Of a stretch of DNA of 64,000 nt, positions 1 to 64,000 are shown in pieces; positions within the stretch are counted from its first letter, which is position 1; every line of letters starts with the position of its first letter. Location of the stretch: the NCBI GenBank assembly GCA_963732875.1, contig CAVTBD010000001.1, positions 20,780-84,779 on the forward strand. The letters run 5' to 3'. The notes under the pieces were generated by a model, which was not told where the DNA came from, ran no database searches, and saw only the letters and a list, made by a program, of their open reading frames with translations. Position numbers and translations under genes: made by a program. Origin of the DNA: an uncultured Alphaproteobacteria bacterium (GTDB lineage Bacteria; Pseudomonadota; Alphaproteobacteria; SMXQ01).

Positions 1-296
1 TGTCGATCGTCTACGGCCTGCCCGACATCCACCAGCTGCGCATCGAGCAGGCGATCGCCACGTTCTCGCCCAACACGCTGTTCTCGGACGCGACCATCGC
101 CATCATGCACCCGGCGACGCGCGCGCTCGGCCTCGTGTTCCGTAGCCAGCTCGAGGGCGCGGTTCTGGGCGCGCCGCTGCCGCTGGGCCAGTCGCTGCTG
201 CTGGTGTGGCCGCAGATCACCGGCCTGATCGCCGCCACCATCGTGGTGTTCACGCTGACCTATGTGGCGTTCCAGCGCCAGGAAATCCGAGCGTAG
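1..296 (+). CDS. ABC-2 type transporter permease, C-terminal fragment (5' end outside window)
   Basis: The frame open from position 3 reads ...SIVYGLPDIHQLRIEQAIATFSPNTLFSDATIAIMHPATRALGLVFRSQLEGAVLGAPLPLGQSLLLVWPQITGLIAATIVVFTLTYVAFQRQEIRA*, a hydrophobic permease-like C-terminus. Confidence 0.4.
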   Translation, partial: SIVYGLPDIHQLRIEQAIATFSPNTLFSDATIAIMHPATRALGLVFRSQLEGAVLGAPLPLGQSLLLVWPQITGLIAATIVVFTLTYVAFQRQEIRA

Positions 297-315
297 GGGA
301 CGTTGAAGTCCCTTG

Positions 316-1226
316 TTAATTCTGTGCCGCGCCCAGCATGTTGGACAGGCTTGCGGCGGCCGTTTTCAACATCCTGACGGCGACACCGTTTTCATCAGGG
401 TCGAACGAGTATCTGAGCCGACCAGGGACAGGCCGTGGCAGGCGGCCGCCGGCCCCAAGACCGGTGCCACAACCGCCGAAAGCATGGGGTCGCGAAGCCC
501 TTCCGCCCGGGCGAAGCTGGCCCGCCGTGCTCCCCGTCTTATCGTGTCGATGTCGTTTGGTCCCAATCGCTGACCACGCGGCGCGCTTTAATTCCACGCT
601 CCGAGATCGCGATCGACGATGGATTGTGCGTCGGCTGAGCCCTGATGGGCCAGGAATATCCAACCGGTCGCCGTGGCGACCGTCGACAGATTTATGCCCT
701 CACGAATCCGGATGGCGATATCCAGTTGACCACGCTCTCCACGAATCACCGTTGGCCCATTCGTCCCCCACACGCACAGGATCGAAACGAGCCTCGTATC
801 GTCGGTAAGCCTTTGCATCACGTCCGAGGCCAGCTTGATGCTGTCGACCCGCCCGAATGCGAACAGGCCAAGCTCGAGGATCGCGGGGCCGAGATCGAAT
901 TTTCCGGACTTCTGGTCCTGCACCAGGAAGCCGCTCTGTGCCAGCGTTCCCACATAGCGTGATGCCCGGGTCACGGACATATCGCTGAAACGTGCGACCT
1001 CCGAGATCGAGACCGGCCCCTTCATCTGCGTGAAACTGCGGAGAATGGAAAGCCCGGTGGCGAGCGTCCTGCTACCCGCCCCTCGGGGCGGCGGGAGACG
1101 GGACTCCCGGAAAAGATTTTTTCCGGCTTCCTGAGGCGCTGCGCCCTGGCATTTCTCCCTCCCGATTTTACGAAGCGCGTCGGTTCGCACCGGCTCTTCA
1201 CGGCACCACTGTCCCAAGCCAACCAC
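316..1226 (-). CDS. IclR-family transcriptional regulator, apparently frameshifted twice near the C-terminus
   Basis: ORF 588..1226 has the IclR HTH (LATGLSILRSF...ISEVARFSDMSVTRASRYVGTLAQSGFLVQD) and effector-domain start (LSTVATATGWIFLAH). The IclR-like C-terminal continuation lies in two other minus frames: 366..566 (GLRDPMLSAVVAPVLGP...GLSLVGSDTR) and 316..~400 (...VRMLKTAAASLSNMLG). Confidence 0.55.
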
Positions 1227-1267
1227 TGCCCCCCGTTGACTTATCCGCTTGCGCCGGACTAGAAGGA

Positions 1268-1312
1268 TATTATCAGAAATAAAAATAATTTATCAAAATA
1301 TAATAAATAAGG
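1268..1312. promoter_or_regulatory. AT-rich divergent promoter/operator region between the IclR gene and the Rieske oxygenase gene
   Basis: tattatcagaaataaaaataatttatcaaaatataataaataagg is about 90% AT in a ~68% GC genome, preceded by TTGACT and followed by an AGGAG-like SD before ATG 1371. Confidence 0.4.
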
Positions 1313-1370
1313 AGCGGCCGCGTCTCCCCCCGGGAAGCGTTCGGCCGAACGAGAAAACGAGGGCACATCC

Positions 1371-2515
1371 ATGAACGCGGCCGACGGCACAGACTTCATT
1401 CATACCGGGCCGGGAACTCTCGCGGGCCGCTACCTCCGGAGCTTTTGGCAACCGATCCTGCTGTCCGAAGAGCTCCTACCGGAACGACCGCTGCGCGTTT
1501 ACGTCATGGGCGAATGGCTGACCGCTTACCGGGGCGCGAGCGGTCGCGCCTACGTGACGGAAGACCGGTGCCCGCACCGCTCTACGCAACTGTCCCTCGG
1601 CTGGGTCGAGGGCGACAACCTCCGCTGCTTCTATCATGGCTGGATGTTCGGCCCCGAAGGGCGGTGCGTCGAACAGCCGGCCGAGGGCAACAACACCCTG
1701 AAGGACCGGATCAGAATCCTGGCCTGCCCCGTGCGTGAATACATGGGGATGGTGTTCGCCTATCTGGGGGAAGGCGAGGCCCCCGAGTTTCCGTTGCTTC
1801 ACGGAAATCGACCTCGACCAGGATACGGTCTTCTTCCGGCGCCACGACGTGCCGTGCAACTACTTTCAGCGCATCGAGAACGACCTCGACGAGCTGGCAC
1901 ATCCACTTTGTCCATCGTGTCTCGACCAAGAAGGTTGGGCTCGACGAAATTCCGGAACTCCAGATTTCGGAGACGGAATACGGTGTCCTGCGCAAAGGTG
2001 TCCGGATCGACGAAGGCAAGAACGTCACGCGCACCGGACATTTCCTCATGCCCAACATCCTGATGGTGGTGACGCCGGGTCGGCCCGCCCGTCCCGAATG
2101 GCAGGTCCACATTGCCTGGCGCGTGCCGGTCGACGACGAGAACATGTGGACGTTCGTCGTCACGGCCCGCAAAGGCAGGGGCGGTGGCCTGCAGCAGCGC
2201 CCGCACGTCGAACCCGACCCCATGTACTACACCAACGAGATTCTCGCCGGGCGCATGCGGGTCCAGGACATCGACCCGGACTATCCCGCTCTGTTCAACG
2301 TGCAGGATAACGTCGCCCTCGGCGGACAGGGAGCCATCGTCGACCGCTCCCGTGAACAGCTCGGCCGATCGGACAAGGGCGTCGTCTTCATCCGGCGCAT
2401 CTGGATGCGCGAGCTGCGCGCCCTGGCGGAAGGCAAGCCCATGAAGGCCTGGCGCCGCCCGCCTGAGAACATGCTGGATTACACCTCCAGGGAAATGGGA
2501 CTGGCGATGTCGTGA
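1371..2515 (+). pseudogene. Rieske non-heme iron oxygenase alpha subunit (VanA/phthalate-dioxygenase-like), disrupted by two frameshifts
   Basis: The N-terminal frame (1371..~1800) has the Rieske motif CPHR..(16)..CFYHGW and is about 60% identical to the intact paralog at 4038. Homology continues in frame +1 (NYFQRIENDLDE...) and frame +2 (2048..2515, HIAWRVPVDDE...MRELRALAEGKPMKAWRRPPE). Confidence 0.7.
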
Positions 2516-2595
2516 TCCGACGGTACCGCACACAACAATTCAAACCATAAGACCAAAAACAGAAGGAGACTTCAGATGGAGGCAAGACCTCACGT

Positions 2596-3678
2596 GTGGC
2601 CGTGGCCGCTCTCGCCATTGCGGTAATGATGGGCTTCGCAGGACCCGCCAGCGCCGCGGACCTGCCCAAGGCGACGCAGGACATTCTCGCACATATGAAG
2701 CTGAACGCCTCCGTGCTCGACGGCCTTGACCGGGAACTCGCCGTTCCCGAGGCCTGGATCGACGGCGCGAAGAAGGAGGGCGTGGTTCGCATGGTCTCGA
2801 CCTTCGACACCGCGCAGTACCGCAAGCTGATCCGGCCGTTTCACGAGCGCTACCCGTTCATCAAGGTCGAGTACAACCGGTCGTCCTACCAGCAGCGGGT
2901 CACCAACGTCCTCATTTCCTACAAAGAAGGCCGCTACACGACCGACGTCGTCAGCAGCTTCGGCGGCGGCATCGCACTTTTCCGCAAGGCGAATGCCCTG
3001 GTGGACCTCAGGAACCTGCCCGGCTACCAGAACATGGACGCCAAATCGCGCAGCCCGGACGGCTTCTGGATCGGCTACCGCCGTCAGTACTTCTGCACTG
3101 CCTACAACACCAACCTGGTCAAGAAGGCCGACCTGCCGAAGAAGTGGACCGACATCCTCGACAACCCGGCGTGGCGGAACGGCAACCTCGCCGTCAACAA
3201 CTTGCCCCAGGTGTGGCTACTGCCGCTGTGGGGCACGTATGGGGAAAGCTATGTCCGGGATTTCGTTTCCCGGCTGTTCGACAACGTCAAGCCGCAGGTC
3301 CGCAAGGAAGGCGCCAATGCCATGGTGGGGCTTACCGTCGCCGGTGAATTCCACATGGCCATCCCCGCGTCGGGCGCGCGCACCTACCAGATGCTTCAGA
3401 AGGGTGCGCCCATCGGGTTCCACTGTCCGGAACCCGTGCCCACGCTGGTGGCCGGTATGGGCATCGTGCGTGGCAACCCGCACCCCAACGCGTCACGCAT
3501 ACTCGTGAACTGGTTCGTGTCCAAGGAGGGCCAGGCGGCGTTCTATTCGGCGACCTTCTCGCCGCTCGCGCACAAGGACCTGCAGAGGCGCGAATCTTGC
3601 TGGCCGGACACTATGAGACCTGAGGGGGCGTCCACGCAATCTCAATCAATATTTGTATCTTTATTACCTATTATATAA
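2596..3678 (+). CDS. ABC transporter periplasmic substrate-binding protein (family-1 SBP, iron/thiamine-type fold)
   Basis: Signal peptide AALAIAVMMGFAGPASAADLP followed by an SBP-like sequence. GTG start. The C-terminal ~30 aa look aberrant. Confidence 0.55.
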   Translation: MAVAALAIAVMMGFAGPASAADLPKATQDILAHMKLNASVLDGLDRELAVPEAWIDGAKKEGVVRMVSTFDTAQYRKLIRPFHERYPFIKVEYNRSSYQQRVTNVLISYKEGRYTTDVVSSFGGGIALFRKANALVDLRNLPGYQNMDAKSRSPDGFWIGYRRQYFCTAYNTNLVKKADLPKKWTDILDNPAWRNGNLAVNNLPQVWLLPLWGTYGESYVRDFVSRLFDNVKPQVRKEGANAMVGLTVAGEFHMAIPASGARTYQMLQKGAPIGFHCPEPVPTLVAGMGIVRGNPHPNASRILVNWFVSKEGQAAFYSATFSPLAHKDLQRRESCWPDTMRPEGASTQSQSIFVSLLPII

Positions 3679-3933
3679 TCCGCCTGGCGCAAGAGCAGCG
3701 GCGAAGGCGAGGAAAAGACTGTTTCCGTCAAGGTCGAGGCCGTCAAGAAGGGGGGCCGTGAGGTCACCTTTATGACCGCCGGCAAGAAGGGGAGCGTCGG
3801 CATCAGCGCCCGGAGCACGAAAGTCACGGTCAACGGCAAGCCCGTCCGCCGCACCTCGTTAAAGCCCGGCATGACCTGCGACGTGACCTACCACGGTAAC
3901 GGTAGCCAGGCGAGCGTGATCGCCTGCAAATAG
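3679..3933 (+). other. Small ORF fragment (~53-84 codons), in the same frame as and immediately after the SBP stop; no good start codon
   Basis: ...KTVSVKVEAVKKGGREVTFMTAGKKGSVGISARSTKVTVNGKPVRRTSLKPGMTCDVTYHGNGSQASVIACK*. Preceded by an anomalous AT-rich junction at 3640-3676. Confidence 0.2.
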
Positions 3934-4037
3934 GCGGCAACCTGTTCCCGCCGTCGCGCTATCTCGCCTATTGAGCGGGCGCGGCGGCGGAAGGATGATC
4001 CCGTCCTGACGGGTCGGCAACACCGAGAGATGTCACC

Positions 4038-5273
4038 ATGACCAAGGCAAATACGGATTTCGTGCATGTCGGCCCCGGCACGCCCGCGGGCCGGTGGCTG
4101 CGCCGCTTCTGGCAGCCGGTCTATGTCGCCGCACGCCTGGAACCGGGCTGGGCGAAACGCATACAGATCATGGGCGAGCACTTCACGCTCTACCGCGGCG
4201 ACACAGGCACGGCGCACGTCATCGCAGACCGTTGCCCGCACCGCAAGACGCAGCTCTCGACCGGCTGGATCGAAGGCGACGACATCCGGTGCTTCTACCA
4301 CGGCTGGAAATTCGCCGGCGATGGCAGATGCCTGGAAACGCCAATGGAGCTCGATGCGGTCAGGCAGAAGGCCTGTATCCGCTCTCATCCCGTCCGGGAA
4401 TATCTCGGGCTGATCTTCGCTTATCTCGGCGAAGGGGAGCCGCCGGCATTCTCTGAGTTTCCCGAGCTCGAGGAGGACAACGGCTATCCGCTCGCGGTGA
4501 CGCGCACGGAGCTGAGATACAACTACTTCCAGCGCGTGGAAAATGACCTCGACGAGGCGCACGTGCACTTCGTGCACAAGTATTCGGCCGAGAACACGAA
4601 CGAGTTCGGGACCCTGCCCGAAGGCTTCCGCGCCGAGGAAACCGACTACGGCATGCTGCGGCTGACGACACGGGACCGCAACGGCAAGAAGGACGTGCGC
4701 CGCAAGTACTTCCTCATGCCCAACGTCACGCTGACCTCGCCACCGCCGGCGACCGAGCTGGACATCTGGGCACCGCATCTCGCCTGGCGCGTGCCGATCA
4801 CGGACGAACTGACCATCAGCTTCGTCGTCACCCGCAAGAAGCCGCGCCCGCCGAGCGTCGCGTCCCGGACGTACCAGCCGGCGCAGGAGATCGTCGACGC
4901 CATCCTGGACGGCCGCATGCGCATGCGGGACGTCGACCCCGACCATCCCCGCCTGTTCTTCATACAGGACACCGTCGCGTGCAGCGGCGTGGGCCGCCTG
5001 CACGAGGACCGGGAGAACGAAATGCTGGGGCGCTCGGACGCGGCCGTGGCGCTGCTGCGCCGCATCTACGCGCGGGAAATCGAGGCCCTGCAGGAGGGCC
5101 GCCTGATCAAGCAATGGTGCCGCCCGCCCGAAAAACTGGTGGTCGGCTTCTTCCCGGCGAGCGCGACGGAATTGCCTTTTCGACTTGCCATCAGGCGCGC
5201 AAGGTCGCGCCCACGGTCTTCTCGGCGGCGGCGACGATCTTCTTCGCCACCGCCTCGATCTCGGCCTCGGTGA
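4038..5273 (+). CDS. Rieske non-heme iron oxygenase alpha subunit (VanA-like), intact paralog
   Basis: CPHRKTQLSTGWIEGDDIRCFYHGW Rieske motif and NYFQRVENDLDEAHVHFVH mononuclear-iron motif. The C-terminal ~50 aa (RS/RP-rich) extend past the point where the paralog stops and overlap pheT convergently. Confidence 0.8.
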   Translation: MTKANTDFVHVGPGTPAGRWLRRFWQPVYVAARLEPGWAKRIQIMGEHFTLYRGDTGTAHVIADRCPHRKTQLSTGWIEGDDIRCFYHGWKFAGDGRCLETPMELDAVRQKACIRSHPVREYLGLIFAYLGEGEPPAFSEFPELEEDNGYPLAVTRTELRYNYFQRVENDLDEAHVHFVHKYSAENTNEFGTLPEGFRAEETDYGMLRLTTRDRNGKKDVRRKYFLMPNVTLTSPPPATELDIWAPHLAWRVPITDELTISFVVTRKKPRPPSVASRTYQPAQEIVDAILDGRMRMRDVDPDHPRLFFIQDTVACSGVGRLHEDRENEMLGRSDAAVALLRRIYAREIEALQEGRLIKQWCRPPEKLVVGFFPASATELPFRLAIRRARSRPRSSRRRRRSSSPPPRSRPR

Positions 5274-7593
5274 GGGTCGCCTTGGCGGGCTGGAGCGTCA
5301 CCGCAACCGCGAGCGACACCTTGCCGTCGGGCACGCCCTTGCCGGCGTAAACGTCGAACAGGTCGACCGCGACGATCAGCGCCTTGTCGGCGCCCCGGAT
5401 CGCGCGCACCAGCGCTTCCGCCGCCACGCCCGCGTCCACCACGAAGGCGAAGTCGCGCGCGACCGACTGGAACGGCGAGGGTGCGAACGGCGGCCGGGTC
5501 TTGCCACCCTTCACCTTCGGTTCCGGAATCGCGTCCAGCATCACCTCGAAGCCGACCACCGGGCCCGTCACGTCCATCGCCGCAAGCACGCCCGGATGGA
5601 TCTCGCCGAACGCCGCGAGCACGGTCTTGGGTCCGAGCCGGAGCGTGCCCGAGCGGCCGGGGTGGTACCATTCGGGCGCTTCCGTGAAGGTCTGGAGCGA
5701 GGCCACCGGGGCGCCGCATTCGGCCAGCGCGGCGAGCGCATCGGCCTTCGCGTCGAACGCATCGACCGCGCGGCGTGGTACGGCCCAGTGGCGCGGACCG
5801 GCGGCGCCCGCGCGGATACCGCCCGCCACCAGCGCCTGACCGGCGGGGGTGGCGTCGGCATAGGCCGGGCCGACCTCGAACAGGGCCGCGTCCGGGAAGC
5901 CGCGCGCGGCATTGCGCCCGGCGGCCGCGATCAGGGCCGGCAGGGTCGAGGGCCGCATGTCTGTGAGCTCGGATGAAATCGGGTTGAGCAGCTTGAGCTC
6001 GGCCGCGCCGCCGCCGAACAGCCGGGCTGCGCGGTCATCCACGAACGAGAAGGTGACCGCCTCCAGCAGCCCGCGCGCGGCGAGCGCCCGCTTGGCGAGC
6101 GCGCGGCGGCGCTGGCGCGGGGTCTCGGCGGGCTTGGCGAGCGCCCCGGGGCGCGTGAGCGACACCGACGGAATCGAATCGTAGCCGGCGACGCGCAGCA
6201 CCTCCTCCACCAAGTCGGCGGGGATCGAGACGTCGGCCCGCCACGACGGCACCCGCACGTCGAGGCCGCCCGCGCCAGGCTTCGCCTCGAAGCCGAGCGC
6301 GGTCAGGATCTCGACGATGCGCGCCTCCGGCATGTCGACGCCGCCGCGCCTGTGCACGTCGGCGGGCGCGAAGCGGATCACGGCGTCGCGCACCGGCGCG
6401 GCGCCTGCCACCACCAGCTCGGACGCCTCGCCGCCGCAAATCTCCAGTATCAGCTGCGTCGCCGCCTCGATGCCGTCCTCGGCGGACGCCGGATCGACGC
6501 CGCGCTCGAAGCGGTAGCGCGCGTCCGATTCGATGCCGAGGCGACGCCCGGTGGCGGCGATGGCGGTGGGCTCGAACCACGCGGATTCGAGCAGCACGTT
6601 GACCGTGCCCGCGGTGCAGCCCGACGATTTACCGCCCATGATGCCACCCAAGGACAGTACGCCGTCCGCGTCGGCGATCACCACGGCGCCTTCGCCAAGC
6701 TCGTAGTTGCGCCCGTCGAGGGCCGCGAGCGTCTCGCCCGCACGCGAGAACCGCACGGTGAGGTTGCCGGCGATGGTATCGGCGTCGAACACGTGGAGCG
6801 GGCGGCAGCGGTCCATCAGCATCAGGTTGGTGATGTCCACCAGCGCCGAGATCGGGCGCAGCCCCACGTCGGTGAGCTTCTTCCGGAGCCAGTCCGGGCT
6901 CTCGCAATTCTTCACGCCCCTGATGTAGCGCCCGATGAAATGCGGGCAGGCGACGTTGCCGGCGGGGAAGTCGAGGGCAATCCCGATCGGGCTCTTGAAC
7001 GTGCCCTTGATCTGAGCCGGTATCATTGGGGCGAGCGTGCCGAGGCCGCGCGCGGCGAGGTCGCGGGCGATGCCGCGTATACCGAGGCAGTCGGCCCGGT
7101 TGGGCGTCACCGCGATGTCGATCACCGGCTGGTCGAGGCCGAGCGCGTCCGCCGCCGGGGCACCGATGTGCGCGTCCGCCGCCAGCTCGATGATGCCGGC
7201 ATGGTCGTCGCCGATCTCGAGCTCGCGCGCCGAGCACATCATCCCGGCCGATTCGACGCCGCGTATCTTGGCCTTGCCAAGCGTCACGTCGAGGCCGGGC
7301 ACGTAGCTGCCGGGCGCCGCGAACACGCCCCTGAGGCCCGCGCGCGCGTTGGGCGCGCCGCACACCACCTGCACCGTCTCAGTGCCGGTGTTGACCTTGC
7401 ACACCCTGAGCTTGTCGGCGTCGGGGTGCGGCCCCACCTCGACGATCTCGGCCACCGTGAAGGCGGCGAGCTTCGAGGCGCGGTCGTCGATCCCCTCCAC
7501 CTCGAGGCCGAGCGCGGTGAGCGCGTTGGCGATCTCGGCGACCGAGGCCTTGGTGTCGAGGTGCTCGGCGAGCCAGGCGGGGGTGAACTTCAT
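5191..7593 (-). CDS. pheT: Phenylalanine--tRNA ligase beta subunit
   Basis: 800 aa, [13 protein letters not shown]... B3/B4, tRNA-binding and anticodon-binding domain architecture. Start overlaps the pheS stop. Confidence 0.95.
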
Positions 7594-8667
7594 CGCGCGA
7601 GCCCCCGGGCGAGCGACGGCTGGTCGAGGCAGGCAAAGCCGTAGTGGCGCAGCCAGCGGATGTCGGCGTCGAAGAAGGTCCGCAGGTCAGGGATGCCGTA
7701 CTTGAGCATGGCGATGCGCTCGACCCCCATGCCGAAGGCGAAGCCCTGCCATTCGTCGGGGTCGAGCCCGCAATTGGCGAGCACGTTGGGATGGACCATG
7801 CCGGCGCCGAGAATCTCAAGCCAGCCTTCGCCCGCGCCGATCTTCAACTCGCCACCGCCGCGCGAGCAGCCGATGTCGACCTCGCACGACGGCTCGGTGA
7901 ACGGGAAATAGCTCGGCCGGAAGCGCAGCGGCAGGTCGTCCACCTCGAAATAGGCGCGACAGAAATCCTCAAGGCAACCCTTGAGGTGGCCCATGTGGGT
8001 CGCCCTGTCGATCACCAGCCCCTCGATCTGGTGGAACATGGGCGTGTGGGTCATGTCGGAATCGCAGCGATACGTGCGCCCCGGCGCGATGATGCGGTGC
8101 GGCGCCGGCTTGGTCATCATGGTGCGGATCTGCACCGGCGAGGTATGGGTGCGCAGCAGCATCGGGCGCTCGTCGGCGGCGGGCGGCAGATAGAAGGTGT
8201 CGTGCATCTGCCGCGCGGGATGGGCTTCCGGTATGTTGAGGGCGGTGAAGTTGTGGAAGTCGTCCTCGATGTCGGGGCCTTCCGCCACCTGGAAGCCCAT
8301 GTCGCCGAAGATGGCGACGAGCTCGTCCATGGTCTGGCTGATGGGATGGAGGCGGCCGTCCGCCTCGGGCCGCGCCGGCAGGGTGACGTCGATGCGTTCC
8401 TCGGCAAGCCTTGAGTTCGAGCGCGGCACGGCCGAGCGCGGCCTTGCGCGCCTCGAGCGCGGTCGCGACCGCGTCCTTGACCGCATTGAGCGCCTGGCCC
8501 GCGTCCTTGCGTTGGTCCGCCGGCAGCGCGCCCAGCCCCTTCATGGCCTCGGTGATGGAGCCCTTGCGGCCGAGCGCGGCGACGCGGATCTCCTCCAGCG
8601 CGTCGAGGCTCTCCGCCCCGGCGACCGCCTTCAGAATCCCGGCCCTGAGGGTGTCGGCATCGGCCAT
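7590..8667 (-). CDS. pheS: Phenylalanine--tRNA ligase alpha subunit, with an apparent +/-1 frameshift near 8405-8412
   Basis: N-terminal ([37 protein letters not shown]...) is in ORF 7969..8667. The catalytic core (…[41 protein letters not shown]...) is in ORF 7590..8486. The junction reads ELKA|RLAEERIDV. Confidence 0.85.
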
Positions 8668-8689
8668 GATAGTACTGCGCGTCCCTGAT

Positions 8690-8738
8690 TTCGTTTCGTT
8701 TTTAATAAGACAAAAGGGGCTGTCGAGACAGCCCCTTC
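8690..8738 (-). terminator. Rho-independent terminator between rplT and pheS
   Basis: Minus strand AAGGGGCTGTC-tcg-GACAGCCCCTT followed by TTGTCTTATTAAAAACG. Confidence 0.6.
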
Positions 8739-8777
8739 GTCACTTGAACTTTATATTGGCCGGCGTGGGCTGATCGC

Positions 8778-9140
8778 TTACGCGGCCTGAAGCGCCGCGC
8801 GGGCCTGTTCCACGATGGCCGTAAACGCCGCCGGATCGCGCGCGGCGATGTCGGCGAGCACCTTGCGGTCGAGCTCGATGCCCGAACGCTTGATGCCGTT
8901 CATCAGCTCCGAATAGGTGAGCCCGTTCTCGCGCGCGCCGGCATTGATGCGGCGGATCCACAGCGAGCGGAACTCGCGCTTCTTGGCCTTGCGGTCGCGG
9001 TAGGCGTAGCGCAGGCCCTTCTCGACCTTCTCGATGGCGATACGATAGCAGTCGCTGGCGCGACCGCGGTAGCCGGAGGCGAGATCGAGGATCTTCTTGT
9101 GGCGGGCGTGTGTGGTGACGCCCCTCTTGACGCGTGCCAT
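8778..9140 (-). CDS. rplT: 50S ribosomal protein L20
   Basis: [35 protein letters not shown]..., about 120 aa. Confidence 0.95.
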
Positions 9141-9151
9141 GGGTCTCTTCC

Positions 9152-9349
9152 TTAGGCGTAGGGGAGGAACTGCTTGATGATGTTGGCGTCGCCCTTGGCC
9201 AGGATGAAGGTGCCGCGTGCGGTACGCTTCATCTTCTGGGAGCGCTTGCGCAGGTTGTGGCGCTTGTAGGCCACGTTGCCGCGCACCTTGCCGGTGCCGG
9301 TGGTGCGGAAGCGCTTCTTGGCGCCGCTCTTGGACTTCAGCTTCGGCAT
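9152..9349 (-). CDS. rpmI: 50S ribosomal protein L35
   Basis: [42 protein letters not shown]..., 65 aa. Confidence 0.95.
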
Positions 9350-9583
9350 TGCCGGGAATCCTCGGGATTACGGTCGAAATACGGCCCGCCACCGGCCGGC
9401 CCCATGGCCGCCGGGCGGAGCGCAGGGTTATAGCGGGGACCGCCCCGGAATGCAAGGCCCCCCGGGCTGCCCAGGGCCACCCCGGGACGGCCGGGCCCCG
9501 GAATCCGCCGCCAAGGCTGTCCCGGCTCTCGACCCCGAATACATCTTGCGCTACAAGAACTTAGGAATCCTCGGGAATCCCGC

Positions 9584-11395
9584 ATGAAATCGTCCCTCCG
9601 TTCCGTCCCGGCGGTGGCGCGCGACGCGTTCCGCGCGCTGCGGCTCCGCTATACCTCCCTGCGCCGCACCGTGCGCAACTACGAGACCGGCCTGATCGCC
9701 TGCTGCGTGGTGGTGGGGGTCGTGGTCGGCCTCGTGACGGTCGGCCTGCGCGACCTCGTCTATTTCCTGCACCGGCTGGATTTCGCCCTGCCCGGCCACG
9801 CCTATCTCAGCGCCCAGACCAGCCTCGACCTCCTGCGGCTGGCCGTGGTGCCGGCGGCGGGCGGACTGTTGCTCGGGCTGTTGACCCTCGCCCTCCGGAA
9901 AATCCGGCCCAACGACATCGTCGATCCGGTCGAGGCCAACGCGCTCTACGGCGGCCAGATGTCGCTGCGCGACAGCATGCGGCTCACCGGCTACACGGTG
10001 GTGTCCAATGCCTGCGGCGCCTCGGTCGGTATGGAGGCCGGCTACAGCCAGCTCGGCGCCGGCATCTTCTCCGTGGTCGGGCGCTACTTCCACCTGCGCC
10101 GCGAGGACCAGCGCATGATGGTGACGGCGGGTGCCGCGGCGGCGATCTCGGCCGCCTTCAACGCGCCGCTGGCCGGCGCCTTCTACGGCTTCGAGCTGAT
10201 CCACGGCAGCTACACCACGCGGGCGCTCGCCCCGGTCACCGCCGCGTCGCTGGCGGGCGCGCTGGTGGTGCGCCTGCTCGGCACCGACCAGCCGCTGTTC
10301 GAGGTCGCCGGTCGCTTCGTGATCCCGCACTGGTACTACCTGCTGTTCGGGCTGCTCGGCATCGCCGCCGCCGGGCTCGGCATCCTCACCATGAAGAGCG
10401 CGACCTGGATCGAACGCCTGCTGCGCGCGACCCGCCTGCCCACCTGGCTGCGGCCCGCCGCGGGCGGTGTGATCCTGAGCCTGATCGCGCTCGGCTCGCC
10501 CCAGGTGCTCGGCAGCGGCCATGGCGCGATCCAGTGGCACCTCGACACCCAATGGACCTTCACCGCGCTGGCGCTCCTGCTCATGGGCAAGCTGGTGGCC
10601 TCGGCGGTCTCGCTCGGCGCCGGTTACCGCGGCGGCCTGTTCTCCTCATCGCTGTTCCTGGGCGCGCTGCTCGGCGCCACCTTCGTGCAGGCCATCGACC
10701 TCGCGCTGCCGTCGCTGGTGGACCAGCGTACCGTCTTCATGCTGGTCGGCATGGGCTCGGTCGGCGCGGCGATCATCGGCGCGCCCTTCACCATGGTGTT
10801 CCTGGTGCTGGAAGCGACCGGCAGCTTCCCGGTGACGCTCGGCATGCTGGTGGGCGTGGTGCTGGCCGCGACCATCGTGCGGCTCACCTTCGGCTATTCG
10901 TTCTCGACCTGGCGCTTCCACCTGCGCGGCCTGCCACTGCGCGGCGGCCACGACATCGGCTGGATCGCCGGCCTGACGGCCGGGCGCCTGATGCGCTCGG
11001 ACGCGAAGACCGTCCCGGCCGGCATGACCCTCGCCGGCCTGCGCCAGACGGTGCCGCTCGGCAGCAGGAAGTGGGCCTTCGCGGTGGACGATACCGGACG
11101 CTACGTCGGCATGATCGACATCGCCGCCGCCCACGACCACGACCTCGACGACGTCGCCGCCAACCTGATCGCGGCCGACCTCGCCACGGGGCGCAGCAGC
11201 TACATGCTGCCCGGCGACAACATCCGCACCATCCTTCAGCAGTTCGGCGACGCCCAGGCGGAGACCCTGCCGGTGCTGAGCTCGGAGGCCGAGCCGCGCA
11301 TCCTCGGCTATCTGACGGAGGCCTTCTGTCTCAAGCGCTATGCCCAGGAGCTGGAACGGCGTCGGCGCGACGAGCTCGGCATGGCCGAGCTCTAG
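9584..11395 (+). CDS. ClC-family voltage-gated anion channel/antiporter with C-terminal CBS domains; non-canonical selectivity-filter motifs
   Basis: GAAAAISAAFNAPLAGAFYGFELI is the ClC hallmark. The gating Glu is present in GASVGMEAG (canonical GREGP). The GSGIP serine motif is absent (region ...RPNDIVDPVEANALYGGQMS...). GxFxP reads GYRGGLFSSS. CBS-like tail (GRYVGMIDIAAAH...). Confidence 0.8.
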   Translation: MKSSLRSVPAVARDAFRALRLRYTSLRRTVRNYETGLIACCVVVGVVVGLVTVGLRDLVYFLHRLDFALPGHAYLSAQTSLDLLRLAVVPAAGGLLLGLLTLALRKIRPNDIVDPVEANALYGGQMSLRDSMRLTGYTVVSNACGASVGMEAGYSQLGAGIFSVVGRYFHLRREDQRMMVTAGAAAAISAAFNAPLAGAFYGFELIHGSYTTRALAPVTAASLAGALVVRLLGTDQPLFEVAGRFVIPHWYYLLFGLLGIAAAGLGILTMKSATWIERLLRATRLPTWLRPAAGGVILSLIALGSPQVLGSGHGAIQWHLDTQWTFTALALLLMGKLVASAVSLGAGYRGGLFSSSLFLGALLGATFVQAIDLALPSLVDQRTVFMLVGMGSVGAAIIGAPFTMVFLVLEATGSFPVTLGMLVGVVLAATIVRLTFGYSFSTWRFHLRGLPLRGGHDIGWIAGLTAGRLMRSDAKTVPAGMTLAGLRQTVPLGSRKWAFAVDDTGRYVGMIDIAAAHDHDLDDVAANLIAADLATGRSSYMLPGDNIRTILQQFGDAQAETLPVLSSEAEPRILGYLTEAFCLKRYAQELERRRRDELGMAEL

Positions 11396-11412
11396 CCTCA
11401 CGCCATCTTCCG

Positions 11413-13176
11413 TCAGTAGACGTCGCGCACGTAGCGACCGCTCGCCACCATCTGGTCGACCTCGACCGCGGCGGCGGCGTCCGACATGCCGCCCTCGCGG
11501 GCGACGATGGCGCGCAGCGCCCGGTCCACATCCTTGGCCATGCGGCTCGCGTCGCCGCACACGTAGAAATGCGCGCCCCCGGCGAGCCAGTTCCACAGGG
11601 CGGCGGCGTTCTCGGCCATGCGGTGCTGGACGTAGAGCTTTTCCTTGCCGTCGCGCGAGAACGCGAGGTCGAGGCGCGTGAGCGTGCCGTCGGCGAGGAA
11701 GCCCTCGAGTTCCTCACGATAGAGAAAGTCGGTGGCGCGATGACGGTCGCCGAACAACAGCCAGGCCGGACCGGGGACGCCCGCCGCGCGGCGCTCCTCG
11801 AGGAAGGCGCGGAACGGCGCGATGCCGGTGCCGGGACCGACCATGATGACCGGCGTCGCCGGATCGGCTGGCAGGCGGAAGCGCCCGTTGCGCTGGACGT
11901 AGACCCGGACCGGGCCGGCGCCGGCGCGATCGGCGAGGTAGGTCGAGCCGATGCCGACGCGGTCGCGCCCGTGGCTCGCGTAGCGCACCGCGGCGACGGT
12001 GAGATGGACTTCGCCCGGGTGCGCGCGCGGGCTCGACGAGATCGAGTAGAGCCGGGGCGCGAGACGCGGCAGGATCGCCACCAGGTCCTGGGGCTGGGCG
12101 AGCACGCCGGGATAGCGCAGCACCAGGTCGATCACGTCGCGGCCGTAGAGCCAGTCCGCGAGGTCGGCGCTGCGCTCGGGCGCGAGCAGGGCCGAGAGCG
12201 TGGCGTCGCCCGCGCGCGCGGCGAACTTGATGACGGTCGGCTGGGTCAGGCGCCCGATCGAGAGCCGACGCGCGAGCGCCGCGCCGAGCGGCAGGGTGCC
12301 GTCGAGCGTCACCCGGGCATCCGGGTCAAAGCCGGCCGCGGCGAGCAGCGCCTCCACCATCGCGGGCGGATTTTCGACCACCACGCCGAGCGCGTCGCCG
12401 GGCTCGTAGGCGACGCCGGTGCCCTCCAGCGACAGCGCGATGTGGCGCACGTCCTTGTCGGAACCGGGCGCGGTGAGCGGGCGGTTGTCGATCACCGGCG
12501 CCGCCACCGGGTTGGCGCGCGTGCCGGGCGCGTCTTCCGGTTCTTCGTCGGGGACCGCCACCACGGCAGGCGGCCCTTTATCGGCGACACCGGCCTCGGC
12601 GGCAAACGTCTCCAGCATGGCGTCGCGCCACGGCGCGAACGGCGGGGCGGGGTCGCCATCGACGTCGACACGGGCGGCGAGCCGCCGGGCGCCGAGCGCG
12701 GCGAAACGTTGGTCGAGGAACGCGCCGTAGCCGCAGAACTGCAGGTAGTTGGAATCGCCGAGCGCCAGCAACGCATAGGACAGGCCCGCGAGCGGCGCGC
12801 CTTCGGCGGCGGCAAGATCGTCGCTCACGCGGCGCGCGCTGTCGGGCGGCTCGCCTTCGCCGTGGGTGGCGGCAATCACCACCGCGTGGCCAAGCGCGCC
12901 GAGCTCTTCCAGGGTCAGCGTGCCGATGTCGCGCGCCGTGGCGTCGAAGCCGCGCCCCTTCGCCGCGCGGGCGAACTTGCGCGCGAGCCCCTCGGCGGTG
13001 CCGGTCTGGGAGGCGTAGAGCACCGCGAGCGGGACCGCCGGCGCGGGCGCCTCCGCCGCCTCCGGCGGCGTCAGCAGCGCCGCGAGGAAACCCGACAGCC
13101 AGGCACGCTGCTCGCGCGTGAACGGCGCGTCGTCGGGGATCAGCGGGATTTCGCGGAGCGGCGCGGGCACGGCCAC
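11413..13176 (-). CDS. Sulfite/nitrite reductase [NADPH] flavoprotein component (CysJ-like diflavin reductase)
   Basis: Flavodoxin domain (LAVLYASQTGTAEGLA...), FAD site RLYSISSSP and NADPH site GPGTGIAPFRAF. A ~45-aa N-terminal extension carries the motif APFTREQRAWLSGFLAALL. Confidence 0.8.
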   Translation of the reverse strand: MAVPAPLREIPLIPDDAPFTREQRAWLSGFLAALLTPPEAAEAPAPAVPLAVLYASQTGTAEGLARKFARAAKGRGFDATARDIGTLTLEELGALGHAVVIAATHGEGEPPDSARRVSDDLAAAEGAPLAGLSYALLALGDSNYLQFCGYGAFLDQRFAALGARRLAARVDVDGDPAPPFAPWRDAMLETFAAEAGVADKGPPAVVAVPDEEPEDAPGTRANPVAAPVIDNRPLTAPGSDKDVRHIALSLEGTGVAYEPGDALGVVVENPPAMVEALLAAAGFDPDARVTLDGTLPLGAALARRLSIGRLTQPTVIKFAARAGDATLSALLAPERSADLADWLYGRDVIDLVLRYPGVLAQPQDLVAILPRLAPRLYSISSSPRAHPGEVHLTVAAVRYASHGRDRVGIGSTYLADRAGAGPVRVYVQRNGRFRLPADPATPVIMVGPGTGIAPFRAFLEERRAAGVPGPAWLLFGDRHRATDFLYREELEGFLADGTLTRLDLAFSRDGKEKLYVQHRMAENAAALWNWLAGGAHFYVCGDASRMAKDVDRALRAIVAREGGMSDAAAAVEVDQMVASGRYVRDVY

Positions 13177-13177
13177 G

Positions 13178-14956
13178 TCACGAGGCCTCGCCGGTGGCGA
13201 TGGCGGCCAGTGCCGCCGCGTCCTGGCGGCCCGCGAAGGCGGCGAAGTCCTCGCCCTGGCGGCGCCCGTCCTTGTAGGCGCCGAGCAGGCGCGCGAGCGC
13301 CGCCGGCACCGCGTCGGCGGGCAGGCCCTTGGCGATCTCGCGCGCGAGCGCGCGTCCCTGGTCGGAGCCGCCGCCGAGATAAAGATGGTAGCCCTCGACG
13401 GTGCCGCCCTCGCCCGCCACCTGCACGCCGAGCAGCCCGATGTCGCCGATGTAGTGCTGGGCGCAGGAATTGGGGCAGCCGGTGAGGTGGATGTTGACCG
13501 GGCTGTCGAGCGCGACCGCGCGGTCGAGGTGCTTGCGGATGGCGAGCGCGTGGCCCTTGGTGTCGGTCATGGCGAACTTGCAGCCGGTGTTGCCGGTGCA
13601 GGCCACCAGCCCGGCCGAGGCCGAGCTCGCGCGGATGTCGAAGCCCATCGCCCGGACCTTGCGCTCGACCGTGGAGAGCTTTTCGTCGGGCACGTCGGGC
13701 AGGATCACGTTCTGCCACACGGTCAGGCGCAGCTCGCCCGAGCCGCACTCCTCGGCGAGCTCGGCGATCTTGTCCATCTGGGCCGCCGTCATGCGTCCCA
13801 CGGGAATCGCGATGCCGACGTAGCTCAGGCCCGGCGCCTTCTGGGTATAGACACCGACATGGCCGTGGCGGATGACGGCGCGCGGCGGCAAACAATCCGT
13901 GAGAGCGAGCCTTCGCAGCGGAAAGGCGAGCCTGGCCTCGGTCGCGGCCAGGAACGCGTCCATGCCGATGCGGTCGATCAGGAAGCGCAGGCGCGCCTTC
14001 TTGCGGTCGGTGCGGTCGCCCCGGTCGGCGAACACCCGGATCATGGCGGCGGCGGCGGCGACGCATTCCTCGGGCGCAACGATGATCCCCGCGTCCTCGG
14101 CGAAGAAACGGTGGCCGGTGATGCCCCCCAGCATCACGCGGAACCACACGCCGGGCGCGATGCCCTTGCCGTCGGGCACGCGCACCGCCTGGAAGCCGAT
14201 GTCGTTGGTGTCGGACACCACGCTGACGCTGCCGCCCGAATCGAACGCCACGTTGAACTTGCGCGGCAGGCCGAACAGGTCGCGGTTGTTGGCGAGGTAG
14301 AACTGCAGCCCCTGGGCGAGCGGCCGCACGTCGTAGAGCTCGGCCGGGTCGATGCCGGACGTCGGCGTCGCGGTGATGTTGCGCACGTTGTCGGCGCCGG
14401 CCCCGCGCGAGGTGAGCCCGGCGTTGGACAGCGCCATCAGCACGTTGACGATGTCGTGCGGCGCGAATTCGCGCAGCTGCACGTTGCCGCGCGTGGTCAC
14501 GTCGCCGTAGTCGTTGCCCCAGCGGCGCGCGATCTCGGCGAGCGCGCGCATCTGCACGGCCGTGATTATGTTTCCCGGCACGCGCACGCGCACCATGAAC
14601 GAGTCCTGCGCCGGCGCTACGTAGAACAGGCCGTGGAACTTGAAGCGGAACACGTCGCCGCCCTCGGGCGGGGTATCGGTGGCGGCGTGGTGCAGGATCT
14701 TGTCCCAGATGTCGAGCGGGTTGTGCTCGAGCTTGAGGCGCTCCTCGCGGGTGAGCTCGTCGAGCGGCACGCCGAACGCGGTCTTGCCCTCGGGCGGGCC
14801 CGCGAGGTTGGCGGGCGCTGCCCCCGGCTCGTGGGTCAGGCGCCCGTCGGCGCCCTCCCCCACGAACGGCACCATCCCGCGGGCGCGCAGGCCCGCCGCG
14901 TAGCCTTCCAGGTACTCCTTCTGCGCCTTGGTGAAGGGCACGATCTCGGCACTCAT
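13178..14956 (-). CDS. Siroheme/[4Fe-4S] nitrite/sulfite reductase hemoprotein (CysI/NirA-like)
   Basis: 592 aa with the Cys cluster ...CTGNTGCKFA...TGCPNSCAQ, two NiR/SiR ferredoxin-like half-domains and the N-terminal motif VPFTKAQKEYLEGYAAGL. Confidence 0.8.
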   Translation of the reverse strand: MSAEIVPFTKAQKEYLEGYAAGLRARGMVPFVGEGADGRLTHEPGAAPANLAGPPEGKTAFGVPLDELTREERLKLEHNPLDIWDKILHHAATDTPPEGGDVFRFKFHGLFYVAPAQDSFMVRVRVPGNIITAVQMRALAEIARRWGNDYGDVTTRGNVQLREFAPHDIVNVLMALSNAGLTSRGAGADNVRNITATPTSGIDPAELYDVRPLAQGLQFYLANNRDLFGLPRKFNVAFDSGGSVSVVSDTNDIGFQAVRVPDGKGIAPGVWFRVMLGGITGHRFFAEDAGIIVAPEECVAAAAAMIRVFADRGDRTDRKKARLRFLIDRIGMDAFLAATEARLAFPLRRLALTDCLPPRAVIRHGHVGVYTQKAPGLSYVGIAIPVGRMTAAQMDKIAELAEECGSGELRLTVWQNVILPDVPDEKLSTVERKVRAMGFDIRASSASAGLVACTGNTGCKFAMTDTKGHALAIRKHLDRAVALDSPVNIHLTGCPNSCAQHYIGDIGLLGVQVAGEGGTVEGYHLYLGGGSDQGRALAREIAKGLPADAVPAALARLLGAYKDGRRQGEDFAAFAGRQDAAALAAIATGEAS

Positions 14957-14987
14957 GGCGTGCCTCCGCCGTTCATGCCGGTTGCCG

Positions 14988-15836
14988 TCATTCGGCCGGG
15001 GACATCCCTGCGGGCACCGCCGGCGCCGGCTGCGGCTTGACCTTGGGCGCCATGCCGCGATGGGTCAGGTAGATGGCGAAGCCGGTGAAGGTGAAGCCGC
15101 CGACGATGTTGCCGAGCGTCACCGGGATCTGGTTCCACAGCCACCAGTCGCCGAAGCCGACCTTGGCGCCGAGCAGCATCCCGGTCGGGATCACGAACAT
15201 GTTGACCACCGAATGCTCGAAGCCTTGCGCGAAGAACACCACGATCGGCAGCCACGCGGCGGCGATCTTGCCGACCGTGGAGGCCGACGTCATGCCCATG
15301 ACGACGCCGAGGCACACCATCCAGTTGCACAGGATCGCCTTGACGAAGCAGGTCACCAGGCCGGCCATGCCGAGATGCTCGTAGCCCAGCGTCTTGGCCT
15401 GCGCGATGGCGATGATTTTGGCCGCGATCGGGTCGGGCGCGCCCGCCGTGCCCATCTTGGAGATGGCGATGGCGTAGAGCCCGGCGTAGATCAGCGCGCC
15501 GATCAGGTTGCCGAGAAACACCCAGCTCCAGTTGACGAGCACCTGGAACGGGCTCGCCTTGCCCTCCAGCCAGGCGAGCGGCACCAGGGCGAAGCTGCCG
15601 GTGACCAGCTCGAGGCCGAGCAGCACGATCATCACGAAGCCTACCGGGAAGATCACGGCGCCGACGATCGGCTGGTCAGTCTGCACGATGGCGCCGATGG
15701 CGAGGCTGGTGGCGAACCCGAGGATCGCGCCCGACAGTGCGCCGCGGATGAGCAGGTCGCGCACCGGCAGGCCGATCTTCTTGATGCCGGCATCGACCAT
15801 CGTGTCGGCGACCTCGTTTGGCTTCATGTAGTCCAT
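14988..15836 (-). CDS. Formate/nitrite transporter (FNT) family channel; NirC/HSC/FocA-like
   Basis: MDYMKPNEVADT... with FNT signature regions (FPVGFVMIVLLGLELVTGSF, CNWMVCLGV). First gene of the FNT-cysI-cysJ-like operon. Confidence 0.8.
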   Translation of the reverse strand: MDYMKPNEVADTMVDAGIKKIGLPVRDLLIRGALSGAILGFATSLAIGAIVQTDQPIVGAVIFPVGFVMIVLLGLELVTGSFALVPLAWLEGKASPFQVLVNWSWVFLGNLIGALIYAGLYAIAISKMGTAGAPDPIAAKIIAIAQAKTLGYEHLGMAGLVTCFVKAILCNWMVCLGVVMGMTSASTVGKIAAAWLPIVVFFAQGFEHSVVNMFVIPTGMLLGAKVGFGDWWLWNQIPVTLGNIVGGFTFTGFAIYLTHRGMAPKVKPQPAPAVPAGMSPAE

Positions 15837-16118
15837 AACACCCCTCCCGCGGGTGGCAGCGCGCCCGCGTCGCATGAGACAGGAACAGTCCTGCCTTCAG
15901 GTATTCAAGGGGCGTGCCAGTTCACGGAGGGGACGGTGGCGCGCGGACGGGCGCGGGCGCGCCCGGCATAAACGCGATCCGCGGCGCGGGAACTGCCTCA
16001 AAGCGTGCAGCACCCCGTCAAAATTTGTGCAGTGCCCCGAAACGACGGCGCCGGCCCCAAGGGACCGGCGCTGCGAATGCGGAGCGGGAACGCGGGCGCG
16101 TCAGAACCTGTTTAGTTT

Positions 16119-16167
16119 AGAGCAGGATCACGGTTCAGATTGAGTCAACCTGAACCGACCCTGCTCT
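16119..16167. repeat. About 50-bp nested palindromic repeat element (copy 1 of 2), overlapping the infC stop
   Basis: AGAGCAGGATCACGGTTCAGATTGAGTCAACCTGAACCGACCCTGCTCT. A near-identical copy is at 29241-29290. Confidence 0.7.
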
Positions 16168-16702
16168 AGCGCGGCGCGATCACCATGGTCATCTGGCGGC
16201 CTTCCATCTTGGGGATCGCCTCGACCTTGGCCTTCTCGTCCATCTCCTGGCGCACCTTGTTGAGCACCGCGAGGCCGAGCTCCTGATGCAGGAACTCGCG
16301 GCCGCGGAAGCGGATCGTCACCTTGACCTTGTCGCCCTCGTCCAGGAACTTGTGGATCGCCCTCAGCTTGACGTCGTAGTCGTGCTGGTCGATGCCGGGG
16401 CGCATCTTGATTTCCTTGACGTCGATGGTCTTCTGCTTCTTGCGCGCCTCGTTGGCCTTCTTCTGGGCCTGGTACTTGAACTTGCCGTAGTCGAGGATCT
16501 TGCAGACCGGCGGATCGGCGCTGGGGGAGACCTCGACCAGGTCGAGGCCGGCGGCTTCGGCCTTGGCAAGCGCCTGGGCGATGGTCACGACGCCGAGCAT
16601 TTCGCCGTCTTCGCCGACGAGGCGCACGGACGGGACGTGGATCGCTTCGTTCACGCGGGGGCCGCCCTTCGAGGGCGGCTGGGGGGAGGTGGGCCTGGCT
16701 AT
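16166..16702 (-). CDS. infC: Translation initiation factor IF-3, probable non-AUG (AUA) start
   Basis: IF-3 homology ([26 protein letters not shown]...[15 protein letters not shown]) extends upstream of the GTG at 16654 with no in-frame ATG. An ATA codon (16700-16702) is preceded by GGAGAG at -8. IF-3 autoregulation through a rare start codon is established knowledge. Confidence 0.8.
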
Positions 16703-16716
16703 GGAACGCTCTCCAT

Positions 16717-16760
16717 CAGTTGTTGACTGGGCAGTTGTTGAATGGGCAGTCGTTGATACA
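16717..16760. repeat. 15-bp tandem repeat x~2.5 (CAGTTGTTGAMTGGG) in the infC leader
   Basis: cagttgttgactggg cagttgttgaatggg cagtcgttgatac, directly upstream of the infC SD. Confidence 0.6.
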
Positions 16761-16881
16761 CGGCGGTGGTCGAAAACGGCAGGTGCCGGGACCGGGACGC
16801 AAACAGACCCACGCAGGGAGTCCCGGTCCTGAACGGAAACCGGCGATCCCTGAGTATGTTGTCTGTCTTATTTAAGGAGTC

Positions 16882-18856
16882 TTACCCACTGGTCGCGGTT
16901 TGTGAAGGCACCTGCGCCTCTTCGGCAAGTCTAGCGCGCGCTTCATCGAGCGCAAGCGATTCTTGCGCGGTCGAGCCGAGACGGCGCACCGCGACCGTGC
17001 GCTGCTCGGCCTCGCGCCGGCCGATCGCGAGGATCACCGGCACTTTGGCGAGGGAATGCTGGCGCACCTTGTAGCCGATCTTTTCGTTGGTGAGGTCGAG
17101 CTCGACCCGGAGCCCGGCCGCGCGCAAGGCGTGCGCCACCTCGCGGGCATAGGAATCGCCGTCGTTGGTGATGGTGGCGATGACCACCTGCACCGGCGCG
17201 AGCCACAGCGGGAACGCGCCGGCGTAGTGCTCCACCAGGATGCCGATGAAGCGCTCGAACGAGCCCAGGATGGCGCGGTGCAGCATCACCGGGCGGTGGC
17301 GTCCGCCGTCCTCGCCGGTATAGGCGGCGTCGAGCCGCTCGGGCAGCACGAAGTCCACCTGCAGCGTGCCGCACTGCCAGTCGCGGCCGATGGCGTCGCG
17401 CAGCACGAACTCGAGCTTGGGCCCGTAGAACGCGCCCTCGCCCGGGTTGAGGATGGTCTCGAGCCCGGCGGCGGCGACCGCCTCCTTGAGCGCGCCCTCG
17501 GCGCGGTCCCAGATGTCGTCGCTGCCGGCGCGCGTCTCGGGCCGGTCGGAGAACTTCACCACGACTTCCGCAAAGCCGAAGTCCTGGTAGACGGCTGAGC
17601 AGCAGGTCGCAGAACGCCTTGGTCTCGGACGTGATCTGGTCCTCGGTGCAGAAGATATGGGCGTCGTCCTGGGTGAAGGCACGCACGCGCATGATGCCGT
17701 GCAGCGCGCCCGAGGGCTCGTAGCGGTGGCACGAGCCGAACTCGGCCATGCGCAGCGGCAGGTCGCGGTAGCTCTTGATGCCCTGGCGGAAGATCTGCAC
17801 GTGGCACGGGCAGTTCATCGGCTTGATGGCGAGCACGCGCTCGCCTTCGCTCTTCTTCGCTTCCTCGGAGCGCGGCGAGGCCGTGAACATGGCGTCGCCG
17901 AACTTCTCCCAGTGGCCCGACTGCTCCCACAGCACGCGGTCCACCAGCATCGGCGTCTTGACCTCGACGTAGCCCGAGGCTTCGAGCCGGCCGCGGATGT
18001 AGTTCTCGACCGTGCGATAGAGCGTCCAGCCCTTGGGGTGCCAGAACACGCTGCCGACCGCGAGCTCCTGGACGTGGAACAGGTCCATCTCGCGCCCCAA
18101 ACGACGATGGTCGCGGCGCTCGGCCTCCTCCAGCCGGTGCAGGTAGTCGGCCAGGTCCTTGTCGCTGGCCCAGGCGGTGCCGTAGATGCGCTGCAGCATC
18201 TCGTTGCGCGAATCGCCGCGCCAGTAGGCGCCGGCCAGCTTCATCAGCTTGAACGCCTTGCCGAGCTTGCCGGTGGACGGCAGGTGCGGCCCGCGGCACA
18301 GGTCGATGAAGTCGCCCTGGCGGTAGAGCGTCACGTCCTCGGCGGCCGGGATCGATTCGATGATCTCGGCCTTGTAGTGCTCGCCCTGGTCCTTGAAGAA
18401 CTGGACCGCCCGGTCGCGGTTCCACACCTCGCGTTCGATCCCCTCGTCGCGCGCGACGATCTCCTTCATGCGCGCCTCGATCTTCTCGAGGTCCTCGGGC
18501 GTGAACGGCTCGGCGCGCGAGAAGTCGTAGTAGAAGCCGTTCTCGATGGCGGGACCGATGGTGACCTGGGTCTCGGGATAGAGCTCCTTGACCGCCTCGG
18601 CCATGACATGGGCCGCGTCGTGGCGGATCAGCTCCAGCGCCTCGAGCCCGCTCTTGGGCGTGACGATCTCGATGCGCGCGTCGGCCTCGATCGGGCGCGC
18701 GAGGTCCCGCATCACCCCGTCGACCTTGACGGCAAGCGCGGCCTTGGCGAGGCCCGGACCGATGGCGGCCGCGACCTCGGCGCCGGTGGTCCCGCGCGCG
18801 ACCTTGCGCGAGGAGCCGTCGGGCAGCGTCAGCGTGATCTCAGCCATATCGTCCAA
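16882..18856 (-). CDS. thrS: Threonine--tRNA ligase, with an apparent frameshift near 17600-17610
   Basis: N-terminal ~400 aa in ORF 16943..18856 (TGS, editing and catalytic motifs ...[26 protein letters not shown]). C-terminal anticodon-binding domain in ORF 16882..17682 (...[14 protein letters not shown]...). Junction ...[11 protein letters not shown]|AVYQDFGF. Confidence 0.85.
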
Positions 18857-18940
18857 AGCCTTCGAATCCGGGGTTTCACGGGCCGGCGCCGGGCCGCTCC
18901 CGGCCGCCGCCGGGGGAGAGTAGCCGCGAGGGCGGCGGTG

Positions 18941-19984
18941 TCAAGCGGAGGGGGCGGCGGCTCCCGCCGGCCTTATCTCACGCTTCTTCAACAGCATGGC
19001 GGTGCGGACCTCATCGACCGTGAGGGCCGAGAGCTCCTGGCGGCGCAGAATCGCCACGGTGCGCGCGGGGCTGCCGGGCGGCACGGCGCGCGCGCCGGGG
19101 CCCTCGTAGGGGCCGCGCGGGCGGGTCAGCGCTGGGTCGGTGGCCGACGAATAGAGCACCAGCGACGGGCAGCCGGTGACGCCGATCAGATGCATGGGGC
19201 CGGTGTCGTTGCCGACCGCGCCGGCGGCGTCGCGGGCGAGCGACATCACCTCGAGGAGCGGCGAGTTGTCGCACAGGTTGACGATCTCGGGCGCGGCGGC
19301 GGCGACCTCGGCGCAGGCGTCGCGCTCGGCGCCGGCGCCCAGCACCACCGGGCGGTAGCCGACCGAAACCAGGCGCCGGGCGAGCTCGCCATATCGGGCC
19401 GCAGGCCAACGCTTCTCCGGATGGCCGGCCGAGCCGCCCGGCGCGATCAGCACGTAGGGCGCGCCGTCGTCGAGAAGCCGGTGGCGCGCGACGTCCACCC
19501 AGGCCCAGGACAGGTCGAGGGGCGGGTATTCGGATGCCGCGATGCCGGCGATGGCGAGCTGCTCGGCCTGGCGCTCCAGGGTATGGATGAAGTCGCGGCG
19601 CGGGTTGTCGTGGAAGTGCGAGCCCGCGGCGATATGGCCCGACCATTCCGGCCTCTGGCGCGCGAACGGCGGGCCCATCAGGCGGAAGTAGCTGCGCGTG
19701 CGGTCGGCGGTCTGCAGGTCGTAGACGCGCGCGAAGCCCGCGCCGTTGAGGCGCCGGGCGAGGCGCCACCACGCCAGCGGCCGGGCCATCGAGGGGCGCT
19801 CGTCGATCCAGACCTCGTCGAACAGGCCGGTCCGGCGCGCAAGGTCTTCGAGCGGGGCGATGGTCATGAGGGTGAGATGCGCGTCCGCGTGATGGGCGCG
19901 GATCGCGGTCATGGCGCGGTACGACAGGATGAAGTCGCCGAGCGCACCGAGCTTGATGACGAGGATGCGGGGACGGTCGTTCAC
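18941..19984 (-). CDS. Glycosyltransferase family 9 (ADP-heptose:LPS heptosyltransferase-like)
   Basis: MNDRPRILVIKLGALGDFILS... and a GT9 C-terminal ...GNDTGPMHLIGVTGCPSLVLY. Confidence 0.75.
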   Translation of the reverse strand: MNDRPRILVIKLGALGDFILSYRAMTAIRAHHADAHLTLMTIAPLEDLARRTGLFDEVWIDERPSMARPLAWWRLARRLNGAGFARVYDLQTADRTRSYFRLMGPPFARQRPEWSGHIAAGSHFHDNPRRDFIHTLERQAEQLAIAGIAASEYPPLDLSWAWVDVARHRLLDDGAPYVLIAPGGSAGHPEKRWPAARYGELARRLVSVGYRPVVLGAGAERDACAEVAAAAPEIVNLCDNSPLLEVMSLARDAAGAVGNDTGPMHLIGVTGCPSLVLYSSATDPALTRPRGPYEGPGARAVPPGSPARTVAILRRQELSALTVDEVRTAMLLKKREIRPAGAAAPSA

Positions 19985-20080
19985 AGATGCCTCGCGGGGG
20001 TATCGATCCCCCTCACCCGGTTCCGGCTAGGCTCGCTCGTCGTGCTTTGCACGCCTTCGCGTGACGCCAAGCCTCCACAA

Positions 20081-20212
20081 CCCTCTCCTCCGCAAGCGGG
20101 GGCGAGGGGCTTCAAGGGGAAAGCCAATGGATAAGTCCCTCTCCCCCGAATGGGGGAGAGGGTTGCGCAGGGTCGGCACGCAAGCGCCCTACCCGGAGCT
20201 GGGTGAGGGGGA
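20081..20212. repeat. GGAGAGGG-hairpin intergenic repeat element (REP/RIME/MITE-like), copy 1 of 3
   Basis: CCCTCTCCCCCgaatGGGGGAGAGGG hairpin followed by ...GCGCCCTACCCGGAGCTGGGTGAGGGGGA. An additional upstream CCCTCTCCTCCgcaagcGGGGGCGAGGGG module is present. Confidence 0.7.
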
Positions 20213-20270
20213 TTTGACGCCAAGTGCGATAGCATGATCATCGAGTCTCGCGCGGGATCGCGGGGGCGCC

Positions 20271-21521
20271 TCACGACGCCTGGACGACGTCGTCAGGCGC
20301 CGGGGCGGCAGCGGCCTCGAGCACCTCGGTGTAGACCGCGAGGGTCTTCGCGCACATCTGCTCCCGGGTGAAGCGCTCACGGACGGCGCGCATGGCCTCG
20401 GCGGCGAGGCGGTGGCGCGCCTCGGCCTTGAGCGTGAGCGCGGCATGAAGCGCGGTGGCGAGGCTTTCCGAGTTGCCCGGGCGGAACAGCCAGCCGGTGC
20501 GGCCCTCCTCCACGATCTCGACCGCGCCGCCGTGGGCCGGACCCGCGACCGGGCGGCCCATGGCCATGGCCTCGGCCAGCGTGCGGCCGAACGCCTCGGG
20601 CTTGGTCGCGGCCGAGACCACCACGTCGGACAGCATGTAGGCGGCCGGCATGTCGCGACAGTAGTCGACGAAGCGCACCAGGCCCTCGACCTCGCGGTTG
20701 CGCGCGAGCGCCGACAGGTGGGCGACGTAGTCGTTGGAGCCAGTATCCACGCCGGGCATCACGCACAGCACGTCGCGCCGGCCGAGGCGCGCGAGACCCT
20801 CGATCATCAGCTCGTGGCCCTTCCAGTCCGAGAAGCGCCCCGGCATCATGATGATCTTGCGGTCGTCGGGAAGCTGCCAGCGGGTGGCGAGCTGGATGAT
20901 GCGCTGCTGGGTCACGTTGTCGGGATCGAACAGGTGCACGTCCACGCCGCGCTGGATCACGCGCAGGCGCGCGGGCTCGACGTGATAGCGCTCGGTGATG
21001 TAGCGCGCGATGAATTCCGAGATCGCGATCACGCGCTCGCCGCGCGCCATCACCGCGTTGTAGTAGTGCTTGAGAAACGGCCGCTCGCCGTAGGTGCCGT
21101 GGAAGGTGGTGACGAAATGCACCCCGGCGCGTTTGGCCGCGGCCTCGGCGCTCCAGGCGGGCGCGCGCGAGCGCGCGTGGACGATGTCGACGTTGTGCTC
21201 GGCGATCAGCGCGGTGATGCGCTCGATGTTGCGGCGCATGACGAACGGGTTCTTGGAGGCAAGCGGCAGCTCGACATGGGTGACGCCGGCGCGCGTCAGC
21301 TCGCGCACCATGGGCCCGCCCTGGGAAGCCACCACCGCGCCCCAGCCCGCCTGGGCGAGCGCGGCGGCGATATCGACCGTGCCGCGCTCGACGCCGCCGC
21401 CCTCGAGCGAAGGCAGCACCTGGAGGACGACCGGCGGGCGGCCTTCCGGTGCCTCGCGCGCGGTGTTAGGTTGGGCCGCGCCGGCGGACTCGCCGGGGGC
21501 GCTGGCGTCGGATGCGCTCAT
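20271..21521 (-). CDS. Glycosyltransferase family 4 (GT-B)
   Basis: ...VVLQVLPSLEGGGVERGTVDIAAAL... N-terminal and a GT4 C-terminal domain (EAFGRTLAEAMAMGRPV). Start uncertain (ORF extends to 21560). Confidence 0.7.
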   Translation of the reverse strand: MSASDASAPGESAGAAQPNTAREAPEGRPPVVLQVLPSLEGGGVERGTVDIAAALAQAGWGAVVASQGGPMVRELTRAGVTHVELPLASKNPFVMRRNIERITALIAEHNVDIVHARSRAPAWSAEAAAKRAGVHFVTTFHGTYGERPFLKHYYNAVMARGERVIAISEFIARYITERYHVEPARLRVIQRGVDVHLFDPDNVTQQRIIQLATRWQLPDDRKIIMMPGRFSDWKGHELMIEGLARLGRRDVLCVMPGVDTGSNDYVAHLSALARNREVEGLVRFVDYCRDMPAAYMLSDVVVSAATKPEAFGRTLAEAMAMGRPVAGPAHGGAVEIVEEGRTGWLFRPGNSESLATALHAALTLKAEARHRLAAEAMRAVRERFTREQMCAKTLAVYTEVLEAAAAPAPDDVVQAS

Positions 21522-21551
21522 GGGGACGCGGTTATCTCCCAACGCGGACGG

Positions 21552-22346
21552 ATGATGCAAGAAACATTTGAAATTCTACCACGGGGCGGCAAGCCGTCCA
21601 TCGCCTACCGGCGCATGGCCGGGCCCGAAGGCACGGCGGGCACGGAGGCCCGGCCGGGCCTGGTGTTCATGGGCGGCTTCATGTCCGACATGACCGGCAC
21701 CAAGGCGGCCTGGCTGGAGGGCTTCGCCGCGCGCGCCGGGCTGCCCTATCTACGCTTCGACTATGCCGGCCACGGTGCCTCCGAGGGCGCGTTCGCCGAC
21801 GGCACCATCGGCGGCTGGCTCGACGACGCGCTCGACGCGCTGGATCGCCTGACCGAGGGTCCGCAGGTGCTGGTGGGCTCGTCCATGGGCGGCTGGCTCG
21901 CGCTGCTGGCCGCGCGCGACCGGCGCGACCGGGTCAAGGGCATCGTCGGCGTCGCCGCCGCACCCGATTTTACCGAGGACCTGATCCATGCCGAACTGTT
22001 GGCCACGGACCGCTACACCCTGATGACCGAGGGCGCGGTCGAGCAGGCGAGCGAGTACGGCGAGAGCGCCTACACCATCACCCGCGCGCTGATCGAGGAC
22101 GGGCGCGAGCACCTGCTCCTGCGAACGCCGATCGCGCTCGACTGCCCGGTGCGCCTGGTGCACGGGCTCGATGACCCGGACGTGCCGTGGCGCACGGCGC
22201 TGCGCATCGCGTCCAAGCTCAAGGGCGGCGACGTCACGGTGACCCTGATCAAGGGCGGCGACCACCGCCTGTCGCGGCCCGAGGACCTCGAGCGCATCGC
22301 CGCCGCGGTGATGGAGGTGGTGAACGGCGGCGCGGCAGCGGCCTAG
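21552..22346 (+). CDS. Alpha/beta-fold hydrolase
   Basis: MMQETFEIL..., nucleophile elbow GSSMGG, C-terminal His (GGDHRLSRPE). Confidence 0.7.
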   Translation: MMQETFEILPRGGKPSIAYRRMAGPEGTAGTEARPGLVFMGGFMSDMTGTKAAWLEGFAARAGLPYLRFDYAGHGASEGAFADGTIGGWLDDALDALDRLTEGPQVLVGSSMGGWLALLAARDRRDRVKGIVGVAAAPDFTEDLIHAELLATDRYTLMTEGAVEQASEYGESAYTITRALIEDGREHLLLRTPIALDCPVRLVHGLDDPDVPWRTALRIASKLKGGDVTVTLIKGGDHRLSRPEDLERIAAAVMEVVNGGAAAA

Positions 22347-22394
22347 GCGGTAGCGTCGTATCAGTCACGTCGCCCCGTCCTTTCGTCAGCTCCA

Positions 22395-22512
22395 CCCTCC
22401 ACCTCACCCTCCCGCTGCGCGGGTCCCTCCCTCTCCGCCCCCGGGGGCGGAGAGGGTTGCGAAAGGTTGGCGCGGTACGCGCCTACCCCGGAGCTGGGTG
22501 AGGTGGGGGCTG
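22395..22512. repeat. GGAGAGGG-hairpin intergenic repeat element, copy 2 of 3, with terminal inverted repeats
   Basis: TIRs CACCTCACCC...GGGTGAGGTG. Core CTCCCTCTCCGCCCCCGGGGGCGGAGAGGGTTGCG...CGCCTACCCCGGAGCTGGGTGAGG. Confidence 0.7.
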
Positions 22513-22520
22513 CGGTCTCC

Positions 22521-23396
22521 TTACCCGCCGGCGGCGAGCACCGCCCTAAGCCCTTCCCGATAGGTCGGATAGGTCAGCGTCACGCCGAGCGCCCGCTTAA
22601 GGCGGTCGTTGCGCACGCGCTTGTCGTCGGCCCAGAACGTGCGCGCCATCTCGGAAAGCCCGGCGTCGGCGAACGGCACCAGCGGCGGCGGGTCCATGCC
22701 GAGCAGGCTCGCGCCGAACGCCACCACCTCGGCCTGGGCCGCCGGCTCGTCGTCGCAGACGTTGAAAATATCGCCCGCGTTGGGCCGCGCCATCGCCGCC
22801 GTCAGCACCATGGCGATGTCGTCGACGTGGATGCGCGAGAACAGGTGGCCCGGCTTGTCGATGCACCGCGCGCGCCCGGCGCGGAGCTCGTCGAGCACGC
22901 TGCGCCCGGGCCCGTAGATGCCGGCGAGCCGGAACACGTGGACCGGCACGCCGGCGCGGTCGCCAAAGCGCAGCCATTGGAGTTCCGCCTGCACGCGCCG
23001 GCGCGTGCGCTCGGCGGTCGGGCGCAGGGCCGAGCCCTCGTCCACCCAGCCGCCGCCGCGGTCGCCGTAGACCCCGGTGGTCGAGAGGTAGCCGATCCAG
23101 CGCGGCCGCGCTTGGGCCAGGTCGCGGGCGTGGTGGCGCAGCACCGGATCGCCCGACGCGTCGGGCGGGATCGAAACCAGCACATGGGTCGCGCCATCGA
23201 GGGCGCCCTCCCCCATCGGCGCGGTGCCGTCGAACGGGAACGCTTCGACATCGCGCGAGAACAATGCCTCGGCCTTCTCGGGATCGCGCGTGGTACCGGC
23301 GACGGTGACGTTCTCCTGCGCCAGCGCGCGGGCCAGCGCCGCGGCCGAGTAGCCGAAGCCGAAGCAGAACAGCCGGTTCGAGGGGGCGAGCGTCAT
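22521..23396 (-). CDS. NAD-dependent epimerase/dehydratase family protein (SDR)
   Basis: 291 aa, Rossmann N-terminal (LFCFGFGYSAAALARAL) and epimerase-like C-terminal. Confidence 0.6.
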   Translation of the reverse strand: MTLAPSNRLFCFGFGYSAAALARALAQENVTVAGTTRDPEKAEALFSRDVEAFPFDGTAPMGEGALDGATHVLVSIPPDASGDPVLRHHARDLAQARPRWIGYLSTTGVYGDRGGGWVDEGSALRPTAERTRRRVQAELQWLRFGDRAGVPVHVFRLAGIYGPGRSVLDELRAGRARCIDKPGHLFSRIHVDDIAMVLTAAMARPNAGDIFNVCDDEPAAQAEVVAFGASLLGMDPPPLVPFADAGLSEMARTFWADDKRVRNDRLKRALGVTLTYPTYREGLRAVLAAGG

Positions 23397-23503
23397 GGCG
23401 CGCGATCATAAGGCCGCCCGGCGGTCCCGTGAACCGGCCCTTCAAATTTGCCACCCTGCGGGTGGGCCTTGCGGGCGAGAGGCGTTTGCGCGAAACATGC
23501 GCC

Positions 23504-24283
23504 ATGCCGTCGCCCAGGCCCATCCTCGCCGCCCTTGTCCTCGCGCTCGCCGTCGCCGCGTTGCCCGCGCTCGCCGCCACCAAGTCCAAGGCGCCGGCCA
23601 AGCCCAAGGTGGACCCCTATACCGCGTGCATGGAGAAGGCCCGCACCGCCCCCGACGAAGCGCTCAAGCAGGCGCAAGCCCTGTGGAAGGCGGGGGCCAA
23701 GACGCCGTCGCGGCACTGCGTTGCGACCGCGCTCCTGTCCATGGGGCGCTCGGCCCAGGCCGCCAAGGTGCTCGACGACCTCGTCCACGACCTCAAGGAC
23801 GCGCCCAAAGACCAGGTGGCCGAGCTCTCGGCCCAGGCCGCGCGCGCCTGGCTCGATGCCGGCAACGCCGCCAAGGCCGAGGCCGCCTTCGGCCGCGCCA
23901 TCGCGTTCAGCCCCAAGGACGCCGGGCTGCTGGTCGAGCGCGCCATCGCGCGCGGCGCGGCGGGCCGGGACTGGAACGCGCTCGACGACCTCAACCGCGC
24001 GGTCGAGCTGGCGCCCAAGGACGCGCTCGCCCGCGTGCTGCGCGGCGCCGCCTACCGGCGCGTGGGCGCGCCCGATCTCGCGCTCGAGAACCTGCAGGCG
24101 GCGCTCAGGCTCGCGCCCAACGACGCCGATGCCTGGCTCGAACTGGGCCTGCTGCACCAGAGCCAGGGGCGCAAGACCGAGGCCGAGCAGGCGTTCAACC
24201 GCGCCATCGCGCTCGATCCCAGGGGCGCCGCCGGGCGCACCGCGGCGGCGGCGCGGGCGCGCCTGCTGGGCACGTCGCATTAG
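23504..24283 (+). CDS. Secreted tetratricopeptide-repeat protein
   Basis: Signal peptide MPSPRPILAALVLALAVAALPALAA followed by TPR-like repeats (AW..AG....A...F..A). Confidence 0.6.
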   Translation: MPSPRPILAALVLALAVAALPALAATKSKAPAKPKVDPYTACMEKARTAPDEALKQAQALWKAGAKTPSRHCVATALLSMGRSAQAAKVLDDLVHDLKDAPKDQVAELSAQAARAWLDAGNAAKAEAAFGRAIAFSPKDAGLLVERAIARGAAGRDWNALDDLNRAVELAPKDALARVLRGAAYRRVGAPDLALENLQAALRLAPNDADAWLELGLLHQSQGRKTEAEQAFNRAIALDPRGAAGRTAAAARARLLGTSH

Positions 24284-24424
24284 TGTCTTCGCCCTTGGAT
24301 CAGAATGTCGTCATGCCCCGGCCCTCGGGACTGCGCGTCATGCGAATGCGTGCTGCGCACGACGCGCGGCCCAAGGACAAGCTTCACGTCCAGGGCATCC
24401 ATCGAAGCGGCATCTCGACACTAG

Positions 24425-24583
24425 ATCGTCATTCCCGCGAAAGCGGGAATCCAGACGTGGAAATCCATAGGTTGCCAACATGGATCCCCGCCTTCGCGGG
24501 GGTGACGATTCGGTTTGGATGACTGCGGCTCGCGCGCAAATCAAAGAGAGCGGGCATTCGCCCGCGGCACGGGAATGACGACA
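24425..24583. mobile_element. MITE/REP-like element with ~13-bp terminal inverted repeats and internal GC hairpins
   Basis: Left ATCGTCATTCCCG(cgaaagCGGGAATCC hairpin) ... right CGGGAATGACGAC. Internal hairpins CCCCGCCttcGCGGGGG and GCGGGCattcGCCCGC. A degenerate partial copy lies at 24307-24345. Confidence 0.5.
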
Positions 24584-24606
24584 GGGAGTGAGGTGCCCGG
24601 CGTCCC

Positions 24607-25335
24607 TCAGTTGCGCGGCGGCGGCGTCAGCGTCACCCAGGCGCTCAGGATAAGCTTCTCCTGGGTCGTGGCGGCGGCCGGCGCCGCGGACGAACCCACC
24701 GCCTCGGCGCGGGCCATGTAGGGCACCGGCCGGGGCGTCACCCCCGGGCCCGGCATGAACTCGACCCGGGCGATGGTCACGGTGCGGCCGGGCCACAGGA
24801 CCTTGGCGACCTCGACCTCGTTGCGCGCCATGGCGTAGATCTGGCCACGCAGGCTGCGCAGCACCGCCTCGCGCTCGGCCAGGGACGGGGTCGTGTCGAT
24901 GCTGGCCACCCGGAACGCCTTGCCGGGGCCACTCTCCTTGCGGACGCGCGCCGCCAGCCCGTCGAGGCGGGCCTGCGGCAGGCGCCCCTCGGCGCGAATA
25001 GTCCAGCGCGTGGCGCCGGCGGCGTCGCTGCCGCGCTCGAACCGGACGATGCGCCACGGCGCGTTGTCGATGCGCTTGAGCGCCGCCGTCACGTCGCGCC
25101 GCACCGCCGCCGGGTCCTGGTCGACCAGGGTGAGCTGGGCGGTGACGGCGACCTCGGCGGTCTCGGTGATGACCCAGTCCTCGGCGGTGAGCATGAGACG
25201 GATCTCCTCGGGCAACCGCACGGCCTCGGCGGCGCGGGCGGGACCGGCAAGGCCGGCGCAGACCACAAACGCGACGACGAGGACTTGGGCGAATCGGATC
25301 GGGGGCCGGGCCGAAGATAGACGTTTCGGATTCAT
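24607..25335 (-). CDS. Hypothetical secreted protein
   Basis: MNPKRLSSARPPIRFAQVLVVAFVVCAGLAGPARAAEA signal peptide. No recognisable domain. Confidence 0.5.
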   Translation of the reverse strand: MNPKRLSSARPPIRFAQVLVVAFVVCAGLAGPARAAEAVRLPEEIRLMLTAEDWVITETAEVAVTAQLTLVDQDPAAVRRDVTAALKRIDNAPWRIVRFERGSDAAGATRWTIRAEGRLPQARLDGLAARVRKESGPGKAFRVASIDTTPSLAEREAVLRSLRGQIYAMARNEVEVAKVLWPGRTVTIARVEFMPGPGVTPRPVPYMARAEAVGSSAAPAAATTQEKLILSAWVTLTPPPRN

Positions 25336-25430
25336 GGCGGTGTCTCCTTTTCGTCGCTGGAACGCAGCCGGCGCCCCGGGAGTCCCGAAATCGTGACGGT
25401 CCAATGTGACAACATCGGGGCGCATCGCCG

Positions 25431-25919
25431 TCACGCGTCGTCGGGCTTGTTCAGATTGTCCCGCGCGAACGCCTCCCAGTCGCCCTCGGGCGCGATGCAT
25501 TCGATCGTGGGGTCGGAGGAAAGCCGCATGGAGAGGCCGCCCGCGCGCCACAGCTCGCGCCAGCCGCCCTCGGACGAGAACGCCTTTTCCAGCACGCGCA
25601 CGCGCATCTTGCGCAGCACGTATTTCGGGATCAGCGCGAAGCCGAAGAAGGCGAGCACGGCGAGCAGCGACAGGCCCCACAGCCAGCCCTTGGTCACGCC
25701 GATGTAGGCCGACAGGAACAGGATCAGCGCCACCGGCCCCCAGTTCTCGTAGGCGTTGTAGACCGGCGAGCCCGGCCGGTTGAGGGCGAACAGGCGCGTG
25801 CCGAAGTGAATCCAGCCCAGCAGATAGGCGCGGTAGATCAGCTCGTGCGGCGTCTCGTCGCCGGTGCGCGGGCCGAGCTCTTCGAGCGGGGTCTGTTCGG
25901 GCTGCTTCTTCGCCATCAT
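25431..25919 (-). CDS. Hypothetical membrane protein
   Basis: 162 aa with 3 predicted TM segments (LLGWIHFGTRLFAL, GPVALILFLSAYIGV, LSLLAVLAFFGFALI). Confidence 0.5.
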   Translation of the reverse strand: MMAKKQPEQTPLEELGPRTGDETPHELIYRAYLLGWIHFGTRLFALNRPGSPVYNAYENWGPVALILFLSAYIGVTKGWLWGLSLLAVLAFFGFALIPKYVLRKMRVRVLEKAFSSEGGWRELWRAGGLSMRLSSDPTIECIAPEGDWEAFARDNLNKPDDA

Positions 25920-25947
25920 CTCCGTCTTTCAATATCCAGGAAGGGGT

Positions 25948-26619
25948 TCAGAAATCGAGGTCGGCATAGTGCCTGGGCGGCGGCAGGCCGGCGAGGTGGT
26001 CGGCGAGCAGCGGCCGGAACGACGGGCGCGACTTGATGCGCGCGTACCAGTCCTTGGCGAGCGGCCAGCGCTCCCACGGCACGTCGCCGATGTAGTCGAG
26101 GCACGACAGGTGCGCGGCGGCGGTAATGTCGGCCAGCGACAGGGTCTCGCCGGCAAGCCATTTGCGCCGCTCGACCAGATACGAGATGTAGTCGAGATGC
26201 ACGGGCAGGTTGGCGTGGCCGGCGCGGATCGCCGCCGAGCTCGGCTCGCCGAGCCCGAGGAAGCGCTTCATCATCTTCTCGCCGACCAGGTTGCGCGTCA
26301 CCTCGCGGTCGAACTTGAGGTCGAACCACAGCGTCAGGCGCCGCACCTCGGCGCGCGCCCGGGCGTCGGCACCGAGCAGGGCCGGCTTGGGATGGAGCTC
26401 CTCCAGGTATTCGGCGATGGCGAGCGATTCGGCCAGCACCGGGCCGTCGTCGCCCTCCACCAGCACCGGCACCTGCCCCGCCGGGTTGAGGGCGAGGAAC
26501 TGGGGCCGGCGCTCCCACACCTTCTCGACCTGCAGCTTGAACTCGAGCCCCTTCTCGTGAAGGACGACCCGAATCTTGCGGCTGAAGGGACAGAGCGCGA
26601 CGTGATAGAGGAGACGCAT
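25948..26619 (-). CDS. Glutathione S-transferase family protein
   Basis: MRLLYHVALCPFSRKIRVVLHEKGLEF... thioredoxin-like N-terminal domain plus a GST C-terminal domain. Confidence 0.8.
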   Translation of the reverse strand: MRLLYHVALCPFSRKIRVVLHEKGLEFKLQVEKVWERRPQFLALNPAGQVPVLVEGDDGPVLAESLAIAEYLEELHPKPALLGADARARAEVRRLTLWFDLKFDREVTRNLVGEKMMKRFLGLGEPSSAAIRAGHANLPVHLDYISYLVERRKWLAGETLSLADITAAAHLSCLDYIGDVPWERWPLAKDWYARIKSRPSFRPLLADHLAGLPPPRHYADLDF

Positions 26620-26704
26620 GGCGCGGTAATCTAGCCCGGATTTCCCGTAGCGTCACGGGCGGGCGCGGTTTGGGAAACCGGCGCCCCGGCAGGCGCCGAT
26701 GTCC

Positions 26705-28048
26705 TCATTCCGCCGGCTTGGGGACACGCAGGTTGTGGCGGCGCACCACCAGCCATACCGGCAGGCCCACGGCGACCGCGGCGATGCCCACCAGCGCGCC
26801 GATCCCGGTATAGGCGAGCGCCGCGTGCAGCATGAAGCCGGCGGCGGCACAAAATACCAGCGGCGTGACCGGGTAGAACGGCACGCGGAAGCCCTCCCGC
26901 GCCGCGTCCCCACCCCGGTCGCGCGCGCGCAGCACGAACAGCGACAGGGCGGTCAGCAGCAGGAAGAACCAGAACACCGGCGCGGTGTAGTCGACCATGG
27001 TGGCGAAGCCCTTGCGCGTCGCGGTGCCGAGCCCGATCAGGGCGAGCGCCAGCACGCCCTGGACGATATGCGCCATGACCGGCCCCTGGGCGCCGGGGTC
27101 CCAGCGCCCGAGTGCCACCAGCAGGCGGGTATCGCGCCCCATGGCATAGGCCGAGCGCGCGCCGGTGAAGATGGTCGCGTTCATGGTGGTCGCCGCCGCC
27201 ACCAGGATCAGCGCCGACAGCACCAAAGCGCCGGGCCGGCCCAGCAGCGCCGCCATGTAGTCGGCGCCGATGGCATCCGAGCGGCCCATGGCGGCCGGAC
27301 CCAGCACGTGGAGATAGGCGGCGTTGAGCGCGAGGTAAAGCACCGCCACCACGGCGGTCGCGATCACCGCGACCCGCACCATGCTGGTGCGCACGTTCTT
27401 GAGCTCGCCGGAGAGGTAGGCGGCCTCGTTCCAGCCGCCGTAGGTGAGCATGACGAAGATCATGGCAAAGCCGAGCCCGGCCATGACGCCGCCGCGCGGC
27501 ACCGGCGCGGCCTCGGCGGGCGAGACCGGGCCGAGCGCGAAGCCGACCACGGCGGCCACCAGCACCGCCGTCACCAGCAACACGGCGAGGCCATCCTGCA
27601 CGCGTGCGGAAATGTGCGTGCCGCGCACGTTGAGCGCGGTGAGCGCGATCACCGAGGCGGCGGCATAGAGCGAGGCGCCCCAGGGGCCGAGGTCGAGGAG
27701 GCGCTGGGCGTAGTCGCCGAACACGAAGGCGACCGCGGCGATGGCGCCGGTCTGCACCACCGTGAGCCGCGCCCAGGCGAACAGGAAGGCGGTACCGGGG
27801 CCGAACGCGCGCCGCAGGAAATGGTACTCGCCGCCGGCGTCGGGATAGCGTGAGGCCAATTCGGCGTAGCACAGCGAACCGATCAGCATGATCGCCGCCC
27901 CCGCCACCCAGGCGGCGAGGATCAGCGTGCCCTCGCCGAGGCTGCCCGCCACCAGGGACGGCGCCTTGAACACGCCGATGCCGACCACCATGCCGACCAT
28001 CAGCGCGACGCCGTCGCGCACGCGCAGGTTGGCGCGCGGTTCCGCCAT
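26705..28048 (-). CDS. APC-family amino acid permease
   Basis: MAEPRANLRVRDGVALMVGMVVGIGVFKAP... with 12 TM segments. The longer ORF extending to 28153 was rejected in favour of the ATG at 28048. Confidence 0.8.
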   Translation of the reverse strand: MAEPRANLRVRDGVALMVGMVVGIGVFKAPSLVAGSLGEGTLILAAWVAGAAIMLIGSLCYAELASRYPDAGGEYHFLRRAFGPGTAFLFAWARLTVVQTGAIAAVAFVFGDYAQRLLDLGPWGASLYAAASVIALTALNVRGTHISARVQDGLAVLLVTAVLVAAVVGFALGPVSPAEAAPVPRGGVMAGLGFAMIFVMLTYGGWNEAAYLSGELKNVRTSMVRVAVIATAVVAVLYLALNAAYLHVLGPAAMGRSDAIGADYMAALLGRPGALVLSALILVAAATTMNATIFTGARSAYAMGRDTRLLVALGRWDPGAQGPVMAHIVQGVLALALIGLGTATRKGFATMVDYTAPVFWFFLLLTALSLFVLRARDRGGDAAREGFRVPFYPVTPLVFCAAAGFMLHAALAYTGIGALVGIAAVAVGLPVWLVVRRHNLRVPKPAE

Positions 28049-28108
28049 TGTCGCCTCCTTCCCGATTCCCGATACCGCTAGAGCAAATTCGTGTTTGGGT
28101 GAGAGAAT

Positions 28109-28206
28109 CTCCCCCTCACCCAGCTCCGGGTAAGCTCGGCTTCGCCTCGCCAACCCTTCTCAACCCTCTCCCCCCGCCGGGGGGGAGAGGGCAGGGTGAG
28201 GGGGGC
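28109..28206. repeat. GGAGAGGG-hairpin intergenic repeat element, copy 3 of 3 (inverted orientation)
   Basis: CCCCCTCACCCagctccggg...CCCTCTCCCCCCgccgGGGGGGAGAGGGcaGGGTGAGGGGGG. Confidence 0.7.
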
Positions 28207-28231
28207 TGATTCCATCCAACAGAAACATGTC

Positions 28232-29161
28232 TCAGTTGTCCGCCTTCACCCGGTAGGCCGACCACGGCACGGTCGCGTCCTGGACGCCGCCGGACAGATG
28301 CACCGTGCCCTCGATGCGGTCGCCCTTGACCGTACCGACGAAGTCGTGGCGCACGATGCGCTCCTCCATCTCGCCGGTGGCCGAGAATGCGATCCTGTCT
28401 CCAGTAATCTTCGCGTCGTGGATGCGCATGTTGTTGAGGTTGACCACCAGCTTGCCGTCGATGTCCTGGAAGTGCTGGCCGATGTGGCCTTCGTACTTCA
28501 CCGCGCCGTTGAAGTAGGCGGGGTACGACACGGTCCAGTTCCACTGGCCCGCGACGTGGGCCGGCACCACCCAGTAGTAGACGATGTCCTCCTCGCCGCG
28601 GGTCTCGGACGGGATCACCGTGGCCTTATCGAAGCGCCAGTCGCCGAGGTGGTAGTCGTGGGAGACGATGCGCGTGCCCGGCTTGAGCGCGAACAGCTTG
28701 GGCCGCAGGCGCAGCACCACCTCGGGCAGCAGGTACATGGTGACGATAGTGGCGCGCGAGAAATCTTCCTTGAACAGGTCGCGGACGTAGAATTTGGCGC
28801 GCGCGCCGACGCCTTCCTTGGCGGCGCGCGCGTTCGCGACCTTGACCAGGCCTTCGTTGAGATCGACGCCGTAGCCCGACGCGCCGTAGCTCTTGGCGGC
28901 GGCGATCACGATGCGCCCGTCGCCCGAGCCGAGGTCGATGACGTAGTCCTTTGGCGTCGGCTTGGCGAACCTGAACATCGCGTCGAGCACCTTGTTGCCC
29001 GACGGCACGAACGGCACGTCGAGCTGGTCGGAACGGTTCTCGACCTCGGGCGTGACCTCCTGGGCCGACGGCGCGAGGGGAACGAGAGCGGACGCGAAGA
29101 CGATGGCGGCGGCGAATATGGCGGCGCGGCGCGCGCGGCACCACGAGACGGTCGCAAACAT
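28232..29161 (-). CDS. Secreted class I SAM-dependent methyltransferase
   Basis: Signal peptide, then motif I VIDLGSGDGRIVIAAA and an extended C-terminal beta-rich domain. Confidence 0.65.
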   Translation of the reverse strand: MFATVSWCRARRAAIFAAAIVFASALVPLAPSAQEVTPEVENRSDQLDVPFVPSGNKVLDAMFRFAKPTPKDYVIDLGSGDGRIVIAAAKSYGASGYGVDLNEGLVKVANARAAKEGVGARAKFYVRDLFKEDFSRATIVTMYLLPEVVLRLRPKLFALKPGTRIVSHDYHLGDWRFDKATVIPSETRGEEDIVYYWVVPAHVAGQWNWTVSYPAYFNGAVKYEGHIGQHFQDIDGKLVVNLNNMRIHDAKITGDRIAFSATGEMEERIVRHDFVGTVKGDRIEGTVHLSGGVQDATVPWSAYRVKADN

Positions 29162-29240
29162 GGACAGAGCCTCCCGAGAGCCTGATCGGCTCGGATCGGA
29201 ACGATCCCGAGCCGTAAATCAGGCTCTACACTTTGAATTC

Positions 29241-29290
29241 AGAGCAGGATTCACGGTTCAGATTGTTTCAATCTGAACCGACCCTGCTCT
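29241..29290. repeat. About 50-bp nested palindromic repeat element (copy 2 of 2)
   Basis: AGAGCAGGATTCACGGTTCAGATTGTTTCAATCTGAACCGACCCTGCTCT. Confidence 0.7.
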
Positions 29291-29450
29291 GGCGAATCGA
29301 CAGGATCGAACGCACACGCCGCCCGACGGCTTGGGCGGCGGAGCGATCCCGCTCCGCTGTCGCGCCGGTTCGGCCCGGTGCCGGGGGTGTCGTCTCGGAA
29401 ATGGATTCCGCACGGGGATTGCGGCTTAAATATGACCCAGAGAGGGGGAG

Positions 29451-29478
29451 AAAAAGGGCGGCGCCATGGGCGCCGCCC
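29451..29478 (-). terminator. Rho-independent terminator downstream of gltB
   Basis: Minus strand GGGCGGCGCC-cat-GGCGCCGCCC followed by TTTTTCTCCCCC. Confidence 0.65.
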
Positions 29479-29506
29479 TCCTGTCTTCGGCCTGCTTGAG
29501 CCCCGC

Positions 29507-32500
29507 TCAGGCGCGCTCGGCGCCGGCCTGTTCGGCCTGCTCGCGGCTCACCGGGTGCTCCAGGATCGCCAGCATCTCGCGCGGGATCACCTGCCAGAAC
29601 TTGCCCTTCTCACGGTTCCAGGCATTGAGCAGCCGTTCGGCGAAGCGCGACTGGGTGTTCTCCACGTGCCGCTCGACCAGGCGCTTCAAGCGCTTTTCCC
29701 AGTACGGCATCTCGATGCGCTGCCACACCAGGGTCTCGGGGTTGAGGCGTTCCTCGAACGAGCCGTCGGAGTCGTAGACGAACGCCATGCCGCCGGTCAT
29801 GCCGGCGCCGAAGTTGTCGCCGACCGGGCCGAGGATCACGACCGTGCCGCCGGTCATGTACTCGCAGCCGTTGGAACCGCAGCCTTCCACCACCGCTTCC
29901 GCGCCCGAGTTGCGCACGCAGAAACGCTCGCCCGCCTGGCCCGCCGCGAACAGGGAGCCCGCGGTCGCGCCGTAGAGCACGGTATTGCCGACGATGGTGT
30001 TCTCGTTGGAGACCAGCGGCGAAGACGCCAGCGGCCGCACCACGATGGTGCCGCCCGACAGGCCCTTGCCGCAGTAGTCGTTGGCATCGCCGAACACCTC
30101 GAGCTTGAGGCCCTGCACCGCGAAGGCGCCGAGCGACTGGCCCGCGGTGCCGCGCAGGCGCACCGTCACCTGGCCCGGTTCCAGCTTGTCCATGCCGAAG
30201 CGGCGCACGATCGCCGACGACAGCTTGGCGCCGATGGCGCGCTGGGTGTTGCGGACGTTGTACTGGAGCTGCATTTTCTCGCCCACTTCGAGCGCGGGCG
30301 CGGCGTCTTCGATCATCTCCGCGTCCAGGGTCTCGGGCACCTCGTTGCGACCCTCGATGGTGCAGAAGCGCGCGAGATGACCAGCGTCGGCCATGGCCAG
30401 CAGCGGGTTGAGGTCGAGGTCGTCGAGATGCTCCGAGCCGCGGCTCACCTGGGTCAGCAGGTCGGTGCGGCCGATGACTTCCTTGATGGAACGGGCACCG
30501 AGGCCGGCGAGGATCTCGCGCACCTCTTCGGCGATGAAGCTCATCAGGTTGACGATCTTCTCGGGAGTCCCGGTGAACTTCTCGCGCAGCTTGGGCGACT
30601 GGGTGCACACGCCGACCGGGCAGGTGTTGGAGTGGCACTGGCGCACCATGATGCAGCCCATGGCGACGAGGCTGATGGTGCCGATGCCGAACTCCTCGGC
30701 GCCGAGCAGCGCCGCCATCACCACGTCGCGGCCGGTCTTGAAGCCGCCGTCGACGCGCAGCGTCACGCGGTGGCGCAGCTGGTTGAGCGTCAGCACCTGG
30801 TTGACCTCGCTCAACCCCATCTCCCACGGGAGCCCTGCGTACTTGATCGAGCTCTGGGGCGAGGCGCCGGTGCCGCCCGAGTGGCCGGAGATCAGGATGG
30901 TGTCGGCCTTGGCCTTGGCGACGCCCGCCGCGATGGTGCCGATGCCGGTCTGGGACACCAGCTTCACGCATACCTTGGCGTCGGGGTTGATCTGCTTCAA
31001 GTCGTAGATCAGCTGCGCCAGGTCCTCGATCGAGTAGATGTCGTGGTGCGGCGGCGGCGAGATCAGCGTGATGCCGGGCGTCGAATGACGCAGGCGCGCG
31101 ATCATCTCGGTCACCTTGATGCCGGGCAGTTGGCCGCCCTCGCCGGGCTTTGCGCCCTGGGCGATCTTGATCTCGAGCTCGCGGCAGTTGTTGAGGTATT
31201 CCGCGGTCACGCCGAAGCGGCCCGACGCCACCTGCTTGATGGCGGAGGACGCGTTGTCGCCGTTGGAGCGCGGCCGGTAGCGCGCCGGGTCCTCGCCGCC
31301 CTCGCCCGAGTCCGAGCGCGCGCCGATGCGGTTCATGGCGATCGAGAGCGTCTCGTGGGCTTCCGGCGACAGTGCGCCGAGCGAGATGCCGGGCGCGACC
31401 AGACGGCGGCGGATGTCGGTGATCGATTCCACCGCCTCGAGGTCGACCGGCGGCATGATCTCCTTGAAGTCGAGCAGGTCGCGCAGGTTCACCGGCGAGC
31501 CCGAGCGGGTCATGTCGGAGAAGCGCTTGTAGACGGTATAGCTGTCGCTCGCCACCGCCTCCTGAAGCGTGTGGATCATGTCGCCCGAGAGCGCATGGGC
31601 CTCGCCCGAGCGGCGGAACACGTAGAAGCCGCCGACCGGGAGCGTGACGTTGCCGGCCTGGTAGGCGTCGTCGTGCAGGTCGGCCGACTTGCGCTGTATG
31701 CCCGACAGCCCGATGCCGGAGATGCGGGACGTCATGCCGGGGAAGTATTCGGCGACCAGCGCGCGGGAAAGCCCCACCGCCTCGAAGTTGTAGCCGCCGC
31801 GGTAGGACGACAGCACCGAGATGCCCATCTTCGACATGACCTTGAGCAGGCCCGCGTCCGCCGCCTTCTTGTAGTTATGCACGCAGTCCTCGGGCGTGAG
31901 GCCCGGGAACAGGCCGCGCCGGTGGCGGTCCTTGATGGACTCCTCGGCGAGGTAGGCGTTGACCGTGGTCGCGCCGACGCCGATCAGCACGGCGAAGTAA
32001 TGCACGTCCATGCATTCGCCGGTGCGCACGTTGAGCGAGGTGAAGGTGCGGAGCTGCTGGCGCACGAGGTGGGTATGCACCGCGCCCGCGGCGAGGATCA
32101 TCGGGATCGCCGTGCGCTTGGGGCCCATGCCCTGGTCGGTCAGGATCACGTGCACGGCACCGCCGCGCACCGCGTCCTCGGCCTCGCGCTGGATGCGGTC
32201 GATCGCCTCGCGCAGCGCGCCCTCGCCCTTCGCCACGTCGAAAGTGCAGTCGAGCTCGACGGCGTTGCGGCCCATGTAGTCGCGCATGGCCTGGAACTCG
32301 GCGTTGGACAGCACCGGGGTCTCGAGCTGCAGCAGATGGGTCTGCGACTCGTCCTCGTCGAGAATGTTGCCGAGGTTGCCGAGCCGCGTCTTGATGCTCA
32401 TCTGGTAGTTCTCGCGCAGGCTGTCGATCGGCGGGTTGGTGACCTGCGAGAAGTTCTGGCGGAAGAAGTGATGCAGACCGCGGTAGCGCTCCGACAGCAC

Positions 32501-34087
32501 CGCGAGCGGCGTGTCGTCGCCCATGGAGCCGATCGGCTCCTTGCCGTCCTCCACCATGGGGTGGAGGATCATCTCGAGCTCCTCCATGGTGTAGCCGAGC
32601 GCACGCTGGCGCTGGCGCAGCTCGTCGCGCTCGTAGAGCGGCGCCGCTTCCTTCTCGGCGCGGATCAGCGAATCGAGCGGCTTGATGTTGCGGACCCACC
32701 TGGAATAGGGGCTGCGTCCGGCGAGCATGTCCTTGAGCTCGGCGTTGGCGTAGAACTTCCCTTCGTGCAGGTCGACGCCGATCATGCCGCCCGGGCCGAC
32801 GCGGCCCTTGCGGGTGATGTTCGATTCGCTGACCGGCACCATGCCCGATTCCGAGCCGACGATGAGCAGGCCGTCGCGCGTCAGCGTGTAGCGCATCGGG
32901 CGCAGGCCGTTGCGGTCCATGCCGGCGATCACCCAGCGGCCGTCGGTGGCGCACACCGCGGCGGGGCCGTCCCACGGCTCCATCACGCAGTTGCAGTAGG
33001 AATAGAAGTCCTTGTGGCTGTCGGGCATCAGCGCCTTGTTGGCCCAGGAATCCGGGATCAGCATGGACTTGACCATGGGCGCCGGGCGGCCGGCGCGCGC
33101 CAGCACCTCGAACACCGCGTCGAGCGCGGCCGAATCGGACGAGCCCGACTGGATCACCGGCTTGATGTCGGCGATGTGGTCGCCGAACACGTCCGACGCC
33201 ATGCGCGTCTCGTGGCTCTTCATCCAGTTGGTGTTGCCGCGCAGCGTGTTGATCTCGCCGTTGTGGGCGAGCATGCGGAACGGCTGCGCCAGGCGCCAGT
33301 TGGGGAAGGTGTTGGTCGAGTAGCGCTGGTGGATGATCGCGAACGACGAGATGAACCGCTCGTCGAGCAGGTCCGGGTAGAACTGGTCCACCTGCTCGGC
33401 GAGGAACAGGCCCTTGTAGATGATCGAGCGGCAGCTCAGCGAGCAGATGTAGAAGTCGGAGATGTATTCCGACAGCACGCGCTTCTCGATGCGCCGGCGG
33501 ATGACGTAGAGGTCGGTCTCGAACTGGGCCTGGCCGACGCCCGGGTTGGACGCGATCATGATCTGCTCGATCTCGGGCCGCGTGGCGTTGGCCTTGTCGC
33601 CGATCACCTCCACGTTCACCGGCACCTGGCGCCAGCCGTAGATGGTGTAGCCGAAGTTCAGGATCTCGCTCTCGACGATGGTGCGGCAGCGCTCGAGCTG
33701 GTTGAGGTCGGCCTTGGGCAGGAACACCATGCCGACGCCGAGGCGCCCCGAGCGCGGCTCGTGGCCGGTACGCGCGATGTGCTCCTTGAAGAAGTCCTGG
33801 GGGATCTCGACGTGGATGCCGGCGCCGTCGCCGGTCTTGCCGTCGGCGTCCACGGCGCCGCGGTGCCACAGCGCCTTGAGCGCGTTGATGGCGGCCACCA
33901 CCACCTCGCGGCGCGGCTTGCCGTCGAGTGCCGCGACCAGGCCGACGCCGCAGGCGTCGTGCTCCTGGGACGGATGATAGGCGTGGGCGGCTTCCAGGGT
34001 CTCGGCGTTGCGGCGCCACAGGCGCACGCTCTCTTCACCGCTCGTCAGCCCGTTCATCGGCCCATTCATCGGAATATTCTTGTCCAT
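29507..34087 (-). CDS. gltB: Glutamate synthase [NADPH] large subunit
   Basis: About 1526 aa: amidotransferase N-terminal (HDACGVGLVA), FMN/[3Fe-4S] domains and a GXGXG C-terminal domain. Start set at MDKNIP within ORF 29507..34153. Confidence 0.95.
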   Translation of the reverse strand: MDKNIPMNGPMNGLTSGEESVRLWRRNAETLEAAHAYHPSQEHDACGVGLVAALDGKPRREVVVAAINALKALWHRGAVDADGKTGDGAGIHVEIPQDFFKEHIARTGHEPRSGRLGVGMVFLPKADLNQLERCRTIVESEILNFGYTIYGWRQVPVNVEVIGDKANATRPEIEQIMIASNPGVGQAQFETDLYVIRRRIEKRVLSEYISDFYICSLSCRSIIYKGLFLAEQVDQFYPDLLDERFISSFAIIHQRYSTNTFPNWRLAQPFRMLAHNGEINTLRGNTNWMKSHETRMASDVFGDHIADIKPVIQSGSSDSAALDAVFEVLARAGRPAPMVKSMLIPDSWANKALMPDSHKDFYSYCNCVMEPWDGPAAVCATDGRWVIAGMDRNGLRPMRYTLTRDGLLIVGSESGMVPVSESNITRKGRVGPGGMIGVDLHEGKFYANAELKDMLAGRSPYSRWVRNIKPLDSLIRAEKEAAPLYERDELRQRQRALGYTMEELEMILHPMVEDGKEPIGSMGDDTPLAVLSERYRGLHHFFRQNFSQVTNPPIDSLRENYQMSIKTRLGNLGNILDEDESQTHLLQLETPVLSNAEFQAMRDYMGRNAVELDCTFDVAKGEGALREAIDRIQREAEDAVRGGAVHVILTDQGMGPKRTAIPMILAAGAVHTHLVRQQLRTFTSLNVRTGECMDVHYFAVLIGVGATTVNAYLAEESIKDRHRRGLFPGLTPEDCVHNYKKAADAGLLKVMSKMGISVLSSYRGGYNFEAVGLSRALVAEYFPGMTSRISGIGLSGIQRKSADLHDDAYQAGNVTLPVGGFYVFRRSGEAHALSGDMIHTLQEAVASDSYTVYKRFSDMTRSGSPVNLRDLLDFKEIMPPVDLEAVESITDIRRRLVAPGISLGALSPEAHETLSIAMNRIGARSDSGEGGEDPARYRPRSNGDNASSAIKQVASGRFGVTAEYLNNCRELEIKIAQGAKPGEGGQLPGIKVTEMIARLRHSTPGITLISPPPHHDIYSIEDLAQLIYDLKQINPDAKVCVKLVSQTGIGTIAAGVAKAKADTILISGHSGGTGASPQSSIKYAGLPWEMGLSEVNQVLTLNQLRHRVTLRVDGGFKTGRDVVMAALLGAEEFGIGTISLVAMGCIMVRQCHSNTCPVGVCTQSPKLREKFTGTPEKIVNLMSFIAEEVREILAGLGARSIKEVIGRTDLLTQVSRGSEHLDDLDLNPLLAMADAGHLARFCTIEGRNEVPETLDAEMIEDAAPALEVGEKMQLQYNVRNTQRAIGAKLSSAIVRRFGMDKLEPGQVTVRLRGTAGQSLGAFAVQGLKLEVFGDANDYCGKGLSGGTIVVRPLASSPLVSNENTIVGNTVLYGATAGSLFAAGQAGERFCVRNSGAEAVVEGCGSNGCEYMTGGTVVILGPVGDNFGAGMTGGMAFVYDSDGSFEERLNPETLVWQRIEMPYWEKRLKRLVERHVENTQSRFAERLLNAWNREKGKFWQVIPREMLAILEHPVSREQAEQAGAERA

Positions 34088-34100
34088 CGCGGGGGTCCCC

Positions 34101-35546
34101 CTATTCGGCGGCGCTGCGCGCGCCGGCGTGGGCGCGGGTCTCGCACCAGGCATGGATCGCGTCGGCGGCCTGACGGCCGTCGTGGATCGCCCACACCACC
34201 AGCGAGGCGCCGCGCACGATGTCGCCGGCGGCGAACACGCCGTCCACGGACGTCATCAGGTTGCGGTAGTTCACCTTGATCGTGCCCCAGCGGGTCACGG
34301 TGAGATCGGGCTCGCCGAACAGGGTCGGCAGGTCCTCAGGGTCGAAGCCGAGCGCCTTGATGACGAGATCGGCGTCCTCGGTGAAGCTCGAGCCCTCGAT
34401 CGGCTCCGGCGTCTGGCGGCCCGACGCGTCGGGCACGCCGAGGTGGATGCGCTGGGAGCGCACGCCCGCGACCTTGCCGTTGCCGAGCATCGCCTCGGGT
34501 GCGGCCAGCCACACGAACTCGACGCCTTCCTCCTCGGCGTGGGCTACCTCGCGGCGCGAGCCGGGCATGTTGTCTCGGTCGCGGCGATAGAGGCACTTGA
34601 CCGACCTGGCGCCCTGGCGCACGGCGGTGCGTACGCAGTCCATGGCGGTGTCGCCGCCGCCGATCACGACCACGCTGCGGCCGTGGGCGTCGAGCGTGCC
34701 GTCCTCGAACAGCGGCACCTTGTCGCCGAGGCCCTTGCGGTTGGACGCGGTGAGGTAGTCCATCGCCTGGAAGATGCCCTTGAGGCCGGCGCCCGGCATC
34801 TTGAGGTCGCGTGCCTTGTAGACGCCGGTAGCGATCAGCACCGCGTCGTGGCGCTGGCGCAGTTCGGCGAGCGTCGCGTCGCGGCCGACCTCGAAGTCGA
34901 GGTGGAAGGTGATGCCGCCGTCGGCCAGCAGCTTCGCGCGCCGCGCGACGATCTCCTTCTCCAGCTTGAAGTTGGGAATGCCGTAGATCAGGAGCCCGCC
35001 GACCCGGTCGTAGCGGTCGTAGACGTGGACCGCGTAGCCGCGCCGGCGGAGCTGCTCGGCGGCGGCGAGGCCGGCCGGCCCGGCGCCGATGATGCCGGCC
35101 GAGCGGCCGTTCTCGCGCGCGGGCTTGGGCGGCTTGACCCAGCCTTTCTGGAACGCGGTGTCGGTGATGTACTTCTCGACCGCGCCGATCGTGACGGTGC
35201 CGTGGCCCGACTGCTCGAGCACGCAGTTGCCTTCGCACAGGCGGTCCTGGGGGCAGATGCGGCCGCACACCTCGGGCATGTTGTTGGTGGCGGCGGAGAC
35301 CTCGTAGGCCTCCTCGAGCCGGCCCTCGGCGGTCAGCTTGAGCCAGTCCGGGATGTTGTTGGAGACCGGGCAGTGCACCTGGCAGAACGGCACGCCGCAT
35401 TGGGAACAGCGCGCGGCCTGCTCGGCGGCGCCCTCGTCGGAGAACTTGCCGTAGATCTCGCCGAAGTCGTCGCGGCGCTGGTCGGCGCCGCGCTTGTCGG
35501 GCATCTGGCCGGTGCGGCCGATGAACTTGAGCATTTGCTGGGGCAT
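34101..35546 (-). CDS. gltD: Glutamate synthase small subunit
   Basis: CSQCGVPFCQVHCPV Fe-S motifs and FAD/NADPH Rossmann folds (GIIGAGPAGLAAA, VVVIGGGDTAMD). Start at MPQQMLKF... within the longer ORF. Confidence 0.9.
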   Translation of the reverse strand: MPQQMLKFIGRTGQMPDKRGADQRRDDFGEIYGKFSDEGAAEQAARCSQCGVPFCQVHCPVSNNIPDWLKLTAEGRLEEAYEVSAATNNMPEVCGRICPQDRLCEGNCVLEQSGHGTVTIGAVEKYITDTAFQKGWVKPPKPARENGRSAGIIGAGPAGLAAAEQLRRRGYAVHVYDRYDRVGGLLIYGIPNFKLEKEIVARRAKLLADGGITFHLDFEVGRDATLAELRQRHDAVLIATGVYKARDLKMPGAGLKGIFQAMDYLTASNRKGLGDKVPLFEDGTLDAHGRSVVVIGGGDTAMDCVRTAVRQGARSVKCLYRRDRDNMPGSRREVAHAEEEGVEFVWLAAPEAMLGNGKVAGVRSQRIHLGVPDASGRQTPEPIEGSSFTEDADLVIKALGFDPEDLPTLFGEPDLTVTRWGTIKVNYRNLMTSVDGVFAAGDIVRGASLVVWAIHDGRQAADAIHAWCETRAHAGARSAAE

Positions 35547-35770
35547 GCCTGCGGTGCCCTTTCCGAACAAAAAGCCTACCTTGACGATCCGGGACCGGCA
35601 TGGCCCCGGACAACACCCACGGTTTGCGCGCACTGGCCAGCCCCGCCCGCGCGGGGTGGGTAATCATGGCCAAGGTTCCGGCCTTCATCCTGAAGGGGGT
35701 GGCGCTCACACGCGTATTCGAGCTCTACATATGGGACAGAGGCCGGAAATGCGAGCGAAAACGTACATAA

Positions 35771-35789
35771 AGGTCAAATATACTGACCT
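35771..35789. promoter_or_regulatory. Perfect palindrome AGGTCA-N7-TGACCT upstream of gltDB, a candidate operator
   Basis: aggtcaaatatactgacct sits in a lower-GC segment about 150-250 bp upstream of the gltD start. Confidence 0.35.
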
Positions 35790-36043
35790 TTCAAGGCGGG
35801 CGAATTGCCCCGGCGGCCATGACATGGCCGTGAAACGCCGATGGCAGGGAAGAAACAGCGGCCATTTAGTACCGTTATGGAACTATCTTGACCGAAACTT
35901 TGTGGCCGGTGCGTTGCAACGGGCGCAATATCCTGTGCTATAAGCGGTTTGCGGTAGGTTCCCGGGCCATGGCCCGCGCCATGGGGGGAGGGGCGGACCG
36001 CCACCGGCCTGCGCCCGCGGGCTGCCAGCAGAGGGGCCGTTGC

Positions 36044-36883
36044 GTGAGCGTCACCCAGATCATCGTGGTTTCCCTGGTCCAGGGCATCACGGAATTCCTG
36101 CCGATCTCGTCCCAGGCCCACCTTATCCTGGTACCGCGGCTCACCGACTGGTGCAACCCGGGGCTGGCCCTGGACATCGCCGTGCAGGTCGGCGCGCTCG
36201 CCGCCGTGATGCTGTACTTCTGGCGCGAGTGCTTCGCCATGGGCCGGGGTGCGCTCAACCTCGTACGCGGCAGGATGACGCGGGAGGGCCGGCTGCTGCT
36301 GCTGATCGTGCTGGCGACCCTGCCGGTGCTGGCGGCGGGCTATCTGGTCAAGGAAACCGTGGGCGGCGACTTCCGCAGCCTCACGGTGATCGGCTGGGCG
36401 ACCCTGATCTGGGGCTTCGGCCTGTGGCTGGCCGACCGCTACGGGCTCCGGGTGCGCCGGGTCGAGCACATGACCTGGGGCTCGGCGCTGACCATCGGCG
36501 TGTTCCAGATGCTCGCCCTGGTGCCCGGCACCTCGCGCTCGGGCATCACCATGATCGCCGCGCGCCTGCTCGGTTTCGAACGCACCGACGCGGCGCGCTT
36601 CTCAATGCTGATGGCGATTCCGGTGATCGCGGCGGCCGCCATGCTGGCCGGACTCGACATCGCCCGGGCCGGCACCGCCCACCTCACCCGCGAGGCGCTG
36701 CTGGCGGGCGCGATCACCTTTGTGTGTGCGCTCGCCGCCATCGCGTTGCTGCTGCGCTGGCTCAGGCGCGCGACTTTCGCGCCGTTCGTGGTCTACCGGA
36801 TCGTGCTGGGACTGGTGCTGCTGGGCGCGGTCTACGGCTACGGCATCGGCGACGCCGCGCTCACCGCCGCCTGCCCGATGTAA
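36044..36883 (+). CDS. uppP: Undecaprenyl-diphosphatase
   Basis: EFLPISSQAHL and PGTSRSG motifs; GTG start at VSVTQIIVV. The upstream part of ORF 35888.. was rejected. Confidence 0.85.
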   Translation: MSVTQIIVVSLVQGITEFLPISSQAHLILVPRLTDWCNPGLALDIAVQVGALAAVMLYFWRECFAMGRGALNLVRGRMTREGRLLLLIVLATLPVLAAGYLVKETVGGDFRSLTVIGWATLIWGFGLWLADRYGLRVRRVEHMTWGSALTIGVFQMLALVPGTSRSGITMIAARLLGFERTDAARFSMLMAIPVIAAAAMLAGLDIARAGTAHLTREALLAGAITFVCALAAIALLLRWLRRATFAPFVVYRIVLGLVLLGAVYGYGIGDAALTAACPM

Positions 36884-36884
36884 G

Positions 36885-37841
36885 TTACGCCTGCGACGGC
36901 TTGAACCGGCCGGTGGCGCGGAACCGGTCGAGGTAGCCGGGCAGGATCGCCTCGGCCGCGGTCGGGCGAATGCCGAGCGCCTCGAAGCCTTCCCCCGTCA
37001 CCACGCTGTCGCTGCGCAGCAGCCGCGCCTGGTCGCTGGTCAGCGCCGGCGGCAGGCCGCACCAGGCGACCACGTCGCCCACCCGGCCGATCACGTCGGC
37101 GAGCGCCATCGGCAGCGGCATCAGGATACGGTCGCGCCCGGTCACCGCCAGGATCAGCGCCAGCACCTCTCGGAAGCTGTAGACCCTGGGGCCGCCGAGC
37201 TCGAAGGTGCGGCCACGCAGCGCCCGCACGGTCAGCGCGCGGAACACCGCCTCCGCCACGTCGGCGACGTAGACCGGCTGGAACCGGTTGTGGCCGCCGC
37301 CGAACAGCGGCAGCACCGGGCTCAGGCGGGCGAGCGCGGCGAAGCGGTTGAAGAAATCGTCCTCGGGCCCGAACACCACCGAGGGGCGGAAGATCGTCGC
37401 GGCCGGGAACCCCGCCCGCAGCGCCGCTTCACCGGCCGCCTTGGAGATGGCGTAACGGGCCGCGGCATCGGGCGCGGCGCCCACCGCCGAGACGTGCACC
37501 AGCGCCCCGGTCCCGGCCGCCGTGGCGGCCTTGGCGATGATGCCGGGTGCCGTGCCGTGCAGGTCGTCGAACCGGGTGCGCCGGGTCTCGTACAGGATCC
37601 CGACCAGGTTGACCGCGGCCTCCGAGCCTTCCAGCGCGCGCGCCACCAGGGCGGGATCGCGCACGTCGCAGCGGAGCGGCATGATCTGGCCGACGTTGCC
37701 CATGGGCTGGAGCATGGCGGCGGCGCCCGTGTCGCGCACCGCCGCGACCACCCGGCAGCCGGCCGTGGCGAGGCGGCGCACCACATGACGACCGAGGAAG
37801 CCGGACGCCCCGAAAACCGTAACCTGGGAAGGAACCATCAT
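36885..37841 (-). CDS. SDR-family NAD(P)-binding protein (NDUFA9/NmrA-like)
   Basis: MMVPSQVTVFGASGFLGRHVVRRL... Rossmann motif. Confidence 0.6.
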   Translation of the reverse strand: MMVPSQVTVFGASGFLGRHVVRRLATAGCRVVAAVRDTGAAAMLQPMGNVGQIMPLRCDVRDPALVARALEGSEAAVNLVGILYETRRTRFDDLHGTAPGIIAKAATAAGTGALVHVSAVGAAPDAAARYAISKAAGEAALRAGFPAATIFRPSVVFGPEDDFFNRFAALARLSPVLPLFGGGHNRFQPVYVADVAEAVFRALTVRALRGRTFELGGPRVYSFREVLALILAVTGRDRILMPLPMALADVIGRVGDVVAWCGLPPALTSDQARLLRSDSVVTGEGFEALGIRPTAAEAILPGYLDRFRATGRFKPSQA

Positions 37842-37960
37842 GATCTCCCGCGCCGCGGCGCCGTTCACGTTCATACCGGGATGACTGCGCCCTATATTAG
37901 ATGACGACACCGGGCGTCAAGGAAAGAGCCCCGTGGGGACATCCGGCGCCCTTATCCCCG

Positions 37961-37989
37961 TTGACTTTGGCGGGGACGAAGTTTATTCA
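37961..37989 (+). promoter_or_regulatory. Sigma-70-like promoter for tRNA-Leu
   Basis: TTGACT-17 nt-TATTCA, about 70 nt upstream of the tRNA 5' end. Confidence 0.45.
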
Positions 37990-38063
37990 ACCCCGCTTGC
38001 GACGGCCGGAGCGCGAAGCGTCCCGGCCCCGCCCCCTTCCGGGGGCCAAGCTCCGGATTCCGT

Positions 38064-38150
38064 GCCCAGGTGGCGGAATTGGTAGACGCGCTAGTTTCAG
38101 GTACTAGTGGGCGAAAGCTCGTGGAAGTTCGAGTCTTCTCCTGGGCACCA
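38064..38150 (+). tRNA. tRNA-Leu (anticodon CAG), CCA encoded
   Basis: Cloverleaf GCCCAGG/CCTGGGC acceptor, anticodon stem CTAGT/ACTAG, loop TTCAGGT, long variable arm, T-loop TTCGAGT. Confidence 0.9.
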
Positions 38151-38194
38151 TCTTTCCCCGCCGCGGCGCGGGCGCGAAGGAGCGGTTAGACGAC

Positions 38195-38821
38195 ATGGCC
38201 GTGCATTTTCACGAAGGCGACCTGCCACGCGACGTGGACCTCGGCCGCGAGATCGCGGTCGACACCGAGACCATGGGTCTGGTGACGGCGCGTGACCGGC
38301 TGTGCCTGGTGCAGCTCTCTGCCGGCGACGGCAATGCCCACCTGGTGCGCCTGCCGCAGCAGGCCCGGCCCTACAACGCGCCCCGTCTCGCCGCCCAGCT
38401 CGCCGATCCGGGCCGCATCAAGCTGTTCCACTTCGCGCGCTTCGACGTGGCCGCGCTCAAGCATTGGCTCGGCATCGACTGCGCCCCGGTCTACTGCACC
38501 AAGATCGCGAGCAAGCTTGCGCGTACCTATACCGACCGCCACGGCCTCGCCGACCTGTGCCGCGAGTTGCTCGGGATCGACCTGTCCAAGCAGCAGCAGT
38601 CGTCGAACTGGGGCGCGGCCGAGCTGAGCGACGCGCAGAAGACCTACGCCGCTTCCGACGTGCTGCACCTGCACGCGCTGAAATCGCGCCTCGACGCCAT
38701 GCTGGCGCGCGAGGGCCGCGCCGCGCTGGCCCAGGCCTGCTTCGACTTCCTGCCCCAGCGCGTGGCCCTCGACCTCGCCGGCTTCGGCGGCGACGACCGC
38801 GACGACATCTTCCATCACTGA
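38195..38821 (+). CDS. Ribonuclease D-like 3'-5' exonuclease (DEDD)
   Basis: VDTETMGL ... YAASDVLHLHAL motifs, 208 aa. Confidence 0.75.
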   Translation: MAVHFHEGDLPRDVDLGREIAVDTETMGLVTARDRLCLVQLSAGDGNAHLVRLPQQARPYNAPRLAAQLADPGRIKLFHFARFDVAALKHWLGIDCAPVYCTKIASKLARTYTDRHGLADLCRELLGIDLSKQQQSSNWGAAELSDAQKTYAASDVLHLHALKSRLDAMLAREGRAALAQACFDFLPQRVALDLAGFGGDDRDDIFHH

Positions 38822-38983
38822 GCGCCGGAAACCGGGCCGGTGGCCCGTGCAGGCGGCTCATGCACAGGTGCGGCGGTCATCGCGCGGGTATCGGGAACAG
38901 GGCCGATCTGCTAGATTTCCGGCGGGTCCGGCGCGCGTGCCGGGACCGCGCCAAAGGAACCGATTCGAGAAACCCGTGAGGCC

Positions 38984-39982
38984 ATGAGCACCGCTTCGAA
39001 GCGCAAGAAGTCCCCACCCGCATCCGCCGCCACCGACCGCGGGCTCGTGGTCGCGCGCCGTGTGTTCGAGCTCGAGGCGGCCGGCCTCACCGAGGCCGCG
39101 CGCCAGCTCGACGGCGGGTTCGTCGCCGCCCTCGACGCGCTGCTGGCGGTCAAGGGCCGCGTCATCGTCTCGGGCATGGGTAAGAGCGGCCACATCGCGC
39201 GCAAGATCGCGGCGACGCTCGCCTCCACCGGCACACCGGCGTTCTTCGTCCATCCCGGCGAGGCGAGCCACGGCGACCTCGGCATGATCATGCGCGACGA
39301 CGCGGTGATCGCCATCTCCAATTCCGGCACCACGGCGGAGCTGTCCGACATCGTCGCCCATTCCCGGCGCTTCAAGATTCCGCTGATCGCGATCACCGCA
39401 GGCGGGTCGAGCCAGCTCGCCGAGGCGGCCGACATCGTGCTCAGCCTGCCGCGCGCGCAGGAAGCCTGCCCCATGGGGCTCGCACCCACCACCTCGACCA
39501 CCATGACGCTGGCGCTCGGCGATGCCCTCGCGATCGCGCTCCTGGAACGGCGCGGCTTCACCCCCGATGACTTCCAGATGCTGCACCCGGGCGGCCAGCT
39601 CGGCCGGCGCCTGCTCAAGATCGCCGACATCATGCACAAGGGCGACGACGTGCCCCGCGCGACGCCGGACGCCACCATGGCGGAGGTGCTGATCACCATG
39701 TCCGCCAGGCGCTTCGGCTGCGTCGGCGTGGTCAAGGGCACCCGGCTGGTGGGCGTGATCACCGACGGCGACCTGCGCCGGCACATGGCGCCGGGCCTGC
39801 TGGAGCAGCGCGCGCGCGACGTCATGACCACGGCGCCGGTCACGGTCGGCTCGAACCAGCTCGCGGCGGAAGCGCTCGGCATCATGAACGACCGCGCCAT
39901 TACCGCCCTGTTCGTCGTGGACGGCGGGCGCCTCAACGGCATCCTCCACATTCACGACATCCTGCACGCGGGCATCGCCTGA
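38984..39982 (+). CDS. kdsD: Arabinose-5-phosphate isomerase (KpsF/GutQ family; SIS + tandem CBS)
   Basis: SGMGKSGHIARKIAATLASTGTPAFFVHPGEASHGDLG SIS domain and C-terminal CBS pair. Confidence 0.85.
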   Translation: MSTASKRKKSPPASAATDRGLVVARRVFELEAAGLTEAARQLDGGFVAALDALLAVKGRVIVSGMGKSGHIARKIAATLASTGTPAFFVHPGEASHGDLGMIMRDDAVIAISNSGTTAELSDIVAHSRRFKIPLIAITAGGSSQLAEAADIVLSLPRAQEACPMGLAPTTSTTMTLALGDALAIALLERRGFTPDDFQMLHPGGQLGRRLLKIADIMHKGDDVPRATPDATMAEVLITMSARRFGCVGVVKGTRLVGVITDGDLRRHMAPGLLEQRARDVMTTAPVTVGSNQLAAEALGIMNDRAITALFVVDGGRLNGILHIHDILHAGIA

Positions 39983-39983
39983 C

Positions 39984-40685
39984 GTGCCTGCCTCGGCGGA
40001 ACACGTGTCCGATCCTACCGGTCCCGGCAAGCGAACCCGGCGTATCGGCCAGGGATGGAACCGCAGCCAGACGGTATGGCTGCTCAAGGTCCTGTTGCCC
40101 ACCGTCGCATTCTCCCTGGTCGCGCTGGTCATCACCTGGTCGCACATCCGCAAGACCGACGGCGCCTTCAAGGTCGGCGTCTCGCTGGTGCAGCCGGAAG
40201 ACGCGCACAACCTGCGCATGGTGAACGCCCGCTACGCCGGACGCTCGCGCTCGAAGCAGCCCTATCTGGTGACCGCCAGCACCGCGCTCCAGGACCGGCC
40301 CAACGCCGACGTCATCCACCTCGTCGATCCCAAGGGCGACATCACCATGAAGAGCGGCGCCTGGGTGGCGCTGACCGCGCCCAAGGGCGATTACCTCCAG
40401 GGACGCCAGATGCTCGACCTCGCGGGCGGGGTCACGCTGTTCCACGATTCCGGGCTCGAATTCAACAGCGACACCGCGCACATCGACCTCAAGCAGTCGA
40501 CCGCCATGGGCACCGATCCGGTCACCGGCCACGGCCCGGCGGCGGACATCACCTCCCAGGGCTTCAAGGTGTTCGATTCGGGACAGCGGGTGATCTTCAC
40601 CGGCAAGGCGCATCTCACGCTTTACCGCAAGGCAAAGACGCCGACGGCGGCCGAGCGGAACGCGAAACGCAAGGGGATGAAATGA
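39984..40685 (+). CDS. lptC: LPS export system protein LptC
   Basis: Single N-terminal TM segment plus an OstA-like periplasmic domain. Position between kdsD and lptA. Confidence 0.75.
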   Translation: MPASAEHVSDPTGPGKRTRRIGQGWNRSQTVWLLKVLLPTVAFSLVALVITWSHIRKTDGAFKVGVSLVQPEDAHNLRMVNARYAGRSRSKQPYLVTASTALQDRPNADVIHLVDPKGDITMKSGAWVALTAPKGDYLQGRQMLDLAGGVTLFHDSGLEFNSDTAHIDLKQSTAMGTDPVTGHGPAADITSQGFKVFDSGQRVIFTGKAHLTLYRKAKTPTAAERNAKRKGMK

Positions 40686-41627
40686 TCAGGGTGGGGGAAA
40701 GGGCCAAGTGCTTCGCGGTCGCGGTCGCGGTCGCGGCGACTCGTCGCGCTGGCGGGCCCGGCCGAAGCCGTGCAGAGCCTCGGGCTCGGCACCAGCAGCG
40801 ACAAGCCGATCCAGGTCTATGCCGACAACGGGATCGAATGGGACCAGAACACCCACCGCTACATCGCACGCGGCAACGCCAAGGCGATCCAGGGCACCAC
40901 CACGGTCTACGGCGACACGCTGATCGCCTATTACGAGGAAATGAAGGGCGGCAGTACCGAGGTCTACCGGCTCGACGCCCTCGGCCATGTGCGCATCCTG
41001 TCGCCTACCGAAACCGCCTACGGGCAGAAGGCGGTCTACGACGTGCGCAACGGCGTGCTGGTGATGACCGGCAACAACCTGAAATTCGTGTCCCAGAGCG
41101 AAATCATCACGGCGCGCGATTCGCTCGAGTATTACGAGAACAAGAGCCTGGCGGTGGCGCGCGGCAACGCCGTCTCGAAACCCGTGAAGAAGCCGGGAGC
41201 ACCCCCTTCCAGCAACGACCGCACGGTGCGCGGCGACGTTCTGACGGCGCATTTCGAGGACAACGACAAGGCCGGCGCGTCGAAGGCCGGTACCGGTACC
41301 AAGCCGAAGCCGAAGAAAAAGGCGGCAAAGGACGGGGCGTCCGGCAGCGGCAACTCGATCGACCGGCTCGACGCCTACGGCCACGTGGTGGTCACCCGGC
41401 CCGGCGAAGTGGCGATCGGCACCCGCGGCGTCTACTTCCCCAAGACCGACATCGCCAACCTGTGGGGGCAGGTCAAGATCACCCGGGCCGACAACCAGCT
41501 CAACGGCGAGTTCGCCGAGGTCAACTTCAAGACCGGCATTTCCCGCCTTCTTTCGGGCCGCAAGGCACCGGTCCAGGCCCTGATCGTACCCAAGGAAAAG
41601 CCAAAAAATCCGCAGCCGGGCAATTAA
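40682..41627 (+). CDS. lptA: LPS export periplasmic protein LptA, with an apparent 1-nt indel in the signal-peptide region (~40739)
   Basis: ATG 40682 (ATGA overlap with lptC) gives MIRVGERAKCFAVAVAVAA. The mature OstA-like protein (LVALAGPAEA|VQSLGLGTSSDKPIQVYADNG...) is in the next frame. Removing one base restores a perfect Sec signal peptide. Confidence 0.8.
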
Positions 41628-41669
41628 CTCTTCACTAAAAAGCAAGAATTAGGCCAATAATAGAGGGTC

Positions 41670-42470
<801 letters not shown>

Positions 42471-42497
42471 TAACATCATGCTCTAGGCGTCCCGGTC

Positions 42498-44036
42498 ATG
42501 GTTCTCGCTCCCAAACTCGCCCTTCGGCAAACCACGGCGCTCGTGATGACGCCGCAACTGCAGCAGGCCATCAAGCTGCTGCAGCTGTCGAACATGGAAC
42601 TGTCCAGCTTCGTCGAAGGCGAGATCCAGGAGAACCCGCTGCTCGAGCGGGAAGATCCGGAAGGTGGCTTCGAGGGCACCGAGGCGACGGCCGACGACAG
42701 CACGGAGGGCGGCACCGAGGGTGCCGCGGGCGAGGACGGCGAACCGCGCGATACCGCCGATCTGTCCGCCGACGAGCACATGCCCGACGCGGCCGACGCG
42801 CCCCTCGATACCGACTACGAGAACGTCTGGACCAACGACGAGCGCGGCGGCGCCGACGAGCGCCCGCCCGAACAGTTCGCCGACTGGGGCGGCGGCGGCG
42901 GCGGGGGCTTCGACGGCGAAGGGCCGTCCCTCGAAGAGCGGCTTTCCGGCACCGAGTCCCTGCGCGACCACCTGAGCTTCCAGATCAACGTCGAGATCGC
43001 GGCGCCCGCCGACCGACTGATCGCCGCGGCGCTCACCGACGGGCTCGACGACGCCGGCTACCTCACGGTCACGCTGGCCGAAGTGGCCGACCGGCTCGGT
43101 ATCGACATCACCCGGGTCGAGGCCGTGCTGGCCAAGGTGCAGCGCTTCGATCCGGCCGGCGTCTATGCCCGCGATCTGGCCGAATGCCTGGCGCTCCAGC
43201 TGCGTGACCGCGACCGGTTCGATCCCGCCATGGCGGCGCTGATCGCCAATCTCGACGCGCTCGCGCGGCGCGACATCCCCATGCTCAGGCGCGTCTGCCA
43301 GGTGAACGACGAGGACCTGTACGAAATGGTGGCCGAGGTGCGCGCGCTCGATCCCAAGCCGGGTATCGCCTTCACCGCCGACGTCGCCCAGGCGGTGGTG
43401 CCGGACATCCTGGTGCGCGCGCGTGCCGACGGCGTCTGGCAGCTCGAGCTCAATGCCGACACCCTGCCCCGCGTGCTGGTCAACCAGAGCTACTACGCCG
43501 AGGTGCGCGCCGCCGCCCGGACCAAGGCCGAACGCGACTACATCTCCGACCGGATGGCCTCGGCCAACTGGCTGGTGAGGGCCCTGCACCAGCGCGCCAC
43601 CACGATCCTCAAGGTCGCGAGCGAGATCGTGCGCACCCAGGGCGACTTCTTCTCCAGGGGCGTGCAATACCTGAAGCCGCTCACGCTGCGCGACGTGGCG
43701 GACGCCATCGGCATGCACGAATCGACCGTGAGCCGCGTCACCTCGTCCAAGTTCATGGCGACGCCGCGGGGCGTGTTCGAGCTCAAATATTTCTTTACCG
43801 CGGCGATCGCGTCGAACAATGGCGCCGATGCCCATTCCGCCGAATCGGTACGTCACCGGATCCGCGCCCTGATCGAGCGAGAAACCCCCAAGTCGGTGTT
43901 GTCCGACGACAAGATCGCGTCGATCCTGTCGCGGGAAGGAATCGATATCGCGCGCCGCACGGTCGCGAAATACCGGGAAGCGCTGCACATACCATCATCG
44001 TCCCAGCGCCGTCGCGAAAAGGCCATAAGCCTTTAA
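42498..44036 (+). CDS. rpoN: RNA polymerase sigma-54 factor
   Basis: N-terminal LALRQTTALVMTPQLQQAIKLLQLSNMEL and C-terminal RpoN box ARRTVAKYRE. Confidence 0.95.
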   Translation: MVLAPKLALRQTTALVMTPQLQQAIKLLQLSNMELSSFVEGEIQENPLLEREDPEGGFEGTEATADDSTEGGTEGAAGEDGEPRDTADLSADEHMPDAADAPLDTDYENVWTNDERGGADERPPEQFADWGGGGGGGFDGEGPSLEERLSGTESLRDHLSFQINVEIAAPADRLIAAALTDGLDDAGYLTVTLAEVADRLGIDITRVEAVLAKVQRFDPAGVYARDLAECLALQLRDRDRFDPAMAALIANLDALARRDIPMLRRVCQVNDEDLYEMVAEVRALDPKPGIAFTADVAQAVVPDILVRARADGVWQLELNADTLPRVLVNQSYYAEVRAAARTKAERDYISDRMASANWLVRALHQRATTILKVASEIVRTQGDFFSRGVQYLKPLTLRDVADAIGMHESTVSRVTSSKFMATPRGVFELKYFFTAAIASNNGADAHSAESVRHRIRALIERETPKSVLSDDKIASILSREGIDIARRTVAKYREALHIPSSSQRRREKAISL

Positions 44037-44326
44037 CCCAAGAGATTCTTTGTTATAAATCAATGGGTTGATATTATGCCCCAGTTCTATTGACTTTCGG
44101 TGCCGCTGCGACATATGGTGCGCGCACCGCGAACGGCGGGATCGCGATCGCGATCGCCCGAGGTAGCAATACGAGGCGTCGGCGAGGCACCGGCGGCCAG
44201 GGCGAAAGCGACAATGGGAAGCCAGAGACGGGGACAATCGAACCCAGTACAGGCACCGGAACCGAGCCGCCTAATTTCCACGGACAGACAAGGCCGCGCG
44301 GCACAGATCCAACGAAGGACTTGGCA

Positions 44327-44791
44327 GTGGATATCAGTGATCTGATCACACCTTCGAGTATCATTCCGAATTTCAAGGTCACCAGCAAGAAACAGGCGCT
44401 GCAGGAGCTGGCCCGTCACGGGGCGGAAGCGACCGGCGCCAGCGAGCGTGAGATCTTCGAGATCCTGCTGGAGCGCGAGCGCCTCGGCACCACCGGCGTC
44501 GGCGGCGGCGTCGCGATTCCCCATGGCAAGCTGCCCGGCCTCAAACGGCTTTACGGCGTCTTCGCGCGGCTCGAGCAACCGATCGACTTCGACGCCATCG
44601 ACGAGCAGCCGGTCGACCTGATCTTCCTGCTGCTCGCGCCGGAAACGGCGGGCGCCGACCATCTCAAGGCGCTGGCCCGGATCTCGCGCCAGCTTCGCGA
44701 CCGCGAGATGTGCGAGAAGCTGCGCGGCTCCGACACGGCCGAAGCGCTCTATTCGCTCCTGACCGAGGTGCCGGCGAGCCACGCCGCCTGA
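44327..44791 (+). CDS. ptsN: PTS IIA-Ntr (nitrogen regulatory PTS EIIA)
   Basis: GTG start, (M)DISDLITPSSIIPNFKVTSKKQALQELA...GVAIPHGK. Confidence 0.85.
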   Translation: MDISDLITPSSIIPNFKVTSKKQALQELARHGAEATGASEREIFEILLERERLGTTGVGGGVAIPHGKLPGLKRLYGVFARLEQPIDFDAIDEQPVDLIFLLLAPETAGADHLKALARISRQLRDREMCEKLRGSDTAEALYSLLTEVPASHAA

Positions 44792-44836
44792 AAGGCTCGG
44801 CCGCCGGCGGCAAGCTGACGGCCCCCGAAATGCAAA

Positions 44837-44864
44837 CACCCCGCGCCGGCATCGGCGCGGGGTG
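44837..44864. terminator. Bidirectional terminator hairpin between ptsN and the DUF1150 gene
   Basis: CACCCCGCGCC-ggcatc-GGCGCGGGGTG, an 11-bp stem. Confidence 0.5.
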
Positions 44865-44897
44865 TTGCGTTCAACGTTCCGGTTGCGGTGGGATCGG

Positions 44898-45116
44898 CTA
44901 CTGCAGGCAGACCGGCTCCATGTCGTGCTGGCGGATCGCCGCGAGGGCGACGTCGCGGTTGCCGAGCACGGCGATCTCCGTGCCGTCCGCGGCATGAATG
45001 GAATAGGCGGCATTGCCGTCGATCGTCACGGGCTTGACGTAGGCGACGTACTGCAGCCCGAGGACGGCGAGATCGTGGTCAGACATGACCCGGCTGGTGT
45101 GTTCGATCATATTCAT
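44898..45116 (-). CDS. DUF1150-family small protein (alphaproteobacterial, Hsp20-associated)
   Basis: 72 aa, MNMIEHTSRVMSDHDLAVLGLQYVAYVKPV..., downstream of hsp20 in the same orientation. Confidence 0.6.
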   Translation of the reverse strand: MNMIEHTSRVMSDHDLAVLGLQYVAYVKPVTIDGNAAYSIHAADGTEIAVLGNRDVALAAIRQHDMEPVCLQ

Positions 45117-45232
45117 GGCATGTTGCCTTTCCGGCTCCTCACCGATTTGGCCAGCCTAACGGGCCAGCCTTAAAATCGCGTTTACGAGACAAAACTGCGG
45201 CAAATCCCGGGATTCGGGCCCTTGCAAGGGCC

Positions 45233-45652
45233 TCAGGCCGGCTTGCCCGCCCGGATCTCTATGTTGCGAACCACCTCCTCCGTTCGGGGGCGGACCAGGT
45301 CGACGTGCAACAGCCCCTTGTCGAGGGCGGCGCCCATCACCTGCATCCCATCGGCCAGCATGAAGCGGCGTTGGAACTGGCGCGCCGCGATGCCGCGATG
45401 GAGGTAGACCCGTTCGCCGTCGTCGGCCTGGCGGCCGGCGATCAGCAGTTCGTTGTTCTCGACCGTAACCGCAAGCTCGGCCTCGTCGAACCCGGCGACC
45501 GCCAGCGAAATCCTGAGGCGATCCGGGGCAAGCGCTTCGACGTTGTAGGGAGGATAGCCGTCCGGCGCGGACTTGGTGATGCGCTCGAGGGCATCCTCAA
45601 GCATGTCGAAGCCCAGCATGAAAGGCGCGTTGAAAGCACTGTGACGCGTCAT
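45233..45652 (-). CDS. Hsp20/alpha-crystallin family small heat-shock protein
   Basis: 139 aa, alpha-crystallin domain (YPPYNVE...RISLAVAGF...GLLHVDL). Confidence 0.85.
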   Translation of the reverse strand: MTRHSAFNAPFMLGFDMLEDALERITKSAPDGYPPYNVEALAPDRLRISLAVAGFDEAELAVTVENNELLIAGRQADDGERVYLHRGIAARQFQRRFMLADGMQVMGAALDKGLLHVDLVRPRTEEVVRNIEIRAGKPA

Positions 45653-45799
45653 CGGTCTCCTCCCCCGAGGCTCGCGGCCATTGGGTCACGAACGATCGGG
45701 CAACAAGCGAGATCGGGCGGCAAGTCGGCCCGGACCCGTGATACGGCGCCCCGAACCGGCACTTGGCCGCAGCGGCCCAACCTGGCGCCGCCATAGCCT

Positions 45800-45829
45800 A
45801 AATGGGGCGAAAAGGCCGGAAATCAAGGG
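45800..45829 (-). promoter_or_regulatory. Sigma-32 (RpoH)-type heat-shock promoter for hsp20-DUF1150
   Basis: Minus strand CCCTTGATT-13 nt-CCCCATTT matches the sigma-32 consensus CTTGAA-N13-15-CCCCATNT. It leaves a ~140-nt 5'UTR ending in a GGGGGAGGAG SD. Confidence 0.55.
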
Positions 45830-45948
45830 GGCCGGGGTGCTGGATGCATGGCGCAAGCCCTTGGAAAGGCCTATAAAGGCGTCGCAAGAACGGGCCGGGA
45901 CACCCCGGACCCGGCCGCGCCAACGAGACGGCCCGATACCGACGCGCC

Positions 45949-47403
45949 ATGGAATACCCCGCCTTCCGCTTCATCCTGTTCCTCAACGGCATCCTGCTCA
46001 TGATCCTGTCCGGCCTCATGGCGATACCGGCGGTCGCCGACGGGGTCACGGGCAACGCCGACTGGCAGGTCTTTGCCGGCTCAGCGGCGGTGACCCTGTT
46101 CTCGGGGGTCATGCTGGTACTCGCCAACCGCGGCGGCGTGCCCGACATCGGCCATCGCACCGGCTACCTGCTGACCGTCTCGTGCTGGCTCGTGGTCGCC
46201 GCCTTCGGCTCGGTGCCGCTCGCCATGAGCTCGCTCAACCTCTCCATCACCGACGCCTTCTTCGAAACCATGTCCGGGCTCACCACCACCGGCTCGACGG
46301 TGCTCAGCGGCCTCGACCACATGGCGCCGGGTCTCCTCTTGTGGCGCTCGCTGCTGCAGTGGATCGGCGGCATCGGCATCGTGGTGATGGCGATCGTGCT
46401 GCTGCCGGCCATGCGGATCGGCGGCATGCAGTTGTTCCGCACGGAATCGTCGGACATCTCCGGCAAGGCGGTGCCGCGCATCTATCACTACGCGGTGATC
46501 ACGGCGCTGGTCTACCTCGGCCTGTCGCTCGCCTGCGCATTCTCCTACCGGATCGCCGGCATGAACTGGTTCGATGCCGTCAACCATGCCATGACCACCA
46601 TCGCGACTGGCGGCTTGTCCACCAAGGACGCCTCGTTCGGCTACTTCCACTCGGCGCCGATCGAACTGGTGGGGATCGTGTTCATGACCGCGGGCGCGCT
46701 GCCGCTGATCCTCTATGCACGCTTCATCATGGAAGGCCGTGACGCGTTCCGGGGAGAGCGCCAGGTCCTGCCGTTCCTTCTCATGCTCGCCGGCGCCATC
46801 TTTCTGATGACGGCATGGAACGTCGCGCACAATGACATGCCGCTCGAGACCGCGCTGCGCCAGTCAGCGTTCAACGTCACATCCATACTCACCGATACCG
46901 GTTACGCCACCACCGACTTCTCGGCCTGGGGCAGCTTCGCGGTCGGGCTGTTCTTCATCCTGTTCCTGATCGGCGGCTGCGCCGGCTCGACCGCGGGCGG
47001 CATCAAGATATTCCGCTGGCGCATCCTGTTCACGGGCGCGAGCCGCCAGCTCCAGCGCATGCTATCGCCCCACCGCGTGCTCGCGGTGCGCTACGGCGAC
47101 CGGCCGGTGGACGCCGACATGCTGGCGTCCGTGCGCAACTTCTTCTTCGTCTACCTGATGACCTTCCTCGCGCTCTCGCTCGGCTGCATGGCGTCGGGCC
47201 TCGACTTCGTCTCCAGCATCAGCGCGGTCGCCCAGGGCATGGCCAACGCCGGGCCGGGGCTCGGACCGATCGTCGGCCCGGCCACCACCTTCGCCGCGAT
47301 CCCCGCCGTCGCCAAATGGCTGGTGGCGGCCGGCATGCTGCTGGGACGGCTCGAACTGATGACCGTCTACGTCCTGGTGCTGCGCGAGTTCTGGCGGCGC
47401 TGA
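45949..47403 (+). CDS. trkH: TrkH-family potassium uptake protein
   Basis: 484 aa with multiple GxG-containing M-P-M repeats (TTGSTV, TGGLST, TDTGYA, GGIKIF). Confidence 0.9.
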   Translation: MEYPAFRFILFLNGILLMILSGLMAIPAVADGVTGNADWQVFAGSAAVTLFSGVMLVLANRGGVPDIGHRTGYLLTVSCWLVVAAFGSVPLAMSSLNLSITDAFFETMSGLTTTGSTVLSGLDHMAPGLLLWRSLLQWIGGIGIVVMAIVLLPAMRIGGMQLFRTESSDISGKAVPRIYHYAVITALVYLGLSLACAFSYRIAGMNWFDAVNHAMTTIATGGLSTKDASFGYFHSAPIELVGIVFMTAGALPLILYARFIMEGRDAFRGERQVLPFLLMLAGAIFLMTAWNVAHNDMPLETALRQSAFNVTSILTDTGYATTDFSAWGSFAVGLFFILFLIGGCAGSTAGGIKIFRWRILFTGASRQLQRMLSPHRVLAVRYGDRPVDADMLASVRNFFFVYLMTFLALSLGCMASGLDFVSSISAVAQGMANAGPGLGPIVGPATTFAAIPAVAKWLVAAGMLLGRLELMTVYVLVLREFWRR

Positions 47404-47416
47404 CCGTGCCGCGACG

Positions 47417-47450
47417 AAAAAGGCCCGGACCAATTGTCCGGGCCTTTCCC
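47417..47450. terminator. Bidirectional terminator hairpin (AAAGGCCCGGAC...GTCCGGGCCTTT family, copy 1)
   Basis: AAAAAGGCCCGGACCaattGTCCGGGCCTTTCCC between convergent trkH and gene 47469. Confidence 0.6.
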
Positions 47451-47468
47451 GTTCAACAACGTGTGCGG

Positions 47469-48194
47469 TTACTGGCCCGAGGACACCACCTGCCACGCGC
47501 CGTCGGGCTGCTGGCACGCGGTGCCGTAGGCCTGCTCGCTTTTCCCCGCGATGGTGACGGTCTGCTGGAACTCCCGGCAGTAGCGCCCGTCGCTCGCGGT
47601 GCCGTCGCGCACCGTGGTCACGGCGCCCGACGCGCCGGCGTCGTTCCAGGTGATGGTCTGGCCGACCGGCGCGCTGGTCGCCTGGATCTGGGCCTGCTCG
47701 TAGGCGCGCTGCTGGTGCTCGTTCAGGTTGTTGATGATGGCGACCGTGATGGCGGTGAGCGCGAGCCACTTGTAGGCGTCGCTGTCGCGCACGAAGAAGC
47801 CGTAGCCGCCGTACCAGTGGCCGTAGGGCCGCACCACCACCACGTCGCGGTAGTGCCGTACCCGCCTAGCCGGGACGTAGACCGTGTGGCCGCGCACGAT
47901 CGGATGGTGGTAGTCGCGGTCGAAGTCGCGGCCATGCTTGCCGCGGTCATGGTCATCGTCGCGCCAGCCGGCGGGCTCGACGTGCTTGCGCGCGGGCGCG
48001 GCATGCCTGGCGTCCGCACGGGCCGGAGCGTGGCGGGCGTCGGCATGAGTAGCGCCGTGAGGGGCATCGTCGCGCCACGGGCGGCCGGGCCCGACCGGAT
48101 CGGCCAGCACCGGGGTCGCCACCAGCGACAGCGCGAGCGAGATCGCGGTGGCCGGGACGAGGATCCTGCGGACGAGCGTGTTGTCGTTTTCCAT
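47469..48194 (-). CDS. Secreted His/Arg/Asp-rich protein with C-terminal surface-antigen-like domain
   Basis: Signal peptide. C-terminal RYCREFQQTVTIAGKSEQAYGTACQQPDGAWQV resembles 17-kDa surface-antigen/glycine-zipper OM domains. Function unknown. Confidence 0.45.
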   Translation of the reverse strand: MENDNTLVRRILVPATAISLALSLVATPVLADPVGPGRPWRDDAPHGATHADARHAPARADARHAAPARKHVEPAGWRDDDHDRGKHGRDFDRDYHHPIVRGHTVYVPARRVRHYRDVVVVRPYGHWYGGYGFFVRDSDAYKWLALTAITVAIINNLNEHQQRAYEQAQIQATSAPVGQTITWNDAGASGAVTTVRDGTASDGRYCREFQQTVTIAGKSEQAYGTACQQPDGAWQVVSSGQ

Positions 48195-48312
48195 GGTCGT
48201 GCTCCGTCGAGCGGTTGTCGATGATGGAGATATACGCCTGGCGCCCTGAACCGTTCCCGAAGGGATCGTTCAGGCGGGGTTCAGTTTCCAGGCCCGATTC
48301 GGGCGGGAAATC

Positions 48313-48344
48313 GGAAAGGCCCGGACCAGGGTCCGGGCCTTTCC
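48313..48344. terminator. Terminator hairpin (same stem family, copy 2) downstream of tRNA-Ala
   Basis: GGAAAGGCCCGGACCaggGTCCGGGCCTTTCC. Confidence 0.55.
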
Positions 48345-48348
48345 TGAC

Positions 48349-48424
48349 TGGTGGAGCCGAGGGGAATCGAACCCCTGACCTCGTGAATGCCATTCACGCG
48401 CTCTCCCAACTGAGCTACGGCCCC
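48349..48424 (-). tRNA. tRNA-Ala (anticodon GGC), CCA encoded
   Basis: GGGGCCGTAGCTCAGTTGGGAGAGCGCGTGAATGGCATTCACGAGGTCAGGGGTTCGATTCCCCTCGGCTCCACCA, with the G3:U70 identity pair. Confidence 0.9.
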
Positions 48425-48490
48425 GAATTCCGGGGTGGCCGGGCGCCCACGGGGGGCGAACATAGGATTAGCCCGAGCGCCCGCGCAAGG

Positions 48491-48518
48491 AAAAAAACGG
48501 CGCCCGCCGGGGGCGGAC
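48491..48518 (-). terminator. Rho-independent terminator downstream of the TIGR02300-like gene
   Basis: Minus strand CGCCC-ccggc-GGGCG followed by TTTTTTT. Confidence 0.5.
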
Positions 48519-48624
48519 GGGAAGGCCCGGGAGGCTCGGGCACGGGTTCTTTGGAACGGGGGCAGGCAGGAAGGACGGAACGGACTGCGGCGGGCGGCGG
48601 GACGGGTGGACGCGGGACGGCGGA

Positions 48625-48990
48625 TCAGACCTCCTTCTCGCCGTCGACGTTCTCCATCACCTCGGCGACGTCCTCGTCGTCGCCACCGAGATCGGAGGCG
48701 TCCTCGATCATGTCCTCGTCCTCTTCTTCCTCATCATCATCGTCATCGTCATCGATGTCGTCGAGATCATCGAGTTCCTCGTCGTCCTCGATCACGGTTT
48801 CCTTCTTGACGACCTCGGGCTTCTTCTTCGGCGCCTCCGGCTTGGGCTCAGGCCGCGCGCGCTTCGGCTTGGCCGCGACCTCGACGAATTCGGCGCCGCA
48901 TTTCGGGCAGATGATCTGCGGGCGACGCATGTCATAGAATTTCGCGCCGCAATCCTGGCAGGTGCGTTTTAAGCCCCATTCCGGTTTCAT
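48625..48990 (-). CDS. TIGR02300-family zinc-ribbon protein with poly-acidic C-terminus
   Basis: MKPEWGLKRTCQDCGAKFYDMRRPQIICPKCGAEF... then a D/E-rich tail. Confidence 0.7.
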   Translation of the reverse strand: MKPEWGLKRTCQDCGAKFYDMRRPQIICPKCGAEFVEVAAKPKRARPEPKPEAPKKKPEVVKKETVIEDDEELDDLDDIDDDDDDDEEEEDEDMIEDASDLGGDDEDVAEVMENVDGEKEV

Positions 48991-49246
48991 CACGAAACCA
49001 CCTCCAACTGACCGGCGGCGCGGGAACACTGCCCCCGCCGCGCAAGAAACACGTTAGCCAATTGCCATGATCGCCGGGCGCTGTCAAAAGCAAATTTGAT
49101 GCCCCTGCTACCTGCGTGCCACCCTGCAATTCGGAACGCGCTTCGTCGGACCGCCCGGCGCGACAGGGGGCCGGTCCTGTGCTATGCAAGGGTCGGCCCG
49201 AGGCGCGCCTTCCCATAAACCATCCGGTCCGACCGTCCATCCCCCC

Positions 49247-50602
49247 ATGCCCGATGCCGCAACCACCCTTCGCCCCCTGATCGCGCGCCCAAGCGGCGCG
49301 CTCACGGGCGACGTGCGCGTGCCCGGCGACAAGTCGATCTCGCACCGCGCGCTGATGATCGGCGCGGTCGCGGTAGGGCGCACGCGCATCGAGGGCCTGC
49401 TGGAAGGCGAGGACGTGCTCGCCACCGCCGAATCGCTGCGCCGCATGGGCGTCGGCGTGGCACGGTGCGACGCCGCGACCTACGAGGTCTCGGGCGTCGG
49501 CGTCGGCGCGCTCGCCCAGCCCGCGGGCGTGCTCGACATGGGCAACTCGGGCACCGGTGCGCGCCTGCTGGTCGGCCTGATCTCGACCCACCCGCTTGCG
49601 GCCCACGTGACCGGCGACGCCTCGCTCTGCAAGCGCCCGATGAACCGGGTGATCGAGCCGCTGTCGAGGATGGGCGCGCGCTTCGACGCGCAGCCGGGCG
49701 GCCGCCTGCCGCTGCTGGTCACCGGCGCGCGCCTGCCGGTGCCGATCGAGTACCGCCTGCCGGTGCCGTCCGCCCAGGTCAAGTCGGCGATCATCCTCGC
49801 CGGCCTCAACGCGCCCGGCATCACCACCGTGATCGAGCCCGAGGCGACGCGCGACCATACCGAGCTGATGCTGCAGCACTTCGGCGCCGAGCTCCGCATC
49901 ACCACCGACCGCGACGGCGCCAAGCACATCGCGCTCGCCGGCCAACCGGAACTTACCGGGCGCCGGGTGCTGGTGCCGGGCGATCCGTCCTCGGCCGCCT
50001 TCGCCACGGTGGCCGCGCTGGTGGTGCCGGGCTCGGACATCACCATCCGCGGCATCGGCGTCAACCCGCTCAGGGTCGGGCTCTACCAGACGCTTGCCGA
50101 GATGGGCGCAGACCTCGAGTTCAGCAACGAGCGCGAGGACGCGGGCGAGCCGGTCGCCGACCTGCGCGTGCGCGCCTCCAGGCTCAAGGGCGTCGCGGTG
50201 CCGGCGGAACGCGCGCCCTCGATGATCGACGAATACCCGATCCTCGCCGTCGCCGCCGCCTTCGCCGAGGGCACCACGGCGATGCACGGGCTCGCCGAGC
50301 TCCGGGTCAAGGAATCGGACCGGCTCGGCGCCATCACCCGGGGGCTCGAGCAGATCGGCGCCACCGTGCGCGAGGTCGGCGACAGCCTGACCGTGACCGG
50401 GCGCGGCGGGATGCTGCCCGGCGGCGGACCGATCACCACCCATTACGACCACCGCATCGCCATGTCGTTCCTGGTCGCGGGGCTCGGCTGCGAGCGCCCG
50501 GTGACGGTCGACGACGGGCGCGCCATCGCCACCTCGTTCCCGGGCTTCGCCGAGCTCATGGCCGGGCTCGGCGCCGACATCGGTCCCGCGGACGCGGCGT
50601 GA
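49247..50602 (+). CDS. aroA: 3-phosphoshikimate 1-carboxyvinyltransferase (EPSP synthase)
   Basis: [22 protein letters not shown]... and LRVKESDRL motifs. Start MPDAATTL inside the longer ORF. Confidence 0.9.
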
Positions 50603-51267
50603 GCGCGAAGCCCGTCGTCATCGCCATCGACGGCCCGGCCGCGTCGGGCAAGGGCACGCTCGCCGACCGGCTGGCCCGGTATTACGGCTTCGCCCGGCTC
50701 GATTCCGGCAGGCTCTACCGCGCCACCGCACGCCATCTGCTGGATGCCGGCGGCGACCCGGGGGACGCGGATACCGCCACCCGGGCGGCGGAAAAGGTCA
50801 GTGCTACCGACCTTTCCGATCCCGCGCTCGGGCGCGACGAAATCGCGGTCCTGGCCTCGCAAATCTCGGCCTATCCCGGGGTGCGCGCGGCGCTCCTCCA
50901 GTTCCAGCGGGACTTCGCCGCCCGTCCGCCGGGCGGCGCGCCGGGGGCCGTGATCGACGGACGCGACATCGGCACGGTGGTATGCCCGAAGGCCGAGGTG
51001 AAGCTGTTCATCACGGCCAGCCTGGAGGTGCGCGCCGAGCGCCGCCTTAAGGAGTTGCGGGAAAAGGGCGTTCCCAGTATAAAGGCCCGCGTTTTGCAGG
51101 ACATGCGTGAGCGCGACGCCCGCGATACCGAGCGGGCCCGATCGCCCCTGAGACGGGCGGAAGACGCTCACCTCGTGGATACCTCCGGCCTGAACGCGGA
51201 TGAAGCCTTCGACGTCGCCCGTGCGGTGATCGAGGCTACCCTCCGCGACCCGCCGGCCCCGCGCTGA
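50599..51267 (+). CDS. cmk: Cytidylate kinase
   Basis: GTG start overlapping the aroA stop (GTGA). P-loop [13 protein letters not shown]. Confidence 0.9.
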
Positions 51268-51391
51268 GATTCTGCAGACCAAGTACCCCGTCGCTTCGGG
51301 GGCCACGGCCCGGTGCCGCTCGGCCCTTTCCAAAGCAGGGACCCGTCATGGTGACGTGGGAGCGACGCGAAGGACGACACTAGGAGAACCT

Positions 51392-53140
51392 ATGGCAAAC
51401 GTAAACGCCGGTACGGCCGAGCCGTACTCGACCGGTGAGAATTTCGCCGACCTGCTGGACGAAGCGCTCGCCAGCAACGGCCCCGCCGAGGGCACGGTGC
51501 TCAAGGGCACCATCATCGGCATCGAAAACGACGCTGCGGTCATCGACGTCGGCCTGAAGTCGGCCGGACGCGTATCGCTCAAGGAATTCAGCGCGCCCGG
51601 CGCCAAGTCCGAGCTCAAGCCGGGCGACGTGGTCGAGGTGTTCCTCGAGCGCTACGAGGACCGCAACGGCGAGACCATGCTGTCGCGCGAGAAGGCGCGG
51701 CGCGAGGAGGCCTGGACCCACCTCGAGGAAGCCTACAAGGAGAATGCGCGCGTCAAGGGCTCCATCTTCGGCCGCGTCAAGGGCGGCTTCACGGTGGACC
51801 TGTCGGGCGCGGTGGCGTTCCTGCCCGGCTCCCAAGTGGACATCCGACCGATCCGCGACGTCGGCCATCTCATGGGCTCGCCGCAAGAATTCCACATCCT
51901 CAAGATGGACCGTTCGCGCGGCAACATCGTCGTATCGCGCCGCGCGGTGCTGGAAGAGTCCCGCGCCGAGGCCCGCTCCGAGCTGGTGGCCAACCTCAAG
52001 GAAGGCCAGGTGCTGGAAGGCGTGGTCAAGAACATCACCGACTACGGCGCGTTCATCGACCTCGGCGGCGTCGACGGCCTCTTGCACATCACCGACATCT
52101 CGTGGCGGCGTATCAACCACCCGAGCGAGGTGCTGAACGTCGGCGACACCGTGAAGGTGCAGGTGATCCGCTTCAATCCGGAGAACCAGCGCATCAGCCT
52201 CGGCATGAAGCAGCTCGAGGCCGACCCGTGGGAAGGCATCGAGCAGAAGTATCCGGTCGGCGCCCGCCTTAAGGGCCGCGTCACCAACATCACCGACTAC
52301 GGTGCCTTCGTCGAGCTGGAGCCGGGCGTCGAGGCGCTGGTGCACGTTTCCGAGATGAGCTGGACCAAGAAGAACGTCCATCCGGGCAAGATCGTCTCCA
52401 CCTCCCAGGAGGTCGAGGTGATGGTGCTGGACGTCGATCCGCAGAAGCGCCGCATCTCGCTCGGCCTCAAGCAGTGCCTGGAGAACCCGTGGCACGAGTT
52501 CGCCGACAAGTTCCAGTCCGGCACCGAACTCGAGGGCGAGATCAAGAACATCACCGAATTCGGTCTGTTCGTCGGTCTGCCCGGCGACATCGACGGCATG
52601 GTCCACCTGTCCGACCTGGACTGGAAGCGCCCCGGCGAGGAAGCGATCCAGGACTACAAGAAGGGCGACATGGTGAAGGTGAAGGTGCTCGACGTCGACG
52701 TCGAGAAGGAGCGCATCTCGCTGGGCATCAAGCAGCTCGAGAGCGATCCGTTCGAAGGCAAGGCCGGCGAGCTCAACAAGGGCAGCGTCGTGACCTGCAC
52801 CGTCACCGCCGTGACCGACAAGGGCATCGAGGTGGACGTGGACGGGGCCCCCGGCTTCATCCGCAAGGCCGACCTCGCCCGCGACCGGTCCGAGCAGCGC
52901 ACCGACCGCTTCGCCGTGGGCGAGAAGGTCGATGCCAAGGTGACCCAGGTGGACCGCGCCACGCGCAAGATGACGCTTTCCATCAAGGCGCGCGAGTTCG
53001 AGGAAGAGAAGCAGGCGATGAAGCAGTACGGGTCCTCGGACTCGGGTGCGAGCCTCGGCGACATCCTCGGCGCCGCCATCCGTGCCAACGCCGAGCGCGC
53101 CAAGGATGCGGACTCGGACGAGGAGAAATCCGGGGACTGA
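51392..53140 (+). CDS. rpsA: 30S ribosomal protein S1
   Basis: Six S1 repeats. Start at MANVNAGTAEPYSTGENFADLL. Confidence 0.95.
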   Translation: MANVNAGTAEPYSTGENFADLLDEALASNGPAEGTVLKGTIIGIENDAAVIDVGLKSAGRVSLKEFSAPGAKSELKPGDVVEVFLERYEDRNGETMLSREKARREEAWTHLEEAYKENARVKGSIFGRVKGGFTVDLSGAVAFLPGSQVDIRPIRDVGHLMGSPQEFHILKMDRSRGNIVVSRRAVLEESRAEARSELVANLKEGQVLEGVVKNITDYGAFIDLGGVDGLLHITDISWRRINHPSEVLNVGDTVKVQVIRFNPENQRISLGMKQLEADPWEGIEQKYPVGARLKGRVTNITDYGAFVELEPGVEALVHVSEMSWTKKNVHPGKIVSTSQEVEVMVLDVDPQKRRISLGLKQCLENPWHEFADKFQSGTELEGEIKNITEFGLFVGLPGDIDGMVHLSDLDWKRPGEEAIQDYKKGDMVKVKVLDVDVEKERISLGIKQLESDPFEGKAGELNKGSVVTCTVTAVTDKGIEVDVDGAPGFIRKADLARDRSEQRTDRFAVGEKVDAKVTQVDRATRKMTLSIKAREFEEEKQAMKQYGSSDSGASLGDILGAAIRANAERAKDADSDEEKSGD

Positions 53141-53157
53141 CGGCCCGCAAAGGCCCG

Positions 53158-53183
53158 GGGCGGTGCCATCGGCACCGCCCCGT
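53158..53183 (+). terminator. Terminator-like hairpin downstream of rpsA
   Basis: GGGGCGGTGCC-atc-GGCACCGCCCC. No clear U-tract. Confidence 0.35.
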
Positions 53184-53221
53184 CCCGGTATCCGCAGGAC
53201 ACACTTTCAGGCTGAACCGGC

Positions 53222-54133
53222 ATGTCGCTTTCCTCCGATGCCATGGTCGACCGCAGGAAGCTCAAGCGCCGGCTCGGCGTCTGGCGCATCGTCGCGATCC
53301 TGGCCCTGGCCGGACTGGCGCTCGCCCTGCTCGCCCCCCGCGCCAACCTGTTCCCCCGCGACCATATTGCCCGCCTCGACATCCAGGGCATCATCAGCGA
53401 AGACCCCTACCGCGACCGGGCGCTCGACCAGATCGCCGCCGACAGCCACGTCCGCGCGCTGATCGTCTACATCAACAGCCCGGGCGGCACCGTGGTCGGG
53501 GGCGAAGTGCTGTTCCACAAGCTGCGCGAGGTCGCCCGCCGCAAGCCGGTGGTCGCGGTGATGGGCACCGTGGCGGCATCAGGCGGCTACATGACCGCGC
53601 TCGGCGCCGACCGCATCTTCGCCCAGGAAGGCACCATCACCGGCTCGATCGGCGTGATCCTCCAGTCGGCCGACGTGACGGGGCTTCTCAAGAAGCTCGG
53701 CATCGAGCCCGAGACCATCAAGTCGGCGCCGCTCAAGGCGGTGCCGAATCCGTTCGAGCCGCTCACCGAGCAGGGCCGCGCCGCCGCCCGCGACGTGGTC
53801 ATGGACATGTACCAGCAGTTCGTGGGCATGGTGGCCGACCGGCGCGGGCTCACCCCCGCCCAGGCCAAGGCGCTTGCCGACGGACGCATCTTCACCGGCC
53901 GCCAGGCGGTCGCCAACAGGCTGGTGGACGCCATCGGCGGGGAGAGCGAGGCCCGGCGCTGGCTGGCCGAGGCCCGCCATGTGCCCCGGAGCCTGCCGGT
54001 ACGGACCGTCCGGCTCGGCAACGAGACCCACGACATCCTCGACCTGCTCGGGCGTGCAACTGGAAAAGCGTTGTTTTCTGAAAGACTTACACTTGACGGG
54101 CTAGTCTCGGTTTGGCACCCTGACCTGAACTGA
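53222..54133 (+). CDS. sppA: Signal peptide peptidase SppA (S49 family)
   Basis: N-terminal TM segment and S49 domain ([21 protein letters not shown]). Confidence 0.85.
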
Positions 54134-54213
54134 CGCTGCGGCTACCCGGAGGGGGAGGGTGTGGCGCCACGAAGGGGCCCAAGGTGGTCGCCCCGAACCG
54201 CAGAGAGAGCCGC

Positions 54214-54498
54214 ATGACCAAATCGGAACTGATTCTGCGCCTGGCCGAGAACAATCCCCATCTCTACCACCGGGATGTGGAGCGCATCGTTTCCGCCATC
54301 TTCGACGAGATCACCACCGCGCTTGCCCGCGGTGACCGGGTGGAGTTGCGCGGTTTCGGCGCGTTCTCCGTCAAGCGCCGCGATGCCCGCGTCGGGCGCA
54401 ACCCGCGCACCGGCGAATCGGTGCGGGTTGCGGAAAAGCACGTACCGTTCTTCAAGACCGGCAAGCAGCTGCGCGAGCGGCTCAACGTGGGCGAGTAG
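54214..54498 (+). CDS. ihfB: Integration host factor beta subunit
   Basis: [37 protein letters not shown]...[22 protein letters not shown]. Confidence 0.9.
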
Positions 54499-54542
54499 TC
54501 CCGCCGCCCCCGCGGGCGGCGCTCCACCGGCGCGGTGACGCC

Positions 54543-54899
54543 ATGAGATACCTGTTCTGGATCATTGCCCTGCCGATCCTGGCGCTGGCAGGGGCGTTCG
54601 CCGCCGCGAACCATGCCGCGGTAACCCTCAGCCTGTGGCCGCTGCCCTACGATATGGCCATGCCGACCTATGTCGTCGTGCTGGGCGCCTTCGCGCTGGG
54701 ATTTCTCCTGGCGGCGCTGTGGATGTGGTTGTCGGGCCTGCCGGTGCGTTTTGCACGCCGCCGCCTCGCCCGCGAGGAGCGCAAGCTCGAGGACGAGAAC
54801 CACCGCCTGCGCGAGGAGCTGGACGACGTCCGCGCCCGCGCCGCCCATCGCGACGATGCGGATGCGGCACGGCGCCTGATCGTCGCGGGCGGCGATTAG
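54543..54899 (+). CDS. lapA: LapA-family (DUF1049) inner-membrane protein
   Basis: Two TM segments and a C-terminal coiled coil (RRRLAREERKLEDENHRLREELDD). Confidence 0.7.
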   Translation: MRYLFWIIALPILALAGAFAAANHAAVTLSLWPLPYDMAMPTYVVVLGAFALGFLLAALWMWLSGLPVRFARRRLAREERKLEDENHRLREELDDVRARAAHRDDADAARRLIVAGGD

Positions 54900-54980
54900 C
54901 GCCATTTCCCCCGCGCCTGTTCGCGGGCGCGCTTTCGGGCTATAACCCCGCGACACTAAAGGCCGCCGAAGCCGATCATC

Positions 54981-55724
54981 ATGCCGCCACGCCCCGCCAC
55001 CAGCGCCGACGCCCTCAAACGGATATTCTGCGCCATCGACACGCCCGAGGCAGCTCGCGCCGAGGCGCTCGCGCGCAAGCTCGCGGGCGCCGTCGGCGGC
55101 ATCAAGCTCGGGCTTGAGTTCTTCTCGGCGCAAGGCCCCGAGGGCGTGCGCAAGGTCGTTGCGGCGGCGGGCGGCGCCGAGCTGTTCCTCGACCTCAAGT
55201 TCCACGACATCCCCAACACGGTGGCCGCCGCGGTGCGCGCCGCCTGCGCGCTCGGCCCGCGCGTCGTCAACGTCCATGCCGCGGGCGGCGAGGCCATGAT
55301 GAAAGCCGCCCGAGAGGCCGCGCGCGAAGGCGCCACGGCGGCAGGCGTTGCGCCGCCGCTCGTGATCGCGGTCACGGTGCTGACCTCCCTCGACAGCGAC
55401 GACCTCTCCCGGATGGGCGTGATCGGCGGCAGCGAGGAGCAGGTGGTGCGCCTCGCCACGCTGGCGCGCGAGGCAGGCCTCGACGGCGTGGTGTGCTCGG
55501 CGCGCGAGATCGGCCCGATCCGCCGCGCGCTCGGCGACGACTTCATCCTGGTCACGCCCGGCATCCGCCCGGCCGGGGCCGACGTCGCCGACCAGAAGCG
55601 GGTGATGACGCCCAAGGACGCGCTCGCCGCCGGCGCCGACTACCTGGTGATCGGCCGCCCCATCACCGGCGCCGGCGATCCCGCGCGGGCCGCGCGCGCG
55701 ATCGCGTCGGACGCGGTCGCCTGA
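54981..55724 (+). CDS. pyrF: Orotidine-5'-phosphate decarboxylase
   Basis: IFCAIDTP...[12 protein letters not shown]...VIGRPIT motifs. Confidence 0.9.
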
Positions 55725-55732
55725 GCATCCCC

Positions 55733-56386
55733 ATGGCGATCGCGGTCAAGATCTGCGGCATCAATTCCGAAGCGGCGATGGCCGCCGCCGTGAGCCACGG
55801 TGCCGCCTACGTCGGGCTGATGTTCTACCCGCACTCGCCGCGCTTCCTCGGCCTCGCCGAGGCGGCCGAGCTGGCGGCGCTCGTGCCCGCCGGCGTGAGG
55901 CGGGTCGGCGTGTTCGTGGACGCACCCGAGGACGTGATTGAGGACACGCTCGAGGCGGTGCCGCTGGAGGCGCTCCAGTTCCACGGGCACGAGACAACGG
56001 ACCAGATCACTTCGGCCCGCGACCGCTTCGGCCTGCCGGTGATCCGCGCGGTCAAGCTCGCCGGGCGCGACGACCTCGCCGCCGCGGCCGCATTTGAGGA
56101 TGCTGCCGACATGATCCTGTTCGACGCCAAGCCGCCCTCCGGCATGGCTTACGCGCTGCCCGGCGGCAACGCGCTCAGCTTCGACTGGGACCTGCTCGCC
56201 GGCTATCGCGGCCGCAAGCCGTGGATCCTGTCGGGCGGCCTGCGCGCCCAAAACCTGGGCGAGGCGGTCGCGGTGACCGGCGCACACATGGTGGACGTAT
56301 CCTCGGGCGTCGAGACCGCCCCCGGCGTCAAGGACCCCGAGCTGATCGCGGCGTTCCTCGCCGCCGCCCGGGCCATCGACGGGTAG
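55733..56386 (+). CDS. trpF: N-(5'-phosphoribosyl)anthranilate isomerase
   Basis: MAIAVKICGINSEAAMAAA...LSGGLRAQNLGEAV. Confidence 0.85.
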   Translation: MAIAVKICGINSEAAMAAAVSHGAAYVGLMFYPHSPRFLGLAEAAELAALVPAGVRRVGVFVDAPEDVIEDTLEAVPLEALQFHGHETTDQITSARDRFGLPVIRAVKLAGRDDLAAAAAFEDAADMILFDAKPPSGMAYALPGGNALSFDWDLLAGYRGRKPWILSGGLRAQNLGEAVAVTGAHMVDVSSGVETAPGVKDPELIAAFLAAARAIDG

Positions 56387-56388
56387 GC

Positions 56389-58008
56389 GTGGCCGGGCGC
56401 GACGCCGTTCTCAACGAGGCGCGCGCGGCGCTGGCGCGCGGGCAGTACGACCGGGCCGCCGATATCCTCAGGCCGCTTGCCGAATCGGACGGCAGTGCGG
56501 CTCTGGCGGCGGGGTTGCTGCGTGCCCGCGCGCTGCGCGCGGCCGGCCACATGACCGAGGCGATCGAGGCGCTCCAGCCGGTGCTGGTCCGTGCCGATGC
56601 TGCCGGCGACGTCGCGGCGGCTGCGGGCGGGCTCGCCCAGCTCGGGCTCATCTCCCATCGTCTCGGCGCGAAGGACGATGCTGCGACACTATTCGGTCAG
56701 GCGCTCACCCTCGATCCCGCCCAGCCCGAGGCGGCGGCGGGGCTTGCCCGTCTCCATGCGGAGGCCGGGGACTTCGATGCCGCCCGCGCGGTGCTCGGCC
56801 GCGCGCTCGCGGCAGCACCGGACTCCCCTGAGCTATTGACCGCGCGCGGCACGGTTCTGGCCGACGCTGGCGATCCCGCCCAGGCCGAGGCCGATCTGCG
56901 CCGCGCGCTGGCGCGCGCGCCCGACGCCGGGGAGGCGCACTCCAACCTTGGCAACGTGCTGCGCGACAGGGGCCGGCTCGCGGAGGCGCGGGACTGCTAC
57001 GACCGTGCCCTGGAGCTTTTGCCGGAGGGCGCGCCCGATTATCCCCGCGCCCGGGTCAACCGGGGCGTCGCCTGCCTGATCGCAGGCGATCTGGCCGCGG
57101 GCTGGGACGACTACGAATGGCGCCTGCGCCTGCCCGAAGCGCGCGATACGCGTCTGCTGCCGCCGGCGTGGACCGGCGACGATCTTTCCGGGCGCACCGT
57201 GCTGCTCTACGCCGAGCAGGGCGTCGGCGACGTGATCATGTTCGCGACGCTGGTGCCTGAGATCGCCGAACAGGCGAAGCGCGTGATCCTGTGGGTGCCG
57301 GAACGGCTGCAGGCGCTGCTGGCCCGCTCCCTGCCCGGCTGCACGGTGACGACCGACCCTGGCCCAACCACGCCGTGCCATGAGGCCGACGTCGCCCTCG
57401 CGCTGGGATCGCTGCCGCGCCTGCTGCGCCCCGACGCCGACGCCTTTACCGGCACCGGCCCGACCGAACAACAGCCGTTCCTGGTCGCCGATGCCGCCAA
57501 GGCTGGCGCGTGGCGCGAACGTCTGAAAGCCGCGACCGGCGGCGCGCCCGCCATCGGCCTTTCCTGGCGCGGCGGCGCGACCCACTGGGACCGCAGCTTG
57601 CGCGCGAGCGGCCCCGACGACTGGCGCGAGCTGCTGGCCGCGCCCGGCACGCACTGGGTGCCGCTGCAATACGGCATGACCGAAGACGAGCGCGCGGGCT
57701 TCGCCGCGCTAGCGCCCGGCCGGTTCCACGCGTTCGACGGTACCGGCGCCGACCTCGACGGGCTCGCGGCGCTGGCCACCGCGCTCGACCTCGTGATCTC
57801 CATGGACAATTCGACGGTACACGTCGCCGCCGCGCTCGGCCGCCCGACCGTTACCTTGGTACCTCACGTACCGACCTGGCGCTGGCAGCTCGACGGCGAC
57901 CAGAGCCCCTGGTACCCGACCATGATGCTCGCCCGGCAGGCGCCCGGAACCCCTTGGCGAGACGTGATTTCCGGGCTATCGCGGCTGGTCGCGCGGCGGA
58001 CGGCGTAA
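56389..58008 (+). CDS. TPR-repeat protein with C-terminal GT9 (heptosyltransferase)-like domain, inserted between trpF and trpB
   Basis: GTG start. TPR repeats (AEADLRRALARAPDAGEAHSNLGNVLRDRGRLAEARDCYDRALEL). C-terminal VLLYAEQGVGDVIMFATLVPE...ISMDNSTVHVAAALGRPTVTL. Confidence 0.65.
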   Translation: MAGRDAVLNEARAALARGQYDRAADILRPLAESDGSAALAAGLLRARALRAAGHMTEAIEALQPVLVRADAAGDVAAAAGGLAQLGLISHRLGAKDDAATLFGQALTLDPAQPEAAAGLARLHAEAGDFDAARAVLGRALAAAPDSPELLTARGTVLADAGDPAQAEADLRRALARAPDAGEAHSNLGNVLRDRGRLAEARDCYDRALELLPEGAPDYPRARVNRGVACLIAGDLAAGWDDYEWRLRLPEARDTRLLPPAWTGDDLSGRTVLLYAEQGVGDVIMFATLVPEIAEQAKRVILWVPERLQALLARSLPGCTVTTDPGPTTPCHEADVALALGSLPRLLRPDADAFTGTGPTEQQPFLVADAAKAGAWRERLKAATGGAPAIGLSWRGGATHWDRSLRASGPDDWRELLAAPGTHWVPLQYGMTEDERAGFAALAPGRFHAFDGTGADLDGLAALATALDLVISMDNSTVHVAAALGRPTVTLVPHVPTWRWQLDGDQSPWYPTMMLARQAPGTPWRDVISGLSRLVARRTA

Positions 58009-58065
58009 GCATTGGCACGGGCAGACCGTGCCGCTATAGTCGCCCCCGCGAAAGAGCCGAGACCT

Positions 58066-59276
<1,211 letters not shown>

Positions 59277-59280
<4 letters not shown>

Positions 59281-60137
59281 CGGCCGCCAAGGACACGGAC
59301 CGCATCGCCGCGCGCTTCGCCGTGCTTCAGGGCGAAGGCCGCGCTGGTCTCATCACCTTCGTCACCGCCGGCGATCCCGACTTCGACACCTCGCTCGCGC
59401 TGGTCGAGGGCCTGCCCGGCGCCGGCGCCGACGTGATCGAGCTCGGCATGCCGTTCTCCGACCCGATGGCGGACGGCCCGGCGATACAGGCCGCCTCCCT
59501 GCGCGCGCTCAAGGCCGGTGAGAACATGATCCGGACGCTGGAGCTGGTGCGCCGGTTCCGCGCGCGCGACGACGCGACACCGATCGTGCTGATGGGCTAT
59601 TACAACCCGATCTACATCTACGGCAACGAACGCTTCCTCGCCGACGCCAGGGCCGCCGGTGTCGACGGGCTGATCGTGGTCGACCTGCCGCCCGAGGAGG
59701 ACAGCGAGCTGTGCCTGCCGTCTCGCGCGGCCGGGCTCCACTTCATCCGCCTCGCCACGCCCACCACCGACGAGAAGCGCATGGGCCGCGTGCTGCAGAA
59801 CACCTCGGGCTTCCTCTACTACGTCTCGATCACCGGCATCACCGGCACGCGCGCGGTGGACGCGGGCGACGTCGCCAGCCACCTCGCCCGCCTGCGCAAG
59901 CGCACGGAGCTGCCGATCGCGGTCGGCTTCGGCATCAAGACGCCCGAGCAGGCCGCCGCCATCGCGCGGGTCGCCGACGCCGCGGTGGTGGGCTCGGCCC
60001 TGGTCGAGCGCGTGCGCGAGGGGCTTGACGCACAAGGGCGCGCAAAGGCAGCCTTGGTCCCCGACGCGCTCGACTACGTCGCGGCGCTCGCGGCAGGCGT
60101 ACGCGGCGCGCGCAAGACACCGGCAACGGCAGGCTGA
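59277..60137 (+). CDS. trpA: Tryptophan synthase alpha chain
   Basis: GTG start overlapping the trpB stop. ...[22 protein letters not shown]... Confidence 0.9.
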
Positions 60138-60145
60138 ACGGCACC

Positions 60146-61075
60146 ATGAACTGGCTCAAGAATTTCGTCCGACCGAAGATCCGCGCACTGGTGCGCAAGG
60201 AGAACGTGCCCGAGAACCTGTGGCACAAGTGTCCCGCCTGCGAGCAGATGATCTTCCATCGCGAGCTCGCGGCCAACCTCTACGTCTGCACCCACTGCAA
60301 CCACCACATGCGGGTCTCCGCCAAGGACCGGCTCGACATGGTGTTCGACGAAGGCAGCTACCAGCTCGTGGAGCTGCCCGAGACCATCGACGACCCCCTG
60401 CGCTTCCGCGACCAGAAGCGTTACGGCGACCGCCTCAAGGAAGCGCGCAACAAGACCAAGGTCGGCGACGCGATCCTGGTGGCCCACGGCAAGGTCGGTG
60501 GCGTCGGCGCGGTGGTGGCGGCGTTCGACTTTCGGTTCATGGGCGGTTCCATGGGCGTAGCGGTGGGCGAGGGCTTCGTCACGGCGGCGCGTCTCGCCGT
60601 GCTGCAGGAGGCGCCGCTGATCGTGTTCCCGTCGTCGGGTGGCGCGCGCATGCAGGAAGGGATTCTGTCGCTGATGCAGATGCCGCGCACCACGGTCGCG
60701 GTCGAGGGCTTGCGCGACGCGGGCCTGCCCTATCTGGTGGTGCTGACCGATCCCACCACCGGCGGCGTGTCGGCATCGTTCGCCATGCTGGGCGACATCG
60801 CCATCGCCGAACCGGGCGCGATCATCGGCTTCGCCGGCACGCGCGTGATCGAGGACACCATCCGCGAGACCCTGCCCGAGGGCTTCCAGCGCGCCGAGTA
60901 CCTGCTCGAGCACGGCATGATCGACATGGTGGTGCCGCGCGGCGAGATGCGCGCGACACTGGTGCGCCTGCTCGACCTGTTGCGCAACCCGGCGCCCGCG
61001 GGCGACGTGGTGCCCCTGCCCGCCGGTGCCGGCCTCGCCGCCGCCAAGGGCGCGAGGCCCGCCCCTGGCAAGTAG
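60146..61075 (+). CDS. accD: Acetyl-CoA carboxylase carboxyltransferase beta subunit
   Basis: Zinc ribbon CPACEQMIF...CTHCNHH and the CT domain. Confidence 0.95.
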
Positions 61076-61079
61076 CCGC

Positions 61080-62373
61080 GTGCTCCGGCGCCTCACGGCG
61101 CTGCATCCCAGGACGATCGACCTTTCCCTCGGCCGGATCGAGCGGCTGCTGGCCGCGCTCGGCCATCCCGAACACCGACTGCCGCCGGTGATCCACGTCG
61201 CCGGCACCAACGCCAAGGGCTCGGTGGTGGCCTACCTGCGCGCCATGTTCGAGGCATCGGGACAGCGCGTCCACGTCTACACCTCGCCCCACCTGGTGCG
61301 CTTCCACGAGCGCATCCGCGTCGCCGGGCGACTGATCACCGAACGCGCTCTCGAACAGGCGCTGACCGAGTGCGAGCGCGCCAATGCGGGCGAGCCAATC
61401 ACTTTCTTCGAGATCACTACGGCGGCTGCGTTCCTCGCGTTTTCGCGCACCCCCGCCGACGTCACCCTGCTCGAGGTCGGGCTCGGCGGCAGGCTCGACG
61501 CCACGAATGTGATTACCCGCCCGCGCGTCACCGCGATCACGCCCATCGCCATGGACCACCAGCATTTCCTCGGCGACACGCGCGCCGCCATCGCCGGCGA
61601 GAAGGCGGGAATCCTCAAGCGGGCCGTGCCCTGCGTGGTCGGACCCCAGGATGCCGTGGCCGCGCGCGTGATCGCCCAAGCGGCACGCAAAACCGGCACG
61701 CCGCTGATCCGGCTCGGCACGGAATTCCGTGTCACCCGCGCCCGCGACGGGGCGCTGCGTTACCGCGACGGCGACGGCACTATCCGCTTTCCCGCCCCGG
61801 CGCTCGCCGGTGCGCACCAATACGCCAATGCCGCGACTGCGATCGCCGATCGCCCGCGCGTTCGGACGCGGCGCGCCCGGCGACGATGCGATCGCGCGAG
61901 GGCTGACGGAGGTGGACTGGCCGGCACGGCTGCAACGCCTCGGCGCGGGCCGGCTCACCGCGCCGCTCGCCGCGCGCGGCTTCGAGGTCTGGCTCGACGG
62001 CGGGCATAATCCCCACGCCGCCCGCGCGCTGGCACGGACGCTCGCCGGTTGGGACGCCGGGGCGCGGCGACCGCTCTATCTCGTCACGGGCATGATCGAG
62101 AGCAAGGATCCGAAGGGGTTTTTCAGGGCCCTGACGCCGCGCGTGACAGCCGCCTGGTGCGTGCCGGTGCCGGGCGAACATGCCGCCATCGCCGCCGATG
62201 TGCTCACGCGCACTGCGCGGGACGCAGGTTTGCGGGCGCGCGCCGCGGCATCCCTCGAGGCCGCCCTCGAGGCCGTCGCCCGGCGCCGGCCGGGACGCGT
62301 CCTGATCGCAGGCTCGCTCTACCTCGCCGGCGCCGTGCTGGCGGCCGAGGGCCGCGCCGCCAAGCCGCGCTGA
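61080..62373 (+). CDS. folC: Dihydrofolate synthase/folylpolyglutamate synthase, with an apparent frameshift from a 7-bp tandem duplication at 61841-61854
   Basis: N-terminal (HVAGTNAKGS P-loop) in ORF 61026..62009. C-terminal (...GGHNPHAARALA...) in ORF 61729..62373. GATCGCCGATCGCC at the junction. Confidence 0.85.
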
Positions 62374-62395
62374 ACCGGAGCCCGGCTTCCCATCC

Positions 62396-62437
62396 GTAAA
62401 AAATGGAACCGGCGCGGACCCCGAAGGGCCGCGCCGG
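62396..62437 (-). terminator. Rho-independent terminator of small-peptide cassette 1 (also downstream of folC)
   Basis: Minus strand CCGGCGCGGcccttcggggtCCGCGCCGG followed by TTCCATTTTTTAC. A near-identical hairpin lies at 63434-63467. Confidence 0.6.
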
Positions 62438-62486
62438 CTCGATCATATCCGCCGCGCAGACGCGCAGGGCGGGCAATGAAGCGTGA

Positions 62487-62666
62487 CTACTCGTTGTCGC
62501 CGGAGTCTTCGCTCGGAGTGAGCGGGTTGTCCCCCTCGTTATCGCCGGGGTAGGCCGAGGCGTCGTCCTGATAGATCGCCTTGGCGGCGTCATTGGTGAC
62601 GGCCGCGAAAGCCGGGGTGGAAAGGGCGACGAGAACCGTCATCACGGTCATCAGCGTCTTGGTCAT
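62487..62666 (-). CDS. Small secreted acidic peptide (59-aa precursor), paralog 1
   Basis: SD GGAGA. MTKTLMTVMTVLVALSTPAFA|AVTNDAAKAIYQDDASAYPGDNEGDNPLTPSEDSGDNE. Confidence 0.55.
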   Translation of the reverse strand: MTKTLMTVMTVLVALSTPAFAAVTNDAAKAIYQDDASAYPGDNEGDNPLTPSEDSGDNE

Positions 62667-62739
62667 CTGTGTCTCCATAGGAGTGTTGCGGCGGTTCTCC
62701 CGTCGCTTCCGGCCGGCAGGGCCGCGTCGGATTTCCACA

Positions 62740-62900
62740 AAATACGCGCCACAGTAAAAAAATCAATTCAACAAACGATGTTCACGGAGATTTGAAGTAG
62801 ATCATACATTTATGCAACAGCTTACATCGAAAATGCGTGATATTTATTGAGAAGATCTCGTGCCATTATTTAAACAAACTGTGGCGTGATTTGGACAAAC
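62740..62900. promoter_or_regulatory. AT-rich upstream region of peptide gene 1 carrying ATTTATGCAA / TTACAT motifs
   Basis: About 70% AT over 160 bp in a 68% GC genome. Motifs at 62808-62829 are shared with cassette 2. Confidence 0.4.
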
Positions 62901-62912
62901 GGGCCGCCCCCC

Positions 62913-62945
62913 GGAATCGAAAGGCCCCGCCGATCGGGCGGGGCC
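62913..62945 (-). terminator. Rho-independent terminator downstream of trxA
   Basis: Minus strand GGCCCCGCCcgatcGGCGGGGCC followed by TTTCGATT. Confidence 0.55.
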
Positions 62946-62971
62946 TCGTGACAGCGGATGGACGCGGCCGG

Positions 62972-63292
62972 TCAGATCACCGACTCGACCCATTCCATCA
63001 GGGCGCTCTTGGGCGCGGTGCCGACCTTGGTGCCGGCCACCTGGCCGTTCTTGAACAGGATCAGCGTGGGGATGCCGCGCACGCCGTACTTGGACGGGGT
63101 CTGTGGATTGTTGTCGATGTTGACCTTGGCAATGGTGAGACGGCCGCCGAACTCCTTCGCCATCTCCTCGAGCACCGGGGCGATCTGCTTGCACGGACCG
63201 CACCACTCGGCCCAGAAATCCACCAGCACCGGCCCCGGCGCGCTGAGCACATCCTTGTCGAAGCTGGCGTCGGTCACTTGCGTCAAACTCAT
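62972..63292 (-). CDS. trxA: Thioredoxin
   Basis: WCGPC active site, 106 aa. Confidence 0.95.
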
Positions 63293-63433
63293 GGTCTTCC
63301 CCTATGTGCTGTTATGGAACTCCGGCCACGTCGGCGGCGAGTCTAGAGGGGCGCGGGAGGCGAGGTCAAGCAAGCCCACCGGGCCATCGAAGTGCTTGGA
63401 TATGGTGGCTTTTGCAGCGTCAGCAAGGGCCCG

Positions 63434-63467
63434 AAATGGAACCGGCGCGACCCTATGTCGCGCCGGC
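63434..63467 (-). terminator. Terminator of small-peptide cassette 2 (same family as 62396-62437)
   Basis: AAATGGAACCGGCGCGAccctatGTCGCGCCGGCTCG. Confidence 0.5.
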
Positions 63468-63552
63468 TCGTAACAGGCTGGCGGGTGGTGGAACATCATC
63501 GCGGGGAAACGGTCCGCCTCCCGATCACCACCCGTGCGCCGGTGCGATCGGT

Positions 63553-63723
63553 CTAGTCGCCGCCGCCGCCGCCGCCACCCTCACCCTCGCCGGAGGGCTG
63601 CTCCGGCTGGGCAGCGCCCTCGTCCTGGTGAACGGTGCCCTGATGATCGCCGGTGATCGCCGCGAAGGCGGGCGTGCTCATCGCGAAAAGGACGGCAAGC
63701 GCCGCCGCAATTTTCTTGCTCAT
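63553..63723 (-). CDS. Small secreted acidic Gly-rich peptide (56-aa precursor), paralog 2
   Basis: SD GGAGCA. MSKKIAAALAVLFAMSTPAFA|AITGDHQGTVHQDEGAAQPEQPSGEGEGGGGGGGD. Shares the STPAFAA(V/I)T(N/G)D junction with paralog 1. Confidence 0.5.
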   Translation of the reverse strand: MSKKIAAALAVLFAMSTPAFAAITGDHQGTVHQDEGAAQPEQPSGEGEGGGGGGGD

Positions 63724-63789
63724 GACGTGCTCCTTGGGGTTCTGGTTGCACCGCTCTTCGCGGTGCGTCCGGCAGCGAACTGTCGCGCC

Positions 63790-63950
63790 GAACGTGAAAA
63801 ACTCTACGCGCTCCCCTTAAAAGGGCAAAATGAACAATTATGATTTGTTTATGGTTATTTTGTGGAACGGCCATAATTTATGTAAATTCTTGAGTTTTTA
63901 CATAAGAAGTAAAATATACGTTATGTAAATACCCTATGTCTTTTTAGGTC
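63790..63950. promoter_or_regulatory. AT-rich upstream region of peptide gene 2 with three copies of TTATGTAAAT / TTTACATAA
   Basis: aatttatgtaaat (63875-63887), tttacataa (63897-63905, inverted), ttatgtaaat (63921-63930). Confidence 0.4.
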
Positions 63951-64000
63951 CCGACCTGCGCACCATCGAGCATGGCATCGGGCAAGGCGATCAGCCGGGG

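Follow-up and report, generated by a model that had tools for sequence, protein, structure and literature searches.

Introduction

Hydrophilins are a class defined by composition (Gly above 6%, mean hydrophilicity above 1) and not a homologous family. The Phr pro-peptides of Bacillus are about 40-60 aa long, and each has a Sec signal ahead of a short, hydrophilic and unstructured remainder, encoded by a tiny gene. Among RNA elements, ompA-type stabiliser hairpins are stacked in the 5′ UTR upstream of a strong Shine-Dalgarno (SD) sequence, and the ROSE and fourU thermometers mask the SD. Among DNA elements, the TyrR box is a TGTAAA-N6-TTTACA dyad, and the XerD arm of dif reads TTATGT(T)AAA. A dif site comprises 28 bp (an 11-bp XerC arm, a 6-bp centre and an 11-bp XerD arm), and dif modules are flanked by such sites.

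Here we describe two small paralogous genes, pep1 and pep2, which lie one on each side of trxA in a stretch of 64,000 nucleotides from an uncultured alphaproteobacterium (the whole stretch analysed, hereafter the window). Both cassettes are on the minus strand. After removal of the signal peptides, both products have the composition of hydrophilins and are predicted to be disordered; however, several family members fall outside the class on one count (L012, Gly 3%; L013, GRAVY -0.74), and the pep peptides have no sequence similarity to any named hydrophilin. They resemble the Phr pro-peptides in length, Sec signal, short hydrophilic unstructured part and gene size, but the pep loci have no adjacent Rap/RNPP receptor gene, the host is Gram-negative and the sequences are unrelated.

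Organisation of the locus

The features of the locus, listed from the addA side, are as follows.

63807..63945, minus strand: AT-rich region of pep2, directly after the addA stop codon (63946-63944); from composition, motif scans and conservation
63801..63806, minus strand: putative pep2 -10, TAGAGT, within conserved GCGTAGAGT; 16-nt spacer to a weak -35, TTGCCC (63828-63823)
63721..63799, minus strand: pep2 leader, with hairpin HP1 (63793-63767), hairpin HP2 (63766-63748), AAC, a C-rich spacer and SD GGAG (63733-63730)
63553..63723, minus strand: pep2 coding sequence, 56 aa plus stop; signal peptide 63723-63661, predicted mature acidic Gly-rich part 63660-63556; from the ORF list, orthologues and the family alignment
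63434..63470, minus strand: pep2 terminator, GAGCCGGCGCG-loop-CGCGCCGGTTC, then CATTTCGGG (weak T-run)
63369-63364, TTGACC, 18-nt spacer, TAGACT ending at 63340: trxA's own promoter; from a promoter scan
62972..63292, minus strand: trxA (thioredoxin, WCGPC motif); from translation
62922-62946: trxA's own terminator; inverted repeat
62745..62905, minus strand: AT-rich region of pep1, with degenerate box TTGCATAAAT (62817-62808) and element AAATAATGGCA; from composition and conservation in L001-L004
62739..62744, minus strand: putative pep1 -10, TATTTT; 16-nt spacer to the -35-like TTGATT (62766-62761); from positional alignment with the cassette-2 -10
62664..62738, minus strand: pep1 leader, with HP1 (62731-62708), HP2 (62706-62688), AAC and a CUCC-UAU-GGAG mini-hairpin over the SD (62683-62673)
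62487..62666, minus strand: pep1 coding sequence, 59 aa plus stop; signal peptide 62666-62604, predicted mature acidic part 62603-62490; from sequence and orthologues
62398..62441, minus strand: pep1 terminator, GAGCCGGCGCGG...CCGCGCCGGTTC hairpin, then ATTTTTT; a terminator scan detects part of it

Each cassette is made up of an AT-rich upstream region, a sigma-70-like promoter, a leader of ~70 nt, a strong SD, a secreted-peptide ORF and a homologous terminator. The preliminary description had reported duplicated cassettes flanking trxA; all of the features that it described were found, on the minus strand, and the two units proved to be genuine paralogues, each complete from promoter and leader through the secreted acidic peptide to the terminator. 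Overall DNA identity between cassettes 1 and 2 was low; most of it fell in the -10 region, in the leader and terminator, and in the codons of the signal peptide. The thioredoxin domain PF00085 was found in the trxA orthologue of L015. A 12-bp inverted match, TTCCACAAAATA, and a 10-bp repeat, ACCCTATGTC (63450 and 63931), occurred at or near chance level and were not conserved in relatives.

The gene order addA-pep-trxA-pep-folC was kept in related metagenomic loci and in one MAG. The number of pep copies around trxA varied from one to two, one lineage having only the addA-side copy, and in L019-21 the whole cassette, from promoter to terminator, was found at an unrelated locus. The neighbouring genes in the examined loci were housekeeping genes. 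One family member belongs to a MAG from fossil bone. Dino_bin8, the one related MAG, has been described as close to Magnetospirillum (PMC8067395). The gene accD was only about 70% identical to sequences from Rhizobiales and Rhodobacterales chromids.

The variation in copy number and the occurrence of an entire cassette at another locus would fit a mobile origin, in which a Xer-dependent element (dif-module or IMEX-like), or one of another kind, had inserted to either side of trxA and left the cassettes as remnants or modules. The word TTATGTAAA, which we take to equal the core of the XerD arm of dif, also counts for this explanation. Nevertheless, we consider it highly improbable: cassette position was stable across lineages with saturated dS, no 11-6-11 dif architecture was found beside any copy of the word that recurs upstream of the cassettes, and the best candidate for a XerC arm was not conserved in the close relative L005. 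The resemblance to a dif/XerCD site or module was limited to the XerD-arm-like word, with neither a conserved partner arm nor a terminator-side site. Terminal inverted repeats and target duplications were not found, no PHROGs or PADLOC hits were obtained, and the only recombinase in the vicinity, at about 7 kb in L019, was a xerC/D-like integrase that is part of conserved housekeeping synteny. The preliminary description had allowed that the AT-rich regions might be remnants of a mobile element; the hallmarks were looked for, and none was found.

The peptide family

Comparison with orthologues indicates that the pep1 and pep2 ORFs are real genes under purifying selection. The dN/dS ratio of the ORFs was 0.15-0.58 overall (0.17-0.49 for pep2 orthologues, 0.24-0.58 for pep1), and indels among orthologues were in frame, in multiples of three. 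GC content by codon position followed the order GC3 > GC1 > GC2, with GC3 of 0.82-0.86 across the ORFs (0.86 in pep1). The pep1 orthologues were 85-90% identical. The case in which only the intergenic DNA is conserved, which had been set out beforehand as evidence against the genes, does not apply here; the ORFs are conserved too, and under purifying selection.

Clustered at 90% identity, the family amounted to about 34 clusters in a set of 5.8 billion proteins; a search of 1.84 billion cluster representatives gave ~11 real relatives. The family alignment, used to scan genomes and metagenomes, gave one locus from each (L011 and L014). Fused or mis-started calls aside, the members were 46-68 aa long, and four residues (K3, P18, A21 and Q33) were invariant in the 30-member alignment. 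Neither Pfam nor NCBIfam holds a model for the family, whose members are labelled solely "hypothetical protein". The two ORFs had been thought likely to be unannotated; on the contrary, both exact peptides are already present in NCBI/ENA-derived protein sets, and homologues carry the annotation "hypothetical protein" at NCBI and JGI. By sequence, the family is an unnamed orphan and appears restricted to one uncultured alphaproteobacterial group.

Searches of Pfam, NCBIfam, PADLOC, PHROGs and PDB sequences gave only sub-threshold matches, to the signal-peptide region. The weak library matches (ExtJ, BRANT, YjdP and DUF7096) covered the N-terminal 31-48 residues, mainly the signal-peptide region; beyond these residues the mature part was dissimilar. 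In Pfam and NCBIfam, the curated cut-offs were not reached (best match 18.6 bits against 27; others 12-15 bits against 35-90). With respect to anti-phage defence or phage membership, there were zero PADLOC matches, and PHROGs matches had E values of 0.095-0.33. A literature search on the box sequence and on comparable small acidic periplasmic proteins found nothing relevant.

The precursors read MTKTLMTVMTVLVALSTPAFA|AVTND... (pep1) and MSKKIAAALAVLFAMSTPAFA|AITGD... (pep2), with cleavage predicted after AFA in both; the site was called by inspection. A Sec/SPase I signal has a positive n-region, a hydrophobic h-region of 10-15 residues and a c-region with small residues at -3/-1 (A-x-A). By inspection, the members show M-x-K, 12-14 hydrophobic residues and S-T-P-A-F-A|A/S (30/30 members). 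The N-terminus therefore most probably acts as a Sec/SPase I export signal, from which the product would be released to the periplasm or the medium. No lipobox (L-[AS]-[GA]-C, SPase II) was found in the 30 family members, nor an RR twin-arginine (Tat) motif in any of their n-regions. Two Sec-signal precursors of ~57 aa with a short acidic mature part had been described; the lengths found here are 59 and 56 aa. The predicted mature parts are 38 aa (pep1) and 35 aa (pep2) long, about 3-4 kDa, with computed charges of -9.2 and -7.0, respectively. The smaller of the two has a predicted mass of 3.3 kDa and the larger one of 3.9 kDa. Without the signal peptide, GRAVY was -1.20 for pep1 and -1.17 for pep2, and Gly content was 8% and 34%.

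The mature part has a conserved N-proximal motif, (V/I)(V/I)(Y/H/F/Q)-Q-(E/D)(E/D), followed by a Gly/Glu/Asp tail that ends in D or E. His is sparse in the peptides. Cys is absent from both window peptides and from the mature parts of all 30 members; the single Cys of P0010 lies within the signal peptide (LCAMS) in a non-lipobox context. AlphaFold, run with the 30-sequence alignment, gave a helix for residues 2-31 only and a pLDDT of 53-59 for the remainder, and the mature peptides are predicted to be intrinsically disordered. Neither peptide matched a Ca- or metal-binding family in the Pfam, NCBIfam and PDB sequence searches, and no EF-hand or other binding loop was conserved family-wide in the 30-member alignment; a loosely EF-loop-like sequence, D-x-E-x-D-N-P-L-x-P-S-E, occurred in the pep1 subfamily only.

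Two other views of these products have to be weighed. The ORFs might be spurious and the units sRNA genes or structured intergenic repeats, or the N-terminus might anchor a type I toxin-like peptide in the membrane without being cleaved. In favour are the single long helix modelled for the N-terminus, and a leader and terminator that are better conserved than some stretches of the ORF. However, the purifying selection on the frame, the in-frame indels and the gene-typical codon-position GC, together with the A-x-A site conserved throughout the family and a strong, correctly spaced SD in every member, make this view very unlikely; the acidic Gly-rich tail is also, to our knowledge, unlike known type I toxins. 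The second view is that the peptides are exported signalling pro-peptides analogous to Phr, a short fragment being released and sensed after Sec export, with the acidic tail or the VIYQEE motif as the signal. A size of 49-61 aa, a Sec-type signal, a hydrophilic unstructured remainder, a short conserved motif inside an otherwise fast-evolving mature region and regulated-looking promoters of their own all agree with signalling. We nevertheless regard it as improbable: a receptor, Rap/RNPP-type or peptidase gene was adjacent in no locus, the neighbours being housekeeping genes, and we know of no established Phr-type peptide signalling in Alphaproteobacteria.

Leaders and terminators

HP1 and HP2 were formed by all eight leaders folded. 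The pep2 leader had a folding z-score of -3.3, and HP2 showed double compensatory changes in three of seven pairs. A covariance model, R1, scored the pep2 and pep1 leaders at 71.6 and 71.1 bits, respectively, and detected a leader before every family member and nowhere else in 180 kb. It also scored loci outside its training, at 47.8 bits for L022 and 33.8 bits for L019-21, where the genomic context is different. The pep1 leader was 89-96% identical to those of close relatives whose dS was 0.24-0.26. Leader divergence was far below dS (0.03-0.04 vs 0.26; 0.34 vs 0.78). Between positions 62300 and 64000, Rfam gave no family for the leader, the AT-rich region or the terminators at the gathering threshold or at E < 10; its gathering-threshold matches in the window were tRNAs only.

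Like the 5′ UTR stabilisers of the ompA type, the pep leaders stack hairpins upstream of a strong SD, and a stabilising role may be proposed for them by analogy. The CUCC-UAU-GGAG stem of the pep1 type covers the SD as in ROSE and fourU thermometers; however, this stem has only 4 bp, the pep2 type lacks it or forms it weakly, and in predictions it persists at 42 °C. An RNA thermometer was rejected, the predicted structures of the pep1 leader being unchanged from 15 to 42 °C.

The same hairpin had been reported after each cassette, and the two terminators do have the 16-mer CGCGCCGGTTCCATTT in common. It occurred exactly twice (62401-62416 and 63434-63449), whereas shuffled sequences gave an expectation of 0.14 and none reached 2. 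Relatives keep the terminator stem, and L011 and L015 show compensatory changes in it. Cassette 1 ends as an intrinsic terminator does, with a stem of about 11 bp and then AUUUUUU; cassette 2 conforms weakly to this form because its tail, CAUUUCGGG, holds only three U after the same stem.

Upstream regions

The sequence GCGTAGAGT, which contains the putative pep2 -10, did not vary among six cassette-2-type loci, where it lay at a constant ~77-82 nt from the ATG. In close relatives the pep1 -10 reads TAGATT or TAGCTT. The -35 elements of the cassettes are weak and variable. The cassette promoters are probably of the sigma-70 type, with transcription start sites placed by these elements.

Low GC, noted in the preliminary description, was present before both cassettes: the upstream regions have 25-35% GC, and 100-nt segments at 62750-62899 and 63800-63949 have a GC fraction of 0.27-0.35, against 0.688 for the window as a whole. 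Upstream GC was 0.25-0.36 in 11 of 14 loci and 0.44-0.49 in L008, L009 and L012. The upstream region of pep2 contains three TTTACATAA boxes, a CCACAAA-type repeat and the proximal element AAATCATAATTGTT; the region is conserved in L005/L008-L010/L011/L022. The three copies of TTTACATAA (63929-63921, minus; 63897-63905, plus; 63886-63878, minus) are the only ones in the 64 kb. At least three copies of any 9-mer arose in about 2% of simulations of a comparable 150-bp AT-rich stretch (local first-order Markov control). An ATTTATGYAA-type motif had been ascribed to both cassettes; this holds for cassette 2, with three copies in both orientations, but cassette 1 has no exact copy, only TTGCATAAAT. 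Close relatives do not preserve the TTACAT partner (GATGTAAG as read on the minus strand) that was said to be paired with the motif. In pep1-type upstream regions, TGTTGCA[T/G]AAATG is conserved and its flanks vary. A 32-aa plus-strand ORF in the AT-rich region of cassette 2 (63830-63928) was rejected on inspection, its start and stop not being preserved in aligned relatives.

The box ATTTACATAA, a 9-10-mer, occurs in one to four copies, in either orientation, before most cassettes, at -149 to -219 from the ATG. No other 8-10-mer is shared as widely among all the lineages and between the two cassette types. The box was absent outside cassette upstream regions in about 180 kb examined, and local composition would not lead one to expect it. 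Its spacing and orientation differ between lineages, which fits monomeric or independent sites and equally fits a non-specific AT-rich architecture. A shared operator had been proposed for the two window copies; ATTTACATAA is indeed conserved across lineages and both cassette positions, but the copy of window cassette 1 is degenerate, and co-regulation of the two is uncertain because cassette 1 has no exact box. A shared sequence-specific cis-element upstream is plausible on these comparisons. The conservation of a discrete 9-10-mer amid drifting flanks makes a site-specific factor appear likelier than generic nucleoid silencing.

The half-site words of TyrR and XerD are presumably identical or nearly so to the box (ATTTACATAA / TTATGTAAAT). 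A TyrR operator was rejected: the dyad spacing is N10, not N6, in window cassette 2, L005 and L010, the copies are direct repeats in L011b, L022 has three direct copies and one inverted, and direct repeats have periods of 12-13 bp. Comparison by eye with the sites of other regulators gave no match of word and spacing. The candidates compared were sigma-54 (-24/-12), EcfG (GGAAC-N16-CGTT), RpoH, CtrA (TTAA-N7-TTAA), FixK/FNR, Irr (ICE), the Fur/Mur/Zur boxes, PpsR (TGT-N12-ACA), NifA (TGT-N10-ACA), IHF, the DnaA box and PhoB. An OmpR-like half-site (TTTACAT) is presumably the nearest to the box, in word only.

The promoters might instead be strong and essentially constitutive, with the AT-rich DNA serving only as an UP element, curved DNA or the target of a nucleoid protein (MucR-/GapR-like) and the ATTTACATAA words as a by-product. 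The varying number, spacing and orientation of the boxes would agree with this, as would the single mismatch in both boxes of L008 and L009, the two-mismatch variant that is the only one in the lineage of window cassette 1, the UP-element position of the proximal conserved element and the conservation of low GC itself in most loci. On the other hand, L012 retains the 9-10-mer although its surroundings have a GC fraction of 0.49, the box is the top repeated word in three divergent lineages, and none of the window's other AT-rich islands contains it. On balance, constitutive promoters seem to us unlikely, and a site-specific factor is preferred.

Discussion

The reading that we favour, and hold to be probably correct, is that pep1 and pep2 are ancient paralogues of a clade-restricted small-protein gene, each a complete monocistronic unit that is transcribed, led and exported as follows. 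Transcription would start from a sigma-70-type promoter with a weak TTGnnn -35, a 16-17 nt spacer and a TAnnnT -10, above which lie about 130 bp of AT-rich DNA. Proximally, this DNA (AAATCATnATTGTT) resembles an UP element or an activator site; the distal part, with one to four ATTTACATAA boxes, is most likely bound by a putative sequence-specific regulator, which would control both pep copies jointly. The leader of ~70 nt, with two GC-rich hairpins, AAC, a pyrimidine spacer and SD GGAG, may stabilise the mRNA and tune translation initiation, and the transcript, expected to begin about 7 nt downstream of 63801 and of 62739 and to be about 330 nt long, would end at the hairpin terminator. The pre-peptide would be exported through Sec and cleaved by SPase I after AFA, with loss of a 21-aa signal, and the released product would be a Cys-free disordered polyanion of 27-40 aa in the periplasm or medium.

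The role of this product is a matter of speculation. Our best guess is a hydrophilin-like periplasmic polyanion for cation buffering or for an envelope/osmotic stress response, and the conserved VIYQEE-type motif could dock the polyanion onto a partner protein. A more far-reaching reading, which we put forward tentatively and consider rather doubtful, is an undescribed clade-specific module in which a dedicated transcription factor acting on ATTTACATAA boxes and a new leader RNA (two hairpins, GCAAC, not in Rfam) control secreted polyanions that act as cation buffers, mineral- or ion-binding agents or modulators of envelope sensors.

Because these orphan "hypothetical proteins" come from uncultured organisms and are tied to no known pathway, the wider impact is limited. 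Should the peptides prove to be abundant polyanions of the periplasm, produced under dedicated control, they would be a protein-based counterpart to the known anionic periplasmic solutes. The cassettes would then also provide a compact promoter-leader-terminator module for a poorly known alphaproteobacterial lineage.

Layout of the two cassettes

The two small acidic-peptide genes, pep1 and pep2, lie on the minus strand on either side of trxA, each in a cassette made up of an AT-rich promoter region, a leader, the peptide gene and a terminator. The gene order on this strand is addA 3′ end, cassette 2, trxA, cassette 1 and then the convergent folC 3′ end, beyond which are accD, trpA, trpB, trpF, pyrF, sppA, rpsA and aroA.

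Features of the cassette region, as read from the sequence
63946-63944, minus strand: addA stop codon
about 63945-63434, minus strand: cassette 2
63723-63553, minus strand: pep2, ORF of 56 aa
about 62905-62398, minus strand: cassette 1
62666-62487, minus strand: pep1, ORF of 59 aa
ending at 62373, convergent to the cassettes: folC

trxA has its own promoter and its own terminator. In both cassette upstream regions, the GC content of 100-nt windows falls to 0.27-0.35, versus a window average of 0.688. The preliminary description of a duplicated cassette was confirmed as an observation, and its interpretation was borne out in part. Both ORF translations carry the identical cleavage junction that it reported, STPAFA↓A(V/I)T(N/G)D. 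When the two cassettes were aligned, likeness was found mainly in the GCGCGTA −10 region, the leader, the signal-peptide codons and the terminator; because it is confined mainly to these four places, the cassettes are evidently old paralogues and not a recent duplication. The dS between pep1 and pep2 is 1.33, i.e. saturated.

No terminator hairpin was found between the addA stop and the pep2 promoter (63946-63801). Read-through from addBA would therefore enter pep2 and end at the terminator of that gene; both transcription units may use it.

pep1 and pep2 are conserved coding genes

Orthologues were collected from metagenomic contigs (loci L001-L010 and L012-L014) and one MAG (L011). Reading frames were kept across them, every length difference was a multiple of three, and pairwise dN/dS was 0.15-0.58. 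GC3 was 0.82-0.86, with GC3 > GC1 > GC2, matching the pattern in bona fide genes of the window, and GGAG was present 6-8 nt 5′ of the ATG in all members. Since frames, indels, dN/dS, codon GC and GGAG all mark genes, conservation extends to the ORFs themselves and is not restricted to intergenic DNA. These patterns show pep1 and pep2 to be, as judged by comparison of orthologues, conserved coding genes under purifying selection.

Promoter, leader and terminator

In every cassette, a TAnnnT hexamer lies at a constant 77-82 nt from the ATG; it reads GCGTAGAGT in six loci of the cassette-2 type, while the cassette-1 type has TATTTT, TAGATT, TAGCTT, CATAAT or AAGTAT. The hexamer is preceded, at 16-17 nt, by a weak TTGnnn. 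The trxA promoter consists of TTGACC, an 18-nt spacer and TAGACT; because its −10 is TAGACT, the −10 flavour of the host appears to be TAGAnT. The transcription start sites are inferred. Directly 5′ of the −35, the cassette-2 type keeps AAATCATnATTGTT(T/C), which may function as an UP element or as an activator site.

Every leader folded gave two consecutive GC-rich hairpins. In the second, three of seven pairs show double compensatory changes; after this hairpin come (GC)AAC, which is invariant, a pyrimidine-rich spacer and GGAG. In the predicted fold of the pep1 type, CUCC-UAU-GGAG is able to mask the ribosome-binding site. An RNA-thermometer role is not indicated, because this stem is predicted to hold from 15 to 42 °C. 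Leader divergence was far below dS (0.042 vs 0.257 for cassette 1 and L004; 0.027 vs 0.262 for cassette 2 and L005; 0.34 vs 0.78 for cassette 2 and L010). A covariance model of the leader (R1), built from 13 leaders, recovered untrained leaders in L022 (47.8 bits), L019-L021 (33.8 bits), L015 and L016; a scan of 180 kb revealed no other convincing match, and no counterpart was found in Rfam.

The shared terminator hairpin was corroborated: the exact 16-mer CGCGCCGGTTCCATTT is present at the two terminators and nowhere else (0.14 expected from shuffles). Every lineage keeps the CCGGCGCG/CGCGCCGG stem, which in L011 and L015 shows compensatory changes; the U-run is proper in cassette 1 and weak in cassette 2. 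These comparisons show upstream, leader and terminator sequences to be under constraint.

A repeated box upstream of the promoter

The most widely shared k-mer over both cassette positions and all lineages was ATTTACATAA (reverse complement TTATGTAAAT). Three copies each are present in cassette 2, L005 and L011b (a cassette of L011), four in L022, two in L010, and one each in L011a, L012 and L014; copies in L008 and L009 are mismatched, and the form in L019 is a variant, TATACATAA. Copies occur in both orientations, all of them between −149 and −219 relative to the ATG, and L012 retains its box despite surroundings that have drifted to 0.49 GC. No further copy was found, either in the window or across related loci totalling about 115 kb. 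When such a region was simulated with a local first-order Markov model as control, about 2% of runs gave at least three copies of any 9-mer. Cassette 1 and its close relatives have TGTTGCA(T/G)AAATG alone, conserved though its flanks vary. The TTACAT partner motif proposed earlier is not conserved.

The box resembles half-sites of TyrR and OmpR as well as the dif XerD arm; each of these identities was ruled out by architecture. The box word TTATGTAAA (window 63878-63930; L022 9781-9840) is identical to the XerD-arm core of dif in E. coli and B. subtilis. In the window, the distal copy, AAGAAGTAAAA-TATACG-TTATGTAAATA, is loosely dif-like; its left arm, however, is not conserved in the close relative L005.

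Distribution of the cassettes

L011, L015, L016 and L018 have the order of the window: tsaE, APH, NTP transferase, addB, addA, pep, trxA, pep, convergent folC, accD, trpA and onwards. L022 has the addA-side copy only, with a trxA-folC gap of 58 bp, and the copy adjoining folC in L013 has cassette-2-like features. L019-L021 also have a member with this leader and this terminator, but at an unrelated locus, where its neighbours are genes for a cytochrome c and a methyltransferase. Because this copy keeps its leader and terminator, the duplicated and relocated unit is evidently the entire promoter-to-terminator cassette. Origin of the cassettes from a mobile element was rejected, because terminal inverted repeats, target duplications and a recombinase were absent alongside the cassettes in the window and cassette position is stable in lineages with saturated synonymous sites. 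The sole genome-collection match was the MAG Dino_bin8 (WHSO01000055), placed near Magnetospirillum by its authors (PMC8067395).

The peptide family

Searching 1.84 billion cluster representatives with a profile gave 15 matches, about 11 of them true small relatives; among 5.8 billion clusters, a word-seeded profile search gave 34 family clusters. Family members have no Pfam domain, and relatives are labelled solely "hypothetical protein" (JGI; NCBI MGE0650150.1, "Alphaproteobacteria bacterium"). Searches of Pfam, NCBIfam, PADLOC, PHROGs and PDB gave no above-threshold match, the weak ones lying mainly over the signal-peptide region. The window peptides had been thought likely unannotated; both are included in protein sets that come from the NCBI/ENA record. 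P0035 (L019 10001-10276) is a gene call of 91 aa that begins at a TTG further upstream and extends across the leader, the tails of P0034 and P0016 are frameshifted, and P0018 is a chimeric call of 131 aa. These entries illustrate that the family is annotated inconsistently, with gene callers mis-starting or frameshifting some members.

A 30-member alignment showed a canonical Sec/SPase I signal (M-x-K, a hydrophobic core and S-T-P-A-F-A↓A/S), 0-8 variable residues after the junction, (V/I)(V/I)(Y/H/F/Q)-Q-(E/D)(E/D) with an invariant Gln, and a Pro/Gln/Glu stretch followed by a Gly/Glu/Asp tail whose last residue is always D or E. The mature peptides are predicted to be 27-40 residues long and to carry a net charge of −1 to −10; Cys and Trp are absent and His is scarce. 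Those of the window are 3.9 (pep1) and 3.3 kDa (pep2), with GRAVY about −1.2. AlphaFold modelled the signal helix alone with any confidence (remainder pLDDT 53-59), which fits an intrinsically disordered product; the product is predicted to be acidic and disordered.

Metal or Ca binding had also been suggested. The pep1 subfamily, including L012, has a motif D-x-[DE]-x-[DQ]-N-P-[LM]-x-P-S-E-D (window approx. 62555-62520) with loose likeness to positions 1, 3, 5, 8 and 12 of the 12-residue EF-hand loop. This stretch is confined to that subfamily and found no database support. On the whole, the analysis speaks neither for nor against metal or Ca binding.

Other features of the window

About 1.6 kb (55725-57340) separates pyrF, which ends at 55724, from the trpF/trpB block; because pyrF and trpF abut in the syntenic L015 and L022, this stretch is extra in the window. 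It contains a minus-strand ORF (56203-56658) with high GC3 and no Pfam match. The strongest other AT-rich island (1216-1355, minimum GC 0.30) has a TTGACT/TAGAAG promoter-like pair and then the extremely AT-rich ATTATCAGAAATAAAAATAATTTATCAAAATATAATAAATAAGGAG, 5′ of a gene that begins at 1372; the ATTTACATAA box and an R1 leader are both absent from this island. Further islands lie at 43996-44120 (directly after an RpoN-like C-terminus), 41581-41680 and 3596-3725, all without the box.

Proposed mechanism

We propose that a site-specific factor acting at the ATTTACATAA boxes would modulate sigma-70 transcription, that the leader would stabilise the mRNA or tune translation, and that Sec export and cleavage after AFA would release a polyanion of about 3-4 kDa. 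Speculatively, this polyanion may buffer cations or have a role in envelope or osmotic stress, and the conserved VIYQEE-type motif could let it dock onto a partner. The family is a new, narrow and uncharacterised group of small, predicted secreted proteins with a tidy conserved expression module, whose box and leader are the novelties that lend themselves best to testing.
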